The notes under the pieces were generated by a model. The model did not search any database. It was not told where the DNA came from and worked only from the letters and a program-made list of their open reading frames with translations. Below are positions 1 through 32,000 of a DNA stretch of 32,000 nucleotides, piece by piece. The translations under genes and the position numbers were made by a program. Position 1 is the stretch's first letter. Each line of letters begins with the position of its first letter. This stretch comes from Candidatus Micrarchaeum sp. GTDB lineage: Archaea; Micrarchaeota; Micrarchaeia; Micrarchaeales; Micrarchaeaceae. The stretch is taken from contig NZ_CP060530.1 in assembly GCF_016806735.1 (NCBI RefSeq), forward strand, positions 870,001-902,000, given 5' to 3'.

Positions 1-1565
1 TATCGACATACAACAATCAATTGGAAGGGCTTCTTAATGTAAACAATGCCACAGTTGCGAGCACATATTCCACAAATACATATACTACTTCTTCAAGTGT
101 AGGCAATTACAGCGCATTGTTTTATGATAACGGAAACAACAATTACACGTCTGTATCAAAATCAGGAAGCTTCTCGATACTCCCGAAGCTTTATACTGTG
201 AACTTTACTGAAAATGCAAGCACAGGCACTACAGGCACATTATCCGTAAGCGCACCTTCAGGATATAATTTGTATCTTTGTGATGGAGGCGCAGGTAATG
301 CTGGGATAACATATAGCACAGGAACAACTGATGCTTCCGATACATATTCTTACATAGGGCACCAGACAGCTAATACATGTACAGAAACTACTACAGGGCC
401 TGATTTAACGGAAGGAATAATAGGCATAAAAGCATCACCAACCTATTCATTGGCAACAAGCACTGGAACAGCTACAGACAGCTTAACGTATAACGTAACA
501 AAAAATGACTCGTTCGTTGCGATAATGATCTCTTCGGGATATTTTGGCTTATCCTCGGCACCCGTGATACCAAGCGGATGTACGGAAAAGGCATATATTA
601 CTGGAGGGGATACCTATGAATCCGCATATATAGCGATATGCCAATCCCAAATAAAGGGTCAATATTCAATAAGTGCATCTTCTTCCTCGGGAGGTTATAT
701 AACAATTGGCGCATATGTGTTTCCGCCATATTCATTGACATTGGATGACAACCCAGCGGCTGGCACCATAACCACCGATGGGAAAACATTCTCGAATGGA
801 GAAACCACCAACGTAATAGGCACAGGAACAATAACGGCAAACCCTCCGAATAACTTCGTGTTTACTAATTGGACAATCAGCAGTGCAAATTTGAGCATTG
901 CAAATGTATATGCGCAGACAACAAACCTTACCGTAATGGGCAATGGAGCAATAACGGCAAGCTATAACGGGATAACAAAATTCGAGGAGAGCGGGCTGCC
1001 TGCGGGGACGGTTTGGAACATAACATACGATAGCATAAGGAATTCGAGTAATGGCAACATGATAAGCTTTGACACTGTGCCAGGAAGCCATGCCTTTAGC
1101 GTAGGCAATGTAATGATAAACGGATATAATTATACGCCAACTACGTATTCTGGAAGCGTAGTAGCAGGAAATACTACGTCCATAATATTTAAGCCCCCAA
1201 TATGCACCATATCGCTCAGCTCCAATTCAGTATCGTTTGGATCTTTAGGGCCTGATAGCACATATCCAGATAATGTAATGGTAACAGACTATAACAAAGG
1301 AAGCGCAGAGGCGCATGTTTTTGTATCTGGGACTAACTGGACATACGGATCTAATAATGCATTCGGATTCGGCGTATCAAATACGACATGGAGCAGTAGT
1401 GCGTTGGCAATATATGGAGGCAAGGTGTTGGAAAAGACAGCCTTCAATACTTCCATAGCAGTATTGCAGAATGGCTCAAGCCCAGTATACTTCGGGCTCA
1501 GCGTGCCGGGAGCAATACCTGCAGGGACATACACACAGAGAATAACGATAACAAACAGCTGTTAA
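1..1565 (+). CDS. Large secreted/surface adhesin-like protein, 5'-truncated by the window edge
   Basis: The reading frame is open back to position 3, so the N-terminus lies outside the window. The protein is Ser/Thr/Asn/Gly-rich with many N-x-S/T sequons. The segment GTITANPPNNFVFTNWTISS...AITASYN resembles a divergent InlB B-repeat. EESGLPAGTVWNITYD matches the GLPxGTxW beta-sandwich repeat of thermopsin-family and archaeal acidophile surface proteins. The last ~120 aa (Cys codon 1203-1205 to Cys codon 1560-1562) align with the mature part of ORF 1620-2153. Confidence 0.8.
   Translation, partial: STYNNQLEGLLNVNNATVASTYSTNTYTTSSSVGNYSALFYDNGNNNYTSVSKSGSFSILPKLYTVNFTENASTGTTGTLSVSAPSGYNLYLCDGGAGNAGITYSTGTTDASDTYSYIGHQTANTCTETTTGPDLTEGIIGIKASPTYSLATSTGTATDSLTYNVTKNDSFVAIMISSGYFGLSSAPVIPSGCTEKAYITGGDTYESAYIAICQSQIKGQYSISASSSSGGYITIGAYVFPPYSLTLDDNPAAGTITTDGKTFSNGETTNVIGTGTITANPPNNFVFTNWTISSANLSIANVYAQTTNLTVMGNGAITASYNGITKFEESGLPAGTVWNITYDSIRNSSNGNMISFDTVPGSHAFSVGNVMINGYNYTPTTYSGSVVAGNTTSIIFKPPICTISLSSNSVSFGSLGPDSTYPDNVMVTDYNKGSAEAHVFVSGTNWTYGSNNAFGFGVSNTTWSSSALAIYGGKVLEKTAFNTSIAVLQNGSSPVYFGLSVPGAIPAGTYTQRITITNSC
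1488..1565 (+). repeat. 78-nt near-identical repeat, copy A (3' end of the adhesin-like ORF)
   Basis: It differs from 2076-2153 at only three synonymous third positions plus the stop codon (TAA versus TGA). Sequence upstream of it is far more diverged. Confidence 0.9.
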
Positions 1566-1619
1566 GAGTAGGCAGGTTTTTAAGCTTTATTAATAAAAGA
1601 ATATTCGGAAGGTGATTTA

Positions 1620-2153
1620 TTGGATATATTAAAGAGAAATTTAAAGGCATCGCTCGCGATTCTAGCAAGCTTACTAATTATGAGCGGCACCATAGCATTG
1701 GCATTGGGAAACGTGGCTTTTGCAAGCTCATCGAATACAGTTACAGCAAATGTTGCTGTCGAAGGGGTGTGCTACATAAGCCTAAGCCCTAATGCGATAT
1801 CGTTTGGTAGCTTATACCCTACGGCAACGCATGCTGACAATGTTTTGGTAACTGATAGCGACCCGTACGGAAATGTGGCGGCCAATGTATTAGTATCAGG
1901 TACTGATTGGGCAAGTTCAACTTACAACTTTGGTGTATCTAATACCACATGGAGCGCTACATCGTCAAACACGTTCTTAACTACAACTCAGCTTACAAAT
2001 TCGCCTGTGCCTACGGGCATATCCATACCTGCGCCCTCACCAACAGTCTCGAATGGGATCACATCAAACTCAATATACTTCGGGCTCAGCGTGCCTGGAG
2101 CAATACCAGCAGGGACATACACACAGAGAATAACGATAACAAACAGCTGCTGA
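1620..2153 (+). CDS. Small secreted protein, a stand-alone copy of the Cys-bracketed module of the upstream ORF (pilin-like candidate)
   Basis: TTG start is 4 nt after GGTGA (1611-1615). There is a Sec-type signal peptide (KRNLK, hydrophobic core, AFA|SSS). The mature part begins with the alternating strand-like SSSNTVTANVAVEG, followed by Cys (1770-1772) and ending in Cys (2148-2150). Shared motifs with ORF1 are ISLSxNxxSFGSL, VLVSGTxW, FGVSNTTWS, and an identical last 25 aa, YFGLSVPGAIPAGTYTQRITITNSC. Confidence 0.8.
   Translation: MDILKRNLKASLAILASLLIMSGTIALALGNVAFASSSNTVTANVAVEGVCYISLSPNAISFGSLYPTATHADNVLVTDSDPYGNVAANVLVSGTDWASSTYNFGVSNTTWSATSSNTFLTTTQLTNSPVPTGISIPAPSPTVSNGITSNSIYFGLSVPGAIPAGTYTQRITITNSC
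2076..2153 (+). repeat. 78-nt near-identical repeat, copy B (3' end of the small secreted ORF)
   Basis: See copy A. Both copies encode YFGLSVPGAIPAGTYTQRITITNSC. Confidence 0.9.
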
Positions 2154-2168
2154 TAAGGAGTGTGCCAA

Positions 2169-2888
2169 ATGCGTTTTAATTACATTGCGGTTGCAGCGCT
2201 TTTGGTACTTTTCTCTTTTTCTTTATTATTTAACGTTTCCAGCGCACAGCTCGGCGAAGTAGCAGGAGAGCCTACATTTTATGTTAACATAAGCGGCACA
2301 TACCATTATAATTACACGTTCATAAACGAAGGATCTACTCCGATACCTTTCAAAACCATTATGACAAGCTTCAGGACAAGCGCAAAGAATTCTACGCCTC
2401 CAGTAGTTACTGCTGACCCGTCTTACGGCACCATACCTCCAAATTCGCAGATACATATTGAAGTGTCAGTATACCTCCCTTCAAAGAACAACACCTCAGG
2501 GATGCAGTGGCAGGGCGTATTCGAGGTGGTGGATAATTCTACATCGAATAAGGTAGGAGGAGCGGTAATAAATGAAGGGGTTGCCAAGATAATAACAGTA
2601 GTGGCAAAGCCTCCGAAGCCTAATTATACAGTTTATATTTTGTCTGCGATAATAGCAATAGCCATAGTTGCCGCTGCAGGCAGTGCAGTTTATTTCAAGG
2701 GCAGAGGAAAGGCGAGGGCTAGGGTGATTAGGGAGGCCGAAGTGGCAAAGAGCAGGGCAGCAGGCTCGAAGAAAGGGAAGGCAACGCAAAGAAGTGCTTC
2801 AAAGAGCAAGAGCAAAAGAAGCACTGGAAAGAAGAAGCCAACACGCAAGAAAAGCACAGGAAAGAAAAATGTTAGAAAGCGCAGATAA
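2169..2888 (+). CDS. Membrane-anchored Ig-like/beta-sandwich ectodomain protein with a polybasic cytoplasmic tail
   Basis: AAGGAG (2154-2159) precedes ATG 2169; the track ORF starts at GTG 2160. There is an N-terminal signal peptide or TM (IAVAALLVLFSFSLLFNVSSA). A beta-rich ectodomain of about 150 aa follows (FINEGSTPIPF, IPPNSQIHIEVSVYLP). A TM helix (YILSAIIAIAIVAAAGSAVYF) is followed by a 63-aa tail with about 28 Lys/Arg. Confidence 0.75.
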   Translation: MRFNYIAVAALLVLFSFSLLFNVSSAQLGEVAGEPTFYVNISGTYHYNYTFINEGSTPIPFKTIMTSFRTSAKNSTPPVVTADPSYGTIPPNSQIHIEVSVYLPSKNNTSGMQWQGVFEVVDNSTSNKVGGAVINEGVAKIITVVAKPPKPNYTVYILSAIIAIAIVAAAGSAVYFKGRGKARARVIREAEVAKSRAAGSKKGKATQRSASKSKSKRSTGKKKPTRKKSTGKKNVRKRR

Positions 2889-2921
2889 GCATTTTTATAC
2901 CAGATATGCTAATTATATATC

Positions 2922-4778
2922 ATGGACTATCTTTTCAGGTTTGACAAGCCTAGGCCGAATCAGGGCGCCATGGTTAATGACATATATAAAGCGCTCACCG
3001 ATAGGCATGATATATTCATAAATGCTCCTACGGGATTGGGCAAGACGGATGCCTCGCTCGGAGCCGCATTGACATTCGCGCTCAAAAAGGATTTGGACGT
3101 ATTCTTTTTGACCCCAAAGATATCGCAGCACAGGATAGCAATGGAGGCAGTATTGGGGATAAAGAGGAAGTTTGGGCTCGACTTCAGCTTCGCCGACATA
3201 GTAGGAAAGCGCAACATATGCATAAACGACAAGGTAAACGCCATAGAAAGCGACGCTTTTTACGGCTCGTGCGAAAGCCTGGTCAAGGCAGGAAAATGCA
3301 CATATTTCTCGCGATCGAAGAATTTTAGCACAGACGATAAAGGGCTTGCAGATGCCATGGAGAACGGGCACAATGCGCTTCTAGACTATTCCTATGGGAA
3401 AGGAGTATGCGCTTATGAGATAGCAGCCAAGTACGCGAAGAACTGCAGGGTCATAATAGCAGGGTATTCGCATTTATTGAATCCTTACAACAGCGGCGCT
3501 TTCCTGAAGAAGATAGGGCACAGCATAGACAATGCGATTATAATATGGGACGAGGCGCACAACCTCATAAACATAGCGAATTCATATTTAAGCACTTCGA
3601 TATCAGAGCTTGGAATAGATGCGGCCGAAAGGGAATTGAAGGCGATAAACAACAGCATAGATCTTGATTACCTGAAGTTCGCAATGAAGAAGCTCGCCGC
3701 AAAGAAGCTTTCAAAAGGGATGAGCGAGGCCTTGGTTGACAAATCGGACATGTCTGAATTCATGGAAAGCGAGTATGAAAAATTGATAGATGATCTTGAG
3801 AAGGCGGGTCTTGAGTACATACAGGCAAAAAACGCCAAGCGCTCTTCCATACTGCATATAGCAAGGTTCCTAAGGGGATTCCTTGATGCGGATGAATCCG
3901 CCGCGAGGATAATAAAGGCGAGGAACGGGCTCGCAAGGCTCAACGTTAGCTGCTTATACCCCGATAGGGCACTGCCGATATTGCAGGAGGCCTATGCAAA
4001 TGTATTCATGAGCGCCACGATGGAGCCCATGAGGATGTATTCTGATATGTTCAAGGTGGCAAACTCTGAGATGAGAAGCTATGCGTCCCCATTCCCAAAG
4101 CACAATAAGGCCGCATTCATAGATAATGAGTTTACGACAAAATTCTCACAAAGGTCCAACGAGCAGTATATGAAGATGGCAAAAAGGATAGAGGAGATAA
4201 AGGACAGCGTGCCTGGGAGCGTAGCCGTATTCTTCCCGAGCTTTTCCGTGCTCGAGGGCATATCAAGGCACGTGAATGTTGCGAAAAAATATGTGCAGAG
4301 AAGGGAGATGCAAAGCCAGGCTACAGACGCATTGATGAAGCGCTTTACAGAGGACGACGGCTCGATGCTAATGGCAGTCATGGGCGGCAGCTTCAGCGAG
4401 GGCATAGATTACAAAAACAACTCGATAAAGGGCATAATCATAGTGGGCATACCGCTAACTGCGCCTGACCTTGAATTGAAGCTGAGGATTGCATATCTCG
4501 ACAAGCGCTTTGAAGGCAGGGGAATGGATTACGCTTACATAATACCTGCGATAGTGCGCTCGGTCCAGGCGGCAGGAAGGGCGGTAAGGAGCGAGAGGGA
4601 CAGGGCTGTGCTCGTCTTTATGGATAAAAGGTATTCGTGGCGCATGTATATGGCTGCCATATCCAACAGCATAGAGATCTCGGACTCTAAGGATTACATG
4701 AAATCAATAAGGTTCTTCTGGGACTTAAATGATGTAGTAGATAAGGTAGTAAAGGCCAAGCCCGATAAGAACTCCTAA
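2922..4778 (+). CDS. xpd: XPD/Rad3-family (DinG-like) ATP-dependent DNA helicase
   Basis: Contains Walker A APTGLGKT and DEAH box WDEAHNL. Four Cys between motifs I and II (NICIN, GSCES, GKCTY, GVCAY) are consistent with the FeS domain. Motif VI-like VQAAGRAVRS is present. A TATA-like AATTATATAT lies just upstream of the ATG. Confidence 0.9.
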   Translation: MDYLFRFDKPRPNQGAMVNDIYKALTDRHDIFINAPTGLGKTDASLGAALTFALKKDLDVFFLTPKISQHRIAMEAVLGIKRKFGLDFSFADIVGKRNICINDKVNAIESDAFYGSCESLVKAGKCTYFSRSKNFSTDDKGLADAMENGHNALLDYSYGKGVCAYEIAAKYAKNCRVIIAGYSHLLNPYNSGAFLKKIGHSIDNAIIIWDEAHNLINIANSYLSTSISELGIDAAERELKAINNSIDLDYLKFAMKKLAAKKLSKGMSEALVDKSDMSEFMESEYEKLIDDLEKAGLEYIQAKNAKRSSILHIARFLRGFLDADESAARIIKARNGLARLNVSCLYPDRALPILQEAYANVFMSATMEPMRMYSDMFKVANSEMRSYASPFPKHNKAAFIDNEFTTKFSQRSNEQYMKMAKRIEEIKDSVPGSVAVFFPSFSVLEGISRHVNVAKKYVQRREMQSQATDALMKRFTEDDGSMLMAVMGGSFSEGIDYKNNSIKGIIIVGIPLTAPDLELKLRIAYLDKRFEGRGMDYAYIIPAIVRSVQAAGRAVRSERDRAVLVFMDKRYSWRMYMAAISNSIEISDSKDYMKSIRFFWDLNDVVDKVVKAKPDKNS

Positions 4779-5696
4779 GAACAACGGAGGTATTGCAGGG
4801 AGGGCCCTCTTGAATTTTCTAAGTATGAACATTGTTATCATAAGCCCCAGTATTGCTCCGAACACTATGAAGAAGCTCGGGACAAAGCTCAATGTAAGCT
4901 TGTATGCCGCCACAGCGACCATGAGCGGTATGGCAAGATCCCCTGTGCCCAATGCCACGTTGGCGGATACCGGCACCATACCGTTTGTATTGGATCTCTT
5001 CATTATCGAGAGTATCCTTTTGCCTCTTGAGCCAGATTCCTTGAGCTCCTTGTTGTATTCCCTCAACTCCTTTTTGCTGAAGCTCGATTTCGGAAGCCCT
5101 TCCACCTCGTTCATGTCCACCATGAAGGCCAGATTGTTCTCGGTAACCACATTGGCCAGCGTTATCATGTGCTTGGTTATGAACACGGCAACGAAGTCGT
5201 ATATGGCAAGCAGGCCCATGAAGATAAGCGCTACGAAGAAGCTGAAGCCGAACCCCAGCACCACGCCCACTCCGATACTTGCCAATATTGCAGCTACGTT
5301 CTTGAGATTCGTCCATTTGTTCTTTGCGACTACAAGAGCTATGGCTATGATCACAGCTCCTGCTGTCGATATATTTGAGCTTTGCGTAATATACGCGAGG
5401 ATTATGAAGAATACGTAGAATGATGCTATGAATATTATCACGGCCTCTATTATCCTAAACAGCTTAGCCCCGTGATAGAACTTGAATACTATGATCATGG
5501 CGATTGCTATGACGATTATGTAGCCTATAAGCAGGAATGCGCTTGTCGGGCTGTTTGCGACCTGTGCGCTTGCGACCTCGGAATAGGTTGCACCGTTAAA
5601 ATACAACGTGGATATCATGAGCCCTCCGAATTGGACAATCATGAACATTGCTAATATCCCAAGCAGTTGCCTGTTCTCTATAAGCCTTTTTTCCAA
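4725..5696 (-). CDS. Presenilin/signal-peptide-peptidase homolog (A22 intramembrane aspartyl protease)
   Basis: Polytopic membrane protein with the YD motif (LLAIYDFVAVF), the GxGD motif (ALGTGDLAIPL) and a PAL-like ALPAIP near the C-terminus. TTG start is preceded by AGGTG (reverse complement of 5702-5706) and lies 13 nt after the mcm stop. Confidence 0.85.
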   Translation of the reverse strand: MEKRLIENRQLLGILAMFMIVQFGGLMISTLYFNGATYSEVASAQVANSPTSAFLLIGYIIVIAIAMIIVFKFYHGAKLFRIIEAVIIFIASFYVFFIILAYITQSSNISTAGAVIIAIALVVAKNKWTNLKNVAAILASIGVGVVLGFGFSFFVALIFMGLLAIYDFVAVFITKHMITLANVVTENNLAFMVDMNEVEGLPKSSFSKKELREYNKELKESGSRGKRILSIMKRSNTNGMVPVSANVALGTGDLAIPLMVAVAAYKLTLSFVPSFFIVFGAILGLMITMFILRKFKRALPAIPPLFLGVLIGLGLYYLIYYII

Positions 5697-5709
5697 ATAT
5701 ACACCTTAG

Positions 5710-7782
5710 TCAATCCGCCTCGTGATGGACAAGCTTTATTATCCCCTGCCTTGGCCTGTATATGTCGCCAGAGCGCTCAAGCTCCGATAGATATTTGCTT
5801 GCGGTTGTGGAGTCTATGCCTGCGGCTTCGGCATCCTCTATCACTTTTTGTATCTTTATGTTGCTGTCCGACTCCTCAAGCTTCTTTATTATGTTAAGTA
5901 TTGAATTCATGCGGTCTACCTTCTCCCTCGGCATTCCGGTCAATATCGTATCTATGTCTATGCGGCCTCCCGTATCCAATGCCAATGACTTAAGCATGAA
6001 CCTGCTAAGCTCTATTGCAGTCTCAGAATCGGATAATTCAACCACGTCAGAAAGCCTTGACTTCGCGCTCGCCTCGCTCATCCTCACCAATCCCTCTATC
6101 TGCCTCGGGGTTATGGGAACGGCGCCCTGCCTTTGGCCAGTCTTTCTCAAGTCGACATAATATTTCTGTAAATATTCGCTGGCCTCCTGGCTCAGCCTTG
6201 GCGATACGTTCTTGCGTGCATATGCAATGTATTTCCTTAACAAATCCGAGTCTATAGGAGGCTCTTCGACTTGCTCAAACCCTTTTATGTCAGCAAGCCT
6301 TGCGCCTGCCGCCTCATGCTGCATAAGTATGTGCTTTGCTATGTTCCTATCCGTGTCCTCGTCCATCACGTCGGTTATTGGGAATATGAGGTCGAACCTT
6401 GACAATAGCGTAGGAGGTATGTCGAACTGCTCAGCGGGATACTGGTGGGGATCGAACCTTCCGAATTTCGGGTTCGCAGCAGCAAGCACAGCAGCCCTTG
6501 CACTGAATGTGGCTATTATACCCGCTTTGGCTACGCTTATGGTCTGCGATTCCAAGGCCTCGTGAAGCGCGGCCCTGTCGTCCTGGCTTATCTTGTCGAA
6601 TTCGTCTATGCACACTATGCCGCCACTGCCCAGGACCATGGCTCCTGCCTTCAATGTCCAGCCGCCCTCGGAGAAATCGTCGCGCTCTGCAACTGCGGTC
6701 AATCCTCCTCCTGTAACCGATTTTCCGCTGACATATATTCCCTTAGGTACAAGCTCTGAAATCGCTTGCAGGATCCTTGTCTTTGCGCTTCCCGGATCGC
6801 CTATGAGCAATATGTGCATGTCGCTCCTTATCGCGCTTCCGTCTACCATTGTCTTTCCGGTGGTGCCGCCGAACAATTGTAGCGCCACGGCCTTCTTGAT
6901 CTCGTTATGGCCGTATATTGAAGACGCTATGGATTTTGCGATCTTTTCGAATATCTGCGGATCCTTTGAAAGCTCTTTTATCTCGCGCTCTTCCTCTTCC
7001 GTTATGGAAAGCTCCGCGAACTCCTTCTGCTTTGATATTACGGATACGGAATCTACGAACATGGTGTATAGGTTGGTTTCCGCTTTTCCTCTCTGGTTCC
7101 TGCGCGGCCTTATCCTCAATACGCCAGTGAGGTCTATCCTGTCTCCAGGTATTACGGTATTCACCATGTCGTCCTGAAGCCATACCTCAAGCTGCCATGT
7201 CGGGGTATTGCCCTTAAGCTTTTCCAATGGATCCTGTATTGCTATCTTCTGCAGATTTATAAGCTGCGACTCCTCAGGTATTTGCTTCATGGATTTGCGC
7301 TTGCACTCCTTGCATATCTCAGGGGCAGCACCCATGTCCAGCTCTACGGTTTGCTTTGCTCCGCAGAATGTACATTCGTAAACGCCAATCTTTACCTTTG
7401 GGCTTATCTCCGACCTCTTAACTATTAGGCCGTCCAATGCTATGAGCTTCGAAACATAGGAAGAGCCAACATCCTGCACCAACGGATTGTTTATCGTTAG
7501 CCCATAGAACCTTACGTGCGGCTCGTATATTCCCAGCTGCAGGTCCAAAAGCTTATATTTCAGGGATTCGTTGGCCGCCTTGATTATAACGTCAGGGTTA
7601 TTTGCGAGCTCGCTTGCCAGGTCGGGATCAAACTTTGCCAAATCAGCTATGTCAACATTAAGGCTGCGCTTGTCAGGGAACCCCACTATTATGTCATCTA
7701 TGCCTTCTCTGTAGTATAACTCCAGGAAGTCGTCGAATCTTGATTTTATAGCGGCAATTACAGCATCGTCCAAGCAAAGCAC
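5710..7782 (-). CDS. mcm: Minichromosome maintenance (MCM) replicative helicase
   Basis: Has a C4 zinc motif (CTFCG...CKEC), Walker A GDPGSAKT, Walker B CIDEFDK, arginine finger SRFDLIF and a C-terminal winged-helix-like tail. It starts at GTG (7782), or possibly at a TTG nine nt downstream. Confidence 0.95.
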   Translation of the reverse strand: MLCLDDAVIAAIKSRFDDFLELYYREGIDDIIVGFPDKRSLNVDIADLAKFDPDLASELANNPDVIIKAANESLKYKLLDLQLGIYEPHVRFYGLTINNPLVQDVGSSYVSKLIALDGLIVKRSEISPKVKIGVYECTFCGAKQTVELDMGAAPEICKECKRKSMKQIPEESQLINLQKIAIQDPLEKLKGNTPTWQLEVWLQDDMVNTVIPGDRIDLTGVLRIRPRRNQRGKAETNLYTMFVDSVSVISKQKEFAELSITEEEEREIKELSKDPQIFEKIAKSIASSIYGHNEIKKAVALQLFGGTTGKTMVDGSAIRSDMHILLIGDPGSAKTRILQAISELVPKGIYVSGKSVTGGGLTAVAERDDFSEGGWTLKAGAMVLGSGGIVCIDEFDKISQDDRAALHEALESQTISVAKAGIIATFSARAAVLAAANPKFGRFDPHQYPAEQFDIPPTLLSRFDLIFPITDVMDEDTDRNIAKHILMQHEAAGARLADIKGFEQVEEPPIDSDLLRKYIAYARKNVSPRLSQEASEYLQKYYVDLRKTGQRQGAVPITPRQIEGLVRMSEASAKSRLSDVVELSDSETAIELSRFMLKSLALDTGGRIDIDTILTGMPREKVDRMNSILNIIKKLEESDSNIKIQKVIEDAEAAGIDSTTASKYLSELERSGDIYRPRQGIIKLVHHEAD

Positions 7783-7820
7783 CGAGCTTATTAGAAACAG
7801 CCCAAGATTGATTATTGTTT

Positions 7821-7834
7821 AAATTATTTATAAT
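7821..7834 (-). promoter_or_regulatory. TATA-like element upstream of mcm
   Basis: The minus strand reads ATTATAAATAATTT, about 40-50 nt upstream of the GTG at 7782. Confidence 0.35.
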
Positions 7835-7869
7835 CTTCCATATGCGCCAAAGCATAGGGCATTGGAAAT

Positions 7870-8185
7870 CTACGCTTGGAAATGTATGGGGCTTTTTGCC
7901 TTTTTGCCATGCGATGGTTGCATATTCAGGGCAATCCTCGGCTTTGCTATCCTCTTGACGATACGGCTGCCGGCAATGCGCGCGTATTCGTTGAGCTTTT
8001 TAGCATCTGACATCCCGAGCAGTTTTCTCAATGTCGCGTCGTCGATATGCGCATTGTAATACAAAAGGCCTATCAGTGTCTTTTCCCTGCACTACCACAG
8101 GCACTAAAATACCGCTGAACTTCACGTATTCGATTCCGAAGAACATGCGCTTGCCCACCCTTCTCATAATAGCATCTACACCCAT
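7870..8185 (-). pseudogene. Small conserved-looking gene (~104 codons) interrupted by a +1 frame change; function unknown
   Basis: ATG at 8185 is preceded by AAGGAGGATA (a strong SD). Frame A (8185-8000) and frame B (8064-7870) overlap. Removing one T from the CCTTTTG run near 8069-8075 joins them into MGVDAIMRRVGKRMFFGIEYVKFSGILVPVVVQGKDTDRPLYYNAHIDDATLRKLLGMSDAKKLNEYARIAGSRIVKRIAKP... Confidence 0.5.
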
Positions 8186-8380
8186 TATCCTCCTTTCTTA
8201 GGGAAGCACCTTACTAGTTAATTAAGGGCATATTAATGTATATCTTTCATTTATTTGTATTTTATGGCTAGTACTCTTTCATGACTAAAGAGAGTTTATT
8301 TAAAAATTCAACTTCATAATTAATAGCGCTGCGCGATAAGATATATGCTTAATGCGCAATTGTATGTTGGTTAGGTTACG

Positions 8381-10048
8381 ATGTATATGGTGGACACGGA
8401 AAAAAGGGTCATAATAACGGCAGCGCTTCCTTATTCCGAGGCAATACCGCACTTGGGTAATTTCGTAGGATCGATACTTCCGGCTGACGTATTCTACAAG
8501 TATTCCAAGTTGGCGGGCTACGACTCCATATTCATATGCGGCTCCGACCAGCACGGCACCCCTATAGAGATAAGGGCGCTCAAGGAAGGCGTCGAGCCCA
8601 AGGAATTTGCGGATAAAGTGCATAAGGAGATTAAGCACATATTAGAAAGGTTCGGATGCAGCTTTACGTACTACGGCAAAACCGATTCGGACAGCAACAA
8701 GAGGGCAGTTTACGAGATATTTAATGCGTTGTACAAAAACGGCTTCATAAATAAGGTGGACTCTGTAATGCCTTATTGCAACATAGATAAGAGATTCCTG
8801 ACCGATAGGTACATTGAGGGTGTATGCCCGTATTGCGGATTCGAGGGCGCACGCGGCGACCAGTGCGACAACTGCGGGCATCTGCTCAACCCCTCTGAGC
8901 TCATAAGACCTTATTGCGGCCTATGCCACAACAACGAGATAGAATTCAAGAAGACTACGAACCTTGCCATTGCGCTTGACAAATTGCAGCCTGAGATATT
9001 GGAATTCGTCAAGGGGCGCATGGGCTCATGGAGCAAAAATGCCGCGAACAAGACCATAAGCTATTTGGAGCAGGGGCTTGAGGCAAGGGAGATAACCAGG
9101 GACATGAAATGGGGATTCGAGGTGCCATTGGAGGGGTATAAGGACAAGGTATTCTATGTATGGTTCGACGCCGTGATAGGCTACATAGGCATAAGCATGG
9201 ATTGGTCCGACCAGTGGGAGCAGTACTGGAAGGGCAAGGACACCAAGCTTATACAATTCATGGGAAAGGACAACATAGAATTCCACACGATGATGTGGCC
9301 CGGGATATTGATAGGCTCGGATTTGGGCTATGTGCTGCCGCATACGATATATGCATATGAGTACCTTACCGCGAAAGGGCTCAAATTCTCAAAGAGCAGG
9401 GGGGTAGGGCTCAACATGGGGAATGCGCTTGAGATAGCAGGCTCTGATTATTGGAGGTTTGCGCTTATGTACCTTGCCCCGGAAAGCTCTGACACGGATT
9501 TTACCATTGCGCTGTTTGTCGACATAGTGAACAAGATAATGAACGGCAAGATAGGCAATTATGTGCACAGGGTGCTTACGCTGCTTAAGAATTCCGGGCT
9601 CAAAGCCTCGGAGCTCGTCGAGGACGAAAAAAGCATGGATAAAGTCGCAGTGCTGACCCGCAAGTATGCAGAAGATTTCGAGGCGCTCAAGATGAGGGAG
9701 GCGCTCAGGGAGCTTGTGGCAATAGCAGACATAGGCAACGAGATGATAAGCAGCAGCAAGCCCTGGGAACTGATAGGCAAGGATGGCGTCAAGCAGGGCA
9801 GCGAGGGCAGGGCTAAAGAGCTTCTGGGGGGAATGGTTTCGATAGTGAGAAGGATGGGTGTGCTGATGTGGCCTTTCGCCCCTGATGCTTCGTCAAAGAT
9901 TTTGAAGAGGTTCGGCATATCGGAACCAAGGCTTTCTGACCTGGAGAAGCCGTTGAAAGAATTGAATCTCGAAGGGCTTGGGCCCGTTTTCAGCAAGCTA
10001 AGCGACAAGCAGCTCAAGGAGCTCGAAAGATTTGAGGAAGACAGCTGA
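8381..10048 (+). CDS. metG: Methionyl-tRNA synthetase
   Basis: Has the class I HIGH-type motif PHLGNFVGS, the KMSKS-type motif KFSKSRG and Zn knuckles (CPYCG...CDNCG...CGLC). At 555 aa it has no appended C-terminal tRNA-binding domain. Confidence 0.95.
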   Translation: MYMVDTEKRVIITAALPYSEAIPHLGNFVGSILPADVFYKYSKLAGYDSIFICGSDQHGTPIEIRALKEGVEPKEFADKVHKEIKHILERFGCSFTYYGKTDSDSNKRAVYEIFNALYKNGFINKVDSVMPYCNIDKRFLTDRYIEGVCPYCGFEGARGDQCDNCGHLLNPSELIRPYCGLCHNNEIEFKKTTNLAIALDKLQPEILEFVKGRMGSWSKNAANKTISYLEQGLEAREITRDMKWGFEVPLEGYKDKVFYVWFDAVIGYIGISMDWSDQWEQYWKGKDTKLIQFMGKDNIEFHTMMWPGILIGSDLGYVLPHTIYAYEYLTAKGLKFSKSRGVGLNMGNALEIAGSDYWRFALMYLAPESSDTDFTIALFVDIVNKIMNGKIGNYVHRVLTLLKNSGLKASELVEDEKSMDKVAVLTRKYAEDFEALKMREALRELVAIADIGNEMISSSKPWELIGKDGVKQGSEGRAKELLGGMVSIVRRMGVLMWPFAPDASSKILKRFGISEPRLSDLEKPLKELNLEGLGPVFSKLSDKQLKELERFEEDS

Positions 10049-10083
10049 AAGGAATAAATATTTCTGAAGCGGCAATAATTCTT

Positions 10084-10758
10084 ATGTACGTCAACACGTA
10101 TAGGGAATATGGCATTTACCCGAACAAGGTTAGCACGCTCTCTGCGGTTGAACTGCTGCGCAGCGGTGAAAAGGCTCATTTTGCCAGCTTTTCGGTAGAC
10201 TTGGTTGGAGTGGTATCAGATCGCGGTGACGGAAAGTATCACATAGACATGCAAGCTTCGGGCAATGGCAACGACTACTACGTGCTTTGCATGTCATCAA
10301 ATAACGCCGGAAGGTTCGTTCTCGAATCCATAAAAAGGATGGCACTTATGAACAATGAGGTTTCGGACAATACAACCCTAAGCGTATATGCTTCGAAAGA
10401 GCCGCAGGGAAAGGCATTGCACGGAGTTAACGTGCCGGTGCTGTACGCCGACATGGATATTGATGAAAATGCCGGGCTGCATTATAAGCTTTCTGGGGCG
10501 CAGTATTTCGACTATCTTGAGGGCAGGACAAGAAACAGCACCTCGCTCAACATTTATTACCTAAGCCCATTTAGTTACACTGACAAAAATGGCAGGCGCG
10601 CACAGATAACCACCAACGTAGTGCTTAGCAACATGGAGATCGGAATTGCAAGCGCCAAGGAGGAGCTCGAAAGGATGCTTAGAAATCACGGCGCTTATGG
10701 CAGCGAATACAGGCAGACGAATCTTGAGAACTTTGAAGCAGGGCATACAAAATTTTAA
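10084..10758 (+). CDS. Hypothetical cytoplasmic protein
   Basis: A 224-aa ORF with the same codon usage as its neighbours. An AATAAATATTT TATA-like element lies about 25 nt upstream, so the transcript is probably leaderless. I see no signal peptide and no recognisable motif. The segment FSVDLVGVVSDRGDGKYHIDM is vaguely OB-fold-like; this is weak. Confidence 0.6.
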   Translation: MYVNTYREYGIYPNKVSTLSAVELLRSGEKAHFASFSVDLVGVVSDRGDGKYHIDMQASGNGNDYYVLCMSSNNAGRFVLESIKRMALMNNEVSDNTTLSVYASKEPQGKALHGVNVPVLYADMDIDENAGLHYKLSGAQYFDYLEGRTRNSTSLNIYYLSPFSYTDKNGRRAQITTNVVLSNMEIGIASAKEELERMLRNHGAYGSEYRQTNLENFEAGHTKF

Positions 10759-10824
10759 AAGCTTATATATGCAAATTAACCCATATAAGCATCTCTTTTG
10801 CTTTCAGGATAAAAAAGTGAGTTT

Positions 10825-11220
10825 ATGAGTCAATTTAGCAGGCAGGTGCACGGCCCATCCGAAACGAAGGGCTCGGGCAACGGCAAGAGGAAGATAAAGT
10901 TCAAGGACAAGAGAAGGAGCAACGCCGGCAATTACTTCAGCGCTACAAAGCTCGCGGCCGGAGACGTAGCCGAGCCCGTGAGGAGGCGCGGAGGCTCCGA
11001 GACAGTAAGGCTCAAGGCTGCCAAAAGCGTTAACGTACTGACCAAGGAGGGCTACAAAAAGCTCGAGATAAAGGGAGTGCTGGAGTCCAAAGACAACAGG
11101 AACTTCGCCAGGCAGAACATCATAACCAAGGGCACGATAATAAACACCGACATGGGCAAGGCAGTGGTTGTGAACAGGCCCGGAAGGGAAGGCACTGTCA
11201 TAGCCAAGCTTATATCGTGA
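10825..11220 (+). CDS. rps8e: 30S ribosomal protein S8e
   Basis: Small basic protein with an S8e-like N-terminus (KGSGNGKRKIKFKDKRR) and C-terminus (KGTIINTDMGKAVVVNRPGREGTVIAKLI). Confidence 0.85.
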   Translation: MSQFSRQVHGPSETKGSGNGKRKIKFKDKRRSNAGNYFSATKLAAGDVAEPVRRRGGSETVRLKAAKSVNVLTKEGYKKLEIKGVLESKDNRNFARQNIITKGTIINTDMGKAVVVNRPGREGTVIAKLIS

Positions 11221-11224
11221 TTTT

Positions 11225-11689
11225 ATGTCTGAAAGGGTTTACTCTTTCGACAAGGCAGCCATGGATAAGCTTTCCAAGGCGCTTTCCTACGATCCGTACC
11301 TGGACAAGAACCTGCTCCCGGACATGCCGAAGGAATTCGACGACAAGAAGTACTTGGAGCAGCACCCCGAGGCGAGAGAGCAGTACGAGGCGCTGCAAAA
11401 GCGCATAGAGGATGCGAAGGACAGGCTCAAAAACGACAAAAGCCTCAACGTAATATTTGCGAGGCAGGAATACAGCCTAAGAGAGGGAGCATCTCTTGGA
11501 CTGAATCCGGACAAATGCTATTTGTATCTTAAGGCAAACGATGAATTCCTGAAAAATGCCGAGGACAGGCTCAAGGATGAATACGAAAGCTTCGCCAAGG
11601 CCGACGATGAGACTTCACAGAAGGTAATAAAGGCAATACACGATGAGGAGGACCGTGCGAACGCCGGATTCGGATCCATTTTCGGGTAG
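11225..11689 (+). CDS. Hypothetical acidic helical protein with a ribosomal P-stalk-like C-terminal tail
   Basis: The ATG is 4 nt after the rps8e stop, and its own stop is 5 nt before the argF start. The 154-aa protein is rich in charged residues and ends ...HDEEDRANAGFGSIFG. Confidence 0.7.
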   Translation: MSERVYSFDKAAMDKLSKALSYDPYLDKNLLPDMPKEFDDKKYLEQHPEAREQYEALQKRIEDAKDRLKNDKSLNVIFARQEYSLREGASLGLNPDKCYLYLKANDEFLKNAEDRLKDEYESFAKADDETSQKVIKAIHDEEDRANAGFGSIFG

Positions 11690-11694
11690 TGTAG

Positions 11695-12597
11695 ATGAAT
11701 ATACTCAGCATCAACGACCTCTCCAAGGAAGACATGCTGAGGATATTTGATATAGCAGACAACCTCAAGGAGAACAAGGAACAGGCATCGCTTCGCGAAA
11801 ACTCCACGCTGGCACTTTTTTTTGAAAAGCCCTCTACAAGGACAAGGACCTCGTTTGAAGCGGGCATATCGCAGCTCGGAGGCAAGGGCATATACATAGA
11901 CGCTGCGACATCGCAGAGGAGCAGGGGCGAAAGCTATTCTGACATAGGGAAGATGCTGAGCAGCTACTGCGATTTCATAGCGGCAAGGCTCTACAAGCAC
12001 GACGACATCGTTGAAATGGCCGAGAACTCCGCAGTCCCGGTGATAAACGCGCTCACTGACCTTGAGCACCCGACCCAGGCCCTGGTGGACATGTATACGA
12101 TGAATTCGCACATAAAGAACTTCAAGGACATAAGCATAGCATTTATAGGAGACATAGCGACCAACACGGCAAATTCGCTGATGCTCGCTGCGACCAAGCT
12201 CAACAGCAGGATATCCCTGGTCGGCCCAAAAGATTACATGCCGAACAACGCCTATTTCAACAAGGCAAGGGAGCACGGGCTCGTATATGTATACGACAGC
12301 ATAAAGGAGGGGCTTGACGGGGCCAACATAGTGTATACTGATACCTTTGTGAGCATGGGCCAGGAAGGCGAAGCGGACAAGAGGCGCGAAATGTTCAAGG
12401 ATTACCAGGTGAATTCGAAGCTGCTAGAATATGCCAGCCAGGATGCGCTCGTAATGCATTGCCTTCCGGCGCACCGCGGCGAAGAGATTACTGCAGAGGT
12501 CATAGATGGACCCAGGAGCATAGTCTGGGAACAGGCGAAAAACAAGCTTCTGATAGCCAAGGCAGTGCTGCTTTTCCTCTCATTGAAGCAGCAGTAG
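11695..12597 (+). CDS. argF: Ornithine carbamoyltransferase
   Basis: Has the carbamoyl-phosphate motif STRTR and HPTQ, plus the OTC-specific DTFVSMG (DxxxSMG) and HCLPA motifs. Confidence 0.9.
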   Translation: MNILSINDLSKEDMLRIFDIADNLKENKEQASLRENSTLALFFEKPSTRTRTSFEAGISQLGGKGIYIDAATSQRSRGESYSDIGKMLSSYCDFIAARLYKHDDIVEMAENSAVPVINALTDLEHPTQALVDMYTMNSHIKNFKDISIAFIGDIATNTANSLMLAATKLNSRISLVGPKDYMPNNAYFNKAREHGLVYVYDSIKEGLDGANIVYTDTFVSMGQEGEADKRREMFKDYQVNSKLLEYASQDALVMHCLPAHRGEEITAEVIDGPRSIVWEQAKNKLLIAKAVLLFLSLKQQ

Positions 12598-12650
12598 CGC
12601 CATGAGCCGCAAATGCACATTATATAAAATTTGTCCTAGAATGTATTATC

Positions 12651-13316
12651 ATGGATCTTTTCGGCAAAATAGCAATCGCCACGATAGTGATAATATTCAT
12701 TCTAGGCGTCATATTCGGAGCAGGGCTGCTATTATATCATCCAGTGTCTAAGCCGCTGACTTCTGCACAGGCAGAAGCGCTGGTTCTGAAAGACATACAG
12801 CAGGAATATCCCAATGCCGTGTTCAGCGTCATAAGCATATCTAGGTCAAACCTAACAGCTGACAGCTGGAACGTCGTTCTCAACGTAGTTTACAATTCAA
12901 CCAAGGCATGCCCAGAAGTCATGACCGAAGGATTTGATTACCCTGCAGTCACGCTTGTGCCGAGCGACGAGGTGCTTTACGCATCAAATTGCAAGGTGTA
13001 CGGCTTCGGCTATGCTCCGGACTACGTGATATCGCAGCCTTACATAGCCATTACGAGGGCATACGAATCCGGAAACGCGTCGATATTGAATTATATCGAC
13101 GGACATGGATACAACAACACCAATGCATACGCGAGCTATTACGAGACCGGAAACTCGTTCCTTTACTCTGTCGGAATAAATTCCACCGATGCGTGGATCA
13201 TAAAATATAATGCAACAGACACTGCAAACGTCCTGTATGCCGCGATGGGAACCAACGGGACAATACTAGCCACATCGGTGGTTAATGCGAGCAATTATAC
13301 CGATTCGATAAACTGA
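12651..13316 (+). CDS. N-terminally membrane-anchored, sequon-rich extracellular protein (two PepSY-like halves?)
   Basis: One N-terminal TM (IAIATIVIIFILGVIFGAGLLLY) and nine N-x-S/T sequons in the ectodomain. A TATA-like TATATAAAAT at 12620-12629 is about 22 nt upstream of the ATG. Confidence 0.7.
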   Translation: MDLFGKIAIATIVIIFILGVIFGAGLLLYHPVSKPLTSAQAEALVLKDIQQEYPNAVFSVISISRSNLTADSWNVVLNVVYNSTKACPEVMTEGFDYPAVTLVPSDEVLYASNCKVYGFGYAPDYVISQPYIAITRAYESGNASILNYIDGHGYNNTNAYASYYETGNSFLYSVGINSTDAWIIKYNATDTANVLYAAMGTNGTILATSVVNASNYTDSIN

Positions 13317-13463
13317 GAGTCAAGCAAAAACCGTTTATACTGATACTTTTATTTGTTCCAAAGTATTGCTATTTTTACCAATATATCTTTATTTTACTTT
13401 AATACAGGCATTTAGAAGAGTACATGATTCTGGACTACAATTAATATTTTGCCTAACAAAAGG

Positions 13464-13472
13464 CTTTTAAAG
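13464..13472 (+). promoter_or_regulatory. TATA-like element upstream of the ftsZ pair
   Basis: CTTTTAAAG is preceded by the purine-rich AAAAGG (BRE-like). It is about 42 nt upstream of ATG 13514, within a 197-bp AT-rich spacer. Confidence 0.35.
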
Positions 13473-13513
13473 CTTATCAGAGAAATTTTTTCGACCAAAA
13501 AAAGGCGATCTGA

Positions 13514-14572
13514 ATGAGCGACTTCGTTAACAACATACTGGGTGGAAACGCTTCGACGAGCGAAACACAGGAGATGGGGTCTTCCCAAATAAAAATAATA
13601 ACGGCAGGATTTGGAGGAGGCGGAAACAACATAGTGAACAGGCTGGTGAAAGCGGGAGTTAAGGGAACCGAATTTATAGCTTTCAACACTGACTACCAGC
13701 ATTTCAAGATAATCGACGACAGAATCAACAAGATACTGATAGGAAAAACCCTGACCAGGGGCCTGGGCGCAGGAGGCGACCCGCTTCTGGGCGCGAAGGC
13801 TGCCGAAGTCGACAGGCCTTTGATAGAAAAGGCGTTTGAGGGAGCACAGCTTGCATTCCTATGTGCAGGAATGGGCGGAGGAACAGGAACAGGATCCATA
13901 AAAGTGGCTGCGCAGATTGCGAAGGAGCAGGGCGCGATAGTAGTTTCTATGGTAACGTACCCGTTCGACCTTGAAGGGATAAGAAAGGTAAAGGCCGAAG
14001 AGGGAATACAGGAGCTTAGGAAGTACTGCGACAGCGTCATAATCATAGACAACAACAGGCTGGTAAAGCTGGTGCCAAACCTTCCGATGAACGAAGCGTT
14101 CGCCCTTGCGGACGAGGTTCTTGCGAAGGCAATAGGAGGGCTTGTATGGACAATAACGCAGCCGAGCCTGATAAACATAGACTTCGCAGACGTAAGGTCC
14201 ATAATGGGCAACGGGCAGGTAGGCTTTATTGCAGTTGGAAGCGGCAAGGGCACAGACAAGGTCAACATAGCTGCAGAGTCTGTTTTGAAGAACAAGCTTC
14301 TTGACGTAGACTTCGAAAACGCTAAGGGAGCCCTTATACACATATCCGGAGGCGCGTCCCTGACAATAGGCGATGCGATAAAAGCTGGAGAAATCATAAC
14401 CGACAGGATGGACCCGAAGGCCAACATAAAATGGGGCGCGAGGCTGATACCAGGTTACGATGACCAGATCGAGATAGTGGCGATAGTCACTGGCGTAAGG
14501 GGCAGCAGCATAGTAGGCAAGCTTGAAGAAAAAAGGCAGAGCTCGTACTCTGACCTGGAGATGATAGGCTAA
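13514..14572 (+). CDS. ftsZ: Cell division GTPase FtsZ (paralog A)
   Basis: Has GFGGGGNNIVNRL, the tubulin signature GMGGGTGTG and the T7 loop NIDFADV. The tail ends ...SSYSDLEMIG. Confidence 0.95.
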   Translation: MSDFVNNILGGNASTSETQEMGSSQIKIITAGFGGGGNNIVNRLVKAGVKGTEFIAFNTDYQHFKIIDDRINKILIGKTLTRGLGAGGDPLLGAKAAEVDRPLIEKAFEGAQLAFLCAGMGGGTGTGSIKVAAQIAKEQGAIVVSMVTYPFDLEGIRKVKAEEGIQELRKYCDSVIIIDNNRLVKLVPNLPMNEAFALADEVLAKAIGGLVWTITQPSLINIDFADVRSIMGNGQVGFIAVGSGKGTDKVNIAAESVLKNKLLDVDFENAKGALIHISGGASLTIGDAIKAGEIITDRMDPKANIKWGARLIPGYDDQIEIVAIVTGVRGSSIVGKLEEKRQSSYSDLEMIG

Positions 14573-14583
14573 TCGGTGGGCAA

Positions 14584-15615
14584 ATGAACAACTTTGATAT
14601 GGACGATGAAGACCTTTTCAGGGCAAAGATAGCAGTAGTAGGAGCAGGAGGACAGGGCAGCAACCTTGTCAATAGGCTCTACAACAATGGATTGAAGAGC
14701 GCTGCAACAATTGCCGTAAACACCGATGCAAAACACCTCAACATGATAAAGGCAGACAAGAAGCTGCTCATAGGAAAGGAGATAACGAGAGGGCTCGGAG
14801 CCGGCGGATTCCCGGAAATTGGAATGAAAGCTGCAGAAGCGAGTCAGGGCGAAATCCTGGAAGCGATAAAAGGCTATGACATGGTATTCGTGTCTGCAGG
14901 AATGGGCGGAGGAACAGGAGGAGGCTCAGCGCCAGTGATAGCAAAGCTCGCAAAGGAGGAGGGCGCACTGGTCATAGGCTTCGTCACGTACCCGTTCTCG
15001 CTGGAAAGAAGCAGGAAGACAAAGGCGGATTGGTCGCTGGAGCAGCTCAGGAAGAATGCCGACACCACTATAATAGTGGAGAACGACAGGCTTTTGAGCT
15101 ACGCGCCGAACCTTCCGGTGGAAAAATCCTTTGAGCTGGTAGACAACATAGCCTACAACGCAGTAAAGGGGATAACCGATGTCATAACGCTGCCCAGCCT
15201 GATAAACATAGACTTCGCCGACCTGAGGGCTGTGCTGAGAGACGGAGGCACTGCAGTCATAAACCTCGGATTCGGAAACGGAACCGACAGAGTACAGAAA
15301 GCCATAAAGTCCACGCTGTCGCACCCATTGCTGAACGTAGACATAACCAACGGCAAGAACGCGATGATCCACGTTACCGGAGGCACATCAATGACAATTG
15401 ATGAAGCAACCAGAATCGGGCGCGGCGTGACCGAGGGAATGGATGCGAAGGCAAACGTGATATTCGGCTCCAGGCTGAGCCCTGAGATGAACGACCAGAT
15501 AAGAGTCATGTCAATAGTAACTGGCGTGACGCCAAATCTGAACGGCAGCATCCCGAAAAGCACAAGCACGGAGTACAACACAGAATTCCTTTCGGGAGTT
15601 GACAGGATTTATTGA
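14584..15615 (+). CDS. ftsZ: Cell division GTPase FtsZ (paralog B)
   Basis: Has GAGGQGSNLVNRL, GMGGGTGGG and NIDFADL. The ATG is 4 nt after GGTGG and 11 nt after the stop of the first ftsZ. Confidence 0.95.
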   Translation: MNNFDMDDEDLFRAKIAVVGAGGQGSNLVNRLYNNGLKSAATIAVNTDAKHLNMIKADKKLLIGKEITRGLGAGGFPEIGMKAAEASQGEILEAIKGYDMVFVSAGMGGGTGGGSAPVIAKLAKEEGALVIGFVTYPFSLERSRKTKADWSLEQLRKNADTTIIVENDRLLSYAPNLPVEKSFELVDNIAYNAVKGITDVITLPSLINIDFADLRAVLRDGGTAVINLGFGNGTDRVQKAIKSTLSHPLLNVDITNGKNAMIHVTGGTSMTIDEATRIGRGVTEGMDAKANVIFGSRLSPEMNDQIRVMSIVTGVTPNLNGSIPKSTSTEYNTEFLSGVDRIY

Positions 15616-15623
15616 TTTGTTTT

Positions 15624-15662
15624 GGGCGCTGATGCGCCCGTACTTTACATTTTTTGTTTGTT
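15624..15662 (+). terminator. Stem-loop plus oligo-T tract downstream of the ftsZ pair
   Basis: GGGCGC (15624-15629), loop TGAT, then GCGCCC (15634-15639), followed by TTTTTTGTTTGTT. Archaeal termination commonly uses oligo-T tracts. Confidence 0.5.
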
Positions 15663-15683
15663 AAGGCACGGCATTATCTAACG

Positions 15684-15692
15684 TTTATATAA
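15684..15692 (+). promoter_or_regulatory. TATA box candidate for the aIF5A-S24e-S27ae gene string
   Basis: TTTATATAA lies about 45 nt upstream of ATG 15737. Confidence 0.45.
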
Positions 15693-15736
15693 CTTTTGTA
15701 TACTAATCCTATGTACAATCACTATTGGTAATTTTG

Positions 15737-16147
15737 ATGACTGAAGGAGAGATACTTAGAGCTTCGATGAAGGAGATTAAGGTAGGAAGATTCATAGTTA
15801 TCGATGACATACCGTGCAAGGTAGTCGATATAGAGACCAGCTCGCCCGGAAAGCACGGATCGGCAAAGATGCGCATTACCGCCATAGGCATATTTGACGG
15901 CCAGAAGAAGACACTCCTGAAGCCGAGCGATGGCGATACCGAAGTGCCGGTAATAAAGAAGAAAAAGTCGCAGGTGGTATCTGCTACAGATACAACTGCA
16001 CAGCTTATGGATCCCGAAACCTATGAAGTTTTCGACCTTCCCGTACCTGAAGAACTCAGGGGAAAGCTTGAGTCCGGAACAATGGTCGAGGTTCTTGAAG
16101 CAATGGGAAAGAGGGCAATTTCAAGGATACTGGGTAGCAACGAGTGA
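15737..16147 (+). CDS. eif5a: Translation initiation factor 5A (aIF5A)
   Basis: Hypusine-loop motif SSPGKHGSAKMRI. The track ORF begins at TTG 15725, but ATG 15737 is the more likely start. Confidence 0.9.
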   Translation: MTEGEILRASMKEIKVGRFIVIDDIPCKVVDIETSSPGKHGSAKMRITAIGIFDGQKKTLLKPSDGDTEVPVIKKKKSQVVSATDTTAQLMDPETYEVFDLPVPEELRGKLESGTMVEVLEAMGKRAISRILGSNE

Positions 16148-16152
16148 TTTTT

Positions 16153-16473
16153 ATGGAAATTAAAATATCTAACGACAAAGAAAACAAGCTTTTCAAGAGG
16201 CGCGAGATAAGCTTCTTGGTTGTAGGAGAGGAGAAGACGCCTTCGGCGGCACAGGTAAAAAAGGAGCTTTGCAAGAAGCTAAACGTCAGCCCTGACGCTA
16301 CGCTGATAAAGGAGCTTTACCAGGCCTTCGGGGAGAGGATGTGCAGCGGCACCGCAGTATCGTACGAGACAGCAGACGCGATGACACAGAATGAGCAGAA
16401 GCACAAGCTTGACAGGAGGGCCAAAGCCGAAAGCAAAGGGCAGAAAGCAGAGGAAGGCGAAAAGAAGGAGTAA
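16153..16473 (+). CDS. rps24e: 30S ribosomal protein S24e
   Basis: S24e-like N-terminus MEIKISNDKENKLFKRREISF with a Lys/Glu-rich tail. ATG 16153 lies within the track ORF that begins at GTG 16144. Confidence 0.85.
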   Translation: MEIKISNDKENKLFKRREISFLVVGEEKTPSAAQVKKELCKKLNVSPDATLIKELYQAFGERMCSGTAVSYETADAMTQNEQKHKLDRRAKAESKGQKAEEGEKKE

Positions 16474-16484
16474 TGGTGTTTTGA

Positions 16485-16658
16485 ATGGCTGAAAAAAAAG
16501 GCAATGAAGCAGGAAAGAAAAAGCAGGCCAAGAAGGCTTACAAGCCTGGCAAGATGTGCCCAAAGTGCGGCTCAAGAATGGCTGAGCATGCGGACAGGTA
16601 TTCCTGCGGGAAGTGCGGCTATACCGAATTCAAGAGCCAGAAAAAGAGCGGTGCTTGA
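16485..16658 (+). CDS. rps27ae: 30S ribosomal protein S27ae (eS31), zinc-ribbon type; absent from the supplied ORF track (57 aa)
   Basis: My own translation is [57 protein letters not shown]. It has CPKC...CGKC zinc-ribbon spacing and the conserved rps24e-rps27ae gene order. The 85-aa track ORF 16504-16761 is in another frame. Confidence 0.85.
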
Positions 16659-17401
16659 TGGCCTCAAGCAACAAGAGGAGAAGCACAAAGGCAAAACCGC
16701 GGAGTTATGCAAAAAGCAAAACAGCACCAAGGAAGGCAGTTCCAAAAAAGGAAATGCCTGAACGGGCATCAATAAGGTACGCATTCTACATACTGCTCCT
16801 GGGTTCCATAATCTCGATATTCTTTTTCCCTTACTTGTATGCCGAAGGCATAATCGGCATAAACGCGGCAAATGCAGATTCCAGCATAGGCCTGTCGTTC
16901 TTTTTCCCGTTGGTTGTGTTTGCATATCTGATGGCAAAGGGAAAGAACCTGAAGCAGATAATAATAGAGTTGGGATTGTCCAGAAGGGCGATGAACAGGA
17001 AGGCGCTAGCTTATGGCATAACGGTATTCCTGGCAATACTGCTCCTTGAATTGGGCATTGGAGCATTCCAGGCAGCCACGCACATATCGCTCCCAACAAA
17101 CGTCAGGCAGCTGCTTGGAGGGCTTCCTGCTTATTTCTTTGCCTTCGCGGTAATAGTAGCGCCGATAGACGAGGAAATACTCTTCAGGGGATTCCTGGTA
17201 CCGCGCATAGGGATAATACTGAGCGCGCTGATATTCGGCATACTGCATTTCCTTAGCTATGCATCAATATCTGAGTTTATAGCTGCTTTCGTATTCGGTT
17301 TGATAGCAGGCTATGCGTTCAAGCGCACCAGGTCGCTTTATTCGACCATAATACCGCACATACTGGTGAATGTTCTCGGCATATTGGCACTGCTCCTTTG
17401 A
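16658..17401 (+). CDS. CPBP (CAAX/Abi-type) intramembrane glutamic protease with a polybasic N-terminal extension
   Basis: Motifs are EExxxR (PIDEEILFRGF), FxxxH (LIFGILHF) and HxxxN (IPHILVNV). The ATG at 16658 overlaps the rps27ae stop in TGATG. The first ~35 aa are Lys/Arg-rich ([31 protein letters not shown]). Confidence 0.8.
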   Translation: MASSNKRRSTKAKPRSYAKSKTAPRKAVPKKEMPERASIRYAFYILLLGSIISIFFFPYLYAEGIIGINAANADSSIGLSFFFPLVVFAYLMAKGKNLKQIIIELGLSRRAMNRKALAYGITVFLAILLLELGIGAFQAATHISLPTNVRQLLGGLPAYFFAFAVIVAPIDEEILFRGFLVPRIGIILSALIFGILHFLSYASISEFIAAFVFGLIAGYAFKRTRSLYSTIIPHILVNVLGILALLL

Positions 17402-17418
17402 TATGTTTGGTGTATATT

Positions 17419-18129
17419 ATGCAGTTCAGGCTTGTAATAGTTGAGCCACATTACCAGATAAACATAGGCTATATGGCCAGAATAGCGAAGAACTTCGGAG
17501 TAAACAGGCTGTGGATAGTCAACCCCAAATGCAGGTACAACGGCAAGAACGCCATAAAGTATTCCAAGCATGCGCATTCCCTGGTAGAAAACGCAAAGAT
17601 ATGCGGGAGCATCGGAGAAGCAACAAGGGGCTTTTCGGTAGTTGGAACCACTGCAATATGGCAGAAGGCTTATTCCGGCATGAGCAATATTTACGAGCTT
17701 TCCGATTTCTCTAAGAAGTTCGGATCAGGAAAGATGAACAAGATGGCGTTGGTGATAGGAAGAGACACCACAGGGCTTACAAGCGAAGAGATGTCCGGCT
17801 GCGATGCAGTAGTCTACATAGGCGCTAGCGATTCTTATCCGACCCTCAACATATCGCACGCCCTGGCAATATTGCTTTACGCACTTAAGGGCAACATCAG
17901 CAAGGCTGCAAAGGAAGATTTCGGCGGCGTTTACGCAGGCAGCAGCGAGATAGAAATGCTGCTAAGGCTTTTTGACAAATTCGTAGAATCCAACGGCAAC
18001 ATAAGGAAAAAGGATATGGTGAAACGAGCATTCAGGCACGTTGTCGAGCGTTCAGGGCCGACCAAGAGCGAGATAGCTACGCTGCTGGTAGCTTTTGGAA
18101 TAAAAAAGAACAGAAATAGGAAAAAATAG
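17419..18129 (+). CDS. SpoU/TrmH-class RNA 2'-O-methyltransferase (TrmJ-like)
   Basis: The N-terminus FRLVIVEPHYQINIGYMARIAKNFGVNRLWIVNP is typical of TrmJ/SpoU group proteins, and LVIGRDTTGLT...LNISHALAILLY matches the SPOUT knot motifs. The track ORF starts at TTG 17398. Confidence 0.8.
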   Translation: MQFRLVIVEPHYQINIGYMARIAKNFGVNRLWIVNPKCRYNGKNAIKYSKHAHSLVENAKICGSIGEATRGFSVVGTTAIWQKAYSGMSNIYELSDFSKKFGSGKMNKMALVIGRDTTGLTSEEMSGCDAVVYIGASDSYPTLNISHALAILLYALKGNISKAAKEDFGGVYAGSSEIEMLLRLFDKFVESNGNIRKKDMVKRAFRHVVERSGPTKSEIATLLVAFGIKKNRNRKK

Positions 18130-18140
18130 AAATAGCAGGC

Positions 18141-18515
18141 TCACTTCGGAGGCTGCTTCTTTGTCTTTATTATCTTGACCTTTGCAGGGGTTATCATTAT
18201 CTTGTCAGCACCGAGCTGCCCTATGTCTCCGTTAATCTTTGAAGTGTATTCCTTCAGCTTCGATATGAGGTCCCTGCGCGTATTCTCCCTCTTCATGAGC
18301 TCTGAGATATCTGCTATTATTATGTTTCTCTTGTCAAGCTCAGCCTCTATGAGGGCTATGTCAGCCTCCTCCTTGAGTATAACTGGCTTTACGTAGAAAT
18401 CAGCGGGCTCGTTCATAACGTCTACGTCTGCCATCTCCTCGGAGTTCATATACTCTTCTATGTCCAGTTCCTTTGAAGTACCAAGATTCTTGCCCATTTT
18501 GTCGAAGAAACCCAT
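18141..18515 (-). CDS. sepF: Cell division protein SepF (archaeal FtsZ membrane anchor)
   Basis: Its ~124 aa include an N-terminal amphipathic MGFFDKMGKNL. The core VKPVILKEEADIALIEAELDKRNIIIADISEL...INGDIGQLGADKIMITP matches the DUF552/SepF fold pattern. Confidence 0.8.
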   Translation of the reverse strand: MGFFDKMGKNLGTSKELDIEEYMNSEEMADVDVMNEPADFYVKPVILKEEADIALIEAELDKRNIIIADISELMKRENTRRDLISKLKEYTSKINGDIGQLGADKIMITPAKVKIIKTKKQPPK

Positions 18516-18712
18516 TTAGTCACCTATCAATAGCTCTAATCGCCTTTCAGTAGCTATTCTATGTTAGTTCTTTTAAATCTTTCTGTAATGCCAGCAGCGA
18601 TATGACGAGGTATTTGCGCAATAACGCATAGGCAGCCAGTGCCTGCATGTGAAAAGTATTTATATGAGTAAAGGAATAAGATTTAAAAATATGTATTTGT
18701 ATTCTTATCTAG

Positions 18713-19081
18713 ATGATATACTTAAAGCGCGTTTATGACAAGGTCGACATAAGGGACGGCACACGCATACTTATAGACAAGCTTTGGCCCAGAGGAGTCA
18801 GGCGCAGCACCTCCAATATAGACCTGTGGCTCAAGGAAGTCGGCCCTAGCGACGACCTGCGCAAGTGGTTCGCCCACGAGAAAGACAAATGGCCGGAGTT
18901 CCGCAGGAGGTACGAGCAGGAGCTGAAGAAGAATCCCGCTTTCGAGAAGCTTGTTGACATTGCTCTGAGCACCGATCCCATAACGCTGCTATATGCTGCC
19001 AGCGACAAGGAGCACAACAACGGCGTTGTGCTTTTCAAAATGCTCAACAAGCGCATAGAGCAGATTAAGAAGGCAAAATGA
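18713..19081 (+). CDS. DUF488 (YeaO-like) family protein
   Basis: MIYLKRVYD...DGTRILIDKLWPRGV...WLKEVGPSDDLRKWFAH matches the DUF488 consensus. Confidence 0.8.
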   Translation: MIYLKRVYDKVDIRDGTRILIDKLWPRGVRRSTSNIDLWLKEVGPSDDLRKWFAHEKDKWPEFRRRYEQELKKNPAFEKLVDIALSTDPITLLYAASDKEHNNGVVLFKMLNKRIEQIKKAK

Positions 19082-19085
19082 GCCT

Positions 19086-19499
19086 TCAGAAAAGCTTGTA
19101 GTGCTCCTTCATCATGCACCTGTTCATTATGAAAAGCAGGCCGTTGTCTTCGGCTATCTTTTTTGCTTCGTCGTTGAATATGCCCTCCTGCAGCCACAGC
19201 ACCTTTGCCTTTATCTGGACTGCCTGGCGTGCTATTTCCGGCGTTTCCGGAGATGGCCTGAATACGTCGACAACATCAACTGGAAACTTTATGTCAAGCA
19301 GGCTTTTGTACGCTTTTTCTCCCAGTATAGTATCTGCACTGGGGTTTACCGGTACAATCTTGTAGCCTGCCGACTGCATGTATTCGGGAACGTCATGGCT
19401 CGGCTTTCCCTCGTTGCGCGAACATCCTACAACTGCTATCACGTGATATTTGGAAAGTATCTCGTATGCCGTTTTGTCGGCTTCGTCTTGTGTTGCCAT
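19086..19499 (-). CDS. CoA-binding domain protein (YccU/YneT-like)
   Basis: VIAVVGCSRNEGKPSHDVPEYMQSAGYKIVPVNP...VDVVDVFRP is the typical CoA_binding_2 pattern. It converges on the DUF488 gene with a 4-nt gap. Confidence 0.8.
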   Translation of the reverse strand: MATQDEADKTAYEILSKYHVIAVVGCSRNEGKPSHDVPEYMQSAGYKIVPVNPSADTILGEKAYKSLLDIKFPVDVVDVFRPSPETPEIARQAVQIKAKVLWLQEGIFNDEAKKIAEDNGLLFIMNRCMMKEHYKLF

Positions 19500-19594
19500 T
19501 TCAATCCCGATTACTTATCTATGATTATTTAAATAAAGGTGTTTTTTATTTTATAATTTAGCTTTTTTCATGCAAAAGATGAATCGGTGTAATT

Positions 19595-20911
19595 ATGGAT
19601 GATTATGACGTTGTAGTGTGTGGTGGAGGGCCCGCAGGGATCGGCGCCGCGTTTAGCGCTGCAAACATGGGGCTTAAGACTGCAATAATAGAAAGGCATT
19701 TCATGCTCGGCGGAAACTGGACTAACGGATACGTTCTTTCAGTTCTCGGCATGTACACATATGACGGCGAAAACAAGATAGTTGGAGGAATAGCTGACGA
19801 GGTAATTGAAGAGCTTAAGAGGAACGGCGGCACAGAAGGGCAGGCAGGCAACTTCGTCCCGTTCAGGCCGGACGAAATGAAGCTTACTCTTGATATGCTT
19901 GCGGAAAAGAAGGGCATAACGGTTTATTACGGCAGCTTGGTAAAGGGTGCGAAGAAGGACGGAAATCGCATATCTTCCATATATGTTTCCGGGAAGAGCA
20001 ATATCGAAGCCAAGGGAAAGTTTTTTGTCGATTCTACGGGAGATGCGGACATAGCATTTTATTCCGGGGCAAAAACCATGTCAGGAATGGAAAACTCTGG
20101 AATACACCAGCAGGCAACGCTTCCTTTCAGAATAGGCAATATAAATGAGGAGAGGATAATCCTGTTCGGCATAGAGCACCAGAATTTTATATCGGTTAAA
20201 GTTAACGAGAAAGGAAGACTCGAGCGCTTCAGGGTACTTCCTGATTTCGTTAAGCTAGCAAAGGAAAAATACGGGCTTTACCTGCCTTATGCAAATGCCG
20301 AATTCATGTTCAATACGAGCAAAAAGGGCGAATTCGTATGCAATGCCACTCACGTAGACATAAACGATTTTACGGACGGCAACCAGATGGCGAAAGCGAT
20401 AGAAGACGCGAGAAAGCAGGTTCTTTCCTCGATTGAGTTCTTTACCAAGGAGGTCAGCGGATTCGAAGACGCTTATCTCATAGATTCGGCGCCGTCTATA
20501 GGCTTGAGGGAAACCAGGAGAGCAGTAGGAGAATACGTGCTTAAGATGGACGACGTTCTGAACAATGCCAGGTTTGAAGATGCAATAGCCAGATGTGGAC
20601 ATCCTATAGAAGTGCATGATCCGAGCAAAGGAGTACTTTATACGCACCTCAAAGGAGGCGACGGCTCCTTTTATGAAGTGCCTTATCGCGCCATAGTAGT
20701 AAAAGACATAGACAACCTTTTCGCCATAGGAAGATGCCTTAGCGCAGAGTTCTACGCCCAAGCAAGCGCAAGAGTTACTGGCACTGCAATGGCAATGGGA
20801 CAGGCTGCTGCATCTGCGGCTAGGATGGCAATAGACAAGGAGCTCAAAGCAAAAGATGTTCCGATAAAGGAACTGCAGGAACTGCTTAAAAAGAACGGTG
20901 CCATACTTTAA
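19595..20911 (+). CDS. FAD-dependent oxidoreductase (FAD_oxidored/GlcD-unrelated family), function unknown
   Basis: N-terminal dinucleotide-binding motif YDVVVCGGGPAGIGAA...IIER. Overall it resembles the pfam12831-type FAD-dependent oxidoreductases. Confidence 0.75.
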   Translation: MDDYDVVVCGGGPAGIGAAFSAANMGLKTAIIERHFMLGGNWTNGYVLSVLGMYTYDGENKIVGGIADEVIEELKRNGGTEGQAGNFVPFRPDEMKLTLDMLAEKKGITVYYGSLVKGAKKDGNRISSIYVSGKSNIEAKGKFFVDSTGDADIAFYSGAKTMSGMENSGIHQQATLPFRIGNINEERIILFGIEHQNFISVKVNEKGRLERFRVLPDFVKLAKEKYGLYLPYANAEFMFNTSKKGEFVCNATHVDINDFTDGNQMAKAIEDARKQVLSSIEFFTKEVSGFEDAYLIDSAPSIGLRETRRAVGEYVLKMDDVLNNARFEDAIARCGHPIEVHDPSKGVLYTHLKGGDGSFYEVPYRAIVVKDIDNLFAIGRCLSAEFYAQASARVTGTAMAMGQAAASAARMAIDKELKAKDVPIKELQELLKKNGAIL

Positions 20912-20982
20912 GTTCTACCGTCCATATATGAGGCACGTTGAGAGCCTTGCGGCATGGATCAGGGATACAAAAAATAAAAAGA

Positions 20983-21002
20983 AAGGGCGCAATTGCACCC
21001 TT
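20983..21002. terminator. Hairpin between convergent genes, flanked by an A-run and a T-run (possible bidirectional terminator)
   Basis: AAGGGCGCAATTGCACCCTT forms an imperfect 8-9 bp stem. It is preceded by AAAAAATAAAAAGAAA and followed by TTTTGTATTT. It lies between the stop at 20911 (+) and the stop at 21013 (-). Confidence 0.45.
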
Positions 21003-21012
21003 TTGTATTTCA

Positions 21013-22227
21013 TCAGCTTTTTCTCTTTCTTCCGCGTGCCGCAGAGCTTACCTTTGCTGCAACCTTTTGGACCAGCAGTGTAGGCGACAGAATCATTGAT
21101 ATGAACTCCAGCACAAGCACTGCAGTCACGCCAATCGCTATCGTCGAAAAGCTGCCGAAGTATCCGCCCAGTATCACTGGAACGAATGCCACGCCGAGGT
21201 TCGTAAAGACGCTGTACATCGATGTAGCAAATCCTGCCTGCGCGGGATCGGATACGTAGTTTGTTGTCGATGTCATTGCCATGGACCAGTAGGCGTTTCC
21301 GAAGAAGCCGAACAGGAAGAATCCTGCAGCTATTGCAGCTATGGCGCTAGTGTACGAAAGCCCTAGCACCATGAGCAATGTAGCAGCGAACATCAGCACT
21401 CCCGTAGATATCAGGCCGAGCCTGAACTGCTTGTATTTCTCAAACAGAGGAGGCAGTATTATTGCACCGAGAGCCGAGCCGAGGAATGCAAGCCCACCCA
21501 TAAGCCCGCCATACGACAGTGCGCTTGCCACGCTGAACTTGTGAAGCAGCAGCACCGTAGACGCTACGCCACCGAACATAACAGATACGGCAGATATGGA
21601 GAGACCCACGTACCAGTTCTTTATCATTCCAGGCTTGAACGAGCCCTTAAGCGATTTGCCCTTATAGAATGTAGGATATCCCTTTATTCCTATTCCTATC
21701 CATATCGCAGCTATTATGGCCAGGACTACCGTAGTCCACAGCGCACCGGACAATCCGAATGCCCCAAATATGCCAGGGCCGAGGAATGCGCCAAATGCCA
21801 TTCCGAGGAACAGCATACCTACGCTTATTCCTATCACTGTGTGCGCCTTTTCCTTGAATATGGAATCCGCAACCGTGCCTACCGGCGCCATTGCAAGCGG
21901 ATACGCTATTGCAGCGATTATGCCGGTTATTAGAAATGCGACATAGTTAGGAGATATTGCTCTTCCTATGAGCCCTATTACGGATATTATGGCTGCAGAA
22001 TACAGAGCTGCTTTCACGGTGAATTTTGCCGATATGTACCCTGCAAGCAAGCCAAGGACAACCATCGTATATCCGTATGCCGATATCAGAAGTATTATTG
22101 ACGTTAGGTTTACTCCAAAAACTTTGCCCAATATGGGAACCAACGGAGACAGTATGAACCATCCGAACCCTATTGTAAACAATAGGAACCAGTATGGAGC
22201 CAGTTTAGACCAATTTCCCATTTTCAC
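21013..22227 (-). CDS. Major facilitator superfamily transporter
   Basis: A 404-aa protein with about 12 predicted hydrophobic helices in a 6+6 arrangement. Substrate not inferable. Confidence 0.8.
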   Translation of the reverse strand: MKMGNWSKLAPYWFLLFTIGFGWFILSPLVPILGKVFGVNLTSIILLISAYGYTMVVLGLLAGYISAKFTVKAALYSAAIISVIGLIGRAISPNYVAFLITGIIAAIAYPLAMAPVGTVADSIFKEKAHTVIGISVGMLFLGMAFGAFLGPGIFGAFGLSGALWTTVVLAIIAAIWIGIGIKGYPTFYKGKSLKGSFKPGMIKNWYVGLSISAVSVMFGGVASTVLLLHKFSVASALSYGGLMGGLAFLGSALGAIILPPLFEKYKQFRLGLISTGVLMFAATLLMVLGLSYTSAIAAIAAGFFLFGFFGNAYWSMAMTSTTNYVSDPAQAGFATSMYSVFTNLGVAFVPVILGGYFGSFSTIAIGVTAVLVLEFISMILSPTLLVQKVAAKVSSAARGRKRKS

Positions 22228-22260
22228 ACCATTCTTACAAAGATTTTACATGCGTATTTG

Positions 22261-22270
22261 TTTATATAAT
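22261..22270. promoter_or_regulatory. TATA element in the divergent MFS / PIN-rpoE intergenic region
   Basis: TTTATATAAT is 34 nt from the MFS start (22227, minus) and 43 nt from ATG 22313 (plus). Confidence 0.4.
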
Positions 22271-22312
22271 AGGGTTGGATATGTTTAAAAATGCTTGGCA
22301 GACAACAAATAC

Positions 22313-22693
22313 ATGGTATCCTATATGTATGTAATCGTAGACACAAGCTCAATGCTGTTCGCAATGGAATCAAGGAAAAGCGCAATAGACACCGTGGAGC
22401 TGAAGTACCCCGGAAAAGGCATATTGATATCCAAGGGAGTCATAAAGGAGCTCTCAGGCATAGGTAGCGGAAAGGGCAAAAGAGCTGCCACGGCCAGGTC
22501 ATGCCTTGAAATACTAAAACTTAAAAATGTTAAAGTAGATAGTAATACAGGAAACGTTGACCGCTGGATACTCTCAAGGGCGGGAGAAAGCGACATTTAT
22601 TGCGTTATTACGAACGATACGGAGCTCTTTAATAGGCTGCGCTTCAAAAATATAGCAGTCTTCAAGCTTTCAAGAAATGGAATACTCAAGTAG
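22313..22693 (+). CDS. PIN-domain protein (Fcf1/Utp24-like, COG1412-type)
   Basis: Contains VIVDTSSMLFA (PIN acidic residue 1) and ITNDTELFNRL (the late acidic residue). It sits in the conserved position upstream of rpoE'/spt4. The track ORF starts at TTG 22295. Confidence 0.75.
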   Translation: MVSYMYVIVDTSSMLFAMESRKSAIDTVELKYPGKGILISKGVIKELSGIGSGKGKRAATARSCLEILKLKNVKVDSNTGNVDRWILSRAGESDIYCVITNDTELFNRLRFKNIAVFKLSRNGILK

Positions 22694-22704
22694 ATGGTGA
22701 AATA

Positions 22705-23286
22705 ATGTACTATAATTATTCGATAAAAGACACGTTCAAAATGGCTCCGGAGTACTTTGACGATGATATAGAGGACGTGGCAGTCGAAGTGCTCAGGAAC
22801 AAGTACGAAGGCACCATAGACAAGGACCTTGGCGTGATCATAGCAGTTTACAATGTCAGGGACATAAGCGACGGGATGATTTACCCCGGAGATCCTGCGA
22901 CACACCACGAGGTTACGTTCGACATACTTACGTACATGCCAAAAGTGGACGAGATAGTGGTCGGAGAGGTATCGGAGCTCATAGACTTCGGGGCATTCGT
23001 GCGCATAGGGCCCATGGAAGGGCTTGTCCACGTTTCGCAGATAACCGACGAATTCATTTCGTTGGACAAAAAGATACCCGCTTTCGTTTCCAAGAGGAGC
23101 GGAAGGAACCTCAAGAAGGGCGACGTAGTATATGCCAAGATTTCAACGGTCAGCATGAAAAATTCCGTAAAGGATTCAAAGATAGCGCTTACGATGAAGT
23201 CTGACGGGCTTGGAAAGCCGGAATGGTACAGCTCGGCAATGCAGAACAAGGAGAAAGGGCAGAAGAAAAGCAAGGCAAAGAATTGA
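22705..23286 (+). CDS. rpoE: DNA-directed RNA polymerase subunit E' (Rpo7)
   Basis: Has an N-terminal Rpb7-like domain and an S1 domain (VVGEVSELIDFGAFVRIGPMEGLVHVSQI). Confidence 0.9.
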   Translation: MYYNYSIKDTFKMAPEYFDDDIEDVAVEVLRNKYEGTIDKDLGVIIAVYNVRDISDGMIYPGDPATHHEVTFDILTYMPKVDEIVVGEVSELIDFGAFVRIGPMEGLVHVSQITDEFISLDKKIPAFVSKRSGRNLKKGDVVYAKISTVSMKNSVKDSKIALTMKSDGLGKPEWYSSAMQNKEKGQKKSKAKN

Positions 23287-23295
23287 GTGATTTCA

Positions 23296-23487
23296 ATGGA
23301 AGAAATGGTATGTAGCAATTGCAGGCTTATAATAAGCCACGGAGACAAATGCCCGCTTTGCGGGAACTCGAACCTTACAAGGAGGTGGAGCGGCTACCTG
23401 ATAGTGCTAAACGCAGACATGTCAGAGATTGCAAAGAAGCTTGACATAAAGGTCAACAGCGTCTTTGCGCTCAACATAAAGGATTGA
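23296..23487 (+). CDS. spt4: Transcription elongation factor Spt4 (RpoE'')
   Basis: Zinc ribbon CSNC...CPLCG followed by WSGYLIVLN. It lies immediately downstream of rpoE'. The track ORF begins at GTG 23287. Confidence 0.85.
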   Translation: MEEMVCSNCRLIISHGDKCPLCGNSNLTRRWSGYLIVLNADMSEIAKKLDIKVNSVFALNIKD

Positions 23488-23510
23488 ACTTTTAAGGGCA
23501 GGCAGTATTT

Positions 23511-24248
23511 TTACTGCTCGCCTTTCTCTTCTTCTTTGCTGTCCTCTTCATGGCTGTGGGCGTGCTCCTCCTCGGAATGCCTTGCGTATTCCTCCCTTAT
23601 GTATACCTTCTGCAGGCTTTTCATATATGCCAATATCGATGCAACGAGGCTGGCCCTGTTGACGAAATAATCGGCGTTTTTCTTTACTTCATCGGAATAG
23701 AATATTTCTATCTCGTCCTTCCTGATATCTATCTTTGATGGCTCTACATCATAGGTCTTTGAAAGGGACTTCACCTTTTCCTCATCTGAATCGACCTTTT
23801 TGACTACCTTTACTTCGTATTTTATCTTCTTTCCAGCGTCCGGGTGATTCGCGTCCACGACTACCCTGCCCGAGCCAACGCTCACCACAGTTACTGCAAC
23901 GTTGTCCATGTTGAGCCTCATGCCGGGGTATGGGTTAATGTTCTGGGCCTTGAACTGTGAAAGAGGCATTACCTTTACAAGATCAGCGTTCCTCTCGCCG
24001 AAAGCGTCTGCCGGCTCAAGCACGAATGATTTCTCTTTGTTCAGCTCCATGCCCTTGAGCTCGCGCTCCAAGCCCTTGACCACGGCACCTGAGCCCAGGA
24101 TAACCAGGGCGGGACCGTATTTTATGTCTTTGTTGTATATGTCGTTGTCCTTGGCTGTCTTCTCGTCCGTTGTCGCAAGCACGCTGTTGTCCGAATCGTT
24201 GCGTGCCGTGTATTCTATCTCTAGGAAATCACCATCGTTGAATGCCAT
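23511..24248 (-). CDS. Long-type FKBP peptidyl-prolyl cis-trans isomerase (SlyD/FKBP26-like)
   Basis: Contains an FKBP core with an insert-in-flap (GSGAVVKGLERELKGM...VVVDANHPDAGK), a C-terminal domain and a His/Glu-rich tail. Confidence 0.85.
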   Translation of the reverse strand: MAFNDGDFLEIEYTARNDSDNSVLATTDEKTAKDNDIYNKDIKYGPALVILGSGAVVKGLERELKGMELNKEKSFVLEPADAFGERNADLVKVMPLSQFKAQNINPYPGMRLNMDNVAVTVVSVGSGRVVVDANHPDAGKKIKYEVKVVKKVDSDEEKVKSLSKTYDVEPSKIDIRKDEIEIFYSDEVKKNADYFVNRASLVASILAYMKSLQKVYIREEYARHSEEEHAHSHEEDSKEEEKGEQ

Positions 24249-24362
24249 ATCTACACCTAGCAGAATAATTTATGCCGAATAACTATAAAAAGCTTTCAAG
24301 GATAATACTTAATATTATAACAGCACAAGTCTACCTAAAGGCTTGTGCAAAAGGTCTATTTT

Positions 24363-24980
24363 ATGGGAGAACAGAAAAGGAAGCTGGAGGCCAAGAACAC
24401 CATACTTTTCTTAGGCTCGCTGGTAGTGGCGATAATGTTCATAACTTCGTACGCGGCGTCGGGAAACAGCAGCAACAGCAGCACCACTACAACCGTGGCT
24501 TACAACTATAGCGGGGCAGTCCCTATGACGGGGACCGCCAATGCCATAGTGGCAAATTATACTGATTCTCCTACAATAACCATATCAAGCTCTTCATACA
24601 ACTCCAGCGAGCTCGCGGTAACGAACTACCTGAACAGTTTGGAAAACAACGGGGCAATAATAACCTATTCGCCCAGCGGCAACCAGTTCTCCGTGCTGCT
24701 CAACAATAGCATGAGCGCATACGAGCTGCAGGAAGAGCTTTACAGCAGGTTCGGCAGCAATGCCACAGTAAGCGGCACAGTTTACATAAGGCTGCCTAAA
24801 ACCGTAAGGATGTATGAAGGCACGCAGGGCTTTACGCTTAACGCACCGACTTCGGAGTACGCCGTCAAAATAAGCCCGCTGCCAAGCCTCGGCAGCAACG
24901 CGAGCGTCCACATACTTGCACTCATAAGCTCAAAGGGACAATTCCTGCCCAACCAGACAGAGGTAACGGTGCTGGGCTGA
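24363..24980 (+). CDS. N-terminally anchored, sequon-rich extracellular protein
   Basis: MGEQKRKLEAKN is followed by a TM (TILFLGSLVVAIMFITS), then a Ser/Thr/Asn-rich linker and about nine N-x-S/T sequons. The track ORF begins at TTG 24345. Confidence 0.7.
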   Translation: MGEQKRKLEAKNTILFLGSLVVAIMFITSYAASGNSSNSSTTTTVAYNYSGAVPMTGTANAIVANYTDSPTITISSSSYNSSELAVTNYLNSLENNGAIITYSPSGNQFSVLLNNSMSAYELQEELYSRFGSNATVSGTVYIRLPKTVRMYEGTQGFTLNAPTSEYAVKISPLPSLGSNASVHILALISSKGQFLPNQTEVTVLG

Positions 24981-25004
24981 GCTCCGGACCGCAGGTGATT
25001 TGAA

Positions 25005-26729
25005 ATGGCAAGCGATGGCCTTCATGAGCTGATAAAGAAGCACGCGCTCAAGAATGCCATGGATTACGGAAAGGCTGATCCGTCCATAGTTTTGAACAAG
25101 ACAATAGCATCGGCAAAGAAGGAAGGCGTTGCGATACCGCAGCTCAGGGCCGAAATAGAATCCGTGGTCAACGAAGTAAATTCGATGAGCAGGGACGAGC
25201 TTGAGAAAAGCTACGAAGGGTATTCCGCGGAATTCGAAAGCGCCGACAGGGAGAAAAAGGAGAAAAGCGCAAAGCCAAGGATGGTTCTCGAAGGCGCCGT
25301 GGAGGGCGATTTCGCCACCAGGTTTCCTCCAGAGCCCAACGGATATTTGCATATAGGCCATGCGAAGCCGCTGTTTCTCGAAGCGGCATTTAGGGACATA
25401 TATAAGGGTAAGCTTTTTCTGTATTTTGACGATACCAACCCCAAAAAAGAGAAGCAGGAATACGTTGACGCCATAAAGAAGGATCTCGAATGGCTCGGCG
25501 TTAAATTCGACAAGGAGTACTACGCCAGCGACAGCGTGCCCAAGACTTACGACCTATGCAGGAAGCTTATAAGAGAGGGAAACGCCTACGCGTGCTCTTG
25601 CAGCGCAGAGGAGATAAAGAAGCTTAGGTTTGAGGGCAGGGCTTGCGCGCACAGAGACAGGCCAGCGGATGAAAGCCTTGAAATATTCGAGAGCATATTG
25701 GCTAACAGCTACACGAAAGATGACGTGGTAATAAGATTCAAGGGAGACATGAGCGCGGCCAATACGACCCTCAGGGACCCGAACATATTCAGGATAGTGA
25801 GGGAAAAGCACTACAGGCAGGGCGACAAGTATGTCCTATGGCCGACCTATTCTTTCAATACTCCGATAAACGATTCCATTAACGGAGTCACAGACGTGAT
25901 ACGGAGCAAGGAGTACGAATTGGGGGACGAGCTTTACAGGATGATGCTCAAAGCGCTAGGGCTCAGGTTGCCGAGGCTGCACCTTGAGGCCAGGCTCAAC
26001 ATAGAGGGCAACGTGACTTCAAAAAGAAAGCTGGTAGAATGGATAGGCAAGGGCTTGATCACGGGATTCGACGACCCAAGGCTGGTAACGATATCCGCTT
26101 TGAGAAGGCGTGGCATAGTGCCCGCAGCAATAAAGGAATTCGTACTCAGGCAGGGCATGAGCAAGGTAGACAGCACTATGAGGCTGTCCATGCTGCTGGA
26201 CGAAAACAAGAAGCTTGTAGATGAGAAGGCCAGGAGGCTTTTCTTCGTCACGGAGCCTGCCGAGCTCAACTTTAAGGATGGCAGCATAGGGAACGTAAGC
26301 ATACCGCTGCATCCAAGCAACGAAGGGCTTGGAAGCAGGGATTATTACATAAAAGGCAGCCATGTGATGATAAACAGCGAGGATGCGGAGAATTATTCCG
26401 GAAAGGAAGTAAGGCTTAAAGGTATAGGGATTGTCAGGATTGAGAACAAGGACAATGCTTATTATGCCGAGCGTGTAGCTGAAAAGAAGGGCTACGTAAA
26501 CACAATACAGTGGATACCCGATGATTCGCTTGATGCAACAGTAGTGATACCTGGAAATCCTGCAAATTCGGAAGAAGAATTCGACCCGGAAAGCCTCAAG
26601 GAGATAAAAGGAAAAATAGAGCCTTATGCTTTAAAGATAGATAAAGGCGAAGTCGTCCAGCTCGAAAGATTCGGATTTGCCACCATGGACAGCAAAGCAC
26701 CGATGAGCCTCATATTCATGACGAAATGA
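25005..26729 (+). CDS. gltX: Glutamyl-tRNA synthetase (archaeal type)
   Basis: HIGH motif (NGYLHIGHAKP), a KMSKS-equivalent VTSKRKL and an archaeal/eukaryal-type anticodon-binding C-terminal half. Confidence 0.9.
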   Translation: MASDGLHELIKKHALKNAMDYGKADPSIVLNKTIASAKKEGVAIPQLRAEIESVVNEVNSMSRDELEKSYEGYSAEFESADREKKEKSAKPRMVLEGAVEGDFATRFPPEPNGYLHIGHAKPLFLEAAFRDIYKGKLFLYFDDTNPKKEKQEYVDAIKKDLEWLGVKFDKEYYASDSVPKTYDLCRKLIREGNAYACSCSAEEIKKLRFEGRACAHRDRPADESLEIFESILANSYTKDDVVIRFKGDMSAANTTLRDPNIFRIVREKHYRQGDKYVLWPTYSFNTPINDSINGVTDVIRSKEYELGDELYRMMLKALGLRLPRLHLEARLNIEGNVTSKRKLVEWIGKGLITGFDDPRLVTISALRRRGIVPAAIKEFVLRQGMSKVDSTMRLSMLLDENKKLVDEKARRLFFVTEPAELNFKDGSIGNVSIPLHPSNEGLGSRDYYIKGSHVMINSEDAENYSGKEVRLKGIGIVRIENKDNAYYAERVAEKKGYVNTIQWIPDDSLDATVVIPGNPANSEEEFDPESLKEIKGKIEPYALKIDKGEVVQLERFGFATMDSKAPMSLIFMTK

Positions 26730-26730
26730 T

Positions 26731-27549
26731 TCATATTTTGCCGAAGCTCATTATGTCGTCATGCAATGCCAATGCGGAAGGAGTGCTTATGTATTTTATT
26801 GCCTCTCCAACGAGCGCCTTTGCATCGGGTATTTTGCGAAGCTTGAAAAGCGCAAGAGACGCGTAGTACAGCGCGCCAACCGAGAAGCTTTTCTTTGTGA
26901 GCAGGGATTCTGCATGCATGAGCGACTCCTCATAGAGCCCGTTGAGATTGAAAAGAAGCATCTTGGCGTAGCTTGAAGCCAGGGTGTTTCCCATTTCGGA
27001 AAGCTCGTTGAGATAATGCTTTGCCCCGGCCTTGTCCTTGAGCTTGAAGCTGGCTATGAATTGCAGGAACGTAGTGTCAAGGGCCTTTGAATCTGCAGAC
27101 ACCTTGCCAGCTTCGCTTATCGCTTTGTAGAGCGAGAGCCTGGAATCGGCATAAAGCTTTGAAGCTGCGGCCCTGTGTGCTGCGTTCTCTTCCATGAAGC
27201 CCGGCTTATCGTAGCTTATGAGCGAAGTCTCGTTGTTCGAAGCGCTGAGCAGTATTATCCCCTTTAAGTATAGGAACCATGCGCTCTTGGATGCAGCATA
27301 TGCGCTGTCGCATGATGAAACCGCGGCATTATAATCCTTGGATGAATAGCTTTGGCCTATTGCCGAAACTGCCTGGGACAGCGCTCCGCTGCTTGTTTCC
27401 GAAATTTTCTTGTGTATCAGGGCTTCGCACCACGAGCAGACGCAGTGGTCCGACAGGGATATTGTCTTGGCGCCGCAGTAGGGGCACTTTATCAGCATGC
27501 CGGAAGACGCAGCATATGATGCCACCAAAGCGGCGTTCTTAACGTTCAA
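26731..27549 (-). CDS. Zinc-ribbon protein with a helical-repeat (TPR-like) body, function unknown
   Basis: TTG start is 7 nt after GGTGA. The N-terminal motif is CPYCGAKTISLSDHCVCSWC. The remainder is Ala/Leu/Ser/Tyr-rich helical repeats. It lies directly downstream of fibrillarin on the same strand. Confidence 0.7.
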   Translation of the reverse strand: MNVKNAALVASYAASSGMLIKCPYCGAKTISLSDHCVCSWCEALIHKKISETSSGALSQAVSAIGQSYSSKDYNAAVSSCDSAYAASKSAWFLYLKGIILLSASNNETSLISYDKPGFMEENAAHRAAASKLYADSRLSLYKAISEAGKVSADSKALDTTFLQFIASFKLKDKAGAKHYLNELSEMGNTLASSYAKMLLFNLNGLYEESLMHAESLLTKKSFSVGALYYASLALFKLRKIPDAKALVGEAIKYISTPSALALHDDIMSFGKI

Positions 27550-27596
27550 AAACCATCACCCTAATTGCATACCTGTCTAATTGTCAAAAGGGTTAT

Positions 27597-28256
27597 TTAT
27601 CTTTTGCGCAATACGGCAAACATGTGCAGCTCGTCGTAAGGCTCGATGCTCACCTTTTCCAGCAGCTCGTAAGCCTCGGCAACCTTTTTGAGTTCTGAAT
27701 CGAAGACTTCAGATGGTTTTCTTCCGACGTCTATGCTCTGCGATTTTATTATGAAGTAGGCAAATCCCCCCTTCTTGAGGAACTTTGAATTTTCAAGCAG
27801 TATGCCAGACTGGTCGCGCGAAGAAACGTCCTGGTATATCACATCGCATTCGGATACGTAATCCTTGTATTTCGCCGTGTCGCCCGCGTCGCCCAGTATT
27901 GGCAGCATGTTCTTCCTTTTCTCGCAGACCCTTATGAGCTGGCGCATGTTCCTGTCCGAAAGCTCTATGCAGTATACGGAACCGTTGGGCCCAACTATGT
28001 CGCTTACGTGGCTGGCGGTTGTGCCTGTGGCTGCGCCAAGGTAAAGCACCTTCGAGCCTGGCCCTATGTGCATTTCCTTCATGCCGTTCATTATGGCTGC
28101 TGATAGCTTGCTCCTGTACGGATTCCACAGCCTGTACTCCTTGGCACCTATCGTAACCAGCTCCTCGCTGTATGCCTTTGAGCCCCTGACCATGTTTTCC
28201 GTTGCGAGCTTGCCGCCTATTGAAAATACTCCATTGAAAATCTCCTTTGGCTCCAA
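27597..28256 (-). CDS. flpA: Fibrillarin (C/D box sRNP 2'-O-methyltransferase)
   Basis: Contains YRLWNPYRSKLSAAI and the SAM motif VLYLGAATGTTASHVSDIV. TTG start is 4 nt after GGTGG, with an in-frame TAA immediately upstream. Confidence 0.92.
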   Translation of the reverse strand: MEPKEIFNGVFSIGGKLATENMVRGSKAYSEELVTIGAKEYRLWNPYRSKLSAAIMNGMKEMHIGPGSKVLYLGAATGTTASHVSDIVGPNGSVYCIELSDRNMRQLIRVCEKRKNMLPILGDAGDTAKYKDYVSECDVIYQDVSSRDQSGILLENSKFLKKGGFAYFIIKSQSIDVGRKPSEVFDSELKKVAEAYELLEKVSIEPYDELHMFAVLRKR

Positions 28257-28327
28257 TTAACCACCAATTCGTCAAAATGCCTCAGAGTGTTTTAACTAGC
28301 AAGGATAATAGCGTTTGCCGAACCCAG

Positions 28328-28642
28328 TCACGTGCCCATGCTTCTCCACGCCTTTTCTATCAGCTGTGTTATGTACTCATCCCTTATCTCCTGCACTTCG
28401 TCTTCCGAAAGATCGGACATTTCTACGCCGCGCTTTATTCCCTTCTTGCGCAACATCGAGAGCAGAAGCCTCTGCGCCTTCTCATAGAAGGCATTGGCTT
28501 CGTTTGGCCTCTTCTCCCTGAAAGAGCGCCGGGCCCTTTCCAGGTACATAGAAGCCCTCTTAAGCCTCGAAAGCTCCCTTCCCGATTCCGACCGCGTGGA
28601 ACAGGCATGCACGCGTTTCAAACCGCGCAAGCCATGCACCAT
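28328..28642 (-). CDS. Small basic helical protein, function unknown (start uncertain; alternative ATG at 28549)
   Basis: From Met32 onward, codon usage (AGG, ATA, AAG) matches the genome, and GAGGG lies 6 nt upstream of that ATG. The sequence MYLERARRSFREKRPNEANAFYEKAQRLLLSMLRKKG is vaguely HEPN/PaREP1-like. It sits upstream of fibrillarin, where Nop5 is usually found. Confidence 0.55.
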   Translation of the reverse strand: MVHGLRGLKRVHACSTRSESGRELSRLKRASMYLERARRSFREKRPNEANAFYEKAQRLLLSMLRKKGIKRGVEMSDLSEDEVQEIRDEYITQLIEKAWRSMGT

Positions 28643-28705
28643 TACACAATCTCAAAACAGGATTAAATAACTTCCTAATTCAATTATTAAACGGCGATTT
28701 TGGAC

Positions 28706-30931
28706 ATGTCTGAGAACATTGTTCTTGAAAAGTTCATGTATGACCTGCTGCCGCTTGCGATGTCGCAATACAGCGAAAAGGACACCGTGGAGGGCTTTGC
28801 AAAGAGCGTAAAGGAGGTCTTCGGGATAGACACGGCTAGCTTGAAAAAGCTGGATTCGTTCGGAGAGGAAAACGGAGGAGTATACGGCTACGTGGCCAAC
28901 ACAAAGAAGGTTTATATAGACAACCAGCTCAGCGATTATTCTGAATTCCCGCAGCTGATAGGCTACAGGAACCTGGGCTATTCGAGCTGTGCCATACTTC
29001 CGCTCATGGTTGGAGGCAGGATAATAGGAGTTCTTGAGCTGCTTTCGAAGATGGAGAACAGGTTCAGCAAAGAGATCCTCAACAGCCTTTCAATAGGCGC
29101 AGCTTTCATAGGCTTGGCCGTCGGCTATTCGGGGGAAGCTTCAAGGAGCAGGAATCTCGCCGCTTATTTCGACTCCGCTTTCAGCAGCGGATCCGCCAAC
29201 ATGCTGGTTTCACAGACCGGCAAGGTAATAAAGGCCAACAAGAAGGCAATGGCGCTCTTTAGGATAAGCCAGTCGGAAAGCGTTGACGTGAAAAACATAC
29301 TGGGGATGGAGTTTAAGGAGCTAAGGGCGATGCAGCCCGACATACCGATAAGAAGGCTCATTCAAGTGAACGGGGAGAAGCACGTTTTTGAGGTAAACGC
29401 TTCGAGCATAAACCAGGTAACTGCTTACGTGTCGCTCGTTGACGTTAGCGACAACGAACTTGTCAACGGCATAAGCGATAGCATAGACGGCACAGGCAAG
29501 GCAGTCGCGCTGAGCCTCGACAAGGAATTCAAAGTAATAGGCGGCTTCGGAAGGCTGGGAAAGTGGGACAGCATAGACGGAATGAACATCAAAAGCCTAA
29601 AGCTTGGCGACATGATTCCGGCATCGGACTACGCTTCGCTTGGTGCCGCGCTGAAATCAAAGGGAAGGGCGATGGTAAAGACCGACGTTTCCATAGGAGG
29701 CTACAGGGAAAAGACGTACATGTCCCTATCGAAAACTGCGTTCGGATACATGTGCATAATGCTGAGCGCAGAGCTCGAGGAATCGGTAAGGATACTTTCC
29801 AACAACCTCAAGGACTTCATAGACGTGACTTCCGACATAACCTTCGTAGTGGACCAGAACGGCACGATAACTGATGCGAACATGCCGATAGAACAACTGC
29901 TCGGCTATCAGAAAGAGCAACTGCTCGGCAGGGACATAAGGTCCCTTTACTCCGAAGAGGACACTCTGGACAGGGACCTTTCATACGTCAAGAGCGGAGG
30001 CAAGGTCGACGGAAGCTACGTAAACCTGAAGAAGAGCAATTCGGAGCTTCTGCCCGCAACACATTCGGTAAGGCTGTTCTTCGACGGCGATTCGTATTTC
30101 TACGCAATAATGGTAAAGGAGCTTGAGACCAAGCGCAGGATAGACGACCTCGAGCAGTCCAACAGGAAGCTGGAGGGCCAGTCGAAGAGCCTCAAGATGA
30201 CAAGCGACCTCAAGTCCCAATTCATATACAACATATCCCATGAGCTGAAGACCCCGCTGACAAACATAAAGGGGTTCGCCAAATTGCTCAGGGAGGGCGA
30301 ATTCGGGGCTCTTAACCCCGACCAAAAGGAGTACATTGACACCATACTCGACGAGGCAGATAGGCTCATGCTAATAATAACGCAGGTTCTTGATGCTGCA
30401 AAGCTCGAAGCCAACAAGGTAAAGCTCGATATAAAGGAGGTCAACCTTGCAGAGCTCTCTGGCAACCCGAGCATAAAGGCAATGGAGGAATCCGCCAAGA
30501 ACAAGGGGCTGGGATTCTCGTGGACTGTCGATTACGACGTGCCTGCGATAACGGCAGACCCGAACAGGCTCATACAGGTGTTCGTGAACCTCATAGGCAA
30601 TTCCATAAAATTCACCGAAACGGGAAAGATAACGGTTCATGTGTCAAAGTACAGCAAGCGCAGCGTGATGTGCGAGGTCATTGATACCGGAATAGGCATA
30701 AGCGACGAGGACAAGAGAAAGATATTCAAGAAATTTTACCAGGCTTCCAAGAAGGGGCTATTGAAGCCGGACGGCACCGGTACCGGACTCGGCCTTGCGA
30801 TAACAAAGGAGATAATTGACCTGCACAGGGGGCGCATAAAGTTTGACTCGACGCAGGGCAAGGGAAGCAGGTTCTATTTCACCATACCCATAAGCCAAAA
30901 TTCATACGGAAAGAGAAGAAAGAAAGAGTAG
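28706..30931 (+). CDS. Cytoplasmic sensor histidine kinase (GAF-PAS-PAS-HisKA-HATPase_c)
   Basis: GAF-like N-terminus (CAILPLMVGGRIIGVLELLS) and PAS-like segments. The kinase core has the H box ISHELKTPLTNIKGF, N box VNLIGNSIKFT, G1 DTGIGI and G2 GTGLGLAI. I see no TM helices. The track ORF starts at TTG 28700. Confidence 0.9.
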   Translation: MSENIVLEKFMYDLLPLAMSQYSEKDTVEGFAKSVKEVFGIDTASLKKLDSFGEENGGVYGYVANTKKVYIDNQLSDYSEFPQLIGYRNLGYSSCAILPLMVGGRIIGVLELLSKMENRFSKEILNSLSIGAAFIGLAVGYSGEASRSRNLAAYFDSAFSSGSANMLVSQTGKVIKANKKAMALFRISQSESVDVKNILGMEFKELRAMQPDIPIRRLIQVNGEKHVFEVNASSINQVTAYVSLVDVSDNELVNGISDSIDGTGKAVALSLDKEFKVIGGFGRLGKWDSIDGMNIKSLKLGDMIPASDYASLGAALKSKGRAMVKTDVSIGGYREKTYMSLSKTAFGYMCIMLSAELEESVRILSNNLKDFIDVTSDITFVVDQNGTITDANMPIEQLLGYQKEQLLGRDIRSLYSEEDTLDRDLSYVKSGGKVDGSYVNLKKSNSELLPATHSVRLFFDGDSYFYAIMVKELETKRRIDDLEQSNRKLEGQSKSLKMTSDLKSQFIYNISHELKTPLTNIKGFAKLLREGEFGALNPDQKEYIDTILDEADRLMLIITQVLDAAKLEANKVKLDIKEVNLAELSGNPSIKAMEESAKNKGLGFSWTVDYDVPAITADPNRLIQVFVNLIGNSIKFTETGKITVHVSKYSKRSVMCEVIDTGIGISDEDKRKIFKKFYQASKKGLLKPDGTGTGLGLAITKEIIDLHRGRIKFDSTQGKGSRFYFTIPISQNSYGKRRKKE

Positions 30932-30947
30932 CTGCAGCTTGACGATT

Positions 30948-31952
30948 TTACGGAATGTATATGCCGCACGCGCCTCCAATCCTGACTGCGCTGAGATATC
31001 CCTGATACAAAGTACTCTCGTTAGTACCTGCAAATATCCCTGAATATGTAACGTTGCTGATGGCACCATCCGAAGAGTTTATTATCATTGAAAGTGCGGT
31101 CCCGGTAGTTATTGTGCTCTTGCTTATGGTAGTATAGTTTGCCCTGTATATTGGGCCCGAAACGTCGTTAAGCGCATAGGACATATTGAATGGCACGAAC
31201 GCGCTCACGTTTTTGTATGTCTGTGGACCAGATGGAGGAACACCGTAATTGTTGGATTCGTAAGTCTTGTTGTAAAGCGAAGAGGTGCAATAGGATGTGT
31301 TATGGTAGAGCTCCGAATAGTTTTCCATTAGTGAGTAGTATTTGCTCGCCTGCAGCGCTGAGAGTGCTTTGGAATAGCCGTTGGGCTGCGAAGCCGTTGT
31401 GGTAATGGTCGTGGCTACCGTTGTAGTGGTAGTTGATCCAGACTTTGTAGAGTTTGAGCTTTTTGGAGGTGTAGGCGATATTGTGCTTGTCGTAGTCGCG
31501 CTTGAGTTTGTTGATACTATCCTTATCAGTGTGGAGTCTGGAGCCACAGCTGCAGATTGGCTTATCGTTATGAAACGGACGAGAGCCGAAGTGCCGTTTA
31601 CCGCCAGCAGCTCCACGCCTATGTCCGCGTACTTGGACATGTAATTCGCGTGTATCGTAGTATCCTTGCTTAGCGATACGGCCATGAGCGGATTTACGAA
31701 TGAAGGCTGCTTGGATATGTAAAGCGTGCTGCCGGAACCCATGTATGCCGCATACTCTACACCTCCAAGTATGAATACCGTGCCGTTGGAGCTTATAGTC
31801 ACGTTGCCGGATGAGCCGAGATCCTGAACGCCCCTATATGTCAATGCGTATAGGGCTATGGCTATTATGATTATCGCGATTATTAGGTATATCGCAAGGC
31901 CCTTGACGTTAGTCTTGCGATGGGCGTGATGTTTTGGATTACCGGAGGCCAT
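30948..31952 (-). CDS. N-terminally anchored extracellular protein with a Thr/Ser-rich linker
   Basis: MASGNPKHHAHRKTNVK is followed by a TM (LAIYLIIAIIIIAIALYAL). A central low-complexity linker (SSATTTSTISPTPPKSSNSTKSGSTTTTTVATTITTTAS) is present, with many sequons. The track ORF extends to TTG 31967. Confidence 0.7.
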   Translation of the reverse strand: MASGNPKHHAHRKTNVKGLAIYLIIAIIIIAIALYALTYRGVQDLGSSGNVTISSNGTVFILGGVEYAAYMGSGSTLYISKQPSFVNPLMAVSLSKDTTIHANYMSKYADIGVELLAVNGTSALVRFITISQSAAVAPDSTLIRIVSTNSSATTTSTISPTPPKSSNSTKSGSTTTTTVATTITTTASQPNGYSKALSALQASKYYSLMENYSELYHNTSYCTSSLYNKTYESNNYGVPPSGPQTYKNVSAFVPFNMSYALNDVSGPIYRANYTTISKSTITTGTALSMIINSSDGAISNVTYSGIFAGTNESTLYQGYLSAVRIGGACGIYIP

Positions 31953-32000
31953 GTTTAAGAATTGCAAGGCAAATCTTTTAATGCTTGCTTTGCGGGGTTT

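Follow-up and report, generated by a model that had tools for sequence, protein, structure and literature searches.

Several archaeal filaments are known to be built on donor strands, namely the threads of Sulfolobus (Saci_0406/0405), the bundling pili of Pyrobaculum (AbpA; PMC9245690), the cannulae of Pyrodictium, the haloarchaeal tafi (TafA/C/E/F) and the Mth60 fimbriae. Several of these systems encode accessory cap, tip or anchor proteins alongside; in the tafi, TafF is proposed to be the membrane anchor and TafC the tip (PMC11821415). With threads, bundling pili, cannulae and tafi already published as archaeal donor-strand filaments, the view taken in an earlier sequence-only reading, that a Sec-dependent, non-type-IV fibre in an archaeon would be little described, is dated. 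None of these four is from a DPANN archaeon, and none uses the module family described below. As to how DPANN archaea such as Micrarchaeota hold onto their hosts, the filaments seen by cryo-ET at the contact sites of Ca. Micrarchaeum harzensis were attributed to the host, an origin that was only inferred (PMC8975820), and no filament made by a Micrarchaeum has been reported in the literature. In the 32,000-nucleotide stretch of DNA analysed here (the window), which is from Candidatus Micrarchaeum, a tiny symbiotic archaeon of the DPANN group, structure prediction makes three adjacent genes a good candidate for a strand-swapped attachment fibre.

Three adjacent genes and a shared module

The sequence-only reading had described a three-gene surface cluster, and we recovered its layout, including the open reading frame positions, the shared module, the signal peptides and the transmembrane helix of gene 3. 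All three genes are on the forward strand. Gene 1 (3 to 1565) is the 3' part of a gene for a large multidomain secreted surface protein, and its open frame runs off the window start. Full-length orthologues have 1265-1786 aa and a signal peptide, and those in loci L002 and L005 contain repeated ~380-aa units, an InlB B-repeat (Flg_new_2, E 3.8e-12) and PGF-pre-PGF domains. The C-terminal pilin-like module of gene 1 (1203 to 1562), which begins with a Cys and ends in Asn-Ser-Cys-COOH, is recognized by the module HMM (E 5e-52) and aligns with mature gene 2, the 121 C-terminal residues of gene 1 being 52% identical to residues 50-177 of gene 2 (E 5e-33); at the sequence level this likeness is not due to chance.

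Gene 2 (Micr_00920; 1620 to 2153) encodes a small subunit of 177 aa. A putative ribosome-binding motif, GGTGA (1611 to 1615), lies 4 nt ahead of its TTG start, and a double stop, TGA TAA, closes it. The protein is composed of a Sec-type signal peptide of 35 aa (1620 to 1724) with an n-h-c layout and a predicted AxA cleavage site (...NVAFA/SSS), a 15-residue N-terminal extension (SSSNTVTANVAVEGV; 1725 to 1769) that bears a conserved family motif and is a candidate donor strand, and one module from Cys51 to the C-terminal Cys177 (1770 to 2150), with paired Cys residues and the invariant positions of the family. A second putative ribosome-binding motif, AGGAG (2156 to 2160), is found 8 nt ahead of the ATG of gene 3 (Micr_00921; 2169 to 2888; 239 aa counted from that ATG). 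The GTG at 2160, at which the earlier reading had begun gene 3, is an alternative start upstream of the ATG at 2169. Gene 3 encodes a signal peptide (2169-2246), an ectodomain of ~128 aa that begins with an invariant QLGE.AG (2247-2630), a transmembrane helix (about 2631-2696) and a Lys/Arg/Ser-rich cytoplasmic tail (2697-2885).

Neither Pfam nor NCBIfam has a model for the module, and its family, which comprises at least 668 clusters, is not described in the literature either, so that defining it is useful in itself. All named members are from Micrarchaeota, and they show three architectures: a signal peptide with one module, a signal peptide with two modules and a large protein with a C-terminal module. 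Stand-alone copies are abundant, and the module is not confined to C-terminal anchoring domains, an arrangement that would have spoken against the fibre suggested by the sequence-only reading. The signal peptide layout and AxA site of gene 2 are kept in 43 stand-alone homologues, and the invariant positions of the module are FG, W, NT, YFG, P and GTY. The Cys residues at the ends of the module (C16 and the C-terminal C142 of the mature protein) are both present in 226 cases and both absent in 33, with only one of them in 3; Cys51 and Cys177 of gene 2 are probably joined by a disulfide bond.

In small subunits the 15-residue extension (family motif V-x-A-x-V-x-V) precedes Cys16. Its motif reaches 2-4 bits in 174 modules (72 single, 53 first-of-tandem or internal and 49 second-of-tandem), whereas in the C-terminal modules of 65 large proteins the positions ahead of the Cys reach 0.7-1.4 bits and the extension is absent, so that the difference first noticed between genes 1 and 2 of the window holds throughout the family. 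The residues of gene 1 ahead of the equivalent Cys are SVVAGNTTSIIFKPP; their counterpart in a full-length orthologue is SVVAGNVTSVAFSEEG, with which an internal repeat domain ends, and the module of gene 1 consequently has no extension of its own. We consider gene 1 a candidate tip adhesin or cargo, and its C-terminal module, judged from the alignment, a putative acceptor-only domain.

A surface cassette of Micrarchaeota

The three genes are the distal ones of a conserved, Micrarchaeota-specific surface cassette. It starts with P680, a MinD-like ATPase and the large adhesin (gene 1), continues with either one to three small subunits or a protein of two modules in tandem (gene 2), and closes with gene 3. 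The cluster therefore extends upstream, as had been suspected from its truncation at the window edge, with two further conserved genes preceding gene 1 in relatives. The three-gene layout is kept across Micrarchaeota, with synteny in 40 loci, and gene order and composition persist down to ~35-40% identity (30-40 loci, drawn from many MAGs). Homologues of gene 3 are found in 30 loci and immediately follow the small-subunit gene in almost all loci holding one. When all open reading frames of the 40 loci were clustered, module proteins, gene 3-like proteins, P680 and the MinD-like ATPase were the only recurrent neighbours; neither a two-domain chaperone gene nor an usher gene recurred among them, and no SipW-like peptidase was conserved in the 40 neighbourhoods.

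P680 is a protein of ~680 aa with a signal peptide, an Ig-rich region, a C-terminal transmembrane segment and a conserved cytoplasmic tail. The extension motif of the small subunits is found at the N-terminus of 12 of the 15 P680 proteins and in none of the 282 other open reading frames. Small-subunit paralogues occur in runs of 2-3 in loci L024 and L027, and orphan large module proteins share a MAG with a cassette (L030 with L019 and L021 with L022), as expected for alternative tips.

Predicted fold, proposed assembly and alternatives

Mature gene 2 was modelled by AlphaFold2 with an alignment of 128 sequences, which yielded a monomer with a pLDDT of 95.3 and a pTM of 0.85. Run with this model against the PDB, Foldseek placed about 40 chaperone-usher pilins or adhesin pilin domains among its top 50 neighbours (probability 0.9-1.0), including CfaB (E 1.9e-3), FimG (E 3.4e-3) and CsuA/B (E 5.4e-3, probability 0.97), as well as PapGII, FimH, CsuE, Caf1, FimA, PapA and PapE. 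The scores are weak, with E-values of 1.9e-3 to 1.5e-1 and TM-scores of 0.38-0.50, and no match reaches E 1e-3. At these modest scores the model and its neighbours agree with the pilin-like fold anticipated from the sequence and show that, as modelled, the ~125-aa module adopts a chaperone-usher-pilin-like Ig fold. Residues 1-18, which include the extension, are outside any sheet in the monomer, yet the pLDDT of the extension is 86-95, and given this high value it may pack on its own domain.

Based on these results, we propose that the cassette encodes a donor-strand-linked assembly with an adhesin tip, a small-subunit shaft and a base consisting of a membrane anchor, a chaperone or both, made with neither an usher nor a classical chaperone; we put the probability of this reading at roughly 0.55. 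Following Sec export, the parts would be joined by donor-strand complementation. The C-terminal module of the adhesin, which is proposed to have a groove but has no extension, would for this reason be placed at the distal end, its groove filled by the 15-residue extension of gene 2, whose own module would take the next extension and so build the shaft. The chain would end on a donor-only, membrane-anchored protein, for which P680 is a candidate, as its N-terminus, on the side away from the membrane, bears the extension motif. Gene 3, a putative membrane-tethered protein with a single PapD-like Ig domain, would most likely act as a holdase or chaperone for unassembled subunits, or else as a second anchor. 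Neither an usher nor a two-domain chaperone would be part of the assembly, and its likely role would be adhesion to the host or the biofilm.

A more specific form of this proposal is tentative, and we think it rather doubtful as a whole: a pilus of chaperone-usher-type pilins on the cytoplasmic membrane, free of usher and classical chaperone, with the adhesin at its tip, small subunits in its shaft and donor-only transmembrane P680 at its base, the P680 tail being positioned or regulated by the MinD-like ATPase and gene 3 serving as a tethered single-domain chaperone, would be the device by which the symbiont attaches to its host. Were it true, such a pilus would link bacterial chaperone-usher pilins to an archaeal lineage, through either ancient common origin or transfer.

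A rather unlikely alternative, although the strongest of those considered, takes the module for a self-sufficient Ig-like domain that serves for docking. Large adhesins and small proteins would be held 1:1, by non-covalent contacts, to a partner anchored in the membrane (the gene 3 ectodomain, P680 or the S-layer), with no strand swap and no polymer. Like anchoring domains, the module does form the very C-terminal end of many large surface proteins that are otherwise unrelated, orphans remote from any cassette among them, a transmembrane-anchored Ig protein is almost always encoded beside the small subunit, and the high pLDDT of the extension in the monomer model would suit a complete fold. 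WxL loci of Firmicutes combine a large protein with a C-terminal domain, a small domain-only protein and a transmembrane-anchored Ig protein, and the cassette layout may by analogy recall such WxL/DUF916-type complexes; no WxL match was found in Pfam, however, and the nearest structures are overwhelmingly strand-exchanging pilins rather than anchoring domains. Docking alone also leaves unexplained why the extension motif is confined to small subunits and P680 and is missing from large proteins, and why there are tandem two-module proteins and runs of small-subunit paralogues.

It is less probable still that these are ordinary paralogous secreted glycoproteins, S-layer-associated or of a matrix, which owe their common domain to duplication and gene conversion and have no joint assembly. 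In favour of this, an S-layer and numerous hypothetical surface proteins are described for the organism (bioRxiv 10.1101/2021.04.28.441871). The 3' ends of genes 1 and 2 also resemble a conversion tract: over 63 nt (1500-1562 vs. 2088-2150) the DNA differs at only 3 positions, all synonymous, and the final 25 aa are identical. Within one genome the C-terminal strands of the adhesin module and the small subunit are 96-100% identical, while the rest of the module is 38-46% identical, and lineage-specific changes in this strand are common to both proteins of the same genome; this matching is counted in favour of the donor-strand reading, but it could reflect mere gene conversion. Conservation of gene order and composition down to ~35-40% identity, the strict division of the extension between protein classes, the joint gain and loss of the Cys pair and the motif shared with P680 nevertheless argue for a functional unit.

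That the fibre is a TasA/camelysin-like or AbpA-like bundling-pilus filament, a relationship raised in the sequence-only reading, is very improbable, for although such filaments polymerize in archaea by Sec-dependent donor-strand exchange (PMC9245690) and 7ueg is among the Foldseek matches (E 0.035, probability 0.63), it is only at rank 27, chaperone-usher pilins are both more numerous and much better placed, the top 50 include no TasA entry, Pfam has no camelysin/TasA (peptidase M73) match, and no SipW-like peptidase is conserved.

Comparison with known systems

Among the known systems closest to the proposed donor-strand-linked assembly are the archaic (sigma) chaperone-usher pili, represented by the Csu pili of Acinetobacter and the SCPU family. 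Like CsuA/B, the small subunit has a Sec signal peptide, a 15-residue extension and a Cys at mature position 16, and like the Csu system the cassette combines a pilin-like Ig fold with a two-part tip adhesin ending in a pilin domain that lacks the extension. An early FG motif and a C-terminal strand of the type G-[TD]-Y-x-[QD]-T-[IL]-x-[IV]-[TE], colinear in a relaxed hhalign comparison, are common to SCPU and the module. This likeness, pointed out in the sequence-only reading, does not amount to family membership. The full gene 2 precursor has no Pfam match at E<=1, mature gene 2 matches DUF4402 (PF14352) at E 0.063 and 14.4 bits, below the 25.2 cut-off, and matches to SCPU (PF05229), given by 4 of 12 module sequences (best E 0.003) and 3 of 43 (best E 0.024), stay below the gathering threshold. 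With signal peptides included, hhalign aligns the module to SCPU with 89.7% probability (E 1.9e-6) over 43 columns that run from the end of the signal peptide through the extension and the Cys to the FG motif; when 262 trimmed modules are compared with mature SCPU, the probability falls to 5% (P 0.008), with an alignment that is colinear end to end at low mact. The Cys partners differ as well: C16 and C63 in strand B are invariant in the SCPU alignment (C16-C63 in CsuA/B), whereas C16 of the module is probably paired with the C-terminal residue.

The best structural neighbours of the module are the subunits of the classical pili (type 1/Fim, P/Pap, CFA/I and Caf1), with which the proposed assembly would share its logic: an accept-only adhesin at the tip, a shaft whose subunits both donate and accept, and a base formed by a terminator or anchor. 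That base would be an integral membrane protein (P680 and/or gene 3) in Micrarchaeum, in contrast to an usher-held terminator such as PapH in the classical pili. Unlike the Csu and classical pili, the cassette is found in an archaeal host with no outer membrane, usher or two-domain periplasmic chaperone and shows no significant sequence homology to them, while all the bacterial SCPU loci used for comparison encode both a chaperone and an usher. Its transmembrane-anchored single Ig protein, P680 and MinD-like ATPase are parts beyond those of the Csu and classical pili.

The ectodomain of gene 3 had been described as Ig/PapD/CARDB-like, and its only database similarity is indeed to PapD-like/ASH-type Ig families, all below threshold: Cep192_D6 (E 4.5e-4), CFAP65 Ig, HYDIN/VesB Ig and OCRL ASH, with a precomputed PF22076 assignment in one homologue. 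It shares with the PapD-like/ASH/MSP Ig superfamily a pattern of the type N-x-G/S-x-x-P-[IV]-x-F ... P-x-x-G-x-[IV]-x-P. The Ig part of the description is thus weakly backed by these matches, but identity with a PapD chaperone was not demonstrable. Pilus chaperones have two domains, whereas gene 3 has a single Ig ectodomain followed by a C-terminal transmembrane helix and a long basic tail; it has no PapD_N or PapD_C match, and hhalign against six Csu-type chaperones gave a probability of 0.8% (P 0.07).

With the archaeal donor-strand filaments the cassette has in common an archaeal host, independence from the type IV pilin machinery, Sec or Tat export, beta-rich subunits with an N-terminal donor strand (a candidate one here) and the lack of a chaperone or usher. 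If our reading is true, it would add a DPANN lineage to these filaments, the first with a subunit resembling bacterial chaperone-usher pilins, and would show how pilins of this type can be put together and held at the cell surface where outer membrane, usher and periplasmic chaperone are all lacking. The cassette also supplies named, testable candidates, Micr_00920 and Micr_00921 with the genes around them, in the only Micrarchaeum maintained in stable co-culture. No sequence similarity to the archaeal filaments was found, and 7ueg, a weak match, is their only Foldseek entry. The tafi have TafD, whereas no dedicated signal peptidase is conserved near the module cassettes. The module subunit is closer to bacterial chaperone-usher pilins, and its cassette further differs from those systems in having a MinD-like ATPase and in being confined to the DPANN Micrarchaeota.

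The genes at the window edge and the cassette around them

Three co-directional genes, in a single reading frame and with short spacers between them, occupy the window's first 2.9 kb. Gene 1 (3..1565, +), which encodes the large surface protein and candidate tip adhesin, is an open frame from base 3 whose 5' end is lost at the window edge. Gene 2 (1620..2153, +), for the small subunit, encodes 177 aa with 100% identity to the hypothetical protein Micr_00920 [Candidatus Micrarchaeum sp.], and gene 3 (2169..2888, +) encodes 239 aa with 100% identity to Micr_00921. The last 121 aa of gene 1 match aa 50-177 of gene 2 (52% identity, E 5e-33); this shared domain is referred to here as the module. 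Gene 2 comprises a Sec-type signal peptide (…NVAFA|SSS), an extension of 15 residues (SSSNTVTANVAVEGV), Cys51, the module and the C-terminal Cys177. The gene 1 residues preceding the equivalent Cys (…SVVAGNTTSIIFKPP) match the end of an internal repeat domain in its full-length orthologue (…SVVAGNVTSVAFSEEG…) and are thus part of the preceding domain, so that the gene 1 module itself lacks an extension. In gene 3, a signal peptide precedes an ectodomain of ~128 aa, which is followed by a TM helix and a tail rich in Lys and Arg. The open reading frames, the module match and the gene 3 layout bear out how the sequence-only reading had described the three genes.

Downstream of gene 3 are genes for an XPD-type helicase, a presenilin-like protease and MCM. 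The helicase gene (XPD-like; 2922..4778, +) converges with the protease gene (presenilin/SPP-like; 4725..5696, -), and their 3' ends overlap by ~54 nt (4725-4778), as they also do in the related loci L002 and L003. The window as a whole (32 kb) yielded neither tRNA genes nor matches to Rfam families at the gathering threshold, and a sigma-70 promoter and terminator scan returned counts near the shuffle expectation, the sigma-70 model not being meaningful for an archaeon.

When 40 loci were scanned with HMMs and their ORFs clustered all against all, four families recurred: module proteins (in 40 loci), gene 3 homologues (in 30), P680, our name for a protein of ~680 aa that has a signal peptide, an Ig-rich region and a C-terminal TM helix (15 loci), and a ~265-aa MinD/ParA-type ATPase (12 loci), for which the nearest model is archaeal MinD, with a score under that model's cut-off. 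Most often P680 comes first, followed by the MinD-like ATPase, the large module protein, one or more small subunits or a tandem protein, and lastly gene 3; in three loci the order is permuted to small subunit, gene 3, P680, MinD-like ATPase and large protein. A gene 3 homologue directly follows the small-subunit gene in almost all cases. Some loci (L024, L027) have two or three small-subunit paralogues, and several large module proteins are orphans, some of which share a metagenome-assembled genome (MAG) with a cassette (L030 with L019; L021 with L022). ORF clustering identified no chaperone or usher genes in the 40 cassette neighbourhoods.

The window's closest relatives, L002 and L005, have the same downstream genes, and their P680 and ATPase genes (L002:1640-3682 and L002:3669-4481) lie immediately upstream of the gene 1 orthologue, an arrangement of the pair also found in L016, L019, L025, L026, L031-L034 and L040. 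The window edge therefore almost certainly cuts a five-gene cassette, and the earlier suspicion that further components lie upstream of the window was well placed. The cassette is conserved and Micrarchaeota-specific: Micrarchaeota are the source of all named members of the module family and of 34/34 loci in the species-representative genome set. The cassette contigs L007, L008, L013, L017 and L023 are labelled as 'Methanothrix sp.', 'Candidatus Marsarchaeota' or 'Gammaproteobacteria' MAGs, labels that are probably binning errors in public records.

In the full-length gene 1 orthologue (L002:4559-9919), repeats of ~380 aa contain InlB B-repeat (Flg_new_2) domains, and a PGF-pre-PGF domain scores above its cut-off (TIGR04213, 47.8 bits). 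A PGF-CTERM sorting signal is absent, and the pilin-like module occupies its place.

Conservation in gene 3 is highest at the mature N-terminus (A|QLGE.AG). The Pfam matches of gene 3, to PapD-like/ASH-type Ig families, are all sub-threshold, and its likeness to pilus chaperones falls short of significance; we propose that it may serve as a tethered holdase or a second anchor. The cytoplasmic tail of gene 3 (window 2697-2885) is ~60 aa long, extremely basic and rich in Lys, Arg and Ser, and its DNA includes a 15-nt tandem repeat (2819-2868, 3.1 copies); the tails of gene 3 homologues differ in length and sequence and are basic in all. The cytoplasmic tail of P680 is conserved (Y...R......L..I.E.I.R), and the MinD-like ATPase may act on it.

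The module family and its predicted fold

Genes 1 and 2 have no match in Pfam, NCBIfam or PDB sequences, and when gene 2 or the family profile was searched against PDB sequences, the matches were at chance level only. An exhaustive profile search with the module recovered 668 clusters (counted at 50% identity) at E<=1e-3, including 285 at E<=1e-10. Three architectures are found: a signal peptide with a single module (~160-195 aa), a signal peptide with two tandem modules (~315-340 aa), and large proteins (500-3400 aa) that end in the module. Both cysteines of the module are present in 226 cases, neither in 33 and one only in 3. That the two are kept or lost together suggests a disulfide between the first residue past the extension and the C-terminal residue. 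The 33 Cys-free modules are all internal, chiefly the first module of tandem proteins.

In most of the tandem proteins (P0032, P0184 and ~30 others; loci L010, L014, L015, L018, L022, L028, L033 and L038), module 1 lacks both Cys (GNVIYLS... and ...FENYN) and module 2 retains them, the two being separated by a linker of ~15 aa and a second copy of the extension motif. These two-module proteins are a natural in-cis arrangement, suited to the question of self-complementation.

AlphaFold2 modelling of mature gene 2 with 128 diverse family members gave a pLDDT of 95.3 and a pTM of 0.85, superseding a run with a 12-sequence alignment (pLDDT 52.6) for which the Foldseek list was not significant. No PDB entry matched the 128-sequence model at E 1e-3 in Foldseek, and nearly all ranked entries were pilins of chaperone-usher systems or pilin domains from the tip adhesins of such systems (probabilities 0.9-1.0, TM-scores 0.38-0.50), led by CfaB (1.9e-3), FimG (3.4e-3) and CsuA/B (5.4e-3 and 7.9e-3) and followed at E 0.015-0.09 by the PapGII pilin domain, Caf1, FimA, PapE, PapA, the FimH pilin domain and CsuE. 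Among the other neighbours were GH123 N-terminal sandwiches and, at E 0.035, the archaeal bundling pilus 7ueg. The predicted fold of the module is pilin-like.

The N-terminal extension and the matched C-terminal strands

In the gene 2 model the beta-sandwich comprises residues 19-141, and the extension (residues 1-18) belongs to no beta-sheet, yet has a pLDDT of 86-95. The main rival to a donor-strand fibre is that the module is a complete domain docked by a membrane-anchored partner in a non-polymeric system. In mean-field DCA of 187 extension-bearing modules (Neff 163), indel columns dominated the result, which gave no information on extension partners. Within the ten residues ahead of the Cys, single modules (72), first-of-tandem or internal modules (53) and second-of-tandem modules (49) have a V-x-A-x-V-x-V motif, each position of which scores 2-4 bits. 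The corresponding positions ahead of the C-terminal modules in large proteins (n=65) are unconserved (0.7-1.4 bits) and part of varied upstream domains. Presence in small and tandem proteins and absence from large ones is the pattern of donor-strand fibres, in which the tip adhesin would only accept a strand and shaft subunits would both donate and accept.

The extension motif (…TANVLV.CPF…; TANVxV..C) also follows the signal peptide of P680 in 12/15 cases, and occurs in 0/282 other ORFs and 0/30 gene 3 homologues. The extension is class-specific, and common to small subunits and a membrane-anchored protein. P680 has no module, and its membrane anchor is at the C-terminus, so that its N-terminus is membrane-distal; it is a natural candidate for a donor-only base.

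Within a genome, the adhesin module and the neighbouring small subunit end alike: over their last 25 residues they are 96-100% identical in the Micrarchaeum clade, against 38-46% over the remainder of the module, and elsewhere the two share lineage-specific substitutions. Such likeness would follow if one and the same strand fits into both grooves, and gene conversion is an alternative cause. In the window, genes 1 and 2 differ at 3 synonymous sites only over their final 63 nt (1500-1562 vs 2088-2150), and the remainder of the two modules has ~40-50% protein identity; these near-identical ends reflect either a gene-conversion tract or a very strong constraint on the C-terminal strand. The same pattern is seen in the close relatives L002, L003 and L026.

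We propose that donor-strand complementation may join these parts into a membrane-anchored fibre or short stalk with the adhesin at its tip.

Comparison with known pilins and archaeal filaments

The sequence-only reading had noted a resemblance of module motifs to those of the spore-coat-protein-U/Csu pilins (SCPU, PF05229). Pfam SCPU matched 4/12 and 3/43 module sequences sub-threshold (best E 0.003), as did DUF4402 in a similar number, and CsuA/B alone scored a probability of 1.3% against the family profile. A profile of 16 SCPU sequences (CsuA/B, PDB 8cio and 14 plasmid-borne pilins) reached 89.7% probability against the family only with signal peptides included; with mature sequences P was 0.008, and the relaxed alignment was colinear from the extension to the C-terminal strand. 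The extension is identical in length in both families, with the Cys at mature position 16. SCPU membership is nevertheless rejected because the probability with signal peptides trimmed is 5%, the disulfide partner of that Cys is not the same in the module, and the Micrarchaeota cassette is without chaperone and usher. The likeness to SCPU/Csu is at the level of pilin fold and layout, which agree with the fibre interpretation. Taken as a whole, the earlier interpretation is borne out in part.

The literature searched contained no link of Micrarchaeota with donor strands and no mention of the locus tags Micr_00919-00921. Filaments have been imaged at Micrarchaeum-host contact sites and were attributed to the host (PMC8975820). 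Donor-strand filaments of archaea already include Sulfolobus threads, Pyrobaculum bundling pili, Pyrodictium cannulae and haloarchaeal tafi, and the principle is therefore not new in this domain; what is new is the module family, the bacterial-pilin-like subunit, the accessory genes and the DPANN host.
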